A stretch of 64,000 bases of DNA from a virus, in the IMG/VR virus record IMGVR_UViG_3300047564_002353, positions 1-64,000 of that record, one strand, 5' to 3'. Below, piece by piece: positions 1 through 64,000 of this stretch. The stretch's first letter is position 1; each line of letters opens with the position of its first letter. The notes below the pieces were generated by a model. It ran no database searches, had not been told where the DNA came from, and worked only from the letters and a program-made list of their open reading frames with translations. The position numbers and the translations under genes were made by a program.

Positions 1-113
1 GTATTTTGAAACTGTATCTTAAGTTTAGTTGAAGGTTTTACTAATAAAAAAGATAAATTCGAATTGTATAATCTATCTGGAGGTGTAATTAAATTAATTT
101 TCGGCGCAGTCAT
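1..113 (-). CDS. hypothetical protein, 5' part only (runs off window start): MTAPKINLITPPDRLYNSNLSFLLVKP...
   Basis: ATG at 113-111, 4 nt after the stop of the 503-aa gene; frame open to position 1. Confidence 0.7.
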   Translation of the reverse strand, partial: MTAPKINLITPPDRLYNSNLSFLLVKPSTKLKIQFQN

Positions 114-117
114 ACTA

Positions 118-1629
118 TTACTTATTTTTTTTGTCTTGAATTTTTTGCCATAAAGAATCTGAACTTTGTTCTGAATTTTGTTTATAGTCTACTTCGTCAT
201 CGAACTGCTTAACTGTTTCCCAAGGTAACTTATCTATAAGACCTCTTTCATATAACGATCTTTGACGTTTCAATGTGTCATTTGGATTCATTGCCTTCCA
301 TGCACGTCGAGCATCTGCATCTCTGTCGAGGTCATCGATCTCTTCATCTAAATTATTTTCTAATAATTTATCGTCGCCTTCTACTGGACGCCACAAAGGA
401 AACGGATATGGTTCTTGATTCTCCTCAAACAAGCTATCATTTTTGATCATTTCGCCTTTAGGCAGATACTGTTCGGCCTGTTGACGTAACTGTTCAATTT
501 GTTCTTCTGTTAAAGGACCGTCATCGGCTTCGTATGTACCTTCATCTATCGCTTTTGCATTTTCTCTTAAACGATCAAAAAAATCATCAATTCCTGGATC
601 ACCAGTCTTGTTATATTCACATTCCGCATCAGGACAGTAAACATCGATTCCTGGCGCTACAATTAAATGTTTACCACAATTAGGACAAGGGCCAGGACTG
701 GTATAATCTACACGCTGTGATTCAATTATTGGTTCCGGAGATTGCTCGATTGGTTGTTCAACCACGGGTTCATCTCTAACCACAGGTCTATCCACATGTA
801 CACTATCAGGTGGGGTAATAATATTGGCATTAGCATCCTCTTCCTCCTTGACTCGTCTAAAGTATTGGAAACTATATTGGCTAGCCAATAACAAAACTAC
901 CGCTAAAGGATCAAAGATAATAACAATTAAAATTATTACCCAACGTACAGCACGTTCTAAAACATTTTGATCTGGGTTATCGCCATACAGTAAAGCCGCA
1001 ATATATTTAATCGGACCAACTTCGGCTTCTACTTTGCGTAGTTCACTGGCAACAGGAGCACGTTCTTGATTTAATGCTGCAATTGCTTTTTGGCTTTTAG
1101 CGATATCTGATTGTAGACTTGCTCTTTCTTTGGCTTGATTTCTTCGAATTTGAACTGCACGTTCTGCGCCACGCTCTGTATCACTACGCCCTAACAATTG
1201 ATCCACTTGTGAATCCATTTGTTGTAAGGCACGTCGAGAAGCATCAATATTATCTCTTTCTGTTTTAATTTTTTCGTCTAGTAGTGCAACTTTGGCCGCG
1301 ACATCACCTGTAGGAACTGCCTGGTCTAAATGTGCTTTGGACAAGTATCCAAAAATACCCATGCTTGTAATAAGCATTAAAATTGTCACTGCGATTAAAA
1401 GATAAGCTTTAATTAATCTAGGAGCAATAAACCAATTTTGTTTTAGCCAAACTGTAGCTACTAACTTACTAAGTTCAAGAACTATTCCCATAACAGCGAT
1501 AGGAATGGCGGCCGCGGCAAAAATGCTTATTAAACCTGCGACAGAATAATAAACTGCAACAGCAGAAATGGCAAGGCCACTCAAAAGAGTAAGCCATGCA
1601 ATAGATTTATCTGCAATAGTAATTTTCAT
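118..1629 (-). CDS. membrane-anchored coiled-coil protein with a CxxC...CxxxxC ribbon and acidic C-terminus
   Basis: 3 N-terminal hydrophobic helices, long heptad region, a fourth TM (WVIILIVIIFDPLAVVLLLA), CPNCG...CPDAEC. Confidence 0.8.
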   Translation of the reverse strand: MKITIADKSIAWLTLLSGLAISAVAVYYSVAGLISIFAAAAIPIAVMGIVLELSKLVATVWLKQNWFIAPRLIKAYLLIAVTILMLITSMGIFGYLSKAHLDQAVPTGDVAAKVALLDEKIKTERDNIDASRRALQQMDSQVDQLLGRSDTERGAERAVQIRRNQAKERASLQSDIAKSQKAIAALNQERAPVASELRKVEAEVGPIKYIAALLYGDNPDQNVLERAVRWVIILIVIIFDPLAVVLLLASQYSFQYFRRVKEEEDANANIITPPDSVHVDRPVVRDEPVVEQPIEQSPEPIIESQRVDYTSPGPCPNCGKHLIVAPGIDVYCPDAECEYNKTGDPGIDDFFDRLRENAKAIDEGTYEADDGPLTEEQIEQLRQQAEQYLPKGEMIKNDSLFEENQEPYPFPLWRPVEGDDKLLENNLDEEIDDLDRDADARRAWKAMNPNDTLKRQRSLYERGLIDKLPWETVKQFDDEVDYKQNSEQSSDSLWQKIQDKKNK

Positions 1630-1631
1630 AG

Positions 1632-2057
1632 TCAGTATTTATCGATGAATTTCCATGTTTTAGTACTGTTATAATAACATGCGGTATCTTCAAAATTTTT
1701 CTCTTCTGCACCCAGTCGAACCCAACTATAAACTCTTCTACAAATATTTCCATTTGCTGGATAAGTGTAGATTATTTTAGCTTTGCCTTGAGCATCAGTT
1801 CTATCATTGAACCACTCAACCATTTCTCCGTTTTCTAAATTATTCAGAGCATGATAAACCGATTGCGAATGTAAGGCTCGGTCTTCCTTTTTTAGCTGTG
1901 TGGTCAGAAATTTAGATACATTATATGTGAATCCAAGTAATGTATCTGCTCTCGACCAATTATTAAAAATTGGAGCTTCCCAACTTTGTGCGTAACTATT
2001 GGTACATGCTAGGATGAGGCACAACTTCCCAAGTGCCATCAAATTTCTTACAAGCAT
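1632..2057 (-). CDS. secreted protein with a 17-kDa surface antigen (RT0821/Lpp0805)-like domain
   Basis: signal-like N-terminus; ALNNLENGEMVEW.N...G...CR....TAC.....W pattern; true start may be an internal Met. Confidence 0.6.
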   Translation of the reverse strand: MLVRNLMALGKLCLILACTNSYAQSWEAPIFNNWSRADTLLGFTYNVSKFLTTQLKKEDRALHSQSVYHALNNLENGEMVEWFNDRTDAQGKAKIIYTYPANGNICRRVYSWVRLGAEEKNFEDTACYYNSTKTWKFIDKY

Positions 2058-2337
2058 ACCCTCTCCTTTCTACAGGACGGTTGTTAAGATTTATAAAATA
2101 TTTGTATTCACCACAATTTTCTGCTATACCGCTTTGAGCATGAAATAATCTATCAACTTTATTGTCATTACATTTCATAACTTCAACAGTATTACCATCA
2201 ACAACTCTACCTTTTTTATCTTTAACTACAACAGTTTCGGATTTAAGGTCGCAATATTGATCAGGAATACTAGCACGGGGAGAATAGGTAGTACAGCCAC
2301 TTAAGGCTATACTACCAATAAGTAGATATCGTATCAT
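1996..2337 (-). CDS. lipoprotein with a surface-antigen-like C-terminus
   Basis: lipobox ALSG-C; C-terminal GYACKKFDGTWEVV. Confidence 0.7.
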   Translation of the reverse strand: MIRYLLIGSIALSGCTTYSPRASIPDQYCDLKSETVVVKDKKGRVVDGNTVEVMKCNDNKVDRLFHAQSGIAENCGEYKYFINLNNRPVERRGYACKKFDGTWEVVPHPSMYQ

Positions 2338-2948
2338 TGTTTGTTACGATTTTTAGTTTGATCGAGAAGTTCACTGGCAACTTCATTTACATTTTTGCCA
2401 GCATGACGACGTTCACTGCGTTCTACTCTAGAGTCATACTCTTTAGCCATAGCTTCTACGTCTTTCTTTGTAATTTTCATTAGAACAAAGGCACGATAAT
2501 GTGCAGTATCTGGATTGTAAACAATCATCTTTTTATCAACAGCATAAGTTCGAAGAACACTTTCTGCGATAAGGTTAACGATCACATCTTGACCTTGTTG
2601 AAACCCTTCTAGTTTTTCAGGACCGCCTTCTTCGTCATAAACAACGGTTGTACGATTGTTCATTTCTCCAGTAATGCGATCAAGAACTTTGGCTTTAGCT
2701 TTTAGTGTAGCTTTCTTCAAAGCCATTTCCATGCTCGGACTAACATCCTCGGCTACTGCATAAAGATATCCTTCTTTATCCCAAAACTTCCAACCGCCTT
2801 TACTTTCAGACCCTACGTCCGAATGTTCAAGATACCAATTAGGTACTTCTCGTTTGTTGATATTCTCAGTACGCAATGGTTCCATACTAGTAGTAGTACA
2901 AGCAGCGAGAACAGTTGTTAAAGATACAGCGATAAGAGCCTTTTTCAT
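2334..2948 (-). CDS. lipoprotein, LPP20-like
   Basis: lipobox LAA-C; VPNWY and A..KA...AKA motifs. Confidence 0.65.
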   Translation of the reverse strand: MKKALIAVSLTTVLAACTTTSMEPLRTENINKREVPNWYLEHSDVGSESKGGWKFWDKEGYLYAVAEDVSPSMEMALKKATLKAKAKVLDRITGEMNNRTTVVYDEEGGPEKLEGFQQGQDVIVNLIAESVLRTYAVDKKMIVYNPDTAHYRAFVLMKITKKDVEAMAKEYDSRVERSERRHAGKNVNEVASELLDQTKNRNKQ

Positions 2949-2995
2949 ATTTGCCTTTCAAAGTGTGTGTATAAAAGAAAACCTCTACAATACTA

Positions 2996-3024
2996 ATTGT
3001 ACTGTAGAGGCTGATAAATGTCAA
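2996..3024 (-). promoter_or_regulatory. sigma70-type promoter TTGACA-N17-TACAAT with an inverted repeat (2982-3010) over the -10 box
   Basis: direct match with a 17-nt spacer. Confidence 0.8.
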
Positions 3025-3033
3025 TAGTTTTGG

Positions 3034-3345
3034 TTATTTAAAGAATATCAACATCATTAATACACTTTGAACAATGAATCCAAAACCAATAGTTGCTACG
3101 TTCAACATATCTTTAACTATTACAGCCTTGGCAAATAATAAAGTTAAAGCTCCCCACGTAAGTAGAACCAAATCTACACTAGGTAATCTATCTGTTAAAC
3201 TCATACTAACTGCCAATAAACTTGGAATAGTTGCAGCATGTAACATTATATTAGCTAACCATGCCATTGTCTCAGAACTAATAACACCAATTCTACTTTT
3301 AATAACAAATTTGGTGTGTTCTATCCATCGATTAAATTTTGACAT
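3034..3345 (-). CDS. small membrane protein (about 3 TM helices)
   Basis: hydrophobic; start moved to MSKFNRW (3345), overlapping the upstream gene end. Confidence 0.7.
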   Translation of the reverse strand: MSKFNRWIEHTKFVIKSRIGVISSETMAWLANIMLHAATIPSLLAVSMSLTDRLPSVDLVLLTWGALTLLFAKAVIVKDMLNVATIGFGFIVQSVLMMLIFFK

Positions 3346-3907
3346 TTCGATCCCTATAAAAAACATGATTTCCAATAACGCCTATCCGTTCCTTACCCCA
3401 GTTCGGGTTAACGTAGACAGCATGAAAATACATAGCATCCTTCATTGAACTCAATCGGAAGTTTTCCAAAAGAACTTTCTTTGCAACTTCATAACTTTCT
3501 TTATACAACTCAGGATGTTTAATTCTTGGTTTACCACCGTTCTCGCAATACCAACTAAATTGGCAAACTACTTTTTCCATAAAAATAGTTTTTTGGTAAA
3601 CAACTTTGCAAATGTCGCTTGGGAAAGAAGGATGCTTTGATCTATTCAAAGTAACCTGGGCCACTGCCACTTTTCCTTCGAAACTTTCCGAACCTGATTC
3701 GAAATATACGTTTCTTGCCAAACATTCTAATTGACGCTCTCTGTCTTTAAGAGCAACAAGTTCTCGGTTTTTGGCTTCAATTTTTGCTTGAGTAGCCACT
3801 TCAACTTGTTTATAGTAGGCTATACGATTTTTGGTAATAGCCTGTATTGCTGATCCTACTAAGAATATGCCCAGCACGAGCATACCAATTCTTAGATATT
3901 TTTCCAT
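3332..3907 (-). CDS. cell wall hydrolase, SleB/Hydrolase_2 family, N-terminal membrane anchor
   Basis: CLARNVYFES, VAQVTLNR, ICKVVYQ, CQFSW, YFHA.YVNPNW, IGNHVFY; SD AGGAGG. Confidence 0.92.
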   Translation of the reverse strand: MEKYLRIGMLVLGIFLVGSAIQAITKNRIAYYKQVEVATQAKIEAKNRELVALKDRERQLECLARNVYFESGSESFEGKVAVAQVTLNRSKHPSFPSDICKVVYQKTIFMEKVVCQFSWYCENGGKPRIKHPELYKESYEVAKKVLLENFRLSSMKDAMYFHAVYVNPNWGKERIGVIGNHVFYRDRNVKI

Positions 3908-4029
3908 AGTTAAATCCTCCTATTATATTAATGTGTATTGCTACACACCAGCAATCCAAAAAATATTAAAAACTGCTGTGGTTTATAAAAATTCAAAACG
4001 TTAAGTAGTTATCTAGATACAAAAAATAA

Positions 4030-4419
4030 TTATCTACGCATTTTGCTAATGTCTATGGCTTCTTCATCACTGAAGATCGGAACAGCATTAGACTTGTGCA
4101 TAGTACCAATTCCTTTAACTTTTGTGCCTGTATAAACCTTTTGTTCAGGTTTAGTACAAGGACCTCCAGTAAACGGTAAACTGGGTATTTTGGGTTGATC
4201 CGAACCTCTGTGTAACAATTTTGGTGCAACATATGTCGCTGCCGACATTGCACGTTTTTTCTTTTTGGTTTCGGCTTCGATACCCCATTTTTTCTGTAGT
4301 TCTTTCCAATTTTCTTCCAATTCTCTTGCCTTTTGTGCCTCTTCGGAATTTCTAAACTTCTTTTTGCCTTTACGTTTACCTGTAGTTGATAACCACGGGC
4401 CTTCTAAATGCATAGTCAA
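4030..4419 (-). CDS. basic hypothetical phage protein
   Basis: C-terminal YTGTKVKGIGTMHKSNAVPIF motif of T4-like phage proteins; own promoter and SD AGGAG. Confidence 0.75.
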   Translation of the reverse strand: MTMHLEGPWLSTTGKRKGKKKFRNSEEAQKARELEENWKELQKKWGIEAETKKKKRAMSAATYVAPKLLHRGSDQPKIPSLPFTGGPCTKPEQKVYTGTKVKGIGTMHKSNAVPIFSDEEAIDISKMRR

Positions 4420-4448
4420 AATAAATCTCCTGAAGTATTAAAAGTTGT

Positions 4449-4477
4449 ATTATACTACAAATTTTGGTATATGTCAA
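4449..4477 (-). promoter_or_regulatory. consensus sigma70 promoter TTGACA-N17-TATAAT
   Basis: perfect consensus. Confidence 0.9.
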
Positions 4478-4800
4478 TCTTCAGCGAAATTTCGACATAC
4501 TTTATATAGCAATGTTTCGTGATCGAGGTTTTGAAATTCTAACCCTAATTCGTAAATATCGTTTGAATATTCGTGATCTTCAAATCCTAATATTTCGAAT
4601 ACTTCTGTTTTGGTTAGTGTTTCACTTCTCATATAGCTGACCCATATTAGGGTCATTGTGTAGCACATAAACAACTGTGCATCATTGAAGATTCCGTGGT
4701 ATTCACACCAGGATTCAGTTTGTTTCATATAATATTCAAAATCTTCTAATCTGTGTTCTATTTGAAATAACCAATTTTTGGTATCTTCTCTAGTCCACAT
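4474..4800 (-). CDS. hypothetical protein
   Basis: ORF packed into the operon. Confidence 0.7.
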   Translation of the reverse strand: MWTREDTKNWLFQIEHRLEDFEYYMKQTESWCEYHGIFNDAQLFMCYTMTLIWVSYMRSETLTKTEVFEILGFEDHEYSNDIYELGLEFQNLDHETLLYKVCRNFAED

Positions 4801-4803
4801 TTT

Positions 4804-5124
4804 TCAGACTCTAAATGATTCGCCACATCCACATCGGTCTTTTTCTTTGCTGTTAATAAAATCAAAACCTTCATTAAGACCTTGACGTCGCCAATCCATA
4901 GTCATACCATCAATGTATGGCAAATCTTTTGGATTTACAAAGATATTAATACCGTTGCTTTCGTATTTGATTTGCTCTGTGTTAGGTGTGTCTACATACT
5001 CTAATTTATAGGCAAGGCCTGAACAACCGGTGGTTCTAACACCAATCATTATACCCAGGCCTTGACCTCTTTTAGATAGCTGCTGCTGTACTTTCTTGGC
5101 TGCTATTTCTGTTAGCTGTATCAT
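4804..5124 (-). CDS. iscA: iron-sulfur cluster assembly accessory protein IscA
   Basis: TTGCSG..Y and C-terminal CGCGESF. Confidence 0.95.
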   Translation of the reverse strand: MIQLTEIAAKKVQQQLSKRGQGLGIMIGVRTTGCSGLAYKLEYVDTPNTEQIKYESNGINIFVNPKDLPYIDGMTMDWRRQGLNEGFDFINSKEKDRCGCGESFRV

Positions 5125-5494
5125 TTTTTGCTTTATAATCCGCTAGCGCCGCTTTAATTGCGTCCTCCGCCAATATGGAACAGTGTATTTTGACAGGAGG
5201 TAGCGCGAGTTCTTCCGCAATGTGGGTATTCTTAATTTCAGCCGCCTCATTAAGATTCTTTCCCTTAAGCCACGTAGTGACAAGCGACGAACTTGCGATC
5301 GCCGAACCGCAACCATATGTCTTAAATTTGGCATCTGTAATGACATCGTCTTCTACCTTTATCTGTAGCTGTAATACATCTCCGCAAGCAGGAGCACCAA
5401 CCAATCCTGTTCCTACTTGAGGATCATTTTTATCGAGTTTTCCAACATTACGTGGATTTTCATAATGATCTAAAACTTGACCAGAGTATGCCAT
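5072..5494 (-). CDS. iscU: Fe-S cluster scaffold IscU
   Basis: YS..VLDHYENPRNVG, GAPACGD, GCGSAIASSS, LPPVKIHC. Confidence 0.97.
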   Translation of the reverse strand: MAYSGQVLDHYENPRNVGKLDKNDPQVGTGLVGAPACGDVLQLQIKVEDDVITDAKFKTYGCGSAIASSSLVTTWLKGKNLNEAAEIKNTHIAEELALPPVKIHCSILAEDAIKAALADYKAKNDTANRNSSQESTAAAI

Positions 5495-5574
5495 TATTTG
5501 TTTTTCCGTCTAGTAGATTTTGCTCTAGATGCTGCTTTAGTTTTTGCTGCTCGTTGTCTGACTAATCTTCCCAT
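5494..5574 (-). CDS. 26-aa basic peptide MGRLVRQRAAKTKAASRAKSTRRKNK (not in ORF track)
   Basis: SD AAGGAG 8 nt upstream of ATG; TAATG overlap with the iscU start. Confidence 0.75.
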   Translation of the reverse strand: MGRLVRQRAAKTKAASRAKSTRRKNK

Positions 5575-5592
5575 GTTAAAGTCTCCTTTAAA

Positions 5593-5787
5593 TTATTTAG
5601 TTTTAGATTCTTTACGTTCGTTCTTCACAGCAGTTACATCATTGCGAACTTCTTTACAAAATTTAGATAGTTCTTGTAATCCCTTACGAACACGAGTTCC
5701 CGCACTGCCTACACCCTTGTCATAAAACTTTTCAAAATCACCTTCCATTGATTCTACTAATGCTACTAATTCTTGATACTTGCTCAT
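5593..5787 (-). CDS. histone H1-like (Hc1-type) nucleoid protein, core domain
   Basis: D.EKFYDKG..SAGTRVRKGLQEL....KEVR..V pattern. Confidence 0.75.
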   Translation of the reverse strand: MSKYQELVALVESMEGDFEKFYDKGVGSAGTRVRKGLQELSKFCKEVRNDVTAVKNERKESKTK

Positions 5788-6377
5788 TATTTTTCTCCTT
5801 CGGTTATAATGTTATATATATCTTTCCAATTTTTTACAATTGGGTATGAACATACATGATTCATGTTATGTCCATGTTCCAACAAAATGGATTTTAAACC
5901 TAATTTATGACCAACATCAGCATTCTCTGGTTTATCTTCGATCCAAAATAAGTTGCTGTCTTTATAATTAGATAAAACCTCGTCTTTATCACCACCTGTA
6001 TCTAAAAAAATAAATTTTTCAAATGTGTCAGGTCCAAAGATTTTTTTTACATTCATTTCTCGTAGACGTTGTGCATTTTCGTCTTTACTCAAACTAGTTA
6101 TCAAATGAAAACGATAACCATGTTCTTCGTACAATCTTTTAACATAATGTGCAGCATCTCTAAGAGCAGGAAGAAATCCTATAGCAGCACTTTCGTTAAA
6201 AGATCTTACCATTTTTTTTGCTTCTTCTCGAGTTAATTTTTCAAAATGATCATGAAAATAATAACTGTAATGTCCGTTAGGAATAAGTTTGTATCCTCGT
6301 TCTTGCATCCAAATTCTGAATGCCCATTCCCAGTCAAGAATAACTCCGTCACAATCGGTTAATATAATTTTATCCAT
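5787..6377 (-). CDS. HAD-superfamily phosphatase (5'(3')-deoxyribonucleotidase-like)
   Basis: ILTDCDGV motif I, ITS motif II, WIEDKPEN motif IV. Confidence 0.85.
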   Translation of the reverse strand: MDKIILTDCDGVILDWEWAFRIWMQERGYKLIPNGHYSYYFHDHFEKLTREEAKKMVRSFNESAAIGFLPALRDAAHYVKRLYEEHGYRFHLITSLSKDENAQRLREMNVKKIFGPDTFEKFIFLDTGGDKDEVLSNYKDSNLFWIEDKPENADVGHKLGLKSILLEHGHNMNHVCSYPIVKNWKDIYNIITEGEK

Positions 6378-6383
6378 GTTTAC

Positions 6384-6412
6384 ATTATAAAGTTAATGTA
6401 TTTGATTGTCAA
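6384..6412 (-). promoter_or_regulatory. consensus sigma70 promoter, -10 box 6 nt from the ATG (leaderless transcript)
   Basis: TTGACA-N17-TATAAT-GTAAAC-ATG. Confidence 0.88.
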
Positions 6413-6699
6413 CCGCCTGCAAACACATTTGGTGATCCGGCTGCTACTGCTGTACAACCAGATAATCCATCTCCAACTCTGCCGCACCCTTTATTATTCA
6501 CTTTGACTGTGCTGCTTCCTGCTGCGATAGGAGCAGAATGTGCTGGACAAGGACTTCCTGGAAGTAAATGAACTGTGTTTACATCGCCCTGTCTACTAAC
6601 TGGTTTATTATTTACGAATACATTACCAGAACCTACTGCTCTAACCATTCCAGAGCAATGTGCTATGTCTGCATCGCCTATTCTTGTAACTGCTGGCAT
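6409..6699 (-). CDS. PAAR-repeat spike tip protein (T4 gp5.4-like)
   Basis: PAVTRIGD, GS.NVFVN..PV.R.GD, GC.AVAAGSPNVFAG. Confidence 0.93.
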   Translation of the reverse strand: MPAVTRIGDADIAHCSGMVRAVGSGNVFVNNKPVSRQGDVNTVHLLPGSPCPAHSAPIAAGSSTVKVNNKGCGRVGDGLSGCTAVAAGSPNVFAGG

Positions 6700-6700
6700 G

Positions 6701-7153
6701 TCAGCTTCCTTTATAGTTGTAATTAGCCATAAATGATCTCATGGCTTCTAAAGGGTTAAGAACTTCTTGAGTAACAGTCAATGTAGAACTACCATTTACT
6801 ATTATATTATAAGTTCTTGTTTCAGATTTTCTCTGATCCTGTGATAACTCAAATAAATTTTTACTAGGTGGAACATTACCTCTACTAACAACAGTAGTCG
6901 GAGTAGTGCTTAAATCACTCTCTCCAGGTTCTGTATATTTAAAAATATCTGTAAAAGTAAATTCGTGTTTGCCGCTAATAGTTACTGTAGATGTTCCACC
7001 TGTTACAGTTATCCCAGGTTCTAATGGACTACCCAACAAGGATCCTGATACAGAAGAGATAATTTCAAACATATCAGGTTCTATGGTCACTGTAGCAGTA
7101 AATGATTCTCCTACTACAACAGGATTAAGAATAGAAGGATTAGCCGATGCCAT
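6701..7153 (-). CDS. beta-rich putative virion protein
   Basis: T/S/V-rich; adjacent to PAAR. Confidence 0.65.
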   Translation of the reverse strand: MASANPSILNPVVVGESFTATVTIEPDMFEIISSVSGSLLGSPLEPGITVTGGTSTVTISGKHEFTFTDIFKYTEPGESDLSTTPTTVVSRGNVPPSKNLFELSQDQRKSETRTYNIIVNGSSTLTVTQEVLNPLEAMRSFMANYNYKGS

Positions 7154-7349
7154 GTTTTTTATTTTCTTTCTCTATTAACGTTTGCAATCTTTTATGCCAT
7201 TGTTCTATTTCTTCGTGTTGTTCGTGTGTATGGGGGCCATCTGGTATTTTTGGAATAAATTCAATTATATGATCAAAATCTTCAGGTATATCTTCATATT
7301 GTGTGTACGTATGAAGATTACCATCAATCATCACAGTAAATTTATGCAT
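7140..7349 (-). CDS. hypothetical protein (PAAR-associated)
   Basis: YEDIP..FDHII.F.P..P..PHT..QH motif; TAATG-coupled to the upstream gene. Confidence 0.7.
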   Translation of the reverse strand: MHKFTVMIDGNLHTYTQYEDIPEDFDHIIEFIPKIPDGPHTHEQHEEIEQWHKRLQTLIEKENKKHGIG

Positions 7350-7663
7350 TAGGTTATAATACTACCATTTGTAACCGGCTGAATACCTGTAGTTTGATAA
7401 ACATATTGTTTAGCTATTTCCTCATCAGAATGAGCTAAAATTATAATAGCTTGTTTATTAAAGTTTAATTTATTTTCTGGGTTAACAGTCATTAGTACAG
7501 GTGCCATTCCTATACCTTTTTGACTCATAGCTAACATTAATGGCCTATCTAAGGTAACAGTATTATCATTTTCATTGATAAATTTACCGATAACTTCCTC
7601 TCCAGAAATTAATTTAATTGTTATTACATCGTTCTCGTCAAATCTTGATTTTTCTAATAGCAT
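7349..7663 (-). CDS. Sm-like fold phage protein
   Basis: VITIKLISGEEVIGK...V.L..P pattern. Confidence 0.6.
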   Translation of the reverse strand: MLLEKSRFDENDVITIKLISGEEVIGKFINENDNTVTLDRPLMLAMSQKGIGMAPVLMTVNPENKLNFNKQAIIILAHSDEEIAKQYVYQTTGIQPVTNGSIIT

Positions 7664-7664
7664 T

Positions 7665-7889
7665 TTAGCCTTTCAAATATTGTTTAAGTTCTGTAAATCC
7701 GCCGATAAGTTTGTCATCTAAAAATATCTGTGGAACTGTACGTGCGTTTGGTACTGCTTCTAATAAATCTTCTTTGGTAAATTCATCTCCGATTTTCTTT
7801 TCTTCAAATTCAATGCCTTTCATTGTGAGCAAAGCTTTGGCTTGATCACAAAATGGACAATGATACTTTGACCATACTACTGCTTTCAT
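7665..7889 (-). CDS. grx: glutaredoxin
   Basis: CPFC active site, TVPQIF, IGGF. Confidence 0.95.
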   Translation of the reverse strand: MKAVVWSKYHCPFCDQAKALLTMKGIEFEEKKIGDEFTKEDLLEAVPNARTVPQIFLDDKLIGGFTELKQYLKG

Positions 7890-8986
7890 AAACTTGGCAA
7901 CTCCTCATAATCTATGGCGTCACTCATAACGCCTATAACGTAGTTAGTTGATTCGTTTTCCTGTAAGGCAGTTTGTTTCTTACTTGTATCGCTATGCTTG
8001 TTAAACCAAGGAATAGGTGTAGTCTTTGGCGCAGAACCTTGATACTTAATGCCAATGTCTTTCAACGCACCTACTGCTGTATAATCCACAAACTCTTTTA
8101 GAATATTAGCATTAAGTCCAATCACTGGACCTTTTTTGAACAAGTAATCTGCCCAGGCCTTTTCTTCGCGTATTACATCCTCATACATGGCATATACTTC
8201 TGCTTCACATTCTATCTTAGCACGAACAAAACGTTCATCTTCTTTAACTACTGTATTAATTAGCATAGCAGTCCACTCTTTGTGCAATATTTCATCTTGT
8301 AAAATTAAGCTGATAATATTACCATTGCCGATAAAGATTTTGTTCTCTACCATGGCCAAACTGGTAGCAAAGCTTACCATAAATCTAAATGCTTCTAATG
8401 CATAGCTGGCATTCAATGCTAGCCAAATAGCCTTAACGTGTTCAATTTCTGTAACATTCTCAGTTAGCTCTTTGCGACAATTTAATCTATGTAATAAATC
8501 ATAGTATTTGCCTACACTACTGGCCATATCAACAATTTCTTGTGTGTCGTGAATAGTGTTAAACACTTCCTTGGGCACGTTATAGATATTACGAATGATA
8601 TGACTGTAACTGCGACTGTGAATATTAGTTTCAAAGAAACTCCAGTTATACATTAATGCTTCTAATTCTGGTAAACTAACACAAGGAGTAAAAACTTGTG
8701 CTGGACCTCGACCTTGTAAACTGTCAAGAGCAGTTTGACGTAGTAGATTGCTAGTGAAGATATGTTTAACTGCATCGCTGGCATCTTTAAAATCGCCGGC
8801 GTCTTTGGTTAAACTAATTTCTTCTGGTACCCAAAAGAATCCTCTTGCTGTTTGTTCTATTTTCTGTATCTTAGGATATTTTACTTCTTCAAATCGTTGA
8901 ATAGTTACTGGACCTTCTGGATCCAAAAACATTTTACGTTGTAAGTAGTCTGTCTTTGTGTTTAAGTTATATTGTGCTCTGCTCAT
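7886..8986 (-). CDS. nrdB: ribonucleotide reductase class Ia beta subunit
   Basis: FFW.PEE, LDSLQGR, ETNIHSRSY, LEAFRF..SF, DEILH, C-terminal QENE...Y. Confidence 0.97.
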   Translation of the reverse strand: MSRAQYNLNTKTDYLQRKMFLDPEGPVTIQRFEEVKYPKIQKIEQTARGFFWVPEEISLTKDAGDFKDASDAVKHIFTSNLLRQTALDSLQGRGPAQVFTPCVSLPELEALMYNWSFFETNIHSRSYSHIIRNIYNVPKEVFNTIHDTQEIVDMASSVGKYYDLLHRLNCRKELTENVTEIEHVKAIWLALNASYALEAFRFMVSFATSLAMVENKIFIGNGNIISLILQDEILHKEWTAMLINTVVKEDERFVRAKIECEAEVYAMYEDVIREEKAWADYLFKKGPVIGLNANILKEFVDYTAVGALKDIGIKYQGSAPKTTPIPWFNKHSDTSKKQTALQENESTNYVIGVMSDAIDYEELPSL

Positions 8987-9518
8987 TTATATGATCCCAA
9001 TTAATAATTTTCCATTGATTATCTAAATATTTTTTCTTATCGTGTTGATAGTCCAATGCCCACGCATGTTCCCACCAATCGATCAATAGAACTATATCTT
9101 TTTTAACTTCGTGATTCTTAATAGTTTTAATTTTTCCATCTTTAGCCAAGTATACCCAACCGCTTCCTTGAATACTCATAGCTTCTTTGGAAAATTCTTC
9201 TTTGAATTTTTCAAAACTTTTATAATGTTTTTCAATAAAAGTTAAAATTTCACCTGTAGGTTTGTTTGATCCACTTGGTCCTTGATATTGTTGAAACAAA
9301 ATGTTGTGTAGAAAAACTCCTGCTTCGTTAAACACTGGATCGCCTTCATTATTGTTGTAGCGTTCAGCATATGTCTTAGCCAATTTGCCATAATGATATT
9401 TTATTGTCTCTTCAGAAATAGCTGGATCAAGTTCGTCATAGTCGTAGGGCAGTTTTTTAATTTCTAATTTATTTGGTTTGCCTTCTAATAGAACATTTCT
9501 AATAAAACTATAGGTCAT
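8967..9518 (-). CDS. sod: Fe/Mn superoxide dismutase
   Basis: LPY....L.P.IS.ET..YH, LHN, GSGW.YL, DWWEHAW..DY; start set at MTYSF (ATGA overlap with the nrdA stop). Confidence 0.92.
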   Translation of the reverse strand: MTYSFIRNVLLEGKPNKLEIKKLPYDYDELDPAISEETIKYHYGKLAKTYAERYNNNEGDPVFNEAGVFLHNILFQQYQGPSGSNKPTGEILTFIEKHYKSFEKFKEEFSKEAMSIQGSGWVYLAKDGKIKTIKNHEVKKDIVLLIDWWEHAWALDYQHDKKKYLDNQWKIINWDHINEQSTI

Positions 9519-11851
9519 AGCTTGCAGGCCTCGCAATCTGCTTCATCTAACAAATCCATATTAAGTTCGTGATATCCGTTCATCTTAGGTTCACCAAGAT
9601 CTTCTTGTAATTTAGATCCTGATTTATTAATTAAGCTATAATAGAAAGTTTTAATACCCCACTTATGAGCTTGCATTAAGTTTTTGGCAATAAGTGTAGT
9701 AGGAACTTTTCTATCTGAAAAGTGTGCTGGATTATAAAATGTATTCGTCGAAATACTTTGATCTACATATGCAGCTAATACTGCTGCTGTCTTGATATAA
9801 CCGGAACAATCACGCTGATCCCACATTAATTGATATTTGTTTTTTAATTTGTGATACTCGGGAACTACTTGTGTAAATGATCCTGCTTTACTTTCCTTAA
9901 CACTGATTAAGCTCATGGGCATCTCAATACCGTTCGTGCTGTTTATAACAACACTGCTACTTTCAACCGGAGCAATGGCCATTAGTGTAGCGTTTCGAAC
10001 ACCGTGTTGTTTCATTTCTTCACGTAGAGGTTCCCAATCAAGTTCAGGCGAGAAATCAGTTAATTCATTGACACCTTCTGAACGTAGTTCCCAAGGAAAA
10101 ATACCTTGTCCATATCTTGTTCTGTCGCTGTCTTTGCATTTACCTCTTTCTTTAGCTAGTTCAACTGTGGCTTCTGTTAAGTAGTAAGCTTGATGCTCGA
10201 TCCAGGTCTTAACCTCTCCCAGCGCATCGGTTTCTCCATATTTAAGACCACGTTTAGCATGCCAATAAGCAAGATTAGTAACACCAATACCCAAAGGTTG
10301 AATTTCGTCATTGCTTAATTTACTTTGAATTGATAAGAAATCTTGATAGTCCAAGATATTACATAGACTGCGTTGTAAAATGCGACAAGCACGTCGCATA
10401 TCTTCTGGGTTACGAAAGGCGCCCCAGTTGATACTTCCCAAGGTACATAATGCAATTCTTCCTTCTTCATCATCTAGTCTCTTGAATGCCTTAGTAGGCA
10501 ATAATATTTCACAGCATAAATTACTTTGATAGATAGTGTGCCATTCAGGATCAAATGGTCCTTGATTCATTACATTGTCAATGAACACAAGATAGATGCG
10601 TCCTGTGTCTGTGCGTTCTTTTAAAATTCCAGATTTAAAAACTTCTTCTGCTGATATAACTTTCTTGCGCAGGTGAGATACTTTCTCGTACTTGGTGTAT
10701 AAATCTTCAAACCGTTTCGTGTCTCTATAGAAAGCTTCATAAAGGTCTGGTACTTCGTTGGGATCAAAGAAAGTAATGGATCCTTTATCTTTAAATCTGC
10801 GCCAGAAGAAAGCAGACAGTACCACTCCATAGTCCATGTGTCTGACTCTAGTTTCTTCTGTGCCTTGATTATTTTTAAGCACAATAAGATCATCAAACTG
10901 ATGATGCCAAATTGGATAAAAAACAGTAGCACTAGCATTACGTATACCACCTTGACTACAACTCCTTAAATCTGCAAACCATTTCTTTAAAAAAGGCAGC
11001 ATACCAGTATGCATGATTTCGCCGCCGCGTATAGGACTGCCTAACGGGCGTAGTCGTCCGATTTCTAAACCAATTCCAGCACGTTTACTAGCATATTTTG
11101 CCATCATTTCACCACTGGCAAATATACTATCAAGATCATCGTCACTCCTAATAAGAACACAACTACTAAACTGTTTAGTTGGAGTTCCTAAGCCGGCGAG
11201 AACAGGAGTAGCAAGAGTAAACAACCCGTCGCTGGCAGCAGTATAATATTCTTTAATATATCGCATACGTGCTGTGTTTGGTTCTTCTTTATGAAACACT
11301 GTGGCTGCTGCCACCATGTATCTAACCTGAGGAGTTTCATATATTTCTTTTGTGCTACGATTCTTAACTAGATATTTTTCGATTAATTGTTCAATCGCAG
11401 CATAACTATATTGCTCATCTTTTGAATGATCTATCATATCATTCATTTTATTCCAATCTTCTTCAGTATACCAAGATAATAAATCTTGTGTATAAAGTCC
11501 GGTAGCCACATTCTTTTTTACAATTTCATATAAGTGAGGCGGCTCATATCCTCCATATACGTCCTTACGTAACATGCTTAATCGTTGTTTACCAGCAACA
11601 TATTGATAATTAGTGTGACCTAAATCTGGATTACTTTCAATATCAATCAAATCAACGATAGCTCTTAATGTAATTTCGTCAATTTCTTTTGTAGTGATTC
11701 CGTCGTAAAAATGAGGTTGGCTTTTAATTTCTATCATTGATTGGCTGACATCTGCTATTCCGCTGCATACTTTAGCAATTTGTGTCTGCCATTTTTCAAT
11801 TGTTAAAGGTTCTTTTTTTCCGTTTCTTTTAATAACAGTGATATTCGACAT
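9515..11851 (-). CDS. nrdA: ribonucleotide reductase class Ia alpha subunit with ATP cone
   Basis: VIKRNG ATP cone, QFSSCVL, SNLCCEI, APVESSS, KTFYY, C-terminal CEAC; likely start MSNITV (11851). Confidence 0.97.
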   Translation of the reverse strand: MSNITVIKRNGKKEPLTIEKWQTQIAKVCSGIADVSQSMIEIKSQPHFYDGITTKEIDEITLRAIVDLIDIESNPDLGHTNYQYVAGKQRLSMLRKDVYGGYEPPHLYEIVKKNVATGLYTQDLLSWYTEEDWNKMNDMIDHSKDEQYSYAAIEQLIEKYLVKNRSTKEIYETPQVRYMVAAATVFHKEEPNTARMRYIKEYYTAASDGLFTLATPVLAGLGTPTKQFSSCVLIRSDDDLDSIFASGEMMAKYASKRAGIGLEIGRLRPLGSPIRGGEIMHTGMLPFLKKWFADLRSCSQGGIRNASATVFYPIWHHQFDDLIVLKNNQGTEETRVRHMDYGVVLSAFFWRRFKDKGSITFFDPNEVPDLYEAFYRDTKRFEDLYTKYEKVSHLRKKVISAEEVFKSGILKERTDTGRIYLVFIDNVMNQGPFDPEWHTIYQSNLCCEILLPTKAFKRLDDEEGRIALCTLGSINWGAFRNPEDMRRACRILQRSLCNILDYQDFLSIQSKLSNDEIQPLGIGVTNLAYWHAKRGLKYGETDALGEVKTWIEHQAYYLTEATVELAKERGKCKDSDRTRYGQGIFPWELRSEGVNELTDFSPELDWEPLREEMKQHGVRNATLMAIAPVESSSVVINSTNGIEMPMSLISVKESKAGSFTQVVPEYHKLKNKYQLMWDQRDCSGYIKTAAVLAAYVDQSISTNTFYNPAHFSDRKVPTTLIAKNLMQAHKWGIKTFYYSLINKSGSKLQEDLGEPKMNGYHELNMDLLDEADCEACKL

Positions 11852-11882
11852 TGATTTATTCTTTTTAGTAATTGTGAATCTA

Positions 11883-11942
11883 TTTAGTAGATAGTGTTCT
11901 ACTAAAATAACAGTTTGAAATGAGTAGCCTAAGCTACTCATT
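11883..11942 (-). promoter_or_regulatory. two perfect hairpins in the nrdA leader
   Basis: AATGAGTAGC-N4-GCTACTCATT (11919-11942) and TTTAGTAGA-N6-TCTACTAAA (11883-11906). Confidence 0.6.
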
Positions 11943-11964
11943 GTTTATCTGATATTGAAAGTTA

Positions 11965-11993
11965 ATAATATACTACTTTTTATTTGTTGTCAA
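11965..11993 (-). promoter_or_regulatory. sigma70 promoter TTGACA-N17-TATTAT for the nrdA operon
   Basis: near-consensus, 17-nt spacer. Confidence 0.8.
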
Positions 11994-12004
11994 ATACTTT
12001 GAGA

Positions 12005-13621
12005 TTAGCTAAGTGCTTGATATGTATAAGTGAATGTAGTTGTATTACTTACATTAACATTTACATATTTTACAATTATATCATTTCCGGATTTGGTGGC
12101 ACTAAAACTTATGTTATAAAAATCTCCAGATCCAGTATAATCAAAATCATCTGATAATTGAACACTACCAGTTACATAATTAACTGCTATTGTAATTTTA
12201 CCTGTTCTGGTTTCAGCTGGACTGGTACATTCAGTTTTATAATTGATTTCATATCCCATTGTTTGAGATATTGGTAATCTAAATGCAAATGCCTCAGTAA
12301 AATTTGTTGTTAAAGTAATGCTTCTTGGTTGAGTGTTTTGGTATAATGAAGTTCCTGAAACTTCAGGTAGATAAATGTTGTCTTGATTACCAGATAACTC
12401 ACGTTGCCTATCAAAATTTTCTTGTAAAGTAGAGTTGCCCGAAGTATTAAAAAATATATTACTAGTTTGGTTATTAGTGTTGCCGCCTCTATCATTTCCA
12501 ACATTTACAAATGTATTTCCTCTTGATCTGTTGCCATAGCCTGTTTCTATATAAATTCCGTATTCGTCTATTTCTTCAAACTTAGTATTTAAAATATGAT
12601 TAAATCTCGGACCGTACTGTTCTCCGACCGCAGAGTTACCAGTAGTGTTATCACCAAAACTAAATCCAACTCCGCATTCGGCGACATTGAAACTATTAAA
12701 AATATTAGTTTGAATATCAGTTTTACTAAAAACTGCTGTCTTAAATCCTTCAATGTTTATTCTATTAAATTCATTTCTCTGACAAGTAACCACTGAACTT
12801 AAAGCATATAATCCAATTGCAATACTGTTATTTGTTCCTGATAAAGTACTGTCATCGAATGTTCCTTTAATTTCTAAATCTTCAAACAAACTATCTCTTA
12901 CTGCATTAAGTTCTAAAGCTTGATTTGTGTTGTCACCTACATCTAATGTAAAATCTTTAAGTAAAATAAACTTTGGTTGATCATTATATTCAGGTGTACC
13001 AGGAGTAAGGCCCACAGGATAAGTTACAGTTCTACGAACAGTTGTAGTAGATTGATCTTCTATAAAACGAAAAACTGTTTTACTTGTCGAAGTAAATTGA
13101 AAAATTGTTTTCTTTATACCTGCACCTACCAGTCTGACATGGCTAGGCAAGTAAATTGTATCACTAATAAAATACGTTCCAGCAGCGAATTCAAGAGTCA
13201 CTCTACTTTCAGCATTGAACATTGTAGATTTATTAAGATATAAATTATCTATAGCACGTTGAATCGCTTCTGTTTGATCTTCTAATCCTGGAAGGATACC
13301 GTAAGCTGCGGCACTAACAGAATCATCAAGTCTTTGTTGTAAAGTTCTTGTAACAGGATAATTGACATCATCTGAAGTTAATATATTCGGATCGTCAATT
13401 TTATATGTGTAGTTACTAGCTATGTCTAGAAGGTTGTCTGCACTAGTAATAATTCTTGTATTACCAACTGCTGGTGCTCCTTCACTGACTGCACCGTTGC
13501 CAATGTATAATTTTTGTGTATCTATGGCCCATGCCATTTCCCCACTAGCTAACTGTGGAATCCCGTCTTGAGTTTCCTTTCCTCTTCGGACTTGTATGCG
13601 ACTAATCTGTACTACAGCCAT
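12005..13621 (-). CDS. virion fibre/spike protein: Mtd-N-like start plus pectate-lyase-like beta-helix
   Basis: QISRIQVRRG...LASGEMAWAIDTQKLYIGNG; DQTEAIQRAID...LEFAAGTY. Confidence 0.75.
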   Translation of the reverse strand: MAVVQISRIQVRRGKETQDGIPQLASGEMAWAIDTQKLYIGNGAVSEGAPAVGNTRIITSADNLLDIASNYTYKIDDPNILTSDDVNYPVTRTLQQRLDDSVSAAAYGILPGLEDQTEAIQRAIDNLYLNKSTMFNAESRVTLEFAAGTYFISDTIYLPSHVRLVGAGIKKTIFQFTSTSKTVFRFIEDQSTTTVRRTVTYPVGLTPGTPEYNDQPKFILLKDFTLDVGDNTNQALELNAVRDSLFEDLEIKGTFDDSTLSGTNNSIAIGLYALSSVVTCQRNEFNRINIEGFKTAVFSKTDIQTNIFNSFNVAECGVGFSFGDNTTGNSAVGEQYGPRFNHILNTKFEEIDEYGIYIETGYGNRSRGNTFVNVGNDRGGNTNNQTSNIFFNTSGNSTLQENFDRQRELSGNQDNIYLPEVSGTSLYQNTQPRSITLTTNFTEAFAFRLPISQTMGYEINYKTECTSPAETRTGKITIAVNYVTGSVQLSDDFDYTGSGDFYNISFSATKSGNDIIVKYVNVNVSNTTTFTYTYQALS

Positions 13622-13639
13622 AATAGTTCCTTATTTTTA

Positions 13640-14323
13640 TTATTTATCGTACCAAACACGCTTTCCATTTTCGACGGTCCAGCTACGACCTCTACACCCG
13701 TTAGAGACAATTATTTTTCCTCGATTATTTTCATAAGGACTTAATTCAGGCATATCGCTTCTCCTAATTCTCCAACCTTTAGTTTGTTTTTGAAATAAAT
13801 GAGAGTCAGGATTATTAAGTGCCGATGGCATACTTTTGTCCACGCCGTTTTCTTCGCACCATTTTGATATATTTTGTACGTAAGTTTCTTCTGGATTTTC
13901 AACTCGACTGACGTACCAACCTTTTGTTCTTTTTTCTGCTTGCTTTTTAAACCAGGATTTTTTCTCAGAATCAGATAGATTGTTGAACCATATTCGGGCA
14001 CCTTCCATCTTATGACGACTATAGTCTATATTATCGTAAGGAATAAACTTACTCAAATTGCCACCAATGCCTCCGTTAGCTAAATTATAACTCATAGGAT
14101 CAGTAGTAGCATTAGTTTTGTTGATCCACTCTTGTTCTCGTAAATTAAGTTCTGTTTCACAAGAACAGGACTCGAGAATTTCTTTAACAAAATTCTCTTG
14201 GCCATATTTTTTATATGCTTGTTTAAGAAGCTTCCCTGATCCCATGTAATTAGAGTCAGTGCCGTTATGTTTTCCTATATACCAACGCCCATTGATTGTG
14301 TTTGTTATTTTATAAATGTACAT
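13640..14323 (-). CDS. free-standing GIY-YIG (Seg-like) homing endonuclease
   Basis: YIYKITNTINGRWYIGKH, YMGSG, KKYG..NF.KEIL, LN.RE..WI, YNL..GG. Confidence 0.9.
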   Translation of the reverse strand: MYIYKITNTINGRWYIGKHNGTDSNYMGSGKLLKQAYKKYGQENFVKEILESCSCETELNLREQEWINKTNATTDPMSYNLANGGIGGNLSKFIPYDNIDYSRHKMEGARIWFNNLSDSEKKSWFKKQAEKRTKGWYVSRVENPEETYVQNISKWCEENGVDKSMPSALNNPDSHLFQKQTKGWRIRRSDMPELSPYENNRGKIIVSNGCRGRSWTVENGKRVWYDK

Positions 14324-14358
14324 ACATCTATTTATCTAGATATCTGTACAACTGTCAT

Positions 14359-15078
14359 TTATCCGGCTAGTTTATAGTATTCACTTACTCTGTCGCACCA
14401 TCGATTAGTCCAGTAATCAAAATCTGAAGGTTCTAGTATAAACTCTTGATATTGCGGTTCTCCCCACTTTCCAGGTTCAATTTCTGGAGGCCTAACACAC
14501 ATCATAATAACACCTTTTCGGATATTAGTACCGTGTACTTCGTTATGTGCTAGAGCATAGGCCGTAAGCTGTAAAAAGTAATCGTCGATCCATTCTAATT
14601 TTTTAGGCTTATTGGTCTGTTTAAAGTCTAGGATTGCTTCTTGTCCTTGATGAATTCCGCAACAATCTGTTGTACCAGCATACAATTCTGGGAAGTACAA
14701 AGGAACTTCGCTGCCCCATACTTCAGATATTAATGGAAATCCGTCTGCGATGACTTTACGTGCCATTATAAGACTTTGTTGGGCATAAGGATTAGTTAAA
14801 CTTTCTTTTAAAGTTTCTCCTTTGATATAATCTTCGAGAAACTTGTGCATACGGGTTCCACGGCCGGCTGCTTCTGTTGTGATTTCCTGTGCTTTCTTTT
14901 CGCCAACAGCCTTTTTCCAATTAGCTAATGCTTCACGTGCTTCTAAAGGTTTGGTTTTATCTAGTATAGTAGTTACACTGGGAACTTTGGAACCATCAGG
15001 GCAAGAATATAATCTCTTGCCCATTGATTCATCTCTGTATAATTTGGAATATTTGTATTTAGGGTTTAATAAATTCAT
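14359..15078 (-). CDS. PD-(D/E)XK exonuclease (RecB/Cas4/MGME1-like)
   Basis: PSVTTIL, RGTRMH, YAGTTD, ILDFKQT, QLTAYALAH. Confidence 0.9.
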   Translation of the reverse strand: MNLLNPKYKYSKLYRDESMGKRLYSCPDGSKVPSVTTILDKTKPLEAREALANWKKAVGEKKAQEITTEAAGRGTRMHKFLEDYIKGETLKESLTNPYAQQSLIMARKVIADGFPLISEVWGSEVPLYFPELYAGTTDCCGIHQGQEAILDFKQTNKPKKLEWIDDYFLQLTAYALAHNEVHGTNIRKGVIMMCVRPPEIEPGKWGEPQYQEFILEPSDFDYWTNRWCDRVSEYYKLAG

Positions 15079-15084
15079 AGTAAC

Positions 15085-15113
15085 ATTATATAGTTACTAA
15101 AAAAAAATGTCAA
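15085..15113 (-). promoter_or_regulatory. consensus sigma70 promoter, leaderless, with dyad TAGTAAC-N8-GTTACTA
   Basis: TTGACA-N17-TATAAT-GTTACT-ATG. Confidence 0.88.
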
Positions 15114-15430
15114 CCTGGTTGTTGGAGGACGTTATTAGCAGCTCTAACTGCGTCAGAATTATTATCCTTAGCAGGTTCTCCTACTGTAGGTAGTTCCTTT
15201 TCTTTAGTTTTAATAGTAACACCGTAACTACTAAAATTTTGAACTAAGTTTTTTATATTAGGATCTTTATCAAAATTCATTTTAAATGAGTCATAGTCTA
15301 ATTCTTGACCTGTGACATTTTGATAAATTTTGCTGATAGCAGGCCAACTAAATTTTGATGGAGTATTTTTAGAGTTGGCCCGATGTTGTAAACTAGAAAG
15401 AACGCGAACCAGGTCCGCGCTCTCTGTTAC
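15110..15430 (-). CDS. 106-codon -1-frame extension of the 301-aa protein (VTESADLVRVLSSLQHRANSK...VLQQPG)
   Basis: stop-free for 106 codons, no ATG/GTG/TTG in its first half, begins exactly at the slippery site. Confidence 0.75.
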   Translation of the reverse strand, partial: VTESADLVRVLSSLQHRANSKNTPSKFSWPAISKIYQNVTGQELDYDSFKMNFDKDPNIKNLVQNFSSYGVTIKTKEKELPTVGEPAKDNNSDAVRAANNVLQQPG

Positions 15431-15439
15431 TTTTTTTTT
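15397..15439 (-). promoter_or_regulatory. putative programmed -1 frameshift signal: A_AAA_AAG plus 13-bp hairpin
   Basis: TCA AAA AAA AAG TAA C-AGAGAGCGCGGAC-CTG-GTTCGCGTTCTTT. Confidence 0.75.
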
Positions 15440-16332
15440 GAATTTAAGATTTGGCCTAGTTTTCTACTATAGTCTACACTTTCTCTACGTGCTCGGCCTG
15501 CTGCTTCTTCGCCACCTGCTGCTGGAGCCGAAGTAGCGAATTCGTCACCAGCTGCTGCCACTTCGCCTTCTAGGCCGGCTTCGGCACCTGGTTCCATCAT
15601 TTCAGGACTTCCCATGCCTGGTGCTTCTTCGCCTGTTATAACTGCTACAGCTTGTGCTAGAGCAGTTCTGTTTGTTTCTAAATTAGTATATAAATCGTCT
15701 AATGCTGGTTTAACTTTTTGTTCAAATTGATTACTAATATCTGATCCAAGTTCATCTCTTATAGAGTCCACTAATTCTAACAACGCCTCTGATTTCAAGC
15801 TGGCAGTAGCTTCGATCCATCCAGTGATTTTATCTACCATATCGCGAGCTTTCATAATTAACGCTGCTTTTTCTTCTTCGCCTTCTGTAATTACTTGCTC
15901 ACTTAGTGCTTGCCTTAAAACTTCCATTGCTTCGCCTACACTTTCTTTTTTAGCCATCTTAGTAGCCGTAGCATACATTACTTCGTCGCCTTTTTTACCA
16001 TAACGTTTTGAAAAATCGCCTTTGACTTTCTTCATACCCTTCACATATTTTTCACGCTTTGATTCTTCATCTGGACTTAAAGAACGTTCCGATAATGCTT
16101 GAACAATAACATCTAAAAATGCACGGTCTTTACGATATTCTGTATTTTCATAGACTGCATCATAATTCTGGCTAGATTCGAAATTAGCGATTTTGTCCAC
16201 TAATTTATCTCTAATAACCGCCAGTTGCTCATAGGTAAAACCTTCTAAATTAAGCTTATAGCCGAACTGTCTAGCCACGCTTTCGTTCAATGTTTTACTT
16301 GTTTTTGGATGTGAAAGGTCTTTTACTTGCAT
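15427..16332 (-). CDS. putative head-internal/scaffold-like structural protein
   Basis: helical, acidic, E/A/G/P-rich tail; several (L/I)xE sites; TAAATA at 16360-16365 and SD upstream. Confidence 0.65.
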   Translation of the reverse strand: MQVKDLSHPKTSKTLNESVARQFGYKLNLEGFTYEQLAVIRDKLVDKIANFESSQNYDAVYENTEYRKDRAFLDVIVQALSERSLSPDEESKREKYVKGMKKVKGDFSKRYGKKGDEVMYATATKMAKKESVGEAMEVLRQALSEQVITEGEEEKAALIMKARDMVDKITGWIEATASLKSEALLELVDSIRDELGSDISNQFEQKVKPALDDLYTNLETNRTALAQAVAVITGEEAPGMGSPEMMEPGAEAGLEGEVAAAGDEFATSAPAAGGEEAAGRARRESVDYSRKLGQILNSKKK

Positions 16333-16362
16333 TGCTGTTTCCTATAAGGTTGTTAAAATTAT

Positions 16363-16797
16363 TTATCCGAAATTATAATTAAAGAGCTTTGATATTTGAG
16401 TCTTATAATGCTCTGTTCTAGTTTTTGTAATATCCCACCTAGAAATATATATATCTTTCTTTATAGTGTCCTTAGATTTATTGTATCTTTCCCTAAAAAC
16501 TATAGAATCTGTTGCGTTAGTCCAATATTTTGTATCAAGATCTTTTACTTCTTTAAAATTATGTATCTGATTCCTATCATAAAATTTTGCAGCTAATGCA
16601 GCATTAACTTTTAATTTAAAAGTTTCTATAATTTGATCACTTGAATTTAACAGATCCCAATTTTCTAACTTGTTTTTCTTGATCTTAAAGTTTTTATATA
16701 ACAAACAATTTTTATTTACAACTAAAAGAGGAACTTTTTTATTAAATTCCTCTTCCATCAATTTCTCTAATTTTTCTGCATGTTTTTTAAAATTCAT
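16363..16797 (-). CDS. hypothetical protein
   Basis: ORF overlapping the upstream gene end. Confidence 0.7.
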   Translation of the reverse strand: MNFKKHAEKLEKLMEEEFNKKVPLLVVNKNCLLYKNFKIKKNKLENWDLLNSSDQIIETFKLKVNAALAAKFYDRNQIHNFKEVKDLDTKYWTNATDSIVFRERYNKSKDTIKKDIYISRWDITKTRTEHYKTQISKLFNYNFG

Positions 16798-16987
16798 TTG
16801 CGATGACTTTCGGATCTTTATCTCCTATTTTAATTACCAAACTTTTTCGAATCATACCCTCGATTGTGAATTGATCTCGTTCACTAAAACTACTTAACTT
16901 TTGAGGATAATTAAGACGCTCTAGCATCGCTTTCTCCTCATTCGAAGTATAAATTTCAAAAGTTTTTAATATTTCGTTTAATTTCAT
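16787..16987 (-). CDS. small protein with CTS-like N-terminus (MKLNEIL)
   Basis: ATGA coupling; N-terminal motif. Confidence 0.7.
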   Translation of the reverse strand: MKLNEILKTFEIYTSNEEKAMLERLNYPQKLSSFSERDQFTIEGMIRKSLVIKIGDKDPKVIANEF

Positions 16988-18360
16988 TTTAATCCAGATA
17001 ACTGTCTTAACCTTGCTAATTCTGCAGATTCTTGCTGAGGCTGTGCTGCTGTTTTTTTACCGAATAATTTATCAAAAAATCCAGGTGCATTAGGATCTGT
17101 TTTTGTTCTTCCAGTTTTTGGATCCCACTTCCCTGGTCCTGGGTACCCGTTTGGATTAAATCTATTCTGCGGATTGGCATTTGCCCAAGCAATTTCATCT
17201 TCGGAACGACTTGTCACTGCTTTGCCGTCACTAGTAGTTAATGTACCACCTGTGCCAGTTTTAACTGGGGGTGCTACTGTGCTTGCACCTGTATCCGGAT
17301 TAACCTCCGGCGATGTTCGTTGTCCTAGTGCAGCAGCTGGTACTGTAGATGCATCACGAGGTTGCGCTGCTTGATTCTCTGGAGGTACCGGTTTGTCTGC
17401 TTGTGGTGCCGGCTGCAATGCGTTTGCAACATTAGCTGTTTGAGCTACACCTAATGCATTAGTGTTAGGTGCCGGAGTTGTTGTTGGTTGTGCAGCCTGT
17501 GCCATAGCTTGGTCTTGTTGACTGGCCTGTTGATTTAATGTGTTCTGTCCAATAGCTAATTGTTTTAATCTATCTAAGTCAGGATTTTGTGCAGGAGCCG
17601 GTTGAGCTAATGCAGCATTACCTGCTGCTAAACTTGGATCTTTATTTGGATCATATGGATCTATACTTGGATCAGTTGCTGTTACACCGGCAACATTTGG
17701 ATCAGTTGCTCTGTCTGATATAGTAGGAGCATAAGCACTTGAAGCGTTATTAACTGGTTGTTCTGCCTTAGGTGTTCCATCTGGATTATGTGTCGCTCCA
17801 TATTTCTTTAACCATGCTTGACCTTTAGGACCAGTACTTGGCTTACCGTTTAATGTTGGCTGGGGAGGAACTTTGCCGCCAGCAGGTGCTGGTTTAGCTG
17901 CGGGTTTAGCTGCGGGTTTAGCTGCGGGTTTCGCTGCTGGTTTAGCTGCTGGTTTAGCTGCTGGGTCAGCCGCTGGTTTCGCTGCTTGATTTGCTGGCTG
18001 GGCGTCGGCTTGATTCATTATGGCAGCAGCGAAACCAGCATCACCGGACATTGCTCCTGTCATAGAATCAGAGTAAAATTGTTGACGCTGTTGTGGTGTC
18101 ATTGCTGCTACTTGATTAGCTGCTACATTGCTAAGAGTAGCTCCTCCGGCCGCTACCGCAGCAGGAACAAGAGCAGCTCCAGCCGCTGGTCTAAGAGCCT
18201 TTGTGGCCTTTTGAACTTTGTCTGGTACTTCTCTAAATTTCTGATCTATAACATTTGGATTATTAACTAATGTTGATGGAGCTCTATTTGGAACAGCCGG
18301 TAGGTTGGGCTGATACGGTACGATATTTGCTTCTCTAATAACAACGTCTTTAATTTTCAT
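16984..18360 (-). CDS. low-complexity A/P/Q-rich putative internal head protein
   Basis: MKIKDVVIRE start, AAKP repeats, C-terminal ELARLRQLSGLK. Confidence 0.7.
   Translation of the reverse strand: MKIKDVVIREANIVPYQPNLPAVPNRAPSTLVNNPNVIDQKFREVPDKVQKATKALRPAAGAALVPAAVAAGGATLSNVAANQVAAMTPQQRQQFYSDSMTGAMSGDAGFAAAIMNQADAQPANQAAKPAADPAAKPAAKPAAKPAAKPAAKPAAKPAPAGGKVPPQPTLNGKPSTGPKGQAWLKKYGATHNPDGTPKAEQPVNNASSAYAPTISDRATDPNVAGVTATDPSIDPYDPNKDPSLAAGNAALAQPAPAQNPDLDRLKQLAIGQNTLNQQASQQDQAMAQAAQPTTTPAPNTNALGVAQTANVANALQPAPQADKPVPPENQAAQPRDASTVPAAALGQRTSPEVNPDTGASTVAPPVKTGTGGTLTTSDGKAVTSRSEDEIAWANANPQNRFNPNGYPGPGKWDPKTGRTKTDPNAPGFFDKLFGKKTAAQPQQESAELARLRQLSGLK
17888..17987. repeat. 12-bp tandem repeat (about 8 copies) encoding AAKP
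   Basis: gctgc(g/t)ggttt(a/c) units. Confidence 0.9.
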
Positions 18361-18369
18361 AATTTTTCC

Positions 18370-19302
18370 TTATTTTAATCCTGCTAATCTTAATAGGTCT
18401 TCCGTAGTTTTTCCAATTTCTACTTGATCACCTGCTTTGATAGTTGATGGCTGAGTTGACTGTTGTGCAGGTGTACCTTGTGCTTGTGGGCCTACTAATT
18501 TTAGTTTTCCTGTCGCAGGATCTTTAGTTAAGCTTGTAGGATTTTTCTTTAAATCTACAATAGTAGTCATTCCTGGACCAGTGTTCAACGTAGCAGTTAG
18601 CCCAGGCTTGTAATCTACTATTTTACCCATTTCTGATTCAGCTAATTCTTTATTCTTATGTTTTTGTCCACGAACATCCTTGGCTGCTCGTTTAGCATCT
18701 TTGTGTTTGCCTGCTCCTGCTGTCTTAGCATTCTTAGCTACAAAATTACGTGGTTTAGGAGGTTCTGATTGTTTCATAGTATTTTCATCTAGTGGTTCTA
18801 ATTGATCTGATTTTAACATATCTCGTACAAGACTTGGTTTTAATTTATATACTTTTGCTAAAGTAATTATAGTTTGTTTATCGTCACCAAAATCGTCGCC
18901 CATATCATGTGCATCTGATTGTATTTGAAACTTAATCTGTTTCAAGTCACGATGACCTTCTGCTACACCTTGCTCTTTTTCTTGTTTCTCTCTTTCTTCG
19001 CGTTCTTTCTTTTGTTTGGCCAACAAGTCTTCGATACGTTTAGCACCGGCATCTGGATCATAACCGGCACGTTTTAGACTACGCTTAAATTTTTCTCTAG
19101 TAGATAATTTAGCAGTTTCTGTTACGCTTTCTAATTTTGATTTTAATTTACTATGTTTTTCTAATTCTGATTTAGGAGACTGTGCTTTGGCTTTAGCTTT
19201 CTTTTTTTCTGCTTCAGGACCAACAAGAGGCACAGGCTTCTTTGCATACTTAATAGCCTTTACGCCTTTCTTGTGTTCATTTAATAAATGATCTATTTTC
19301 AT
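18370..19302 (-). CDS. lysine-rich putative internal head protein
   Basis: MKIDHLLNE start, GVAEG, PRNFVAKNA..AGAGKHKD, C-terminal LLRLAGLK. Confidence 0.7.
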   Translation of the reverse strand: MKIDHLLNEHKKGVKAIKYAKKPVPLVGPEAEKKKAKAKAQSPKSELEKHSKLKSKLESVTETAKLSTREKFKRSLKRAGYDPDAGAKRIEDLLAKQKKEREEREKQEKEQGVAEGHRDLKQIKFQIQSDAHDMGDDFGDDKQTIITLAKVYKLKPSLVRDMLKSDQLEPLDENTMKQSEPPKPRNFVAKNAKTAGAGKHKDAKRAAKDVRGQKHKNKELAESEMGKIVDYKPGLTATLNTGPGMTTIVDLKKNPTSLTKDPATGKLKLVGPQAQGTPAQQSTQPSTIKAGDQVEIGKTTEDLLRLAGLK

Positions 19303-20015
19303 AATGATCTCAAACTTAATTCTCTATCTTCTAATTCACGAATCTTATCTCTAAGCTTACCTATATATCCTTGAGCACGTAACACTTTAAAAGTTAAATT
19401 TTCTACACTAAACTCTCCGCCTTGATCTAATCCAGCTTTTCTAATTTTAGCTAATTCATCTTTAACTGCTACTAGTCTTTTTTTATTATTAGATTTAAGT
19501 GCTAAGTTTATTTTACTAATGTAATTATTTACCTTGTTTTCTACATCATCATCGTTGATGTCAACACGCTCTTGCTTGGGTTCGCTAATCCAGCGATCAT
19601 CTAGAACACTATATATTCCTGCACTATGATGCGGATCTTTAGACCCTTGCACATATAGTTCTACGTCTATACCTTTAATTTGAATATTTCTAGTAAAGTT
19701 ATATTGATTCTTTTTAGCATCAAATAATTGTTTTAATTGTGTCTCTTGATCAGATGAAATATCAACTATTAGATGTAAATCTAGATCACTTTGATCTGTG
19801 TATGTATATGCAGCGTTGCTACCGCTTACAGTAATATCTTTTAAATTAAGCTTATCAATTGCTATAAAATCAATAAAGTTCTTGGCTATCTGTAGTAACT
19901 TATATCTTATAACTGGTTTTAATTGATTATTCTTCCACAAAACGGGATTCAATGTATCACGAAAGATAACTGCGTTATCTACTATACCTTCTTGTGTAAG
20001 TTCTCTTAGATACAT
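19299..20015 (-). CDS. Pol-beta-superfamily nucleotidyltransferase
   Basis: SGSNA.Y.Y...SDLDLH (GS...DxD) plus a later VELYVQ acidic residue. Confidence 0.75.
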   Translation of the reverse strand: MYLRELTQEGIVDNAVIFRDTLNPVLWKNNQLKPVIRYKLLQIAKNFIDFIAIDKLNLKDITVSGSNAAYTYTDQSDLDLHLIVDISSDQETQLKQLFDAKKNQYNFTRNIQIKGIDVELYVQGSKDPHHSAGIYSVLDDRWISEPKQERVDINDDDVENKVNNYISKINLALKSNNKKRLVAVKDELAKIRKAGLDQGGEFSVENLTFKVLRAQGYIGKLRDKIRELEDRELSLRSL

Positions 20016-20016
20016 A

Positions 20017-20403
20017 TTATTGATTCAATATTTTTACTACTGTTTCCCAATAAGCAGCGATCCATCCTATGACTGCTACACCACCAAGAATTAAGTATGT
20101 CCACTTAGCTCTAAACTTTTCTAAATCTGTAATTTTATCAGCTAATTCATGATGCTGAGCTGTTTGTATTTTATGCAATTCATCCGCATGGGCATAAAAT
20201 TTATCTCTATTGGATCTATATTCAACCAACATGATATCTAATTTATTATCTAATAGATCTCTAGTTCGATCTAAACAGTCATGCATGTCTTTAACATCTA
20301 CTTTTAGTTCGTCAACTTTTTCGTCTATTACTTCGACTTTAGTTTCTAATACACTTACACGTTCTTGTGTAGGTACGGATTCTAATTTTGCTGCTCGTGC
20401 CAT
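20017..20403 (-). CDS. coiled-coil protein with a C-terminal TM helix (XhlA/holin-like architecture)
   Basis: ERVSVLETKV heptads, then WTYLILGGVAVIGWIAAYW; SD AAGGAG. Confidence 0.55.
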   Translation of the reverse strand: MARAAKLESVPTQERVSVLETKVEVIDEKVDELKVDVKDMHDCLDRTRDLLDNKLDIMLVEYRSNRDKFYAHADELHKIQTAQHHELADKITDLEKFRAKWTYLILGGVAVIGWIAAYWETVVKILNQ

Positions 20404-20475
20404 CGGGCATCTCCTTGTTATTTTTGTTCTTTTAAAAACGCCAAAAAAATGCCTAATATGTGCCTAATGTAATAT

Positions 20476-20850
20476 TTATTGTTTAAAATCAAAAATGATA
20501 TTTTGACCTAATTTAAAAAGTGGCTTATCAAATACTACTTGTTCTGTTAGCTCTGATATGAATGGTACATATTCAAAAGAATCCTTTAATCTCCCTATAT
20601 TGTCCCCATCTTTAGCAAATAGCTCTTCAATTTCCATACGCCATTCAAAGTACCAGCAATTAATATCTGGGCGACCAAAAATGTCAGCAGGTATTTTTTT
20701 AGGCGGATTATCATAGTACATATTTCCACTTAATTGAATGGTTTGAGTCACTGTATCAAAGTTTTGTTGTTGATTACGTTCCAGTCTCTCGCCGCTTCTA
20801 TGGTGTCCGGTAGCAGTTATATCAACTAAAGTATAAAGGCAATAAAGCAT
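20476..20850 (-). CDS. hypothetical protein
   Basis: TLVDITATG...QQQNF.T..QTI pattern; TAAATA 5 nt upstream of ATG. Confidence 0.7.
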   Translation of the reverse strand: MLYCLYTLVDITATGHHRSGERLERNQQQNFDTVTQTIQLSGNMYYDNPPKKIPADIFGRPDINCWYFEWRMEIEELFAKDGDNIGRLKDSFEYVPFISELTEQVVFDKPLFKLGQNIIFDFKQ

Positions 20851-20869
20851 CAGTTTATTTAACAGCCAT

Positions 20870-20895
20870 AAAAAAAGGCCTACAAAAAGTAGGCC
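20870..20895 (-). terminator. rho-independent terminator
   Basis: GGCCTAC-TTTTT-GTAGGCC followed by T7. Confidence 0.85.
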
Positions 20896-20920
20896 CGCTT
20901 CCCATCCCTAGGAAAAACTA

Positions 20921-21343
20921 TTAAACGTGGTTAGCTAATAGTGGGAAACCAGTACCACGTACTACTGTTGCGCTGGTTAAGTCAATGCTGTTAGCACCAA
21001 CTGTTGCACCTAGACCTTGAATTAGGTCTTCTAAGTGTGCAGCAAATGATTCGCTGTTTGTGCCGTCATATGTGTCAGTACCGAAATCACCTTCTACGTA
21101 GATGTCAATCAATTGACCTGCGTTTGCACCGGCGTCAGCACGTAGAGCACTGTGACCAACAATTGTACATACTGAAGAAATAGTACGTAGAGCGATTTGT
21201 ACACACTCATTTGGTCCCATTTCTGTTGAACCAAAGTTTGTAGCGTTGACTGCGAAGTCAAGTGTGTACATGTCTAGGGTTTTACCTAGAAAACTTCTAG
21301 CTGTATTAGCTAATTCTGGATTAACTTTTGTTTGAATTGCCAT
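20921..21343 (-). CDS. putative abundant virion (decoration-type) protein
   Basis: own late promoter, SD GAGGAG, own terminator, A/G/T-rich sequence. Confidence 0.6.
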   Translation of the reverse strand: MAIQTKVNPELANTARSFLGKTLDMYTLDFAVNATNFGSTEMGPNECVQIALRTISSVCTIVGHSALRADAGANAGQLIDIYVEGDFGTDTYDGTNSESFAAHLEDLIQGLGATVGANSIDLTSATVVRGTGFPLLANHV

Positions 21344-21463
21344 AATAAATCTCCTCGTTTGGCTTTGCTTACTCTCTGTAAGCAGCCTACCCTATGTAGG
21401 CCGTTGTAATATTATTTACCAAAAAAGTTTAAAATAGGGTATTAATGGCTTATTTTGATGTAT

Positions 21464-22609
21464 TTAAGTTGGAGTCCAGCGTCGTCTCGGAACAAACTTT
21501 ACATTACCAAATTTCTTTTCGTCACCGGCATATCTTACACGCCCTTCGCCTTGTGTATCCCATATTTCGCCTTGACCTTGTTCTGCTTGATCAATAACTT
21601 GATCTTTGAGATTCATAATGCGTATTACTAGTCCAAAAATAGCTTCAAGTGCTTTAGAATTTTCTCTAGATTTTTGTTCTATTTTTGTCTGTTTAGGTGT
21701 GCTAACTTTACTAGATTTTAACCAATTAAAAAAGTGGTTAGCTCCTAAATTATCTAATTGATGCCCTTTAGCAGTTTGATTTACATATGTGTATAATATA
21801 TTTTTAAGATCTCCCAGTCCAGGAGTTTCTTGTAAAAATTGATCAATTTGTCTACTATGTTGTCCTAAATAATTTTCTACTGCTTCAATATCTTTAGTAT
21901 CAAGACTAACAGGATTACTGTTATATACAGGCCCTTGAACAATCAATTCTGGATTACGATTGAACATACTAAAATCGTCTAAAGGTTGTTGTTCGCTATC
22001 ATCCATGCCAAACTCTGGAAAGAAAGCGTGACCTACAACCATTACTCTAGCACCGCTAATACTTTGTCCTAATGGACTGTCTTGACGAACATGATAACAA
22101 GTTTTACTTTTTGGATTAGGGCAAAATGTGTATATTCCATTTTCTAATTTAGGTGAGGCTAAAAATAATCCATCAGCATAGACAAATCCTACAAAGTCTT
22201 TTGGAGTTGCTCGATCAAATAAAGTATATAAGTTTGCAAATTGTTTTGCAAACATCTGTCTTGCACGAGCTTCTTCAGGAGTCTTAGGCTTGCCACTTTT
22301 GTTAGCAATGAAATCTTCTAAGTCATCGGGGTTATCTGTTTTGGCACCTCGACTCCATCCGTTGTGTCCGGATAAAATCAAAGGGCCTCCTGCAACTTCT
22401 CGTCCCCAATAAATTTGAGGATTGCCATCCCACTTCATACGTAAACTTTGACTACCTTCGGAAGTCATTATTTCTTTCAAATGCTCTAGTGCTTCCATAG
22501 TACCTTGACTGCCATGAAAAAATACTAGATCTTCTAAGTGGTTAAATGCTCTGCCTAATTTTTTTAAGACAGGAGTTGTGTTTTCAAAAAGGAATTCTTT
22601 AGCTCTCAT
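21464..22609 (-). CDS. DUF6267-like protein with a KWDG ligase/nucleotidyltransferase motif-I-like sequence
   Basis: HLEDLVF, MKWDGNP, YADGLF, GEG.V, KFV.R; CTS-like MRAKEFLFE. Confidence 0.65.
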   Translation of the reverse strand: MRAKEFLFENTTPVLKKLGRAFNHLEDLVFFHGSQGTMEALEHLKEIMTSEGSQSLRMKWDGNPQIYWGREVAGGPLILSGHNGWSRGAKTDNPDDLEDFIANKSGKPKTPEEARARQMFAKQFANLYTLFDRATPKDFVGFVYADGLFLASPKLENGIYTFCPNPKSKTCYHVRQDSPLGQSISGARVMVVGHAFFPEFGMDDSEQQPLDDFSMFNRNPELIVQGPVYNSNPVSLDTKDIEAVENYLGQHSRQIDQFLQETPGLGDLKNILYTYVNQTAKGHQLDNLGANHFFNWLKSSKVSTPKQTKIEQKSRENSKALEAIFGLVIRIMNLKDQVIDQAEQGQGEIWDTQGEGRVRYAGDEKKFGNVKFVPRRRWTPT

Positions 22610-23013
22610 TCAAATATATCTCTATGTAATTTTCCATACAACTTCATTAGATATCCAGCTTTAGCGTCAGCTTCTACTTCTAATGGACTACCTGGTCCAT
22701 TTCTTGTTGCACGTTGTATTTTTCCAATTTGGCCTTGTTTTACATGTACAAGTTCGTGACAAACTGTACGTAATATATCAACCATGTTACGATTACCTAC
22801 ATATACTACCATATGATTGTTTTGATAATCCCATTGTCCAGTTCTATGTTGATCCTGTGCATCATCTGTATCATAGCTAAACACAATGTTAATTGGTTCG
22901 TCAGCTAGGCTTAAACGTTTTTTAGTCCATTCGATGAAATGTTTTACTCTAGCTTCTCTACGATTACTAGGTTTAATTATATCTTCAATTCTTTCTAACT
23001 CTTTGAATCTCAT
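22606..23013 (-). CDS. zincin-like metalloprotease
   Basis: LRTVCHELVHVKQ plus downstream EVEA; start MRFKE (23013). Confidence 0.75.
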   Translation of the reverse strand: MRFKELERIEDIIKPSNRREARVKHFIEWTKKRLSLADEPINIVFSYDTDDAQDQHRTGQWDYQNNHMVVYVGNRNMVDILRTVCHELVHVKQGQIGKIQRATRNGPGSPLEVEADAKAGYLMKLYGKLHRDIFE

Positions 23014-23771
23014 TTTAACTTTTCCATCATTGCTCGGAACCATTGATTAGTTCCTACCTGATAGGATTCATTTTGTTTAGGCCAATTTTCATCTGCTAAT
23101 GCATTTTTAACTCTAGGATCATTAATTCCTTGAGGAAGTTTTTCTAGAATTTTTTCTACACTACCTAAATCATTTCCTGATGCGCCTGGACCTAATAATA
23201 TAACTGCTACTTCGTCGGCATCTTGACTAATAAGATCGCCTTTTTTCCCGTCAGGACCTCTAGTAAATAATCCTTGAAATCCGCTCCACATCATTCCGTA
23301 AGGATGTTCAGCAGTTCTAGTTTCTTTAGCCATACTGCTAAGAAGAATATGTTTATGCACTCCTTTAAAAGGAGTATTTTCTATGCTGTAATCATGTTGA
23401 TGGAATCTACTAACTTGTCCGGCATTTTTTACTAACATGATGTCGACTTGTGCAAATTTGTCTCCGTTAGGAATTTTAACATGAACATTTATTCCTGTTT
23501 GAGCTGAAGCATACCCTCTGTCGAGAAGATAATTTTTTAATGATGCTCGAGCACTTTTTTCATCTTTAGTTCCTGTAGCTTTCAACATCTGTTCAGCATC
23601 TACCATGATGTCCATGTCGCCGCTACTAGCTTTATGTCCAGCAGATCCTACAGGGATTAGATCAATACCTTTAGGCATGATATTTTGAGCAAATTTAAAA
23701 ATTGCTTCTGCTTCTTTTTTGTCAAATGGTTCTACATCCGGAAAAACATTTCCGCCTTCATTTAAGATCAT
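23010..23771 (-). CDS. Pol-beta-superfamily nucleotidyltransferase-like protein
   Basis: VGSAGHK..SGDMDIMVD, QVDIM; start MILNEGGN (23771). Confidence 0.7.
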   Translation of the reverse strand: MILNEGGNVFPDVEPFDKKEAEAIFKFAQNIMPKGIDLIPVGSAGHKASSGDMDIMVDAEQMLKATGTKDEKSARASLKNYLLDRGYASAQTGINVHVKIPNGDKFAQVDIMLVKNAGQVSRFHQHDYSIENTPFKGVHKHILLSSMAKETRTAEHPYGMMWSGFQGLFTRGPDGKKGDLISQDADEVAVILLGPGASGNDLGSVEKILEKLPQGINDPRVKNALADENWPKQNESYQVGTNQWFRAMMEKLK

Positions 23772-24018
23772 TTTTGCTTTCCTGTATTTTCTTAATGCCG
23801 CGTTTAAATTTGGCAGGCTCTCCAGCGCGAATAGCATTCAAAAATCGACGTTCCAGCTCAGATGCTGTTTCTAAATCATAATGCTCTCGAATTAGATTTA
23901 ATAAATTGATCGAACTTTCGATCAAATTGCTTCCTCTACTTTCGATTACTTGATCCTTGTCTCTGCTAATACCTAAGTCACTTAGCTCTTGTAGGATACT
24001 TCTAGTGCTTTTTCTCAT
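23758..24018 (-). CDS. hypothetical protein
   Basis: TRSILQEL...LERRFLNAIR pattern; TAAATA at 24039-24044. Confidence 0.75.
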   Translation of the reverse strand: MRKSTRSILQELSDLGISRDKDQVIESRGSNLIESSINLLNLIREHYDLETASELERRFLNAIRAGEPAKFKRGIKKIQESKNDLK

Positions 24019-24067
24019 TGTAGCCCGTTCCTTTTGTATATTTAACCTTTTTTACATTTGCATTACA

Positions 24068-24075
24068 TATAAATA
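24068..24075 (+). promoter_or_regulatory. T4 late promoter consensus TATAAATA
   Basis: exact match upstream of the plus-strand small ORFs. Confidence 0.65.
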
Positions 24076-24104
24076 TCTTACACATTTACACATAGGAGAC
24101 ACAA

Positions 24105-24254
24105 ATGTTAGCATTTTTTGAAGCGTTAATCAATCGTTTTACTTATCAAAGCGATCTAAATGATTATATCTTGTCTAAAAATCCAAGTAATCCAGCAGAT
24201 GTCGAACGACTGATTCAGGAATATACCTACGGTAGTTGGAGGAAATGGATATGA
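24105..24254 (+). CDS. 49-aa protein, DUF3563-like (not in ORF track)
   Basis: SD AGGAG; MLAFFEALINRFTYQSDLNDYILSKNPSNPADVERLIQEY... Confidence 0.7.
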   Translation: MLAFFEALINRFTYQSDLNDYILSKNPSNPADVERLIQEYTYGSWRKWI

Positions 24255-24349
24255 ATTGTTCTTGGCTACAATGGATCATAGAAGCACGACAAAGACAAGC
24301 TGAACAATATCTCAAGGTACTAGGATTAAACGAACAAAAAAATAGTTGA
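24251..24349 (+). CDS. 32-aa protein MNCSWLQWIIEARQRQAEQYLKVLGLNEQKNS (not in ORF track)
   Basis: ATGA overlap with the previous ORF; GGAGG upstream. Confidence 0.55.
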   Translation: MNCSWLQWIIEARQRQAEQYLKVLGLNEQKNS

Positions 24350-24374
24350 GTTTTGCTATTTTTAGATATATAAT
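24346..24374 (+). promoter_or_regulatory. sigma70 promoter TTGAGT-N17-TATAAT
   Basis: near-consensus, 17-nt spacer. Confidence 0.7.
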
Positions 24375-24401
24375 ACTATTCACACACACAAGGAGAAAAT
24401 T

Positions 24402-24671
24402 ATGTGGATGCAATACTTTACACAACCAGAAATTACAGCTGATTATGTTATTGATACTTTTCAAGGTGTCAAAAAAGGATTTACTGATAAAGTTATTACA
24501 GATAAAACCTTAAACAAGGCTGCACACGATTATATCAATGCTCAAACAGCATTTGCCAAGATGTTGGCACACAATGCCGTAGACATTGCCAAGTATTCCG
24601 CGGATTCTATTACCAATGTATGGTTTCCAAAGAAAGCAGAAAAAGCCGCTGCTCGCAAACCACAGGCTTAA
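24402..24671 (+). CDS. helical small protein, possibly phasin-like
   Basis: SD AAGGAG; amphipathic helices, K/A-rich tail. Confidence 0.6.
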   Translation: MWMQYFTQPEITADYVIDTFQGVKKGFTDKVITDKTLNKAAHDYINAQTAFAKMLAHNAVDIAKYSADSITNVWFPKKAEKAAARKPQA

Positions 24672-24697
24672 CACATACACACATAAAGGAGAACAGT

Positions 24698-24958
24698 ATG
24701 GAAACACCAAAACTACCAGAAGTAAAGTTTAATAAAAACGGATATGAAATTCGAACAGATATTCTAGCTATGGCTAAAGATTTAGTACAATCAGAATACC
24801 ATGTTAAATTCCAAGGATGGGAAATGAGCGCACAACGTGACGAGAAGACTGGTCAAATTGTTAGTTCAGTTACTATGCCTGAGTTTCCAGGAATTGAAAA
24901 AGTTCTTGAAGCTGCTGAAAAGATGTATAACTTTGTAAATCAAACTACAAAGAAGTAA
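24698..24958 (+). CDS. hypothetical protein
   Basis: SD AAGGAG before METPK (24698); KNGYEIR.DIL.MAK...AEKMYNFV. Confidence 0.75.
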   Translation: METPKLPEVKFNKNGYEIRTDILAMAKDLVQSEYHVKFQGWEMSAQRDEKTGQIVSSVTMPEFPGIEKVLEAAEKMYNFVNQTTKK

Positions 24959-24962
24959 AATA

Positions 24963-24985
24963 AAAGGGCTCTTCGGAGCCCTTTG
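24963..24985. terminator. bidirectional rho-independent terminator with a UUCG tetraloop
   Basis: AAAGGGCTC-TTCG-GAGCCCTTT between convergent genes. Confidence 0.9.
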
Positions 24986-25624
24986 TTATTGCCACGCTGA
25001 CATTTGATATTGTTCCCTAGGTACACCAAAGTAATCGCATTTCCAATCACATTGTTCAGTATACTCTAAGTGTCCCCATTGATCCTTTAGTTTAAGAACT
25101 TGCTTGCCAGCATCTTCCCAATCTAGATCTTTAAGAATATTTTCCATTCTGCCTTTTATTTCCAGCATTTCATCATGGTCATAACCGTCGTACTCCCAAT
25201 GTAATATCTCAAGACAGTTACCATAACAATCAACGTAGTCCATGGAAAAGTCTAATCCCCATTTAGGACGTAGCTTTATTAATTGCCATATTAAAGGAAA
25301 ATACTTGGTCCACATTTTAAGTTGACTTAATGCTTCTCCACTATATCCTTTACGTTCAAACAAGTTGCTGTGGTTTAGAACAGTGCCTTCTATTTTATCA
25401 AACTGATCGAACCAAGGTTGATGTACTGAAGCACGATAGTGTCCAAACTTACCTAACGGTGCATTATTTGTCTTAGCATACATTTGTTCAAGGTCGCATA
25501 GATCAAAGGCTACTTGATCAAATAATCTTACATGATCTAATTTAGGAGCGAAATATCCTGGTAGAGGCACAGCCCAATATCCATTAGAATTCCAAAAATT
25601 ATTTGTTAATACTAAATCTCGCAT
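24986..25624 (-). CDS. hypothetical protein
   Basis: TAATG coupling to the upstream gene; aromatic-rich. Confidence 0.75.
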   Translation of the reverse strand: MRDLVLTNNFWNSNGYWAVPLPGYFAPKLDHVRLFDQVAFDLCDLEQMYAKTNNAPLGKFGHYRASVHQPWFDQFDKIEGTVLNHSNLFERKGYSGEALSQLKMWTKYFPLIWQLIKLRPKWGLDFSMDYVDCYGNCLEILHWEYDGYDHDEMLEIKGRMENILKDLDWEDAGKQVLKLKDQWGHLEYTEQCDWKCDYFGVPREQYQMSAWQ

Positions 25625-25998
25625 TAGAAATTTCCTTGCATTCTTCCTTGATCAATATCATTCTTTTTAGCATAGTCATCAATGATCATTGCTATTTTGA
25701 AGTCTAATACTGTGAGTCCATCTACATCTGATGTAGTGGTCTTTACAGTTACTTCTGCTACATCTTGTGTAACTTCGGTAAAGTGATCCATACGCTCACT
25801 TTCTTGATTAATAAACTCTATAAATTCTTCTGCTTGTCTATGATCCTGGGCAACATAAGTCGCTTGTAAAACTTTATGATCCAGCATTTCCCAGTCAGGA
25901 AGATACTTAGATTTCATATCATCTAAGAATTCGTCTTTGGCGACGAAATCTTCAACAGGATCTGATCTGCCTTCTATAATATCAATCCATTGTCTCAT
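25624..25998 (-). CDS. pterin-4a-carbinolamine dehydratase-like protein with an N-terminal extension
   Basis: LPDW, A.EFI..I...SE.MDH, V.V..TT.DV.GLT.LDF.IA..ID. Confidence 0.75.
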   Translation of the reverse strand: MRQWIDIIEGRSDPVEDFVAKDEFLDDMKSKYLPDWEMLDHKVLQATYVAQDHRQAEEFIEFINQESERMDHFTEVTQDVAEVTVKTTTSDVDGLTVLDFKIAMIIDDYAKKNDIDQGRMQGNF

Positions 25999-26420
25999 TG
26001 TGTTCTATCCTTGTTATCTATGGCACCGCCTGTTACCCACGCTGTACAAGATCTTTCGCCCGCACATTTGAAATGTAGGAAGTTACAGTAGCCCAAATCT
26101 GCTTTGTGTATAGTTGCCATAGCATCTGCATCTTTTTCATCGCCTTTGATACCATCTTCAATACACTTCCACATCTTATCACTAACATCAAACGCTGCAC
26201 AATTACCACACTTCATAGTCTTAGCAGTCTTTTCGTCTATTCCCCATTGCTTGGCACTATCTTTCCAGTAGTTGCCAGGCTCGTCTGGATTAGCAGGACC
26301 GTAGTGATAATCGTCTATGGCCCGTTGACGATTTTTTAAATTAACGTCAATGTCGTATGTAGCAACGGGACAGCCTTTGTTGGCTGCTTCTACGATGTTG
26401 ATATATTTTCTGTATGTCAT
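25995..26420 (-). CDS. Cys-rich phage protein
   Basis: CP.AT.D...NL.NRQ.AI....YGP.NP, CGNCAAF, GYC....FKCA..R.C.AW; start MTYRK (ATGA overlap). Confidence 0.75.
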   Translation of the reverse strand: MTYRKYINIVEAANKGCPVATYDIDVNLKNRQRAIDDYHYGPANPDEPGNYWKDSAKQWGIDEKTAKTMKCGNCAAFDVSDKMWKCIEDGIKGDEKDADAMATIHKADLGYCNFLHFKCAGERSCTAWVTGGAIDNKDRTQ

Positions 26421-27733
26421 CTCTGTTCGATCCAAGTCATTGCGGCAAGGGCTGCTTTGTTAGCGTTAGGGCTGGCTATGGCCAGAGTCAGTGTGTCGCT
26501 AACTGTACCCATACTACCTCGTCCAATTTGATACACAGTATCTTTATCCAGTCTAATACCTGTTCCGCCGCCACCAATAACGAATCCGGAATCAAGGTCA
26601 ACACCACCAGTATAAGCAGTAGCTGAAATGTCGTATTGTGTAAATGCGTTGGGATCGGGCATATTCACAAAATTAGCACCGGTTAGTGTGGCGTTACGAA
26701 TTAACTTGTAGAACACTGAAGTATTATCTACCGTAGCCGCTTGAAAGAATGTGGGCAAGACGATACCTTTTAATGCGGTGCTTTTTAATCTAATAGACAG
26801 TATGGGATAGAATGTGTTGGCACTGCTCATGGTTCTACCAGTAATAGGCCCAGTAACGTTTTGTGCGATACCTAATTTAGTCGCTTCACCCTCTGATATA
26901 AGACTGTTAGATCCCTGATAAAGATAGTGTGTGCCTGCCACTCCTGTGAGATTTTCTAACTCTAATCTAATGGGTAGGAAGGGAGTTGAACTCCAAGGTA
27001 CAGTATTGATATTAGCGTGGTTAAATGTGTGTACGATGTGTGTGAATCCGTCAATCACATAGCCTATGGCAATCTGACCAGCACCATACCATTCGTATTC
27101 AAAACTCACCATCTGGGTTTTAGTAGCATCGGCTATGATGCCACTAATTCCTAGTCCGTCTAACCGATCGCCGTTCCACTGACTGCGTGGTACTCGATTT
27201 TCAACTAACACGCCTGATGTACTGGTCCGCACTACTGCATTATATTCTGGTAGTCCATCGGCACCTAAGACTCCTGCGTCTTCAAAATAAAATCCGTTAG
27301 CATCATCAAACAAACCAATGCGTCTTCGTATGCCCGTTACTGGTGTTTGGAATCTCACAGCATAGGTCAACTGAGAACTGCGTCCTGGAATGTATCGCAT
27401 AACATTGCGAGTCTGTCGTATGACCTTGGAACCTTGTGTGCCGTCTACACTCATATCTACCCAATTGGTATTGGAGTTCCAAGTGGCTGCTCCGCCCAGT
27501 GTAGTGCTTTCATCCCAAACATCAGTTTCTTTACCGTATTGGAATGTGTTGAAGAAATCAGTTTGATAGTTTGATATCTTCAATCTATTCTTGCTGGTAT
27601 AGCCTGCCTGAGAATCTTTTACCCGTATAATAGGACGACCATCAGCATCATACTCCATGGCCATAGTAAGGTCATTAGTGTTGGGTTCATAGCTATGCAC
27701 ATAATTTGTGCTGTTAGGATGCATATTACCCAT
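26417..27733 (-). CDS. putative virion structural protein
   Basis: RQT...MRY.PG.S, W.GD.LDG, EWYGAG, PIR.E; start moved to MGNMH (27733) to remove the overlap. Confidence 0.7.
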   Translation of the reverse strand: MGNMHPNSTNYVHSYEPNTNDLTMAMEYDADGRPIIRVKDSQAGYTSKNRLKISNYQTDFFNTFQYGKETDVWDESTTLGGAATWNSNTNWVDMSVDGTQGSKVIRQTRNVMRYIPGRSSQLTYAVRFQTPVTGIRRRIGLFDDANGFYFEDAGVLGADGLPEYNAVVRTSTSGVLVENRVPRSQWNGDRLDGLGISGIIADATKTQMVSFEYEWYGAGQIAIGYVIDGFTHIVHTFNHANINTVPWSSTPFLPIRLELENLTGVAGTHYLYQGSNSLISEGEATKLGIAQNVTGPITGRTMSSANTFYPILSIRLKSTALKGIVLPTFFQAATVDNTSVFYKLIRNATLTGANFVNMPDPNAFTQYDISATAYTGGVDLDSGFVIGGGGTGIRLDKDTVYQIGRGSMGTVSDTLTLAIASPNANKAALAAMTWIEQR

Positions 27734-27734
27734 A

Positions 27735-28892
27735 TTAAACTCCCCACTTAGTGCTGAGGTAGTTTTCAAGAGCTGTGATCTCTGCGTCTGACAGAGCACG
27801 GTTGTAGGCAATCTGTTCAGCAAAGTCGCTGTCCCAGGCACCCATGAGATCAACATAACCAGCAGTAGCAGGTATAGTGCCGCTTGGTGGTGTGCCACCG
27901 TTGGTCACGGTCTTTGCTTCTTTGCCCCATCTGAAGGTAAATCTGCTGGCAGCGGCCGCGGTGCTGTCATAGCGGCAGGTAATGATCTTCCACGTACCGT
28001 CTGGGTCCACATTACTGGCCACAGAGGCTGTTCCTGTAGGAGCATAGAGCACAAACTGAATTTGACTGACGTATCGCACAACCGCTCGATCAGTAAATGT
28101 GCCAAGGTCCATTATTCTAAAGAAACTGGGATTCTTACCTGGAGTCACAGAAGGTTTGGCCAACATAACCATTGTCCATCCTGTAGCATCGTCAAAGGCG
28201 TTAGTAGTTAATCTAAATCCATCACTTGTGCCTGTGCTACTGACAAATCTCAGTATAGGATAACCATTTAGAGTATCTCCCGCACCAGTTTGCACAGTTG
28301 GACCGTCTGAACTCAATGATGTAGGATTAACTCCAGTTGCTCTATTAGTAAACGTTGTTATCATAGTTCCGTTGGAATATGTACCTCCGTTCATAGTTGA
28401 TGCCTTAGCAGTGTCATACCATACGGCCAATCCTGTGGTAAGATCTAAATTGCTCCAGGGTCGACCTTCTAGTAAAAAAACATTAAGATTATCAACTAGT
28501 GTATTACCGCTGTATTTTGTAGGTAGTTCTGAAATGTCGTAAACTATTCTAGCATTGCCATCACGGGTGCGTTTCTTCGCAGATATCTCAAGTTTCATTA
28601 CTTGACGTTGTTCTTTAGTTAACCCTTCGTCTAATGGTCGAGCAATAAACACATCACCTTCTACTAGAGTAATGCCCAGAGCAGTTTCAATGTCACTAAA
28701 AAACTCTGTTGGGTAGTCTGCGCTGTTGAATCTACCATCACGTGCTAAACTTAGATAATAATAGTTAGTTGGCAGGTCTTCTGCTAAACGGATCACTTCA
28801 ATATAGGCAGCACAGGTTGCGGTCGTTGTTTCAACTGCTAAAGTAGTTGGAGTTCGTAGTAATCCGTAATATGTTGTATTGATGCCAGCCAT
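27735..28892 (-). CDS. virion protein with a C-terminal LamG/concanavalin-like domain
   Basis: GLAVWYD...YNRALS..EI..LENYL..KWG. Confidence 0.7.
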   Translation of the reverse strand: MAGINTTYYGLLRTPTTLAVETTTATCAAYIEVIRLAEDLPTNYYYLSLARDGRFNSADYPTEFFSDIETALGITLVEGDVFIARPLDEGLTKEQRQVMKLEISAKKRTRDGNARIVYDISELPTKYSGNTLVDNLNVFLLEGRPWSNLDLTTGLAVWYDTAKASTMNGGTYSNGTMITTFTNRATGVNPTSLSSDGPTVQTGAGDTLNGYPILRFVSSTGTSDGFRLTTNAFDDATGWTMVMLAKPSVTPGKNPSFFRIMDLGTFTDRAVVRYVSQIQFVLYAPTGTASVASNVDPDGTWKIITCRYDSTAAAASRFTFRWGKEAKTVTNGGTPPSGTIPATAGYVDLMGAWDSDFAEQIAYNRALSDAEITALENYLSTKWGV

Positions 28893-29224
28893 TATTCACC
28901 TCGCCATTGTGATGCTGGATACATACTAGGATGTTCGCCCCGTATATCACTAGGATGTTTTGGCTGATTCGGGCCGCCGCCTGCATCCACTGTAACTGCA
29001 TCTACATCAGCATATTGAGGATTTGGTGCGTTACTCAGTGGACTCATGTCGCCAGGATCGCGTAATCCAGCGATCTGCTTCATTCGGCGTAGCTCGTCGC
29101 TGTAAAATTCTTCAGCAGATTCTGGCTCTGCATCAATTTGTACAGCTACTACAGGCTGCTGTTCTGGTTCATCTGTTTGATCTAACATCTGCAAAACTGC
29201 TTGAATAAGTTCTTGTGCTCGCAT
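28892..29224 (-). CDS. small acidic putative internal protein
   Basis: MRAQELI start, ELRRMKQIAGL, AGGG.N.PKHPSDIR. Confidence 0.75.
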   Translation of the reverse strand: MRAQELIQAVLQMLDQTDEPEQQPVVAVQIDAEPESAEEFYSDELRRMKQIAGLRDPGDMSPLSNAPNPQYADVDAVTVDAGGGPNQPKHPSDIRGEHPSMYPASQWRGE

Positions 29225-29263
29225 ATAATATCCCTTATTTGATATTTAGCAGAGCAATAAATG

Positions 29264-30124
29264 TTAATAATATCTATGTGTTTTAAGATAATCTATGTAT
29301 TCAGCTATGCCCTGTTTTGGTGTTTTAAATTGGTTAACATTTACGCCGGCTAGTGTAAGTGCATCGATGTCAGCACAGGTCCACATTTGGTATTGTTTAT
29401 ACAAATCTTCGGGCATAGGAATGTGTTTCATTTTTCCTTTTACATTATCTAGAACATAACTAGCTATAGTTTCAAAATTAGTAGCAGATCCCGTGCCTAC
29501 ATCATACACACCAGGCCGATAGTTTTGCACAAAATGCCAAATTACTCGAGCCACGTCTTCTACATAAATGAAATCTCTATAGTATTCTAAACTGTTTTCA
29601 AATATTTTAAGTTTGCCTGTTTCTGTTAGTTGATTATACCAATGAAAAGGCGTACTGGCCATACGACCTTTGTGATATTCGTTTGGACCATAAACATTGA
29701 ATAATCTCAGTACTACACCCTGATCTATTTCTCCTTCACTGACTGCTTTGCTAAATGCATATTGACTTACTGGGCCATTGCCGTGTCCGTACACACCCGC
29801 ACTACTAGTAAAGATAAAAGGTATCTTTTTCATCTTGCACCAATCGTGCCATTCTCTTGTAGAAACTACATTACTTTTGTAATAATCTTTCCACTCAGTG
29901 TCTAAGGTGCTGCTATTAGCTCCTATGTGTACGACACAATCTACAGGCACTCCCCAATCATCACTACCAAATAATACTTTAAACTTTTTGTTTACAAGAT
30001 TTTTAAATTGTTCCGGATGTGGCAAGTCGTCAAATATCAGTATATCATCGATTCCTTGTTTATTAAGATATCCTAGGACTACACTACCTATAAATCCACC
30101 TGCACCTGTTAGTGCTATTCTCAT
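29264..30124 (-). CDS. hldD: ADP-L-glycero-D-manno-heptose 6-epimerase-like SDR
   Basis: TGAGGFIGS, HIGANSST, SSAGVYG, YAFSK, NVYGPNEYHKGRMAS, RDFIYV. Confidence 0.85.
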   Translation of the reverse strand: MRIALTGAGGFIGSVVLGYLNKQGIDDILIFDDLPHPEQFKNLVNKKFKVLFGSDDWGVPVDCVVHIGANSSTLDTEWKDYYKSNVVSTREWHDWCKMKKIPFIFTSSAGVYGHGNGPVSQYAFSKAVSEGEIDQGVVLRLFNVYGPNEYHKGRMASTPFHWYNQLTETGKLKIFENSLEYYRDFIYVEDVARVIWHFVQNYRPGVYDVGTGSATNFETIASYVLDNVKGKMKHIPMPEDLYKQYQMWTCADIDALTLAGVNVNQFKTPKQGIAEYIDYLKTHRYY

Positions 30125-30879
30125 TGTATTTCCTCTAATGTAGGAGCATATACTCCAGTATGTTGTACAGTTATACTACTAGCTCGTATAGCAAAAGGTA
30201 TAGCTTTAGTCATACTTCCGTATTCTAAATATGCCCAAGTTAAAGCTGCTAAAAATGTGTCTCCAGCGCCGCAGACATCTGACACTTCTATTTTAGGAGT
30301 AGGATATATTTTGCCTTTATACTTGGCTCCTCGTTCTCCTAAGGTAATAATTAAATCATCGCATTCTGATCTTGCTTGTTTGTATTCCTTTTCGTTTATC
30401 TTAACAAAGATGCCATTAAAATATTCTAAGTCAGTCATTTTAGTATCCATAAAAATAGGACCTTTGAATTTCTGCTTTACTTTTTGTACTACAGTGTAGT
30501 CTACAGAACCTTTATTATAATCACTAATTACTACAGCATCATAATTATTGATTGTATCAAAATTGATTTTTACTACATTGCTTATTTGATCCTGATCGAC
30601 TCTCATTAATTGCTGTCTACTACGCATATCAATGAATCTAGTCTTAACACAAGTTTTAGTTCCGTGAACAAATTCTACAATACAGCCTAAAGTTTCTAGA
30701 TTCACACGTACATTAGCAGCCATACCTGGTTTACTTTCGGCATATTTGAAATCTAATACTGGAACTGGACCTTCGGGACTAATACGATTTACATCTCCGT
30801 ATTGATATTGATCAATACCATTATCCCCTATCAATAATATCTTGTATTGTTTTAGTTGTTGAATGTTCTGTTCTATCAT
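30121..30879 (-). CDS. hldA: heptose-7-phosphate kinase (HldE/RfaE domain I, PfkB family)
   Basis: RISPEGPVPV, GMAANV, SDYNKG, DVCGAGDTF. Confidence 0.88.
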   Translation of the reverse strand: MIEQNIQQLKQYKILLIGDNGIDQYQYGDVNRISPEGPVPVLDFKYAESKPGMAANVRVNLETLGCIVEFVHGTKTCVKTRFIDMRSRQQLMRVDQDQISNVVKINFDTINNYDAVVISDYNKGSVDYTVVQKVKQKFKGPIFMDTKMTDLEYFNGIFVKINEKEYKQARSECDDLIITLGERGAKYKGKIYPTPKIEVSDVCGAGDTFLAALTWAYLEYGSMTKAIPFAIRASSITVQHTGVYAPTLEEIQ

Positions 30880-31219
30880 AAAAAATTACCTTTGGAACAT
30901 GTGTGTTACCTACAATACTACGATCTCGATAATCGCTACCTTTAACCATAATGTCTGGGTTATATTCCTTAATGATGTTAATTAGCTCTTCCGAAGAATC
31001 AAATAACATAACTGTATCTACCGATCGTAAATTGTATAACATAAATTTACGATCATCTTGGTTATTGATAGGTCTTGTACTACCCTTTAGTTCTTTAACT
31101 CTGCGATCAGTATCAATACACACTAACAAATGATCGCCTTGAGATTTGGCAAATTGTAGCAATTCTAAATGTCCTCGGTGTAAGATATCAAAAGTACCGT
31201 TAACTATTACTTTGATCAT
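30821..31219 (-). CDS. hldC: heptose-1-phosphate adenylyltransferase (HldE/RfaE domain II)
   Basis: NGTFDILHRGH, KG..RPIN, KGSDY, HSTT; start MIKVI (31219). Confidence 0.88.
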   Translation of the reverse strand: MIKVIVNGTFDILHRGHLELLQFAKSQGDHLLVCIDTDRRVKELKGSTRPINNQDDRKFMLYNLRSVDTVMLFDSSEELINIIKEYNPDIMVKGSDYRDRSIVGNTHVPKVIFYDRTEHSTTKTIQDIIDRG

Positions 31220-31583
31220 TTTGACTGTCGCCCGGAGCGATACGATAATTGTCTTCAACTGAATCTGCTGTACTAACTTCAAAAATCATGCTATTAGGTT
31301 GCAGTGCTTCTAACTGATGCGGTTGTAAAGGAGGGTTATGCCAAACATCTCCTTCTTTCAATAATTTTTCGTGCATGGTAGCTGTTTTAGTGTCAATGTA
31401 TCTCAGCATAAATTGACCAGCATTTACAAACCAAGTTTCATCCTTTTCTTTATGAAAGTGCATACTAAACTTAGCACGAGCTTTTTCAAACACCATGATT
31501 TTACCGCAGTACTGGTCGTTAGTAGCCCAGATAATTTCATAACCCCAACCTTTTTTTACTGTTCCTTGTAATCTTTCTGTCAT
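31200..31583 (-). CDS. cupin sugar isomerase (mannose-6-P/lyxose isomerase-like)
   Basis: KGWG.E, SMHFH..K.ET, P...H, EVST. Confidence 0.75.
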   Translation of the reverse strand: MTERLQGTVKKGWGYEIIWATNDQYCGKIMVFEKARAKFSMHFHKEKDETWFVNAGQFMLRYIDTKTATMHEKLLKEGDVWHNPPLQPHQLEALQPNSMIFEVSTADSVEDNYRIAPGDSQNDQSNS

Positions 31584-34500
31584 TGTTTTTTCCTAAAATA
31601 GTAATCTCCGTCTGGGCCATTAGTACTAAACATACCTATGTTCTCAAACCCTATACTGCTCATATATTCTATTACTGTGTCTTTTAGCGGAGCACCTTTA
31701 TTATATTCAACACTTTGAAGTTCTAGAATTATATGTTTACATTCTTTTAGTGTTTCTTGAGCACCTTTTAACACATCTAATTCTGCACCTTGCACATCCA
31801 TTTTTATTAAATCAGGCTTAGGCATTTTTTTAAGATTTACCACAGCATCTAACGTCACAGTGTTATAACTTCGTTTATGTGTTTCGTTAAAGTATTGTTC
31901 AGCTTCTGGATTAACTTCCGAGTTTTCCCTATAGTAACTATTACCACCAGGATGATAAGTGTTTTGATAAAACTCCACAGTCTTGCCTGTAGTGTCGCTG
32001 AGCACACCTATGTGATATTGTAACTTATTTTCTTTGTATAAAAATTCGCATTCAGGCATAGCTTCGAATACCACATACTCTGATTCAGGCCAAATGCGTT
32101 TAGCTTCATTAGTCCAATGAAGAACACAAGCACCTATATCATAAATCACTTTTGGTGTAATTGGTAAAGATTTAAGATAGTCGACATGTTGTTGCGGTAT
32201 CAATCTTTGACTGCCGAGTTCTCTAAGACGCTGACTTAAATCTACTTTATTATCAATTACAGGTGTCTTTTCAGAGACAATATCAAAGTATGTGTTTCCT
32301 ATATGTCTACATAAGATATTAGTATCAGCCCATATATTAAATCCTTTACTTCTGGCTTTGTTACAGAAATCAATATCTTCGCTGATAGTGTGTGCATGAT
32401 CCAGTGCAGAATAGTATTTGAATTGAGGATATCCAATACCACGTATAACTTCAGCTTTGATTAGTACACAACCAAAACCGCAGGCTGCAACTTCTACCAG
32501 TCCTCGACTTTGCAGTTTATGATATGGCATGTGTGCTACTCCGCCACGATCAGTTTGCTCATAGACTTCTAGGATTTGTTCTGTTTTTCTTTGTCTATAT
32601 ATAGCAGTGACAACATCTTTATTATGAGATAGCAATCTTGCTAGCGTATCAGAAGGGAAACTCATGTCCGAGTCTACAGCCCAAAGATAGTCGTAGCCTT
32701 TGTCTACCCAATCTGCAATTAGATTTCGTACTTGATCGACATTATATCCATAGAAGTACTGAAATGTGGTTTGGTAACCCTCGGGTATGATCTGATCGTA
32801 GATGCTCTTGAAAGTCTCCGCTTCGATGTTCCTCGCTGTGGGTATTGCTATCAATATCTTTTTTTTTGGCATACTTTGTTTGCTTATAATATCTTTGGCT
32901 GTTTGATTTTGTTCTTCGGCATTTACTTTATAATCATTTAAAGGATTAATATCATTATAATTATACACGATATCTTGTAGACATACAACCTTTTTTGGAT
33001 CTGCTTGTTCAATTAGTGCATAGAACACACTACCATCTCCGCCTGCTCTGTACCATTCGCCTTGAGAATTTTGAAATAGATTGTCATCGCAATTATTAAT
33101 CAAATACTTCTTAAATGTTCTTAAATGTGTATAAGGCAAAATCCAATTAAAATGGTAGTTTCTATAATCCTTACTTTGTTTTACTTGTTCTGGATAAGGT
33201 TGACTGATTAATGGAATATTGTCAACCATACTCCAACAACTACCATAGGTAAACTCTGTGTTACCATCATATATAGAATTGTAATAACTTAGGATAGTAT
33301 TATCATTAACTAGACTATCATCACCATCGAGTATCATTATGATACTGTCATTTTCTAATTTTCTAAACTGTTCTATTTGATTACGTACTGCACCTTGATT
33401 ATTGAAGTTAGTAATTACTGTGAATTTGTCTCTAATATGTTTAGGCAGTTCTGCCAGTGCTTTATTGATAACTTCTCCAGTATTATCTGTACTAGCATCG
33501 TTGATCAAGTAATGATGATAGTTTTCATAATCTTGACAAGCTACACTTTCAATACATCGTGCAATATAATCTGCACAATTATAGAAAGTACTTACAATGT
33601 TTATTCGTTGTTCAGTGGCAGATTTATAATTTTCAAGTTCTACAATATTGTGGTAACGTCTGCGCCAAACTTTGTGTACTCTATGATTGATTTTGCTGAC
33701 CTTGCGATATTCTTCTAAAGAAAGATATAGATTATTCTTTTTAAAGAAGAATTGCTTCCATTGCAGTGCCACAGTGTCCCATCCTGCTACAGGTTTGACA
33801 ATATTACAATAGTATTGTTTCTGTTGATGCAAGTAGGTATTATGATATGCTTGTACTACTTGATCTACAAACTTAACTACTTGCGATTCTAGGTTAATAT
33901 CTGGAAATAATACATTAGGTTCTATAGCATAATCAATAAGATAACAAGCATCTTCTAGAGCTATTTCTTCTAGTGCTCCAAACTTACAAGTTATCAAAGG
34001 AGTGTTATAGCATAAGCTTTCTAGTGTGCTGATACCAAATGTTTCAGGAAAAGCAGAAGGATAAATCATAAAATTAGCACGAGCTAATCTGTCTGCTATT
34101 TCTCGTTGTGGAATAACTCCTGTGAATTCTATATCTAGTTGCTGATTAACAGGATCATCGGCCATTACACGCCAATCTTTTTCCTGTTGATCAGGTTCTG
34201 CACTTTCGCTAAATCTATAATAACCACCAATTACTGTTAATCGTGCTTGAGGTAATAGATGTTTTACTTTAGGCCAAATATGTTTTACTAAAGGGATCAT
34301 ACCCTTGGTCACGCTGGCATTATATACAAATAAGTTTCTGTCTTTACTTTTAATATCTACTTGATCGTGATATAAGTTTACACCATTACGAGTAATAAAA
34401 GTTTTATTTTTCAGTACTTCAAAATTTCTTCTACGACCGTGATTGCAGTTCAACACATAGGTAAGATGCCAATCACTCAGTGTAAAGATATCAGTGATCT

Positions 34501-34933
34501 TATCTTCGACTGCTAGTTGTTCAATAAGATTATCGCCTAGGCAGAACGTATCATGCATCCAAAGTATTCTTTGTTTAGCTTTAGATAATATTCTTTCGTA
34601 CAAGTTCATTTGTGCAAATGGCCAAGCACGATTATCGTTTAGTTGCGGATATTGATTAGGATGACAAAATGGTATAACAGTTCTACTGCTGATCACAATA
34701 TCGAAATATTGATCTTCTGCAAGATTAGCCAGCGGAAGATATCGTACATTATCATATACACCAGGCTGTGCGTGATCTGTAGTACAATTATTAAAAACGG
34801 TGACATCGAAATTTAATGCGGCTAGTTCTTTGGACACCAGTGTAACTGCACTTTCTGATCCGCCTAACCCTTGTTTGAATACAGTAGTTCCGTCGTAAGG
34901 AATACCAATAATATCTATAATAGCAATTTTCAT
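31580..34933 (-). CDS. four-domain fusion: GT4 + GT2 + GT2-like + FkbM methyltransferase
   Basis: GLGGSE and YPS.FPETFGIS.LE (GT4); INDASTD and LDGDD (GT2); VDSD and GFGC.LIK; YDIGA, TLD, KMDVQGAE (FkbM). Confidence 0.9.
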   Translation of the reverse strand: MKIAIIDIIGIPYDGTTVFKQGLGGSESAVTLVSKELAALNFDVTVFNNCTTDHAQPGVYDNVRYLPLANLAEDQYFDIVISSRTVIPFCHPNQYPQLNDNRAWPFAQMNLYERILSKAKQRILWMHDTFCLGDNLIEQLAVEDKITDIFTLSDWHLTYVLNCNHGRRRNFEVLKNKTFITRNGVNLYHDQVDIKSKDRNLFVYNASVTKGMIPLVKHIWPKVKHLLPQARLTVIGGYYRFSESAEPDQQEKDWRVMADDPVNQQLDIEFTGVIPQREIADRLARANFMIYPSAFPETFGISTLESLCYNTPLITCKFGALEEIALEDACYLIDYAIEPNVLFPDINLESQVVKFVDQVVQAYHNTYLHQQKQYYCNIVKPVAGWDTVALQWKQFFFKKNNLYLSLEEYRKVSKINHRVHKVWRRRYHNIVELENYKSATEQRINIVSTFYNCADYIARCIESVACQDYENYHHYLINDASTDNTGEVINKALAELPKHIRDKFTVITNFNNQGAVRNQIEQFRKLENDSIIMILDGDDSLVNDNTILSYYNSIYDGNTEFTYGSCWSMVDNIPLISQPYPEQVKQSKDYRNYHFNWILPYTHLRTFKKYLINNCDDNLFQNSQGEWYRAGGDGSVFYALIEQADPKKVVCLQDIVYNYNDINPLNDYKVNAEEQNQTAKDIISKQSMPKKKILIAIPTARNIEAETFKSIYDQIIPEGYQTTFQYFYGYNVDQVRNLIADWVDKGYDYLWAVDSDMSFPSDTLARLLSHNKDVVTAIYRQRKTEQILEVYEQTDRGGVAHMPYHKLQSRGLVEVAACGFGCVLIKAEVIRGIGYPQFKYYSALDHAHTISEDIDFCNKARSKGFNIWADTNILCRHIGNTYFDIVSEKTPVIDNKVDLSQRLRELGSQRLIPQQHVDYLKSLPITPKVIYDIGACVLHWTNEAKRIWPESEYVVFEAMPECEFLYKENKLQYHIGVLSDTTGKTVEFYQNTYHPGGNSYYRENSEVNPEAEQYFNETHKRSYNTVTLDAVVNLKKMPKPDLIKMDVQGAELDVLKGAQETLKECKHIILELQSVEYNKGAPLKDTVIEYMSSIGFENIGMFSTNGPDGDYYFRKKQ

Positions 34934-34963
34934 ACTATTATATATGCAGATTAATTTTTGCTT

Positions 34964-35317
34964 TTAAGAAATATACCAGATTTGTACCGGATCTTCATTT
35001 ATCACAATTGGGCTAGCCTTAGTATAGATAAATGTAGATGCTTGATATTGTAAGCTCATCGAAGGTACTGTGAATCCGTATCTTGGCGGATTGCCTGCCG
35101 AAGGAATGAATACTACTTGATTACTGCCTACTGTAGTAAATTCAGTTGTAAGATTAGTTCCGAATTCAGTAGTCGGAACTTTCCACGGAAATTCTGATAT
35201 ACTAGGGCTTTGACCACTAACTATGCTGGTGATCGAAGCTGTTTCGAAATCTGTGTTAACATTTTCGCTAAGACTACTGCTAGGAGTTATCAGTCCAAAC
35301 GGTGTAGGAATAGCCAT
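34964..35317 (-). CDS. putative virion protein
   Basis: S/T/P-rich; in the structural block. Confidence 0.6.
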   Translation of the reverse strand: MAIPTPFGLITPSSSLSENVNTDFETASITSIVSGQSPSISEFPWKVPTTEFGTNLTTEFTTVGSNQVVFIPSAGNPPRYGFTVPSMSLQYQASTFIYTKASPIVINEDPVQIWYIS

Positions 35318-35318
35318 A

Positions 35319-36593
35319 TTATGCTGCTCTTAAAAACCATAAGTCTTTATAGCTTGTATTACCTGTTCGAACTGGAACGTAGGTTTCTCCGCCGATTGTA
35401 TATGAACTACCAGTAACAAAATAATCAGTCATTGCTGTTGTACCATGCATGCCTTTCAATATCCCCGGTGCTGTTCCTATTGCATAGGCAGAACTCTCCA
35501 TGTTACAGCAATTAAATACCACTGGGTATACTGGAGGAACACTCAGCCCTGTAGCTGTATCTGCTACTACACCATCACTATAATAATAATAGCTGCTATT
35601 ATTAATATACTGTCCCCAATTACTGTTTAACGGACTTTGAAACAAGGGGTTTCTTAAAATTCTGTTACTGTGATAAGTCTGAGTGGCGTAACTATTCATT
35701 TGCGACCATCCGTTGAATCCTGTCATCTGACACTGTTGGGTTGAATTATAAACTCTTCCGCCAAAAATTCCTGTTGTGACACCGGTTCCAACTTGTGTTC
35801 CCGCTGAATTTATGGTAGCTGCCCATGCAGCAACATGTTCGGTATGATTATATTGAACACTACTAGCACTACCAGTAAGTCCGGCACTATTCTCTCTTCT
35901 AGTATAGGCCATTACCACCCAAGGCGGATTATCTGTTCTGCTTAATTCCCAACCGCCTACAGTTCTTATTCCAAAGTAAAACAAGTAGTCGGGTGTCGAA
36001 ATTATTATATAATTAGCAGTGATTGCCACAGTATAAGTTCTGCCAGATTCATCGAATCTCGCTCTATGATTAGTTGTTGTTGCACCAACACCTTCAGCAA
36101 CTGCTGTTGCTCCACTGGTATACTGATTATCTCTAGGTCTTTGAAAATAATTAGCATTCGAACTTTCTATGGCTACGCTAGTTGGATTGTCTGTAGTACA
36201 ACCTGCATGCCAACGAACACCAGGATAGCTGGTAAAACTACTATTAAACGGGTAATCGACTGTTCCAAATGCTACTCGATAATAAGGATAAGTTGTTTTT
36301 CCTGTTTCTTTATACAGATCTAACCACTGACTTGCAGCACTAGCAGTGAAAGTTGAGGATGAAGTATAATGATTGCTAGTACTGGCTAACCAACCTCCTG
36401 CTTCAGTATTTGAAATTACAGTTATACAATTATGACTATTATTTCTTGTTCCTGATGAGTTAACAGGATTGTTAACTGGAGTAGCGCCAGCTGCTGCTGT
36501 GGCAATAGCATGTATACTGGCCATCACATTATAATGTCTTGATTTTTGATCATTTGCATGACCGCCTACATCTGGGTCTATAGTACATAACAT
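35319..36593 (-). CDS. putative tail/fibre-associated virion protein
   Basis: S/T/G/N-rich beta protein. Confidence 0.65.
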   Translation of the reverse strand: MLCTIDPDVGGHANDQKSRHYNVMASIHAIATAAAGATPVNNPVNSSGTRNNSHNCITVISNTEAGGWLASTSNHYTSSSTFTASAASQWLDLYKETGKTTYPYYRVAFGTVDYPFNSSFTSYPGVRWHAGCTTDNPTSVAIESSNANYFQRPRDNQYTSGATAVAEGVGATTTNHRARFDESGRTYTVAITANYIIISTPDYLFYFGIRTVGGWELSRTDNPPWVVMAYTRRENSAGLTGSASSVQYNHTEHVAAWAATINSAGTQVGTGVTTGIFGGRVYNSTQQCQMTGFNGWSQMNSYATQTYHSNRILRNPLFQSPLNSNWGQYINNSSYYYYSDGVVADTATGLSVPPVYPVVFNCCNMESSAYAIGTAPGILKGMHGTTAMTDYFVTGSSYTIGGETYVPVRTGNTSYKDLWFLRAA

Positions 36594-36600
36594 AATATTT

Positions 36601-37419
36601 TTATCCTTCTGCGACTACTGAATAATCATAAGACACACACCTAGGTGTACCATTAATATTATAAACAGTGTCACTTACAATTAAGTTGTTGCCAACTTTA
36701 AATAATCCATATACACCAAATGCTGAAAATCCTTGAGTAGTATGACTTAAAAATACAGGATTTTCAATAACTACGCCTTGATTGGTTGCATTAGATCTAA
36801 ATGTGGGTGCTGTTAAATTTGTTAAACTTCCAGTTAGAGCAGCATATCCTGAACTTGATCCTGAAATAGAATAAGCATAAGGAATACCGTATGTTGAATC
36901 AGTAGTTTTAATATAAGCCATTTTCATATTAGTAGTATATGTGGCTGTTATACCGTTTTGTCCTAGATCAAAAAGTCCAAATCCTATACCGCTGAACGGA
37001 CTATTAAAAAATATACAATTGTTGTTCATAATGATATTAATACCCGATGGAAACTGATCCGATGCAACATAGGCACTGGCTCTCAAATTAACTGTATATG
37101 CTACACTGTTTAATAACGTATCGGTTCCTGCGGTATACCCTTGTGCTACAGTAAAAGTAGTCAACGTAGTTCCACTAAATGTTAATCTAAAATAATGTGT
37201 AGTAGCAACACTACCATGAGTTTTGCTAAATGTATAACTAGTTCCATTAACTTTGACTAATTTAGCCGAAGGATAAGTTCCAGAAAAAGAACTAACAGAT
37301 GTATTAGCACCTGCACTTAATCCACTAGTACTGGTAATTGATCCATCTAGTATTCCAACTATATCTGCAATAAAATTAGCACTAGATATTGTGGAAAGCA
37401 TTCTATATTTTACTAGCAT
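36601..37419 (-). CDS. putative virion protein
   Basis: S/T/G-rich; likely start MLVKY (37419). Confidence 0.65.
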   Translation of the reverse strand: MLVKYRMLSTISSANFIADIVGILDGSITSTSGLSAGANTSVSSFSGTYPSAKLVKVNGTSYTFSKTHGSVATTHYFRLTFSGTTLTTFTVAQGYTAGTDTLLNSVAYTVNLRASAYVASDQFPSGINIIMNNNCIFFNSPFSGIGFGLFDLGQNGITATYTTNMKMAYIKTTDSTYGIPYAYSISGSSSGYAALTGSLTNLTAPTFRSNATNQGVVIENPVFLSHTTQGFSAFGVYGLFKVGNNLIVSDTVYNINGTPRCVSYDYSVVAEG

Positions 37420-37420
37420 T

Positions 37421-37723
37421 TCATTGTCCTTCTTCGGCTGGATCTGACTCAGGTTGTTCTGGTACAACTTCTTCAGGTTCCGGTAATGGCAGTTCTACAT
37501 ATAAAGAAAAGTTACTGTCATCTACCGTGGTATTTCTAGTATAAACAACCCAGGTTTTATTTATTTTGGTTACTACTGCATCTATCAAATTTGTTCCGGC
37601 AGCTCTGGCAAAATCCAAAGTAATTGCTTCAACTGGATCTTGATCATCTTCGATAGATCCTGCAAATACATAAATTTTACTTGGCTCTTTGCCGAACATA
37701 TTTTGTAAATCATTGTGGTTCAT
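37421..37723 (-). CDS. small acidic protein (possible fibre assembly chaperone)
   Basis: TAAATA at 37745-37750; P/E-rich tail. Confidence 0.55.
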   Translation of the reverse strand: MNHNDLQNMFGKEPSKIYVFAGSIEDDQDPVEAITLDFARAAGTNLIDAVVTKINKTWVVYTRNTTVDDSNFSLYVELPLPEPEEVVPEQPESDPAEEGQ

Positions 37724-37772
37724 AATTATCTCTTTTACGAAAAGTATTTATCTACAACTAAAACTTGCATAA

Positions 37773-38567
37773 TTAACTGGTAGTATATTTGATCTTAACA
37801 AATAAATCTGTGGCTGAATTTCCTGTAACATCAATAGTCAAATAATCTGTAGTCAATAAATCTACATTAATTGACACTGGCGACATTACATATTGATTCT
37901 GGCTAATTGTAAATGTTTGCCCTATAGTTGTGCCGTTCTTTTTTATAATAAATGTAAAATCTCCGGCTGTTGCTGAAGTAGATAGGTTAGCATATACTGT
38001 ATTAATATTGATATTATTCGGAGGATAGTATCTAGACGATCCAACTAATGGGGGAGATATTGATCCGTTTATTGCTACACTAATATATGTAGATCCATCA
38101 GCACCTCTGCTACCTGTATATCCTCCAGCAGGACCTGCTGATCCAGTATATCCTACAATTCTACCTACATTGGTCCAACTACTGCCGCCCCATACCCAAA
38201 GATATCCAGTGTCGTCAGTAATATACCCATCACCGATATCGCCGACATAAGGATCAGGCAGATTAGCACTCGATGCAACTGTGCCTACAATGGCTACACT
38301 GGTACCGTCAGTTCCATTGGATCCGGCACTGCCTGTATAACCTTGACTACCTGTGTATCCAACGGCGGCAAATTCTCCTGGTATACCTTGACTGCCAGTA
38401 TATCCTATTGATCCAGTATATCCTTGACTACCAGTATATCCTTCACTACCTGTATAACCTGTGCTGAGAGAAGTTGCCTTCCAGTAGACACCATTAAACA
38501 CCCAGGAACGATTACCTTCGGTGTACGTGTCATTTAAACTAGGATTGTTAGGAAAATTTATAGGCAT
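37773..38567 (-). CDS. short fibre protein with GYTGS collagen-like repeats
   Basis: MPINFP.NP..ND.Y......W.FNG..W start; GYTGS repeats. Confidence 0.8.
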   Translation of the reverse strand: MPINFPNNPSLNDTYTEGNRSWVFNGVYWKATSLSTGYTGSEGYTGSQGYTGSIGYTGSQGIPGEFAAVGYTGSQGYTGSAGSNGTDGTSVAIVGTVASSANLPDPYVGDIGDGYITDDTGYLWVWGGSSWTNVGRIVGYTGSAGPAGGYTGSRGADGSTYISVAINGSISPPLVGSSRYYPPNNININTVYANLSTSATAGDFTFIIKKNGTTIGQTFTISQNQYVMSPVSINVDLLTTDYLTIDVTGNSATDLFVKIKYTTS

Positions 38568-38586
38568 AATACTTTCTATTTATGAA

Positions 38587-41500
38587 TTATTGTAACAGTA
38601 GTGGTGCTGTAGGTACTACAATAGTACGATCATATAATGTAACACGTAAATCACTGATATATCCATTAAAATAACTAGCGCCGCCGCCTCGAGCAGCTCC
38701 TAGATAAATTATATCAGTTTGATTAAAATCTGTGCTTACAGTACCAGTCGCACTTACAGTACCATCGATATAGATATTAAATTGGTTAGCACCTATTCCC
38801 GATCTTACCACAGCGATATGTGTCCAAACTCCGGTTGATATTGTAGTAGTTGTAGTTATGGCTGTGCTAACATTTGTAAATACAACTTGATTTGTAGCAC
38901 TTAAAGACAGTGCCCACCCTGTTGGAGTACTAGCACCTTTGTTAATAAGATTACCTGAATTTCCAGCGATGATATAAATCCACATGTCTATTGTAAAATT
39001 TTTAAGACTAAATGTATGGTATGGTAAATGTGCAATTTTTAATCTATTATTAACAGTACCGTCAAAGAATAAACTTGTTTTGCCCCATTTACTTAATTGA
39101 GAACTCACTCTTGCATTTGTAACATCGGAGTAAATTGTAGATTTAGTAGTAAAATCTTTCATAGCTGCGCTGTCAAAATTTGTTAACATTACACATTCTT
39201 CAAAAGTAGTGTTTATGTTATTTGTATTTGGGTAGGAACTAATAGAATTAGAACCATGAGTATTTAAAGGTGCAATAGGAGGAGTAAACACAACATCTCC
39301 AACAGCTGATCCTCCTGTGTAAACTCCAACACCCTTGACTATTCTTAAATCAAAAATGTATCCTCGAAAATGATTAGTGCCGTCTGAACCAATTCTAGGA
39401 CTTCCAGTTCCGTTAGCCGAATTCGTTCCTGTGGCGTTGATATTTTGTAATACACCATTTATGTATACTCTACAGGTTCCGCTTATTCTTGTCCATACCA
39501 CGTGTGCCCAAGCATTATATGGTACGAATAAAGCTGCTACATCTGTTGCGGCGTGCGTATATATTTGCCAAGCTAATCTATTGCTGCTTCTTAAAAAAAG
39601 TTGGTACGAATTTGTAGCACTTGAGGTCCAGAAATTAAAAATCATACGACTCACTGCTGCCGTGTTTGTAGGATAAATCCAAGATTCTATAGTAAAGTCG
39701 CCTGTGCCTAAAGAAAGAGAGCTTTGCTCATTTACTGTTGTTAATAAATCATTACTTCCATCAAAATAACAACTAGTGCCGTTTGTCAGTTCATCGTATT
39801 GAGTAGATGGTGCAAATGGCGTAAATGGTTGTGTTGCAACTGTTCCGCTGGCAGTTAATATAAATGAATTGTTACTATTGTCGACAAATCTATTCGATTG
39901 ACAAGTTAATAGAGTTGTTTCTGATCCAGTTAATGCAGAAATATTTGTTCCTGCACTTTGAATTCTAGATAACGGCGATGTTGGTGGAGTAAATGTACCG
40001 GTGTACACTGCGGTGCCGTTAACCACACGAAAATTGGAAATGTTTCCAAGCATAAATGCAGTAGATCCTGTAAGTGACCCAATATATGAAATTTGAGCAG
40101 TAGGACTAGCTATTGTTGCAGCAGTAAAACTAATTACAGATGATCCATTCAAATACAAGTTGCAGGCACTTCCATTTTTTACGAAGGCAATATGATACCA
40201 TCCACTTGTAGTTATGATACCAGTAGATGATGCAATAGTTGCCTCACTTGTGCCAGTAATTGAATAAAATATCTGAAGTGCGCCAGTAGTCAATGCTGCT
40301 ATAGACAATCCTCTAATACCACTTCCACTACTATTTGCATCCCTGGCAAAAAAAACTCTATTGGATGCCAATGAATCTACCTTCGCCCACATTTCAATAG
40401 TAAAGCTATTAGCAGCAGTCCACAGTGCATTAGCAGCAGCAATACTTAAATAATCCCCAGTGCCATCAAAATAATTACTCCACCCTACGTGACTAAATGG
40501 AGTGAATGTGCTTGTAGCTACATCTCCAGAAAAACTAATAATTCTATGTGAATTTACTTTATCAAACGCAACTTTATTATTATAATCTCTGCGTCCTTTT
40601 AATGTTAATATACTTGTGCTTGAAGCTGAAAATGTTGTATTAACATTAGTTGTTACGGAGTACGGAGTAGAAGATCCATACGGCAATAAATCAGCGATAG
40701 GCGGTGTAAAATCGCCTGTGTAAACTGCAACACCTTTTACAATACGGAAATTACTAATAAACCCACTCCAGGGATCGGTAGTGTCACCTTGTACACCTAT
40801 TCTAAATTCTTTAAGGAAGCCGCTGAACCAAATATTAGTATCAGCAAATGTTCTTGCACCTCCAGAATCAGACTTTCCATTAATATAAAAGTATATAGAA
40901 TTACCACTTCTTACCACAGCAAGATGTACCCAGGTATTGTATGGAACAGAGTCAGTAGAAGTTAACGTAGCAGTGCCGCCATCTGATTCTTTTCTCAATA
41001 CAAATTCTATTTTACTTGCTGTAGTTATACGCCAAATCCATGCTCCGCCGCCTGACCATGTACTTGCTATACCCCGTATAGCACTAAATGCAACATTAGA
41101 ATAAACCCAAGCTTCAAAAGTAAAATCACTACTTCCCATTAAGAAAGCATCACTGAACCCTGTGGCTGTTGTAGGAATTGAAACATATTGTGATGTGCTA
41201 TTTGCAAAATATCCGCTGCCTGAAGTTATATCTGTGTTTGCAAATGGGCTAAACGTCACAGTTTCTGCCTCACCGCTTTTTGTTAAATTCAATTTATATG
41301 AACTGTTATCAACAATGTTACCATTTTGACAAGTTAATAGACTTGTTTCGGTACCTTGAGGAGGATTAACGCCTCCACTAGTTATTCCTAATGGAGCAGT
41401 AGGTGGTGTGAAAGTAGTTGTATAAACTGCCCTTCCTTTGACTACTCTAAGATTACTGATATATCCGTTCAAATCATTTGCGTTGAGGTATCCGCAACCA

Positions 41501-42918
41501 ATTTTTGGTCCTCCGATTACATAATCATTTGCATCAGTATATGTTGACCCGGTTTGTGTACCATCGAGATACATTTTAGTAGATCCTGAACTTTTCACCA
41601 CTGCAATATGATACCACCGACTTGTGCTTAAAGTTGCTCCGGCTATTCTATTATTGCCTACAAAATAAGTTAGTACTCCAGCATTTAGATAAATTACCGG
41701 AGATATAGTAGTGGAACCGGTTCTACCATCATACAATGTTCCTGACGTACCTGAAAGCAAATACAACCATCCTTCAATGGTAAAATCTCCAGTGCCCATG
41801 GTAAACACAGAGTTACTAGGTGCGTCTATAAAATCATCAGTTCCATCAAAATAAACACTATATCCAGTGTTAAAAGGACTAAATGAAACTGCTTTTGGAT
41901 TCTCAAACGGAGTTTGTTTAACTATTTGAAAAGCATTGTTTGATTCATCGGCTAAAAAAGGGTTAGTACCAGTATCACCAGAAATTAGAAGCACAGTATC
42001 CTTAAAAAAGATATCTCCTAATATTACAGCCCAAGTTATAGATATTGTTGAACTTCGATTTGAAGTTTCAGCAGTAGCAGTAAGATTAGCCGGTACCGTT
42101 TCTGTTTGAGTAACAGTTCCTGATATTACACCTGTTTCAGCGTTTAGGCTAAATCCACTAGGTAAAGCACTAGCAGTGTAATCTATATCATAGCCTGTTA
42201 ATGCTGATGCGTTTAAATTTACAGATGCAGTATTAGCATTTATATTAATAGTGCTACCATTAGTTGGGTATGACCAAATAACTACATCTGTATTCACAGT
42301 AACATTAAATTCTCTTGTGGATGTTTGTAATTCTGCGTCCGTTGCACGAACAGTAAAGGTATACGTATCGTTAGTAGTTGTTGCTTGTGCTGTTCCTGTT
42401 AGTGTTCCATCATTATTAAGAGTCGATCCTGGAGGAATTAATCCACTTACAACATCATATGTAATAGCAGAGTCTGATGCAGCAGACACTGAGGACGATA
42501 TCGCAGTTGTTTCATAAAAATTACCTATATTACCTGTTGCTGTTACAAAATTAGGAGAACCAGAATACTGTATTCCTGGAACTAAGACTGCTGCTCCGCC
42601 TGATGGATTAATTAATAATACACTATAAGTTCCTGAACTGTTTGCAGGAGAAGTAAATGAAATACGTTTGTCACTTAGAACACTTACAGGACTAATTGAT
42701 ACTCCGCCTATTGAAAGAGTTAGTCCGGATTCAAAACCATTACCATTTATATAAACAGTTTCTCCTCCGGCTGGTATTAAAGCCAATGCATTAGAACTGT
42801 CTACTTCAAATCCGCTTATATAAGGTGCGGGTAAAACTTTTTGTAAATGTTTTTCAACAGAATTAATTCTGCCTTCGTTATCACGAGAACGAGTTCCACG
42901 TCTACTAGAATTAGACAT
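38587..42918 (-). CDS. large virion adhesin: IPT/Ig domains plus about 5 LamG/concanavalin-A-like domains
   Basis: repeated FDGT.D, DFTIE.W.Y, W.HIAVV, GYISN.R.VKG.AVYT..FTPP. Confidence 0.85.
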   Translation of the reverse strand: MSNSSRRGTRSRDNEGRINSVEKHLQKVLPAPYISGFEVDSSNALALIPAGGETVYINGNGFESGLTLSIGGVSISPVSVLSDKRISFTSPANSSGTYSVLLINPSGGAAVLVPGIQYSGSPNFVTATGNIGNFYETTAISSSVSAASDSAITYDVVSGLIPPGSTLNNDGTLTGTAQATTTNDTYTFTVRATDAELQTSTREFNVTVNTDVVIWSYPTNGSTININANTASVNLNASALTGYDIDYTASALPSGFSLNAETGVISGTVTQTETVPANLTATAETSNRSSTISITWAVILGDIFFKDTVLLISGDTGTNPFLADESNNAFQIVKQTPFENPKAVSFSPFNTGYSVYFDGTDDFIDAPSNSVFTMGTGDFTIEGWLYLLSGTSGTLYDGRTGSTTISPVIYLNAGVLTYFVGNNRIAGATLSTSRWYHIAVVKSSGSTKMYLDGTQTGSTYTDANDYVIGGPKIGCGYLNANDLNGYISNLRVVKGRAVYTTTFTPPTAPLGITSGGVNPPQGTETSLLTCQNGNIVDNSSYKLNLTKSGEAETVTFSPFANTDITSGSGYFANSTSQYVSIPTTATGFSDAFLMGSSDFTFEAWVYSNVAFSAIRGIASTWSGGGAWIWRITTASKIEFVLRKESDGGTATLTSTDSVPYNTWVHLAVVRSGNSIYFYINGKSDSGGARTFADTNIWFSGFLKEFRIGVQGDTTDPWSGFISNFRIVKGVAVYTGDFTPPIADLLPYGSSTPYSVTTNVNTTFSASSTSILTLKGRRDYNNKVAFDKVNSHRIISFSGDVATSTFTPFSHVGWSNYFDGTGDYLSIAAANALWTAANSFTIEMWAKVDSLASNRVFFARDANSSGSGIRGLSIAALTTGALQIFYSITGTSEATIASSTGIITTSGWYHIAFVKNGSACNLYLNGSSVISFTAATIASPTAQISYIGSLTGSTAFMLGNISNFRVVNGTAVYTGTFTPPTSPLSRIQSAGTNISALTGSETTLLTCQSNRFVDNSNNSFILTASGTVATQPFTPFAPSTQYDELTNGTSCYFDGSNDLLTTVNEQSSLSLGTGDFTIESWIYPTNTAAVSRMIFNFWTSSATNSYQLFLRSSNRLAWQIYTHAATDVAALFVPYNAWAHVVWTRISGTCRVYINGVLQNINATGTNSANGTGSPRIGSDGTNHFRGYIFDLRIVKGVGVYTGGSAVGDVVFTPPIAPLNTHGSNSISSYPNTNNINTTFEECVMLTNFDSAAMKDFTTKSTIYSDVTNARVSSQLSKWGKTSLFFDGTVNNRLKIAHLPYHTFSLKNFTIDMWIYIIAGNSGNLINKGASTPTGWALSLSATNQVVFTNVSTAITTTTTISTGVWTHIAVVRSGIGANQFNIYIDGTVSATGTVSTDFNQTDIIYLGAARGGGASYFNGYISDLRVTLYDRTIVVPTAPLLLQ

Positions 42919-43277
42919 TAACTTATTTCCTCATAACTACAAATACCTTCGAGATCGCTGTTAGCACTGGCTGTGAGTCTAATAGAATCTCCTTCTTCTA
43001 AATATATTAATACACTTTTATCAATCACAGTGAATGCAGTGCCGGCTGGTATTGATACTAATTTTATTAAGTGTGTAGCTGTTCCGCTTCGATATATATC
43101 AGCAGTTAAAGATGCTGCATTTGTTCCATCAACATTTGACACTATAAGACTGTTTATTTTTAATATTTTTCCGCTAGGTGATGCATTAGAAACTATCGCA
43201 GTAGCTGATGTTGTTATAGCTAAAAATTGAGTCTTTGCATAAATTTGTGAAACTGCTATTATATTCGGGTTTGCCAT
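42918..43277 (-). CDS. small virion protein
   Basis: MANPNI...NVDGTNAA...YLEEGDSI....SYEEIS; start 43277. Confidence 0.75.
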   Translation of the reverse strand: MANPNIIAVSQIYAKTQFLAITTSATAIVSNASPSGKILKINSLIVSNVDGTNAASLTADIYRSGTATHLIKLVSIPAGTAFTVIDKSVLIYLEEGDSIRLTASANSDLEGICSYEEIS

Positions 43278-43278
43278 T

Positions 43279-45321
43279 CTATCCTCCAAAAACTATTGTC
43301 ATAGCGATACTTTGACCAATAGTCACATCGCCTTTTGATCCGGTATAACCTGTATCTCCACGCAACCCAGATGCATTAACTTCGACCCATTGTTGACTAT
43401 CACCGTCGTCTACATATACTGTTAAAATTCCTTCGTTGGTATCATACCAACGATCTCCAATCACAGGACTTACTGGCGGATTAGTTCCCCATGTAAACGA
43501 ACTTTCTCCTTTACTTCCAGTATATCCTAGTGATCCTACATATCCAATGTCTCCCGTTCTTGAGAATGTCAAAAACATATCTGCATTATTGTCATAAGGA
43601 GTGATAGTACCTATAACATAAGAGATAGTTAAATTTACATAATTTGAATTATCTGTAACAGATCCAGTAATGGAATAAAATGTAAAGTCTTCTGGATTAG
43701 CTTGACTGGTAAACTTTACGTAGCCTCTGTTGTCTGTGGTGCTGTCTGCTACAGTTGTTAGATATGTATGTATATCATTTCCAAAATAGTCATATCTGTT
43801 AATAGCTGCTGAAGTTACACTAGACAAATTAGTATTGTTAAGAGAAAATTTACCTGAACCTGGATCTGAATTTACAGCGGTCGTCGTATTAAAATTATAA
43901 CCAAATGTGGCACCACCGAAGTTACCTGACAATCCTCGACTACCTGTGTATCCAATATCACCTTGTGATCCTGTATACCCAATGACTGTACTTGCACTAC
44001 CAGTATAGCCGATATCACCTTGACTGCCAGTATAGCCGATATCACCTTGACTGCCAGTAAATCCATAACTACCAGTAAATCCAGTAATACCTTGACTACC
44101 TGTATAACCTTGAATACCCTGACTGCCTGTATAACCTTGAATACCCTGACTGCCTACGAATCCAGTAACTCCTTGAATACCCTGACTACCTGTATAACCT
44201 TGACTACCTGTGTAACCAATATCACCTTGACTGCCTGTATAACCAATGACCGTGCTTGCACTACCAGTGTAACCAATATCTCCTTGACTACCTGTATAGC
44301 CTTGACTACCTGTATAGCCTTGAGCTCCGTCGGCTCCAATAAATCCGTCGGCTCCAGCACTACCTGTATAACCCTGAATACCTTGACTGCCTGTATATCC
44401 GATATCACCTTGACTACCTGTATAACCAAATGATCCAGTATATCCAGTAATACCTTGACTACCTGTATATCCAATATCTCCTTGTGATCCGGTGTATCCT
44501 TGACTACCTGTATAACCTTGAATACCCTGACTACCTGTATATCCGATATCACCTTTATCACCAGTACGTGCAAAGGTTACTATGATATCTTCATTATTGC
44601 TAAATGAATTAGCACTTCCAGAAACATAACTTATAGGTACTGTGAAATATGTCGAGTTATTTGTACTATTGGCAGTGATAGCAAATATTGCAAAGTCATC
44701 GCTATTAGCTTTATTGCTTATTCTAACGTGACCTTTGAGCTGACTAGTGCTTGCATCTATCGTTGTCAAATAAGCATCAAGGTTTACATTGTTATCATCT
44801 GTATCTTGAATGTAAAGAGTCGTTGCTGTAGTAATGTCACTTTGATTAACTTTTAATTTTCCAGTACCTGGTGCTGAATTATCTGTATCTGTAGAAAAAG
44901 TATAATCAAATGTCACTCCGCCAAAGTTGCCTTGCGGACCTTGACTACCTGTATATCCTTGACTACCAATATAACCTGTATCACCTTGACTACCTGTATA
45001 ACCAAATGATCCAGTATATCCAATATCACCTTGACTACCTGTATATCCAATATCACCTTGACTACCTGTATAACCAAATGATCCAGTATATCCAATATCA
45101 CCTTGTGATCCAGTATAACCTTTAAAATCGTTGGCGTAAGTAGTAATGTCGGTCCAGGTCCTAGAACCATCAGTATCGCCAATTAGGACACTGTTATTAA
45201 CTGGTGGTAAACCTAAATCGGGTTCAGCATTACTAACATCTAAATAGTCATAACGATCTGCATCAAGTGTTGCACCCGATTTCTTTTTTACTTTGCCACT
45301 GACTAAACGACTTTTACTCAT
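43279..45321 (-). CDS. collagen-like fibre protein (GYTGSQGDI repeats, two copies of a globular module)
   Basis: Gly-X-Y runs; AEPDLG.P N-terminus; C-terminal SIAMTIVFGG. Confidence 0.85.
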   Translation of the reverse strand: MSKSRLVSGKVKKKSGATLDADRYDYLDVSNAEPDLGLPPVNNSVLIGDTDGSRTWTDITTYANDFKGYTGSQGDIGYTGSFGYTGSQGDIGYTGSQGDIGYTGSFGYTGSQGDTGYIGSQGYTGSQGPQGNFGGVTFDYTFSTDTDNSAPGTGKLKVNQSDITTATTLYIQDTDDNNVNLDAYLTTIDASTSQLKGHVRISNKANSDDFAIFAITANSTNNSTYFTVPISYVSGSANSFSNNEDIIVTFARTGDKGDIGYTGSQGIQGYTGSQGYTGSQGDIGYTGSQGITGYTGSFGYTGSQGDIGYTGSQGIQGYTGSAGADGFIGADGAQGYTGSQGYTGSQGDIGYTGSASTVIGYTGSQGDIGYTGSQGYTGSQGIQGVTGFVGSQGIQGYTGSQGIQGYTGSQGITGFTGSYGFTGSQGDIGYTGSQGDIGYTGSASTVIGYTGSQGDIGYTGSRGLSGNFGGATFGYNFNTTTAVNSDPGSGKFSLNNTNLSSVTSAAINRYDYFGNDIHTYLTTVADSTTDNRGYVKFTSQANPEDFTFYSITGSVTDNSNYVNLTISYVIGTITPYDNNADMFLTFSRTGDIGYVGSLGYTGSKGESSFTWGTNPPVSPVIGDRWYDTNEGILTVYVDDGDSQQWVEVNASGLRGDTGYTGSKGDVTIGQSIAMTIVFGG

Positions 45322-45649
45322 TAGATGTTTCCAAGATACTTAAAATTAAATTTATAGTACTATTAGCACTGACTACAGCTTTAACACTAGATCCTTCTTC
45401 TATAACTAATTTACCTGTTGTTACTTCTGCTGCATCATTGGGAGGTATTTCAAAAGCATTTAACATAACATAATCTGTACTATTCTTTCTAAGAGTAAAA
45501 GTTATAGTAGCTGGACTATTTCCTATGTTACTAGCTTGAGCACCTAACACAATAGTAGTTAAACCTGTAGGTGTAGTATAAAGAGTCTGCTCTGATGTTG
45601 TTAATTCGTATGCTTTAGTTCTAAACGTGTTTAAAGGCAAAGTTGCCAT
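45314..45649 (-). CDS. small virion protein
   Basis: LNTF.T, YT.P.G.T.IVL.AQ..N, KLVIE.G.S, LSILET.N. Confidence 0.75.
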   Translation of the reverse strand: MATLPLNTFRTKAYELTTSEQTLYTTPTGLTTIVLGAQASNIGNSPATITFTLRKNSTDYVMLNAFEIPPNDAAEVTTGKLVIEEGSSVKAVVSANSTINLILSILETSNE

Positions 45650-45652
45650 AAA

Positions 45653-47905
45653 TTAATCTCCAATTGCCAATATGTAAGGTGTCATAACAGCGAACAAACT
45701 CTTAGTGAATGTTCTACCAGTAATGGTTCCTGTGTTTCTATTAATCACTAAGTCGTTACCAATTCTAAAATCGCCTCGTTGATCTGTTCCTGTATAATAA
45801 ATTTTTCCTTGGTTAACCTGCACTACTTGATTTTCTGTCACAGGTATACCGCCAAGGTATGGAAGAGCAGTATTTACATTAGTGCCGGCACCGACCCATT
45901 CAAATGTTTGTCCAGCTGCTGTAATCAAACTAAATTGATGAAAAGTAACTGCTGCATTATCAGCTATTTCACTAGCAGTTTCTTCTAAAGTAATTGTACT
46001 CGAATAGGCATTTTCAACAAGATTCGTAACTATATCAAACAAACCGTTAGCGATTCCAACTTCTGTATTAGTGGCTGCTGGATTACTAGTATTTTGACTT
46101 ACGGATCCATTTAATGCAGAAACATTAGTATTAACTAAACAGGCCGCTGCTACAGTTTTTAGATATGCAAATGTATCTATAGTAGCCTGTTTTTCTCCGG
46201 CTGGAACTTGTAGCGTGCCTGTGCTGTAATATTCATCAGCTGCATCAGCAGTTTGACTATTACCTCCATAGAGTATATCATATGTTATTGAATCAATAAT
46301 ATAACCAATATCTCTACGGCATTTAGTAGAGTCATAACTTAAAGCTGGATAGTTTGCAGTTATGTATGCAATACCTTCCTCGATAAAGAAACTACGGTTG
46401 GCTTGTAAAATTGTTTTAGCTCTAGAATTGTTAGTTGATACACCTGTTGGATTGTTAAATGAATATGCAGGTGCAACTCCTATACCATTGTTTATTATAT
46501 TAGTGATTGTATTGAAATTAGTCTGAACTCTAGTATACTCAGGACCTTGTGTGCTATCTGAACTTAGTATATCAAGTACTGCATCTCTAGCAAAATTTAT
46601 ACCTGCTATGGTTTCTGTTTTTTGATTTGTTGTTACTTCACTGGCAGTTGCTCTATAATAACTTATACCTGCTTGTACAGATTTATAGTTGGTGTTTAGA
46701 ACCATATCATCTACTACAGCATCGATAATTAGTCCAACATCTCTACTACATTTAAATTGATTAAAATCAAATGTAGGATAAGTTTCGTTCAAATAATCAA
46801 TTACATCAATTTGTATTTTACTTTTTGCATCTAGAACATTTTGTCTAGCATTTCTAGCATCTGCTGGTTCTGCTGCATAACTTGGAGAACTAATGGTAGT
46901 TGACCCGCTGGTAAAAGCAGTGCTAGTGGCCAATGTATAATAAGTTTCATCTCCTACAAATTTTACTGCATCTCCGACATTTGGTCTTGTGGTTAAATTA
47001 TCAACGACAAAGGTTCTACCTGAAGTAGTTCCATTAACTTTTCCTGAATATAGTGTAGAACTTACGCCGTCAGCTTTCAATCCATAATTACCAAAACTAC
47101 TGTTACTATTAGTTAAACTACAGAATCCACCGCTTTCACAAAGCACAGCAACATCACAACAAATAGTAAACACAGAAACTAATTGTGTGTTTCCTCTATT
47201 TTTATGATGAATACCTATTCCACCTTGGTTATATTGTGTAAATGCATCAACTACCATACTACGTAAACCAGAACAGTGAGCACCATCAACACGCATACCA
47301 GTTCCTGTAGTAGTCATACTAGTGCAGTTTTGTACATAAGGACTGGTATGAATAACTCCTGCACTTCCGTTAGGGTTAAATGCTACCGCGGCAGACGGAC
47401 TTTCATGATCTTTAAAAGTCATATGTGCTAGATAAGCACCATTGTTTACATAAAATAAATCTTGTGTTTTATTCTGTGGACGAACGGTAACTGTTCTAAG
47501 ATTGTCGCCAACAATAGCCACACCTTCAGGAACAGTTAAAGGATTAACTTCTGTGTAATCACCACTCTTAACAAATATCGTAGTGCCGTTAGTAGCAACT
47601 TGTAGTGCAGATTTAATTGTTAGCTTACTGAGATTTAATGCAGTTCCATTATTTGAGTCATTGCCGCTTTTACTAACATAAAGAACATTCTGTACAGCAA
47701 TATTTCCTACACTACCTGCATAACCTGTACTACCTGAATATCCTCTTAGTCCACCGTAAGGCAATTCAGTCCAGGTATCATTACCGTTACCAATTTTAAA
47801 CAGATTAGTATCTGTTTCAATTCCCATTTCACCTTCGGCAAGAACCGGATCGACACTAGTCCACTCTGCGGCAAGTCCTCGTCTAAACTGTATTTGTATG
47901 GCCAT
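45653..47905 (-). CDS. tail fibre protein with an Mtd-N-like domain
   Basis: IQFRRG..AEW....PVLAEGE.GIETDT..FKIG.G...W..LPY; YVSKSGNDSN.G; repeated KC.RD.G.IID. Confidence 0.85.
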   Translation of the reverse strand: MAIQIQFRRGLAAEWTSVDPVLAEGEMGIETDTNLFKIGNGNDTWTELPYGGLRGYSGSTGYAGSVGNIAVQNVLYVSKSGNDSNNGTALNLSKLTIKSALQVATNGTTIFVKSGDYTEVNPLTVPEGVAIVGDNLRTVTVRPQNKTQDLFYVNNGAYLAHMTFKDHESPSAAVAFNPNGSAGVIHTSPYVQNCTSMTTTGTGMRVDGAHCSGLRSMVVDAFTQYNQGGIGIHHKNRGNTQLVSVFTICCDVAVLCESGGFCSLTNSNSSFGNYGLKADGVSSTLYSGKVNGTTSGRTFVVDNLTTRPNVGDAVKFVGDETYYTLATSTAFTSGSTTISSPSYAAEPADARNARQNVLDAKSKIQIDVIDYLNETYPTFDFNQFKCSRDVGLIIDAVVDDMVLNTNYKSVQAGISYYRATASEVTTNQKTETIAGINFARDAVLDILSSDSTQGPEYTRVQTNFNTITNIINNGIGVAPAYSFNNPTGVSTNNSRAKTILQANRSFFIEEGIAYITANYPALSYDSTKCRRDIGYIIDSITYDILYGGNSQTADAADEYYSTGTLQVPAGEKQATIDTFAYLKTVAAACLVNTNVSALNGSVSQNTSNPAATNTEVGIANGLFDIVTNLVENAYSSTITLEETASEIADNAAVTFHQFSLITAAGQTFEWVGAGTNVNTALPYLGGIPVTENQVVQVNQGKIYYTGTDQRGDFRIGNDLVINRNTGTITGRTFTKSLFAVMTPYILAIGD

Positions 47906-47935
47906 TTTTTATAAAATCTGCTGTTATTTTAATAT

Positions 47936-50900
47936 TTATGCGGTTACTCCGCCTGCATCTATGCTGCTTATTCCGCCGTAATTGCTGTCAGGAAAGCCGC
48001 CATCAAAATTTCCAAATGCTTCATTATTGCCTCCGCCGCCTCCGGTGCCATTAGTTCCTGCACTACCAGTATAACCCCTTGGCCCTTGAATTTGTCCTAC
48101 ATCTATCCAGCCTGCTACAGTCCACACCCAAAGATGAAAATTATCTTGTGCAGTATATGCGTCACCATAACTACCTTGATACGAAGGATTTAGATTTGCA
48201 CTTGTAGCCACCGTTCCTAAGATAGTTACACTGGTGCCATCTGCTCCTCGGCTACCAGTATATCCAGTAAATCCACGTAATCCTATACCAGTTTCACCTT
48301 TACTACCAGTATATCCTAAAGCTGCATATTCTCCTGGTATACCTTGACTACCTGTATATCCGCCACTACCTGTAAATCCACGACTACCTGTAAATCCATT
48401 TAATCCATCTAATCCACGACTACCTGTATAACCTTGACTGCCAGTATATCCTCTTGAACCAGAAAATCCTGTGCTACCTAGTTCACCTTGACTACCAGTA
48501 AATCCAATACTACCTTGACTACCAGTAAATCCAATACTACCTTGACTGCCTACATAGCCAACACTACCAGTAAATCCGACTGCACCTCTGCTTCCGGTAA
48601 AGCCTGTAGTACCTTGACTACCTGCATAACCTATATCGCCTCGACTGCCTACGAATCCAGTGTTTCCTTGACTACCTACGAATCCAGTGTTTCCTTGACT
48701 ACCAGAGTAACCAATAATTCCTTGTGGGCCTTCAGGTCCTCTAACTACCCCTACATCATTCCATTGTGACCCGGACCAAATATGCAAGTGGCCGTCATCG
48801 CTAGTAATATAACCGTCGCCTGTTGTTCCATTATATGTAATTGGTAGAGCAGAATATGTAGCTACTGATCCTACAATTGTAACACTAGTACCGTCTAATC
48901 CTCGACTACCTGTATAACCTTGACTACCTGTATAACCTTGACTACCTACATAACCAATATCACCTTGTGATCCAATATATCCAACATCGCCTCGACTACC
49001 AATAAATCCAGAAATTCCTTGACTGCCTGTATATCCGATATCTCCTTTACTTCCGGTAAATCCAATAATACCTTGACTACCAGTGTAACCTAAATCACCT
49101 CGACTACCAGTGTAACCAATATTACCTTGACTTCCAGTATAACCTTGACTACCAGTAAATCCAATACTACCTTGACTGCCTACAAATCCAATGTCGCCTT
49201 TGCTTCCAGTATAACCTTGACTACCACGACTACCTACAAATCCAATATCACCTTGACTACCAGTGTAACCTATATCTCCTTGACTACCAGTGTAACCACG
49301 ACTACCAGTAAATCCAATAATACCTTGACTGCCTGTATATCCGATAACACCTTGACTACCAGTAAATCCTATTGATCCAGAATACCCTTGTATACCTTGA
49401 CTGCCTGTATGGCCAATAGGTCCTTGTAATCCAGTTGGTCCTCTAACTAATCCTACATCATTCCACTGCGATCCAGACCATATATGTAAATGGCCGTCAT
49501 CGCTAGTAATATATCCATCACCTATTGATCCGTTATATGCAATTGGCAAGTTAGATTCTGTAGATACTGATCCTACAATCGTAACGCTAGTTCCGTCGTT
49601 ACCTCTACTACCTGTATAGCCGATATTGCCTTGACTACCTGTATAACCATAGCTACCTGTATAACCTCTACTACCTGTATAGCCGATATTACCCTGACTA
49701 CCTGTATAGCCGATATTACCCTGACTACCTGTGTAACCAAATGATCCAGTAAATCCAATATTACCTTGACTACCTACGAATCCAGTAATCCCTTGACTAC
49801 CTGTGTATCCAATATCACCTTGACTACCTGTGTATCCAACCTCTCCCTTACTTCCAGTAAATCCAATAACACCTTGACTACCTGTATAGCCGATAACACC
49901 TTGACTACCTATATAACCAGTGCTTCCAGTAAATCCAATATCGCCTCGGCTACCAGTAAATCCAGTAAATCCAACACTACCAGTAAATCCAGAAATACCT
50001 TGACTACCTGTATATCCAATATCGCCTTTACTGCCAGTAAATCCAATGTCTCCCTGACTACCAGAATAACCAATGACACCTCGGCTACCAGTAAATCCAG
50101 TAAATCCAACACTACCAGTAAATCCGATATCTCCTTTACTTCCGGTAAATCCAATAATACCTTGACTACCTGTATAACCGATGTCACCTTGACTTCCAGA
50201 ATAACCAATATTACCTTGACTTCCAGAATAACCAATAGGTCCTTGCGGACCCTCAGGTCCTCTAACTAATCCTACATCATTCCACTGCGAACCTGACCAA
50301 ATATGTAAGTGGCCGTCATTAGCAGTAATATATCCGTCACCTATTGAACCATTGTAAGAATTAGGAAGTTGATTTTGACTACTTACACTTCCAATTATAG
50401 TAACACTAGTTCCGTCTGAACCACGACTACCAGTAAATCCAACACTACCAGTATATCCAATAACACCTTGACTACCTACATAACCAATATCGCCTCGACT
50501 ACCTGTAAATCCAGTAATGCCTCGACTACCAGTATAACCGACTGATCCAATAAATCCTATGCTACCAGTATAACCAATATTACCTTGACTACCAGTATAG
50601 CCAATATCGCCTTGACTACCTATGTAACCAATATTACCTTGACTGCCAGTATAGCCGATATCTCCTTGACTGCCAGTATATCCGATATCTCCTTGACTAC
50701 CTACATAACCCGTATCGCCTTGACTACCTGTGTAACCAAATGATCCAGTAAATCCAATATTACCTTGACTACCTGTGTAACCGAATGATCCAGTAAATCC
50801 AATATTACCTTGACTACCTGTATAACCTTGACTACCTGTGTATCCTGTAGCACCAATACTACCAGTGTATCCAGTAGTGCCTCGACTACCAGTATAACCA

Positions 50901-52453
50901 ATACTACCTGTGTAACCAATACTACCAGTATATCCAGTAATACCTTGACTACCTACAAATCCGATGTCTCCTTGAGGTCCAACGATTTGTCCTACATTAG
51001 TCCAACTACTACCAGTCCATACTTGTAGATTTTGTCCAACAATATAAGCATCACCTATGCCTGCGGAATTTTCTAATTGATTTAGATTATCTGCTTTTCC
51101 TAGTATTCTAACACTGGTACCATCTGCTCCTCGACTACCTACGAATCCAGCGATACCTTGACTACCAGTAAAGCCTATTCCTTGACTACCAGTATAACCA
51201 ATAGCTACATTATAAAGTTGTTCGGATTGACCTCCAGCGTTTACTACCATTTCTAAGGCGCCAGTTGAACTGTTACGTCTTAAAATAATTTTAGAATTTT
51301 CTTCTCCAAACACAAACTCTGATGCTCTAACAGATACTAGGCCGCTGTTTGCATCTCTAAAAATAACGTTTCCATCATTGTCAACATTAATAGTAGTGCC
51401 ATCGATATCAATAGTTTGATTGGTTACATATAAAGATTTAAATCTATAACTTGGGCTACCTAGATCATATAATCCATTTGCATCAGGTATCAGATCTCCT
51501 GGTATACTAGTAGTTCCTACTTGATCATACAGTAAAGCATTCTGAGTCGAGATAGTAAGTATTTTATAAGGGTCGCCTTCGGCGTCAGTAGTAATTGCTA
51601 TACCTTGCCCTGAACTAATTGTAAGAGTATCTAATCCGCTTGCTACTAAATCTTCTTGCCCTGCTACTTTTAGTGTTTTAAAAGTAGAGTTCATTGCTAT
51701 TTTAGCAGCACCTGATCCTAAATCTGAAACTGCAAAGCCGCTGTCATTATCAAACCTTAAGGTGTTAATATTAGTTAAGGTGTTAGAAATTTCATTGGCT
51801 GTGTTTATTTCACTTATCGTTAAACTAGAACCTACACCAGCTGAACCGGTGTATCCAGTAACTCCTGCACTACCTGTATAGCCAACTCCTTGACTACCAG
51901 TATAACCAGCACCTGCACTACCTGTATAGCCAATATCACCTTTATTACCCTGATCTCCTTTATCTCCCTTATTACCTTTTAAGTTTCCGGTAACATGAGT
52001 ATTTTCAACACCATAGGATAAAGTTAAAGTTCCGTCTTCGTTACTTGAAATATCAGTTATACCAACACCAGATTCACCTTGACTGCCTGTGTAACCAATA
52101 CTGCCTTGACTGCCTGTATAACCTATACCTGCACTACCAGTAAAGCCTCGTGGTCCTGATCCGTCACCTCCGCCGACAGTAAACCAATCAGGCGCTGAAC
52201 CATCATCATAATAAATGCTTAATTCGTTAGTATCAGGATTGTACCAAATGGTACCGTTGGAAGGTTCTTGAGGTTCAGTATTGCTAATTGTAGTAACAGA
52301 GTTACCGCCTATTGGAAGACCGCCAAGAGTTGCGCCGTCACTTAGACGTAGTTCTCCTGTTTCTACATTGAAGAATATGTTGCCTTCCTCGCCAACGAAC
52401 GATTCTATATCGTTTTTGACAAGTCCAGCTTTGATTTTACGGAAAAATGCCAC
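47936..52453 (-). CDS. 1505-aa collagen-like fibre protein with interspersed globular modules
   Basis: GTG start; long G(Y/F)(T/V)GS(Q/R)G runs; about 5 DGTSV...W...G modules. Confidence 0.85.
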   Translation of the reverse strand: MAFFRKIKAGLVKNDIESFVGEEGNIFFNVETGELRLSDGATLGGLPIGGNSVTTISNTEPQEPSNGTIWYNPDTNELSIYYDDGSAPDWFTVGGGDGSGPRGFTGSAGIGYTGSQGSIGYTGSQGESGVGITDISSNEDGTLTLSYGVENTHVTGNLKGNKGDKGDQGNKGDIGYTGSAGAGYTGSQGVGYTGSAGVTGYTGSAGVGSSLTISEINTANEISNTLTNINTLRFDNDSGFAVSDLGSGAAKIAMNSTFKTLKVAGQEDLVASGLDTLTISSGQGIAITTDAEGDPYKILTISTQNALLYDQVGTTSIPGDLIPDANGLYDLGSPSYRFKSLYVTNQTIDIDGTTINVDNDGNVIFRDANSGLVSVRASEFVFGEENSKIILRRNSSTGALEMVVNAGGQSEQLYNVAIGYTGSQGIGFTGSQGIAGFVGSRGADGTSVRILGKADNLNQLENSAGIGDAYIVGQNLQVWTGSSWTNVGQIVGPQGDIGFVGSQGITGYTGSIGYTGSIGYTGSRGTTGYTGSIGATGYTGSQGYTGSQGNIGFTGSFGYTGSQGNIGFTGSFGYTGSQGDTGYVGSQGDIGYTGSQGDIGYTGSQGNIGYIGSQGDIGYTGSQGNIGYTGSIGFIGSVGYTGSRGITGFTGSRGDIGYVGSQGVIGYTGSVGFTGSRGSDGTSVTIIGSVSSQNQLPNSYNGSIGDGYITANDGHLHIWSGSQWNDVGLVRGPEGPQGPIGYSGSQGNIGYSGSQGDIGYTGSQGIIGFTGSKGDIGFTGSVGFTGFTGSRGVIGYSGSQGDIGFTGSKGDIGYTGSQGISGFTGSVGFTGFTGSRGDIGFTGSTGYIGSQGVIGYTGSQGVIGFTGSKGEVGYTGSQGDIGYTGSQGITGFVGSQGNIGFTGSFGYTGSQGNIGYTGSQGNIGYTGSRGYTGSYGYTGSQGNIGYTGSRGNDGTSVTIVGSVSTESNLPIAYNGSIGDGYITSDDGHLHIWSGSQWNDVGLVRGPTGLQGPIGHTGSQGIQGYSGSIGFTGSQGVIGYTGSQGIIGFTGSRGYTGSQGDIGYTGSQGDIGFVGSRGSQGYTGSKGDIGFVGSQGSIGFTGSQGYTGSQGNIGYTGSRGDLGYTGSQGIIGFTGSKGDIGYTGSQGISGFIGSRGDVGYIGSQGDIGYVGSQGYTGSQGYTGSRGLDGTSVTIVGSVATYSALPITYNGTTGDGYITSDDGHLHIWSGSQWNDVGVVRGPEGPQGIIGYSGSQGNTGFVGSQGNTGFVGSRGDIGYAGSQGTTGFTGSRGAVGFTGSVGYVGSQGSIGFTGSQGSIGFTGSQGELGSTGFSGSRGYTGSQGYTGSRGLDGLNGFTGSRGFTGSGGYTGSQGIPGEYAALGYTGSKGETGIGLRGFTGYTGSRGADGTSVTILGTVATSANLNPSYQGSYGDAYTAQDNFHLWVWTVAGWIDVGQIQGPRGYTGSAGTNGTGGGGGNNEAFGNFDGGFPDSNYGGISSIDAGGVTA
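48050..51210. repeat. degenerate 9/18/27-bp coding tandem repeats (ccttgactacctgtataacc-type), also at about 43930-45120 and 38100-38460
   Basis: visible periodic repeats encoding Gly-X-Y. Confidence 0.9.
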
Positions 52454-52480
52454 ACTAAATCCCTTAATTTAGTGTATTTA
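52452..52480 (-). promoter_or_regulatory. late-type promoter ATAAATA overlapping a 9-bp hairpin that covers the RBS and GTG start
   Basis: ACACTAAAT-TAAGGG-ATTTAGTGT. Confidence 0.65.
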
Positions 52481-52488
52481 TTGGTTTC

Positions 52489-52746
52489 TTACTTTTGAAA
52501 AATTGGGTTATTAGGATTTGGTTCTTCTTCATCTTGTGTAAGATCTTTAATTATTGGACTATCTTTGCCCATTTCGGCTTTCTTCATCTCAATATCTTGT
52601 TGCAAGGGAGGAACCATTACAGGATTGTCTTTGAGTTCGGTTGGATCTCTAGCATCATCGGCGCCAGGCATATCAATTTCTGGATCTCCATCTCCATTAA
52701 TTTTTATAGTTATTGGAACATTGATAACAAATTCTCTAGCTCTCAT
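52489..52746 (-). CDS. small acidic protein with CTS-like start (MRAREF)
   Basis: SD GGAG; TAAATA at 52765-52770; MVPPLQQ.IE..K. Confidence 0.75.
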   Translation of the reverse strand: MRAREFVINVPITIKINGDGDPEIDMPGADDARDPTELKDNPVMVPPLQQDIEMKKAEMGKDSPIIKDLTQDEEEPNPNNPIFQK

Positions 52747-52779
52747 GCAAATTCTCCGTATTTTTATTTATCGTTATAA

Positions 52780-52808
52780 TTGACTAAAATAATAAAAGGG
52801 CATATAAT
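52780..52808 (+). promoter_or_regulatory. sigma70 promoter TTGACT-N17-TATAAT, leaderless
   Basis: 6 nt (GTAGCT) between the -10 box and ATG 52815. Confidence 0.85.
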
Positions 52809-52814
52809 GTAGCT

Positions 52815-53114
52815 ATGAAATATAAACCTGGTGAATCAATCGAAGAATGGGCAGATCGTGTTCGCATGTTCGAGTACGGTGAAGCTATTAAACAAATTGC
52901 AAATGGCCAAGATGTTAATGTAGTCATGGAAGCCATGAGCGTTCGAATCATGGAAAAAATAAAGTACCCATTACTTAAACAAATTAAAGAATGGGGCACT
53001 TCAACTTATGATGCCACTGTAGCTAAAGAAAACTATAAAAAGAATTATTTAGATAAAACTCGACCAGTGGCAGATCATATGAACGATGTAGACGACCCAA
53101 ATTATACTACTTGA
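52815..53114 (+). CDS. protein resembling the glutamyl-tRNA reductase (HemA) dimerisation domain
   Basis: E...A...IANG.D...VME.MS..I..KI..P pattern. Confidence 0.55.
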   Translation: MKYKPGESIEEWADRVRMFEYGEAIKQIANGQDVNVVMEAMSVRIMEKIKYPLLKQIKEWGTSTYDATVAKENYKKNYLDKTRPVADHMNDVDDPNYTT

Positions 53115-53332
53115 GCTAACCCATAGATAGCATATACTAACATGGTTTTAGTATGCATATCATCTGCTTCGCTATCTAAAACATCAGTTCGAACTAAATC
53201 TTCTAATAGTTCTTTATATTCATCAGTAGACATATTACCTTGTGCATATTGTTCTTGTAACTGAAGAGCCATTTGCGCTCTTTGTGCTACCCAAGGCTTA
53301 TCACTTTGTGCTAATTGATATAAATCGCTCAC
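53102..53332 (-). CDS. hypothetical protein
   Basis: GTG start directly after the upstream stop. Confidence 0.7.
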   Translation of the reverse strand: MSDLYQLAQSDKPWVAQRAQMALQLQEQYAQGNMSTDEYKELLEDLVRTDVLDSEADDMHTKTMLVYAIYGLAQVV

Positions 53333-53716
53333 TTAAAATCTCCCTAATACGGCTTTCGCCACTGTACCACTTTGTGCATCTAACACTTTTTTCTTCATAT
53401 TACAATACGCTTCACTTCCCTGTTTAGTCATGCTACGATCATAAAAGTCATTAACAGTTTCATTCATTGGTTTTACTAAACGCAATACATCTCTAGTGTC
53501 TTTAACTTGGCTGTAAATGATTAGCCAATCCATATGTTTCTTAATCACTGCTACTTGCGGTGCGTGAGGTTCTTTGCAATCTAAATCTAATACACTTTGT
53601 CTAATGTCTATTACTGCACGACTTTGATTGTCATCCCAAAAGCTAGGTATTTTATCTTTAATTGTACTACAGCCCACTAATAATACAACAAGTAGACTGG
53701 CTGCTATTTTACGCAT
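53333..53716 (-). CDS. lipoprotein
   Basis: lipobox LLVG-C; SD GGAG. Confidence 0.75.
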   Translation of the reverse strand: MRKIAASLLVVLLVGCSTIKDKIPSFWDDNQSRAVIDIRQSVLDLDCKEPHAPQVAVIKKHMDWLIIYSQVKDTRDVLRLVKPMNETVNDFYDRSMTKQGSEAYCNMKKKVLDAQSGTVAKAVLGRF

Positions 53717-53784
53717 TAATGTTCTCCGTATGGTATTACAGGACGATCATCGTCTGTATTATCTGGACCAATTAGTTGCACCAT
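53716..53784 (-). CDS. possible 22-aa peptide MVQLIGPDNTDDDRPVIPYGEH
   Basis: fills the gap exactly; TAATG coupling to the lipoprotein gene. Confidence 0.4.
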   Translation of the reverse strand: MVQLIGPDNTDDDRPVIPYGEH

Positions 53785-54206
53785 GATTGTTTAGCTTCTC
53801 CATAATATTCACGAGCAAACCCGTTAGCAATTAATTGAGCACGTAGGCTTTGGCCATCTAGAATGATATCACCTAGCACACGACCACCAAACTTATCCCA
53901 ACCATAGATAACAACAAAACGTTGTACACTTCTTGCAACTAATTGTGTGGTAAATTTAGTGGCCATTGCACCACGCTCTGCTTCACTAGGACACTGAGCA
54001 CGATGGCCTTTTTCTGGTGTATCTACACCGTAGACTCGAATTGCTAACTGTGGTTTGATTGGTGCTGGAAGATATGGTGCAGCAATAACAACTGTATCGC
54101 CATCTGTGACTTTTAGAATCTGTGCTTCGTAAGTTACACCTTGTGGTGTTTTTTGTGCAAAAGCAAATAACGGTAATACTGCGAGTAATAATAGTAGTTT
54201 TTTCAT
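53772..54206 (-). CDS. secreted thermonuclease (SNase-like)
   Basis: signal peptide; VTDGDT, IRVYGVDTPE, DKFGGRVLG, LIANG.A..Y. Confidence 0.9.
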   Translation of the reverse strand: MKKLLLLLAVLPLFAFAQKTPQGVTYEAQILKVTDGDTVVIAAPYLPAPIKPQLAIRVYGVDTPEKGHRAQCPSEAERGAMATKFTTQLVARSVQRFVVIYGWDKFGGRVLGDIILDGQSLRAQLIANGFAREYYGEAKQSWCN

Positions 54207-54226
54207 AAACACTCCTTTCAGAGTAT

Positions 54227-54634
54227 TTACTTAAACCAGCCTATTTTTTCTCCATTGTCTTTACGACGCTGCCACTCCTCTACACTATTAGGATATCTCC
54301 AAGCCCACACAGCCACTAGGGCCATTGTAATAGCTGTATAGATCACGCCCTTAATTGGAACTGTAAATGCCATAAAGATCAAACTACTGCTCATTACCAG
54401 TAGCATAGCATATTTGCCTTTTTGAGGGAACACACGCTTTTCTCCCCAATTGGTTAGGAAAGGACCAAATCTAGGATGATTGTACAACCACTTGTGCATT
54501 CTGTCGCTGCTCTTACTAAAGCAATACGCAGCTCCTACTAAGAATATACTAAATGGTATGCCTGGTGTTACTAGACCAATGTAGGCCATTACCAAGCATA
54601 ACCATCCAAGTATAAAAAAGAAAAGTTTTTTCAT
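54227..54634 (-). CDS. ybaN: YbaN/DUF454 family inner-membrane protein
   Basis: IG...PGIP...F...AAYCF.KSS.R.H.WL.NHP.FGP.L..W; start MKKLFF. Confidence 0.85.
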   Translation of the reverse strand: MKKLFFFILGWLCLVMAYIGLVTPGIPFSIFLVGAAYCFSKSSDRMHKWLYNHPRFGPFLTNWGEKRVFPQKGKYAMLLVMSSSLIFMAFTVPIKGVIYTAITMALVAVWAWRYPNSVEEWQRRKDNGEKIGWFK

Positions 54635-55143
54635 TGTAGATATTCTAACCAAGCCGGATCTCTGACTTGAAATGGCAAACTTTTACGTTTGTTAACAAGT
54701 TCATAATAACTAGGCTTATAAGGCTTGATTCTAGGCTTAGTTTTAGTACTGTTACTTTTACGAGCATTACAAGGTCCACAGGCTGTTACGCTGTTATCCC
54801 AAACACTCTTGCCACCCAAACTGATTGGATGTACATGATCCAATGTACAATCTTTTTTAGTTAAGCCAGTTCCACAATATTGGCAAGTATATAAATCTCT
54901 TAAGAATACATTGCCTTTACTAAAGCGAACAGCAGCTTTTGGCTTCATGTAATCTTTGAGCATGATGATGCTGGGAACTTGTGTTTCCCAACGAGCACTA
55001 CGCACGATCCAATTCTCATGCCAAGCTAATACGTGGGCCTTATCTAGGACCATGTATCGAATGGATTCTTGCCAATCGCATACACTCAAAGGAATGATGC
55101 TAACTGGTGCGCCATCTGCATTAAGAATAAGGGTATCTGACAT
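54631..55143 (-). CDS. HNH endonuclease
   Basis: LILNAD, NVFLRD.YTCQYCG, TLDHV.P.S.GG...W.N.V.AC..CN..K. Confidence 0.92.
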   Translation of the reverse strand: MSDTLILNADGAPVSIIPLSVCDWQESIRYMVLDKAHVLAWHENWIVRSARWETQVPSIIMLKDYMKPKAAVRFSKGNVFLRDLYTCQYCGTGLTKKDCTLDHVHPISLGGKSVWDNSVTACGPCNARKSNSTKTKPRIKPYKPSYYELVNKRKSLPFQVRDPAWLEYLQ

Positions 55144-55175
55144 TTTTATTAAATTTTAGGGGTTGTACAGATTAT

Positions 55176-55204
55176 ATTATATAATCAAATACAAAATTAT
55201 TCAA
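55176..55204 (-). promoter_or_regulatory. sigma70 promoter TTGAAT-N17-TATAAT with an 8-bp dyad
   Basis: GATTATAT-N-ATATAATC (55170-55186) centred on the -10 box. Confidence 0.7.
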
Positions 55205-55745
55205 GTATCGTTTGAGCGAATTCTCGGGAAGAACGTTCGATTGATGATGTCCACTGTTCAGATGAATTTAGCTCAAACACTAAATTTCTTGAAGATGACG
55301 CTATCAACCAACTTGTGTCATGATTGTAACCATTCACTCCTTGAATTTCAGAATTTAATTGATTTGGAGCCCATGCACATAATCCTGCAAAAATTCTCCA
55401 AAATTTTGGTTTATCGCCAATAGAAAATCTATAGAGTAAATCTGAACTGCTACTTAGACAAAAACGATCATTGATGTTTAAAGTATTACCACATTCCCAT
55501 TCTGAACTATGCAATACTGTCAATGCATTTACACTTACAGGACCGCCTACATATATGAAACCTGGAACATCGCTGTCCACACCATGTTGTGCAGAAAACT
55601 CTTTAATGCTCATTTTGCTAGATTTATTTAAGACTAAACCAATACTTCCTCTGTCATGGTCTTCAGTTATAAAGATAACTGTTTTACTCCAAAAATTACC
55701 TCTTACTGTTGGAGGAGCAATTAAAAGTTTTCCTGTTAAACTCAT
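55197..55745 (-). CDS. yqgE: YqgE/AlgH (UPF0301) family protein
   Basis: GKLLIA.P....F...VI....H...GS.GLVLN, VGGPV, G...W...QL..EI, W. Confidence 0.88.
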   Translation of the reverse strand: MSLTGKLLIAPPTVRGNFWSKTVIFITEDHDRGSIGLVLNKSSKMSIKEFSAQHGVDSDVPGFIYVGGPVSVNALTVLHSSEWECGNTLNINDRFCLSSSSDLLYRFSIGDKPKFWRIFAGLCAWAPNQLNSEIQGVNGYNHDTSWLIASSSRNLVFELNSSEQWTSSIERSSREFAQTILE

Positions 55746-57136
55746 GCCATTGATTGTATTTGTGAAAGTCTATTATCCACAGCAGCAACAGATATGCCAG
55801 CTTTGTTAGATCCTACTTTGTCATACCAGCTACGGCCGCCTCGACTTGGCGCTGGGAAACTGGCAAATTCCTGAGCAAGTCTATCCATAAATCTTTTATT
55901 ATCAATTCTTCCTGCAAGCCAATCATCTAATTGTCTTACACTACGTAATCTATATATGATTAATTTATCTTGATTTGCAGGACTAAATTTTTCTTTATTA
56001 GGATTCATACCTAAACCTACAACACATTCTGCTAATGTGTTAGGCATAAATTGATAACGTCCCGATGCAGCAGTTTCCATTGGCTTACCAGTAATTTTTC
56101 CTGCTTTGTAATCTCTTTGAAATTTAAAAAGTTCTGTGATAGTCATATCTAAAATCTCTGGATGTCGACGACTACCAAACATTATATCATAATGTCCTCG
56201 ACTTTCAGGACCTGCAATAAGATCTAAGACTTCTCCTATTTTACCTTTAGTTACTGCATCATCAGCTAAATCAGGAAGTGTTGACTTTTCTGTAGTTGTT
56301 GTCGGAGTTTTTCTAGCAACTTGATTTGCATTAATCATGTCTAACATTTTAAATTCTTTTTCACCAAAGTTACTACCGCCACCTGCTAGTTCATAATCTT
56401 TCTTAAATGCAGCAACAGCTTTGGCTGTAAACGGACCATATTTGCCGTCGACTCCTGTTCTTCCTAAACTATATCCTAGAGTTTGTAATTCTGTTTGCAT
56501 TTTTATTACTTCGTCTTTGAATTCATTAGGGTATGGAGGACCTTGTTCTAATTCTAAAGAATTTTTAATTCTGTCTTTTACTCTTGGTGCACCTGGTTCT
56601 GAATCAGTTGTACCTAATCCTGGACTCGGTGTTGCTCCTGATAATACTTTATTAGAAGCATTTTTATAACCTGATGCATCTGCATGAACTCCATCTACTA
56701 ATCTACTACCTTCTAAATCAACAATAGGAACTGATAAAGCTTGTTTAATCGCATCTCTTGTTTTTCTTCTAACCTCAGCGTTAGGTCTAGTACCTACTGG
56801 GAACAACAAATAAGTAACTTTTAATCCTTTGTTAGTTGCCGCATTTACTAATTGACTTACATTACCGGCAATTGTAGCAGGGTCAGGATTAGAAGCAAAT
56901 GTATCATTCGCTCCTACACTAATTAAGACAACACTGCCTTTTGGTATGTTATTGATTGCATTCATATGCATGGCGGCGGTTGAAGGAGTTCCATTCTTGC
57001 CTTTATTAGTCCAAGGGTTACCTGCATAGTTAGCCAGTCCAACTGCATGACTATCGCCCACTGTGTAATAACCTGTAGATCCTTCTTGATCTATTACCTT
57101 TTTTTCACTTAGAATCTTAAATTCGTTAAATCTCAT
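55742..57136 (-). CDS. SGNH hydrolase + peptidoglycan-binding + lysozyme-like (lambda R-type) fusion
   Basis: GDSH, GAND, DGVH; MQ.EL..LGY......DGKYGP.T..AV..F; ES.G.Y, ASGRYQF, FSP.NQD, EFASFP. Confidence 0.85.
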   Translation of the reverse strand: MRFNEFKILSEKKVIDQEGSTGYYTVGDSHAVGLANYAGNPWTNKGKNGTPSTAAMHMNAINNIPKGSVVLISVGANDTFASNPDPATIAGNVSQLVNAATNKGLKVTYLLFPVGTRPNAEVRRKTRDAIKQALSVPIVDLEGSRLVDGVHADASGYKNASNKVLSGATPSPGLGTTDSEPGAPRVKDRIKNSLELEQGPPYPNEFKDEVIKMQTELQTLGYSLGRTGVDGKYGPFTAKAVAAFKKDYELAGGGSNFGEKEFKMLDMINANQVARKTPTTTTEKSTLPDLADDAVTKGKIGEVLDLIAGPESRGHYDIMFGSRRHPEILDMTITELFKFQRDYKAGKITGKPMETAASGRYQFMPNTLAECVVGLGMNPNKEKFSPANQDKLIIYRLRSVRQLDDWLAGRIDNKRFMDRLAQEFASFPAPSRGGRSWYDKVGSNKAGISVAAVDNRLSQIQSMA

Positions 57137-57408
57137 TGTCCCTTCCTTGTACCATAATCAGGTAATGGACCACCGTATTTCTTACCTTTGATTTTTTTGC
57201 CGCCAACAGTGATTCTTACTTTATTTCCAGAAGCACCAACTAAATGGCTTTTGTCGCCTTCTCTAGCACGAAGACCTTGACTCTTACAACTAGCAAGATT
57301 ACTAGCTCCTAGGTCTTGGTTAGGAGTGGTGCTTAGACAAAGCTTTCTACTAGCTCGTTCGTCTAAATCATCTAATTCTTCTTTATTAATAAAATCTGTA
57401 GTTTTCAT
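57133..57408 (-). CDS. small basic protein with CTS-like start
   Basis: MKTTDFI; LGAS.LASCKSQGLR.R, KIKGKKYGGPLPD; TAAATA upstream. Confidence 0.75.
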   Translation of the reverse strand: MKTTDFINKEELDDLDERASRKLCLSTTPNQDLGASNLASCKSQGLRAREGDKSHLVGASGNKVRITVGGKKIKGKKYGGPLPDYGTRKGQ

Positions 57409-57424
57409 AATATACTATTTAACC

Positions 57425-58255
57425 TTACACTTCAAGATCAAGCCACTCATAAACATTTAGCCATGGACGCTTGCCCACTGTTTCTTTTAAATGCGTTAAA
57501 TCTGCACAGGTTTTAGCCCTAAATCTTAACTTTTCGTCTTCGGGCATTGGAATCATTTTGACCTCGACTTGCTCTTGTTCTGCAATATATTCTGCAATAT
57601 CTAAAAAGCTATGACTTAATCCGCTGCCTACATTCCAAATGCCGCTGCCTTTAACTGTATTCATAAAATCTAAATGTAATTTACAGATATCTCCGACCCA
57701 TGTCCAATCACGTTTTATATGTTCAGCATTATCCCAAACTTCAATATATCCTTGTTTACGAGCTTGTTGACGCCATTTGTAGATTGCATTGGCTCTACGA
57801 CCACGCAAGTGCATCCACTTTCCGTAAACGTTGAAGTATCTAAAACCTTGTACAAAGGCAGTATGCGTTTGATTAAAAATGTATCTATCGATCAGATACT
57901 TACTCCAAGCATAAGGAGTTTGTGGATAACATTCGGCATATTCACTAAAATTTTTAGTGTTGCCATAGACACTGCTAGAGCTAGCATATTGAAGATTTAC
58001 ACCATGCTTTTGGCATTCGTGATACAACCAAACAGTGAAATCATAATTTTGATACATGACTTTTTCTACATTTGTTTCAGTCATGTCTGCTATGGCGCCA
58101 AGATGAATGACCCAATCGTATTCTAATACGTCAGGCCATTCATCTCTATTTGCACGCCAATCCCAACCATCGACAGTCCATTCTGGTTGGTGTCCAAAAT
58201 AGGACATCATATTCCGGCCAATAAATCCTTCACTACCGGTAATGAGAACTCTCAT
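57425..58255 (-). CDS. second NAD-dependent epimerase, HldD-like
   Basis: TGSEGFIG, HLGA...TE, YASSSSVYG, YAWSK, RYFNVYG, KRDW..V. Confidence 0.8.
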   Translation of the reverse strand: MRVLITGSEGFIGRNMMSYFGHQPEWTVDGWDWRANRDEWPDVLEYDWVIHLGAIADMTETNVEKVMYQNYDFTVWLYHECQKHGVNLQYASSSSVYGNTKNFSEYAECYPQTPYAWSKYLIDRYIFNQTHTAFVQGFRYFNVYGKWMHLRGRRANAIYKWRQQARKQGYIEVWDNAEHIKRDWTWVGDICKLHLDFMNTVKGSGIWNVGSGLSHSFLDIAEYIAEQEQVEVKMIPMPEDEKLRFRAKTCADLTHLKETVGKRPWLNVYEWLDLEV

Positions 58256-58288
58256 ATATACCCCTCTTAGAGGTATTTATTGAGAGGG

Positions 58289-58735
58289 TCATCTCCTATT
58301 ATTTTTATAGTCCTCGTTAATAATAGTTTTTTTAGCATGGCATACAAAACATAAACATTTTACATTGGCGGCAGAATCATCACCACCATCTGCTCTACGT
58401 GTTTCATTATGGTCACCATGCATTAATACTCTAGCAACTCTACGTTTAATCATTTCATCTGCAATATCTTTTAAACGAGAATCTTCTAGAGAATTATACC
58501 CGCACTCAGAACAAATCCAAGATCTATGAAATGTATGTAGACGATCAATACGACCCATACCACCATACTCTCTTTGCATGAGCTGATGTTCTCTACATAG
58601 TACATCCTGCCCCGGACCTTGCATCTGTGTAAGTTCGCTGCCACAACCTGGAACAGCACAAATTTTTCCTTCGTCCTTTAACAACTGAGTTGTGGTTTTA
58701 AACTTGTCATACTTGTAGTCCCTAAGAGTTTTCAT
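58289..58735 (-). CDS. HNH-like nuclease with extra Zn-ribbon motifs
   Basis: C..PGC, C..H, CSECG, GDH......GG.D...NV..LC..CH..KT. Confidence 0.75.
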   Translation of the reverse strand: MKTLRDYKYDKFKTTTQLLKDEGKICAVPGCGSELTQMQGPGQDVLCREHQLMQREYGGMGRIDRLHTFHRSWICSECGYNSLEDSRLKDIADEMIKRRVARVLMHGDHNETRRADGGDDSAANVKCLCFVCHAKKTIINEDYKNNRR

Positions 58736-59898
58736 ATAAACAAGTCCTCATCAGCTGGAACGAATTCGCTGTTGGTTCTAGGTTCTGGAAATTCCAAATG
58801 AGGAAGATTTTTAGAAAGCTGTTTAACTAAGAAGGGATAACCGTGTAATGGCTCTTTATTAAATCGAGAGCTAACTCCATACACATGAGCATCATGCCAT
58901 ACTTGATATGCAATCTGTGCCCGGACCCAAAATGTACTATTGGGTTCGAAATCACAATTCCAATATTTTTTAGTAATGCTTGCAATTTCATAAATGTAAG
59001 AGCTGTCTACTTTAATTTTGGCAGCACGACAGCGATCAAAGAAATATGACATCATGACAATTTCTTTTTCCACTACTGGACGATTATGACATCCTGCTGC
59101 TACAAGATAATCGCACACCCAATCCAATGTTTCTGGATTTAGTTTCATAAATTCTTGAGTACGACTGATTGCTCCTGCTTGTTTAGAATCTCCAAAATCA
59201 GTTTTGGTTAAAAAGAGATCATATTTTTCCAAAATTTGTTGTTTAGCTTCAACAAGGATCCATTCTGGTTTTTTAGATCCGTCAATTCGAACACCGTAAA
59301 TCATTTGCTCAATTTGATCAAACGTGTCTAATAGTTCTTTATATTCTCCACCATTGTGTCCAACAAAACTATCACGCATTTCAGGCTTTTGATCTGTTTT
59401 GTAAACATTAACAGGAACCATAATTTCGTCTTTTTCTGGATCTAATTCAAAAATCTGTGTTGCAATTATCCATAGTACCACCAAAGTATGTTGACCATCC
59501 CATGCCACATATTCTTCTTTCTTTTTATTTGGTTTGTAAACCTGTATAGGCATAACTTTAACAGGATTGAAATTGTTTAAAATTTCGCAACACCAAAAAT
59601 GTTTAAGTAATCGTTGCATGGTCGCATCGATTTTTGAAAACTTCATTTGGATATTTTTTGATTCCGGGAGTTTATCTAGCAGATCATCCCAATTTTTAAT
59701 ATCAGGATTTCTCCTACGCCATTCTGCTATGGCTGCGGATAATGATCTATCCACTGTTCGTTGAGTAATCGAAGGCAGATCGTTATATGTGTCGTTCCAA
59801 CGATCTTTAATTTTTAGAATTAAACTTGCACCATTATTAAAACGTGCATTTTTTTGGCTTGCATAGCTCGTGGCTACATTGATAGTTTTAGTAAGCAT
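58732..59898 (-). CDS. ParB/Srx-superfamily (DGQH-motif) domain protein
   Basis: ID.TMQR, PIQVY, VAWDGQHT; SD AGGAG before MLTKT (59898). Confidence 0.7.
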   Translation of the reverse strand: MLTKTINVATSYASQKNARFNNGASLILKIKDRWNDTYNDLPSITQRTVDRSLSAAIAEWRRRNPDIKNWDDLLDKLPESKNIQMKFSKIDATMQRLLKHFWCCEILNNFNPVKVMPIQVYKPNKKKEEYVAWDGQHTLVVLWIIATQIFELDPEKDEIMVPVNVYKTDQKPEMRDSFVGHNGGEYKELLDTFDQIEQMIYGVRIDGSKKPEWILVEAKQQILEKYDLFLTKTDFGDSKQAGAISRTQEFMKLNPETLDWVCDYLVAAGCHNRPVVEKEIVMMSYFFDRCRAAKIKVDSSYIYEIASITKKYWNCDFEPNSTFWVRAQIAYQVWHDAHVYGVSSRFNKEPLHGYPFLVKQLSKNLPHLEFPEPRTNSEFVPADEDLFI

Positions 59899-59954
59899 TT
59901 TAGTTCTCCTATGTTTGCTTAGTTCCAGGCGGCCCATCCGCATATGGTGAAGTG

Positions 59955-59983
59955 ATTATATGGTTATTGATCTTAATTGTCAA
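59955..59983 (-). promoter_or_regulatory. consensus sigma70 promoter TTGACA-N17-TATAAT
   Basis: perfect match; one half of the divergent pair. Confidence 0.9.
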
Positions 59984-59995
59984 ATCTAATTTTAC

Positions 59996-60024
59996 TTGAC
60001 TTTTACCAAATATTCTAATATAAT
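59996..60024 (+). promoter_or_regulatory. sigma70 promoter TTGACT-N17-TATAAT
   Basis: near-perfect match; upstream of the plus-strand run. Confidence 0.88.
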
Positions 60025-60056
60025 AGCATCATGTTCAACAAATGCAGGAACTTTCC

Positions 60057-60242
60057 ATGCGTTACATTTTTGCAATTATTACTTTATCGCTAACAGCATG
60101 TTCTACTATTGAACAAATAGCAACAACTTGTCCAGGACTACGTCCGCATGATCCCCAAATGTGTAGAGGCGAGTTTTTCCAACAACTGCCCAATTTTGAA
60201 AACGAAGCATTGATCCGTAGACAACGTGGAGAAATTTGGTAA
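60057..60242 (+). CDS. small lipoprotein
   Basis: MRYIFAIITLSLTA-C lipobox; AGGA upstream. Confidence 0.65.
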   Translation: MRYIFAIITLSLTACSTIEQIATTCPGLRPHDPQMCRGEFFQQLPNFENEALIRRQRGEIW

Positions 60243-60565
60243 TGAAAGCATACAAGGAAATTACTGATTGGGCAAGCCCTAATCATACCTATCTTTTGGA
60301 TGGTACAAACCTAGTGGCTTATATTATAGACGGAACTAATAATCCGTTTTATTTTAAGAATCCAATTAAAGGATTTGACAAGCGTGGTCGCAAATTTATC
60401 GAATTAGATGACAACCCGTTCGAAGTGAAAGTACAATCCGCTCTTAGAGAAGTTAAGGGCAGTAAAGGTAATAGCTATTTTGTTAACGATGTAGAAGGCA
60501 CTTGCACCTGTCCAGGCTTTATATACAGAGGCAAGTGTAAACACGTGGAGACAGACAGTGAATAA
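60242..60565 (+). CDS. SWIM zinc-finger protein
   Basis: GSKG..Y.V......CTCPGF.YRGKCKH. Confidence 0.85.
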   Translation: MKAYKEITDWASPNHTYLLDGTNLVAYIIDGTNNPFYFKNPIKGFDKRGRKFIELDDNPFEVKVQSALREVKGSKGNSYFVNDVEGTCTCPGFIYRGKCKHVETDSE

Positions 60566-60767
60566 TCGACTTGAAGATTTGTTGTACCAATCTGGACTGA
60601 CTGCACAGGGCTGTTGGGACGAGCTTGACGACTATGCAAAGCAAGGTATAGAAAAGTTCGCCGAGTTGATTGTGCGAGACAATATCCAGACCTTGCGTAG
60701 TAACGGCTATGACGATGCAGCACAGTGTCTACAGGATATACACTTTGGACTTGACTATCCAGTATGA
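60558..60767 (+). CDS. hypothetical protein
   Basis: EKFAELIVR motif; GGAG SD; overlapping neighbours. Confidence 0.7.
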   Translation: MNNRLEDLLYQSGLTAQGCWDELDDYAKQGIEKFAELIVRDNIQTLRSNGYDDAAQCLQDIHFGLDYPV

Positions 60768-61219
60768 CTAAAAGAATCTTTTATGAAAAGGTTGGGCGTA
60801 GGTACAAGCCTGTGTATGAGTATGACCAAGGCCTGATGGATGCTTTTCCTAAAGGCATTCATTTGATTATGTGCTACCCTGGAGGGCAATCAACTCGTTA
60901 CAGTGTTGATCCTAACTATGCTGCTATGATTGCCGCAGGCCGTGTTGCCGAAGATGCTATCTGCGAAGCTATTCGTAAAGCGTCTGAACTACGTCCTACT
61001 CGTACAGCTATGACACAGGCAGAAATTGACGCTTGGGAAAATCTTGTTGAAGTATGGGGAGAGAATGTACGAACACTAAATGGATTGTCAGTGCGCGACA
61101 TTGCCGAAGCCGGTGTTAAGGCTATGATGTCAGAAGCTGATCAACTACTACAGAATCCCAGTGTGCGCCTAGCATACGAAAAGTTTTTAACAGTGGCCAG
61201 ATTGGTCAAGGAGAAATAA
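60764..61219 (+). CDS. hypothetical protein
   Basis: ATGA coupling. Confidence 0.75.
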   Translation: MTKRIFYEKVGRRYKPVYEYDQGLMDAFPKGIHLIMCYPGGQSTRYSVDPNYAAMIAAGRVAEDAICEAIRKASELRPTRTAMTQAEIDAWENLVEVWGENVRTLNGLSVRDIAEAGVKAMMSEADQLLQNPSVRLAYEKFLTVARLVKEK

Positions 61220-61494
61220 TGACAGATTTGTTATACTTTTTTGCTGTACCTATTTTTATTATCATTATATTCACAATGTTGTACAGAGGCGGTAGCAAGA
61301 ACTATAAGATTATTAAAGAAACAAACACATTAGGAGAATCAAAATACGAAGTGTGGTTTGAATACGAAAGTCTAGACTGTGCCAGTCGCAATTGGCACAA
61401 GGAAGCAGAGTATGCTACATTAGAAGAAGCAGACGCATTCATAGCTAGACAATTTAAAACTAGAGAAACCGTTAGAGAAGGAAAACTAAAATGA
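61219..61494 (+). CDS. hypothetical protein with an N-terminal TM helix
   Basis: SD AAGGAG; TAATG coupling. Confidence 0.7.
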   Translation: MTDLLYFFAVPIFIIIIFTMLYRGGSKNYKIIKETNTLGESKYEVWFEYESLDCASRNWHKEAEYATLEEADAFIARQFKTRETVREGKLK

Positions 61495-61682
61495 TTTTTA
61501 TTGCTATGTTTACTGCTATTGCTTCCTTCTTCCTAGCAGGTATGCATGCCAGTTTGATTACAACAAACAAACAGGATAAACTAACCGTTAGACCAATGCA
61601 ATACATTTGGATTGGTATCCTTATTCTTAATGGATTGTACTTTTTTATTTCCAGCATTGGTTATTACTCTTGTGACATATGA
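61491..61682 (+). CDS. small 2-TM protein
   Basis: ATGA coupling at both ends. Confidence 0.65.
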   Translation: MIFIAMFTAIASFFLAGMHASLITTNKQDKLTVRPMQYIWIGILILNGLYFFISSIGYYSCDI

Positions 61683-61912
61683 AACTTAAAACTTGTGAAG
61701 TAGGCATGTTTAAACTGCCAGGTATTATTGTCGAACGTCCAGAAGATTGGAGTGACCATCTATGGGAATCTACACAAGATGAAATGGATGTATGGGCCGC
61801 CAGTGAACAAGGCACGGGAACACGCATGACAGAATATCTTTGGAGCTTTCGTAAAGAAAGTCAAAGAGATTGGTTTATATTAAGATGGAGTGGTAATGAA
61901 GAGACGAATTAA
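61679..61912 (+). CDS. paralog 1 of the (W/F)FxL(R/K)(W/Y/F) family
   Basis: FRKESQRDWFILRWS. Confidence 0.75.
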   Translation: MKLKTCEVGMFKLPGIIVERPEDWSDHLWESTQDEMDVWAASEQGTGTRMTEYLWSFRKESQRDWFILRWSGNEETN

Positions 61913-62195
61913 AAAGGTAGATCGAAGATTCAAAGGGTTTCATGATTGGAAATATTATGTAGATCTAGTTAAGTCGCCTATAGCCACAGAAGAACATTTT
62001 TATAATATCCAAGTATGGTGTTGGGATACATGGGGTCCTAGCAAGGAAATATCTTTTTGGAATGAAGCTAGAGATAAAGGTTGGCGAGATAAAACACAAA
62101 ACGATAAGTGGTGTTGGCATCTCGACGAGTGGACTGCTAGAATATACTTGAAGTCTGATAAAGAAGCAGACTGGTTTTCACTAAAGTATGCGTAA
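61896..62195 (+). CDS. paralog 2
   Basis: WCWDTWGP; YLKSDKEADWFSLKY. Confidence 0.75.
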   Translation: MKRRIKKVDRRFKGFHDWKYYVDLVKSPIATEEHFYNIQVWCWDTWGPSKEISFWNEARDKGWRDKTQNDKWCWHLDEWTARIYLKSDKEADWFSLKYA

Positions 62196-62457
62196 GCGAG
62201 CTATCGTGAACAGTAGAAATATACGCGACGATTACTTTATTGCTCTAAGAAAAGCTTGGATGGAGTTCCACAAACCTAGAGATACTATGGCATCACCGGA
62301 AAATCATCGGTTGAATACTAACGATTTTTATCGTTACTGCGAAAACAAATGGGGCTTCAAAGTCTTACAATCGGATGGAGGTATCAGTGAAAACTATAGT
62401 GTAGTAGACGATGCTAAATTTATGTTGTTTAAATTAAAATACTATTCTCGTGTATAA
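62188..62457 (+). CDS. paralog 3
   Basis: VVDDAKFMLFKLKY. Confidence 0.7.
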   Translation: MRKRAIVNSRNIRDDYFIALRKAWMEFHKPRDTMASPENHRLNTNDFYRYCENKWGFKVLQSDGGISENYSVVDDAKFMLFKLKYYSRV

Positions 62458-62833
62458 ATGGCAACAGGAAATTTTAAATCGAATGGCACAATTTAAAGGC
62501 AAAGGATTGATTACAATGACCGGACGAGGTAGTGGCAAGTCTTGGAATCGAGATGCTGTTCGACGGCTGATAGACGATCTTGGACCATATACTCTTAAAA
62601 CTGAAGTAAGACAACTGCACGAAGAGCCTTACTATGTTATCCAGCCTGTAGGCTGGATGAATGCTAGCGAGAACAGCCAATGGAGTAATATGGTTGGCTG
62701 GTGCGTAGAAACATTTGGTCCTACTAGTGACGACGGTGTGTGGACTCCTGGACAGCGTTGGTATGTGAACAATGCTAAGTTTTGGTTCAAAGATGTCAAA
62801 GACAGAGATTGGTTTATCCTGAGGTGGTCATGA
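62450..62833 (+). CDS. paralog 4
   Basis: WCVETFGP; FWFKDVKDRDWFILRWS. Confidence 0.75.
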   Translation: MYKWQQEILNRMAQFKGKGLITMTGRGSGKSWNRDAVRRLIDDLGPYTLKTEVRQLHEEPYYVIQPVGWMNASENSQWSNMVGWCVETFGPTSDDGVWTPGQRWYVNNAKFWFKDVKDRDWFILRWS

Positions 62834-63039
62834 GAGTTTTGAATAAAAAATATTGGCCGCATCTAGTGGTTATTGATAAACCCAGTGACACATTAAATCT
62901 TACAGAAATGGAAATATGGTTAGGTAATCAATTTAAGACTTATCATAAAAGATGGTATATTGTTCAAGGATTTCGTCATACAGAATTTTATTTTAAAACT
63001 GAAAAAGATGCACATTGGTTTTCTTTGAGATGGTTATGA
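62830..63039 (+). CDS. paralog 5
   Basis: ATG 62830 in an ATGA overlap; FYFKTEKDAHWFSLRWL. Confidence 0.75.
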   Translation: MRVLNKKYWPHLVVIDKPSDTLNLTEMEIWLGNQFKTYHKRWYIVQGFRHTEFYFKTEKDAHWFSLRWL

Positions 63040-63320
63040 CTACACGAATCGATTTGATCTCAGGTGTAGGTTGGATGCTGTTTCACGAGTTACACGAACA
63101 GTATGCAGGCATGCCTGGAGAACAGTTTGTCGAACTGTTCGAACAGACTTATCACTGTCGAATCGGATACTCATTTGTAAAACCAGTAGAAGGAGCTGCA
63201 CCTGTGAAACATTTCTATATGGAATTTACTCCAGAACAGTTTACTATGTTTCAATTAAAATACGCAGATCATCCTCAAAGAATAGTTTTTATGCCTGAAG
63301 AGCGGTTCAGTGATAATTGA
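63036..63320 (+). CDS. paralog 6
   Basis: ATGA overlap; MEFTPEQFTMFQLKY. Confidence 0.7.
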   Translation: MTTRIDLISGVGWMLFHELHEQYAGMPGEQFVELFEQTYHCRIGYSFVKPVEGAAPVKHFYMEFTPEQFTMFQLKYADHPQRIVFMPEERFSDN

Positions 63321-63588
63321 TATTACAGAACTGTTTACAATACAACACAAAGCTATGGCCTCAGTGCTTGACTGGTTGGATCATCACGTAGGCACATACA
63401 TAGGACCAGGCACTGGATTCTGTGATGATTTATACATCGATGGTGGAAGAGAATCTGTATTACATATCGGTCAAGGTTGGCAAATTAGTGCAGTAGATTA
63501 TGTAGATGGATATGGTCATACAATGATCTATGAATTAGATATCACCGACGATAAGTTGGCTACATTTTTTATATTGAAGTTTTTATAA
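63310..63588 (+). CDS. paralog 7
   Basis: WLDHHVG; ITDDKLATFFILKFL. Confidence 0.7.
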   Translation: MIIDITELFTIQHKAMASVLDWLDHHVGTYIGPGTGFCDDLYIDGGRESVLHIGQGWQISAVDYVDGYGHTMIYELDITDDKLATFFILKFL

Positions 63589-63827
63589 TGAGCGTACAGA
63601 AACTATTTGTGAATCATATTGACGCTAATCGTACTTTGGACATTGTCTACGAACTTAGAGCCATGGGTCTACAAAATGGTATAGACTTTAACTTCTGTTA
63701 TATTAATAGAGAACAAGGTTGGCTAACGCTTGATGAAGACGGAGAGCCATATGAAGAACCTTGGGGTGCTGAATTCACTTTTACAGACGAGAAGTGGGCC
63801 ACTTGGTTCACACTAAAATACCTATGA
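63588..63827 (+). CDS. paralog 8
   Basis: FTFTDEKWATWFTLKYL. Confidence 0.75.
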   Translation: MSVQKLFVNHIDANRTLDIVYELRAMGLQNGIDFNFCYINREQGWLTLDEDGEPYEEPWGAEFTFTDEKWATWFTLKYL

Positions 63828-64000
63828 CAATAACTAGATCAGAGATAGAAGAAGAACTAACTGCTGAGATGGCTAAGACTATACAAGAAGAATTAGATGC
63901 TGATATTATTTGGCATTTAATTGAACGAGAAAACTGGCCTTATGATTATTATATCGAATTGCGACCAATGGATCTGGCCTGGGTTAGTCAGACTTTTAAG
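63824..64000 (+). CDS. hypothetical protein, truncated by the window end (MTITRSEIEEELTAEMAKTIQEELDADII...)
   Basis: ATGA overlap; frame open to the window end. Confidence 0.65.
   Translation, partial: MTITRSEIEEELTAEMAKTIQEELDADIIWHLIERENWPYDYYIELRPMDLAWVSQTFK

Follow-up and report, generated by a model that had tools for sequence, protein, structure and literature searches.

The window analysed here, a stretch of 64,000 nucleotides of viral DNA (positions 1 to 64,000 of IMG/VR record IMGVR_UViG_3300047564_002353), contains a gene that very probably carries a programmed −1 recoding site, through which two proteins of 301 and 407 amino acids with a common N-terminus would be produced. Standard decoding would end at a TAA codon and give a 301-residue all-α protein, and a fraction of the decoding events would shift to the −1 frame on a run of adenines and continue for 106 codons, giving a 407-residue fusion. 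Both the occurrence of the shift and its ratio we infer from the sequence, on which reading the site is a new and unusually well documented case of a class of recoding signal already known. To our knowledge, no recoding signal has previously been described in this gene family or phage group, and a search of the literature for one found none. A recoding event is thereby added to a very large family of uncultured freshwater and environmental jumbo phages, with 1153 homologues of the carrier protein, nearly all of about 300 amino acids, and 623 protein clusters recovered in a profile search with the extension domain. In present gene calls the downstream domain is either absent or cut short by the choice of an internal start codon.

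The zero-frame gene, P0001 (15427-16332, minus strand; 301 amino acids), was read directly from the sequence. Its 3′ end consists of TCA (15441-15439), AAA AAA AAG (the last codon at 15432-15430) and TAA (15429-15427). On this strand, an A9 homopolymer (15431-15439), two adenines longer than the heptamer requires, overlaps the slippery heptamer A_AAA_AAG (15430-15436), which has the form X_XXY_YYZ in the zero frame, and the zero-frame stop TAA (15427-15429) follows directly 3′ of the heptamer. After a −1 shift the bases of the stop would be re-read as xTA and Axx, so that the first residue of the extension is restricted to Val, Ile or Leu. The −1 frame begins GTA ACA GAG and comprises 106 codons and a TGA (15112-15110); this open reading frame, P0002 (15110-15430, minus strand), has the translation VTESADLVRVLSSLQHRANSK...QQPG, and its first ATG, GTG or TTG is codon 51. 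The predicted trans-frame product therefore has 301 + 106 = 407 residues. A sequence-only reading of the window had described the gene end, the heptamer, the geometry of a 13 bp hairpin and the 106-codon −1 frame, the lack of a start codon in the first half of that frame and the lengths of the two products, and direct reading confirmed all of these. A perfect σ70 consensus promoter, TTGACA-17-TATAAT (15113-15085), overlaps the stop codon of the −1 reading frame, so that what had appeared to be a gap of 320 bp is coding up to the promoter of the next gene. A second CCA AAA AAA AAG lies in frame within a gene for a protein of 1117 amino acids.

The 301-residue protein is predicted to be all-α, with long helices, a disordered acidic linker rich in Ala, Gly and Pro (residues 236-280), a C-terminal helix and the terminal sequence SKKK. 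In an AlphaFold2 model of the extension, residues 11-70 score above 90 in pLDDT and residues 3-21 make up helix 1; the predicted layout is a winged-helix-like domain (residues 1-78) followed by a flexible basic tail. Almost all of the fold matches are winged-helix domains (MCM8 WH with a Z-score of 6.4, Rok, LOTUS and ESCRT-II); against the winged-helix topology H-S-H-H-S-S the scores are moderate (Z of 5-6.4, Foldseek E-values of 0.05 or weaker), with no match at the sequence level. The model thus predicts with high confidence a folded domain beginning at the junction, which is probably winged-helix-like.

Conservation of the site was assessed in 92 loci fetched from IMG/VR (some contigs twice), which reduced to 50 distinct junction contexts, namely 49 relatives and the window; the protein identity of the relatives to the window is 39-88%. 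The A-run has nine residues in 42 contexts, ten in seven and eight in one. A stop codon adjoins the run in every context (TAA in 49, TAG in one) and is followed in all 50 by a −1 reading frame of 102-115 codons. The last base of the heptamer, Z, is G in 37 contexts, A in eight, C in four and T in one, G being the best base at this position for Lys-tRNA slippage in Escherichia coli. Codon choice at the site is highly constrained: the Lys-Lys pair of the run is encoded by AAAAAA in 50 of 50 contexts, compared with 44 of 178 (25%) elsewhere in the gene, and the lysines are preceded in every context by TCA or CCA (TCA for 40 of 40 Ser residues at codon −4, CCA in nine of nine), TCA accounting for 23% of the Ser codons elsewhere in the gene. 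The codons neighbouring the slip site have diverged freely among the contexts. Only 11 of the 50 have an ATG, at codon 2 of the −1 frame, where it overlaps the stop as TAATG. In the other 39 the junction offers none of ATG, GTG and TTG, the first start codon falling at codons 5-95 or being absent; their −1 frames open with GTA, ATA or CTA, and the second codon is ACN, AAT or ATT. Despite the missing starts, protein conservation begins at the junction, with an invariant Glu3 and helix 1; the junction in the frameshift-type relatives reads [V/I/L]-x-E and is followed by an amphipathic helix. By comparison of the contexts, the −1 reading frame proves to be under coding constraint from its first codons.

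Downstream of the heptamer, folding and covariation define an RNA hairpin (15397-15425, minus strand) whose 13 bp include three G·U pairs and whose loop is CTG. Counted from the heptamer, the spacer is 4 nt long for the extended stem and 8 nt long for the conserved core of 9 bp, in which 15421-15413 pair with 15409-15401. The minimum free energy lies between −17.4 and −17.9 kcal/mol (z = −3.46), a value that none of 200 shuffled sequences equalled. A hairpin with a ΔG of −13.9 kcal/mol or lower is found 4-6 nt after the heptamer in about 41 of the 50 contexts, and in 14 it forms the most stable 50 nt window of the locus. Over 35 alignable sequences and 13 pairs, 87.9% of the cells are paired, compared with 41-49% when the partners are slid; double changes occur at nine pairs, and none of 500 shuffles matched the observed covariation values. 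RNAalifold recovered the 9 bp core, with seven compensatory pairs. The codons that form the core are rare elsewhere in the gene, where GCG accounts for 4% of the Ala codons and CGC for 16% of the Arg codons (50 contexts). Unrelated hairpin sequences occupy the same position in distant clades, for instance a perfect stem of 13 bp in locus L080. Nine of the 50 contexts have no convincing hairpin (L026, L031, L056, L059, L075 and L079, and the clade formed by L081, L089 and L091), from which the hairpin appears to be helpful and not indispensable. A search of Rfam with the hairpin returned no credible family. A function as an intrinsic terminator was considered and rejected; a terminator scan was empty and the T-rich tail after the hairpin is not conserved. 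The sequence-only reading had asked for conservation in relatives, and this was found for the heptamer and the −1 reading frame in all 50 contexts and for the hairpin in about 41. The −1 shift that it had proposed is likewise upheld, by the slip site, the adjacent stop, the covarying hairpin and the startless reading frame, conserved down to 39% identity, and by a lineage in which the two parts are fused in frame.

This in-frame lineage, the P0228 cluster, emerged only from an exhaustive profile search; a word-based search with the extension for longer proteins gave no match. The cluster comprises seven sequence variants, mostly of 517 amino acids, on at least 13 contigs. Residues 1-362 match P0001 (2e-33) and end in LLCSKKK, and SKKK is followed directly by ISED and the extension domain (8e-14 to P0002), the junction SKKK-ISE-D being common to the variants. 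Since the lineage has the predicted junction, the fusion product is a natural protein in one lineage. When the DNA of this lineage was sought, scans of IMG/VR and the JGI metagenomes found no relative. Many of the profile matches are stand-alone extension-domain proteins of 110-135 amino acids with the leader M[RK][ILF]xE[FLV], and because their alignment was too diverse for a scan of loci, single proteins were used as queries. In the split loci (L092/L100 and L101-L105), the domain gene lies directly 3′ of a P0001-like gene and has its own ATG and leader; the two genes overlap by ATGA in five of the six fetched loci and are 1 nt apart in L103, and the A-run is absent. The leader heads every stand-alone form and is missing from all frameshift-type loci. 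As the ATGA overlap sets the downstream gene in the −1 frame, a coupled split pair might turn into a frameshift site. In a maximum-likelihood tree, the frameshift type extends across a clade of 52 rows, and inside this clade a subclade that also has no hairpin harbours one split and one fused form; a distant clade consisting entirely of split forms sits on a long branch. The root serves for drawing only, so that the direction of change between the forms is not given by the tree. As judged by these comparisons, the gene pair is a conserved unit in all three architectures, and the same pair in split, frameshift-fused and in-frame fused forms constitutes a natural experiment.

The main route to the long product is most likely ribosomal frameshifting of the dnaX/IS3 type, which is favoured because that class is defined by a heptamer, a spacing and a covarying stem-loop such as those found here. 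Tandem tRNA-Lys would slip on A_AAA_AAG, with the hairpin 4-8 nt downstream acting as the stimulator; stimulatory structures of this class lie about 5-9 nt downstream. RNA polymerase slippage, by which some mRNAs would receive one extra A, may feed the same 407-residue product, as the sequence-only reading had remarked in an aside. The run has been kept two residues longer than the heptamer needs, a surplus that ribosomal slippage alone leaves unexplained, and it persists in clades that have no hairpin; both facts support transcriptional slippage, which probably contributes and could even be dominant in some lineages, with the ribosomal route still the most likely one. It is a rather unlikely, though serious, alternative that the fusion is made mainly by the polymerase adding one A on A9, the ribosome remaining unshifted and the hairpin being otherwise employed or serving for fine-tuning. 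That explanation has to contend with a hairpin which cannot affect a polymerase that has yet to transcribe it, but which covaries, stands at the spacing of a ribosomal stimulator and is replaced by unrelated hairpins in distant clades. The run itself fits it well, with at least nine A's in 49 of the 50 contexts and a preceding codon that always ends in A, beyond what the heptamer needs. Nine A or T residues are the length for efficient slippage by bacterial RNA polymerase, as in the dnaX gene of Thermus (PMC5009743), yet an A9 run is tolerated in frame in the gene for the 1117-residue protein, where a shift would truncate the product. The identity of Z counts on both sides, being variable (G, A or C) and nevertheless G in 74% of the contexts. 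Because an A9 run and a covarying hairpin occur together at one site, the shares of polymerase and ribosome slippage should be cleanly separable.

Two further explanations dispense with a recoded fusion altogether. The downstream reading frame could be an independent gene, expressed by termination-reinitiation or from a non-canonical start at the junction with no fusion protein being made, which we regard as improbable. The split relatives, in which the domain has its own ATG, mostly within an ATGA overlap, lend themselves to this explanation, as do the 11 frameshift-type loci with TAATG, which could permit coupled reinitiation and in which gene callers annotate proteins of 105-106 amino acids; the startless junctions of the other 39 loci do not, and the stand-alone leader is absent from all 50. 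The CTG after GAGAG, which had been put forward as a possible independent start in the window, is CTA in the closest relative and so is not a conserved start. An independent gene would also leave the A-run, the adjoining stop and the hairpin unexplained, and an in-frame fusion lineage exists. A homopolymer assembly error (a true A10), or a recent pseudogenising frameshift, is extremely improbable. Homopolymers are error-prone on some sequencing platforms, and in the in-frame P0228 lineage a difference of one base results in a single reading frame; however, the loci with ten A's likewise need a −1 shift, by which an assembly error, an objection foreseen in the sequence-only reading, is excluded. 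The frame relation is moreover constant in all 50 contexts, which come from many independent metagenomes and more than 50 independent assemblies in agreement with one another, and a stop that always adjoins the run, a covarying hairpin and the persistence of this state in the tree down to 39% identity argue against decay of the gene as well as against error.

In several respects, the site resembles those of E. coli dnaX and of IS3 and IS911: A_AAA_AAG is decoded by tRNA-Lys, a stem-loop follows a few nucleotides downstream and the two predicted products share their N-terminus and would be made in a set ratio. It differs from them in having the zero-frame stop directly against the heptamer, a run of A9 instead of A6 and an uncharacterised jumbo-phage protein as its carrier. 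Unlike in dnaX, where the shift truncates the protein, the shift here is predicted to add a folded domain of 106 residues. Inspection by eye recognised no upstream Shine-Dalgarno-like stimulator of the kind that dnaX and IS911 possess; only an AGG within conserved Leu-Gly codons, about 17 nt upstream, could be considered, at a spacing greater than that of the stimulator in dnaX. Such a stimulator is not universal among sites of this type. With the slippage sites of Thermus thermophilus dnaX and of IS elements, the window shares a conserved run of at least nine A's at the frame junction, where one additional A would lead to the same long product; those sites are without a conserved hairpin stimulator, whereas a covarying hairpin is present here at the spacing of ribosomal frameshifting.

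Among phages, a frameshift near the end of a gene adds a C-terminal extension to a small, set share of the product in T7 10A/10B, T3, Lactobacillus phage A2, Listeria phages A118, A500 and PSA and the tail chaperone pair G/GT (PMC5009743), and an extension of this kind is predicted here. The carrier differs from that of the T7 10A/10B type in being, by prediction, all-α and not the major capsid protein, a gp23-like protein being encoded elsewhere. It also differs from G/GT: there is no tail tube or tape-measure context, the downstream gene encodes an exonuclease (phrog_298) and no tail-chaperone PHROG or Pfam family is matched, in keeping with the earlier description of the product as something other than a tail chaperone. 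Where the frameshifts of phage structural genes append an Ig-like extension, the predicted one here is winged-helix-like and belongs to a T4-related jumbo phage of about 360 kb.

The window is part of a viral contig of 102 kb with an estimated completeness of 29%. Complete relatives have genomes of 364 and 383 kb and encode a Peptidase_S77 (gp21-type, over the cut-off) and a gp23-like major capsid protein, and this combination of a gp21-type protease with a gp23-type capsid identifies them as T4-related jumbo phages. The source phage is accordingly classed, by its relatives, as a T4-related jumbo phage of about 360 kb. In the incomplete 102 kb contig itself, neither a protease nor a capsid family of these kinds was detected. 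Downstream of the pair, the exonuclease gene comes next, with genes for a GIY-YIG homing endonuclease, a fibre-like protein and ribonucleotide reductase also on that side; the upstream neighbours encode uncharacterised proteins. Searches with P0001 against PHROG gave weak matches only (phrog_14154, 'virion structural protein', 4e-8, plus phrog_727 and phrog_12788), and sequence and profile searches of Pfam and the PDB with P0001 and with the extension gave nothing significant. The ESM Atlas gave P0001 no matches beyond unnamed viral clusters and a weak lead to DUF3008, and gave the extension none. DNA and protein searches of a phage genome collection found no full-length relative, and no cultured relative was found to carry the gene; the only matches in that collection covered 50 residues of a Lys-rich segment (residues 78-130) and came from Synechococcus myoviruses, where the surrounding genes were uninformative.

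With respect to function, P0001 may be a prohead-internal or scaffold-like protein that would bring the extension domain into the prohead. T4-type proteases cleave after Glu, and the capsid-targeting (CTS) propeptides of T4, of 10-20 residues, and the longer ones of giant phages direct cargo into proheads (PMC5694885). The T4-type substrate motif (L/I)-x-E is matched at motif level by L15-N16-E17 of P0001. At the junction, the [V/I/L]-x-E sequence with its invariant Glu occupies the place of the stand-alone forms' own [LIV]-x-E and is partly forced by the re-reading of the stop, and a gp21-type protease could free the extension there. The sequence-only reading had called P0001 a putative head protein and had likened VTE-S to a maturation-protease site; both proposals are plausible at the level of motifs, given the gp21-type protease of the complete relatives, the invariant [V/I/L]-x-E and the CTS-like neighbours. 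A fuller scheme, which we offer as doubtful but worth stating, would make the pair a counterpart of Gag-Pol: a winged-helix cargo that binds nucleic acid would be joined by the shift to a protein of the prohead core, a fixed minor fraction would be packaged and the prohead protease would free the cargo at the stop-derived [V/I/L]-x-E, the pair being toggled between a split form with its own capsid-targeting leader, a frameshift form and an in-frame form. By this hypothesis only would the system resemble retroviral and totiviral Gag-Pol, the T4 CTS and the long propeptides of giant phages, in which packaged cargo is freed by a maturation protease after Glu; the likeness draws on motifs and on the gp21-like protease of the complete relatives. 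Counting against a prohead role are the moderate winged-helix scores, the lack of a protease or capsid match in the 102 kb contig and the distance of the P0001 gene from the head module, about 200 kb from the gp23-like gene in a complete relative. If packaging and cleavage do occur, they would illustrate how cargo protein is brought in fixed quantities into the heads of giant T4-related phages.

The N-terminal 17 residues of P0001, MQVKDLSHPKTSKTLNE (16282-16332, minus strand), comprise a tag that resembles a leader, M-x-[LIV]-x-[ED]-[LF], and then L15-N16-E17; they could serve as a propeptide of the T4 type or for targeting to the capsid. Among 34 diverse homologues, Asn16 and Glu17 are invariant and Leu15 is conserved in at least 90%. 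A tag of this kind is present on seven of 60 reading frames in the window, compared with four of 255 internal Met positions, and recurs on neighbouring proteins beginning MKIKDVVIRE, MKIDHLLNE and MRAKEFLFE; a lysin-like protein and the stand-alone domain proteins carry it as well.

A short N-terminal tag, M-x-[LIVFAM]-x-[ED]-[LIVFM], opens seven of the 60 open reading frames in the window, as against four of 255 internal methionines, and may be a capsid-targeting or propeptide signal. The tagged frames, exemplified by MKIKDVVIRE, MRAKEFLFE and MRFNEFKILSE, all lie on the minus strand, with starts at 16332, 18360, 20015, 22609, ~23013, 29224 and 57136, and include that of a 464-residue lysin-like protein. 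The same tag begins the stand-alone winged-helix proteins. Certain lineages encode far longer proteins of 261–771 residues that begin with the winged-helix domain and its own leader (L092/L100, the split-type locus of IMGVR_UViG_3300033182_000357, and P0133, P0134, P0147 and P0268); these contain Ala/Gly-rich or hydrophobic regions that are possibly membrane-spanning.

Within P0001, the 301-residue zero-frame protein, residues 78–130 (window ~15943–16101) form a Lys-rich segment, KREKYVKGMKK...MYATATKMAKKE, with approximately 60% identity to hypothetical proteins of Synechococcus myoviruses; distant family members carry unrelated inserts in its place.

The exonuclease gene is preceded by a perfect σ70 consensus promoter (15085–15113, minus strand; TTGACA, 17 nt, TATAAT; 12/12 match). 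The TGA that ends the −1 ORF falls inside its −35 hexamer, and its spacer includes a T9 run. Between the exonuclease gene and that of a 538-residue protein lies an inserted GIY-YIG (SegE-like) homing endonuclease gene (13640–14323, minus strand). The 538-residue protein, which has Mtd_N and pectate-lyase-like domains, is probably a fibre or depolymerase, and the gene for the ribonucleotide reductase large subunit adjoins this region.

A second in-frame CCA AAA AAA AAG run is found at 32859–32867, in the minus-strand gene (31580..34933) of a 1117-residue multidomain glycosyltransferase/methyltransferase, the glycosyltransferase-like N-terminus of which (MPKKKILIAIPT) starts exactly at the run. 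Slippage here would truncate the protein, after 39 codons in the −1 frame and after two codons in the +1 frame.
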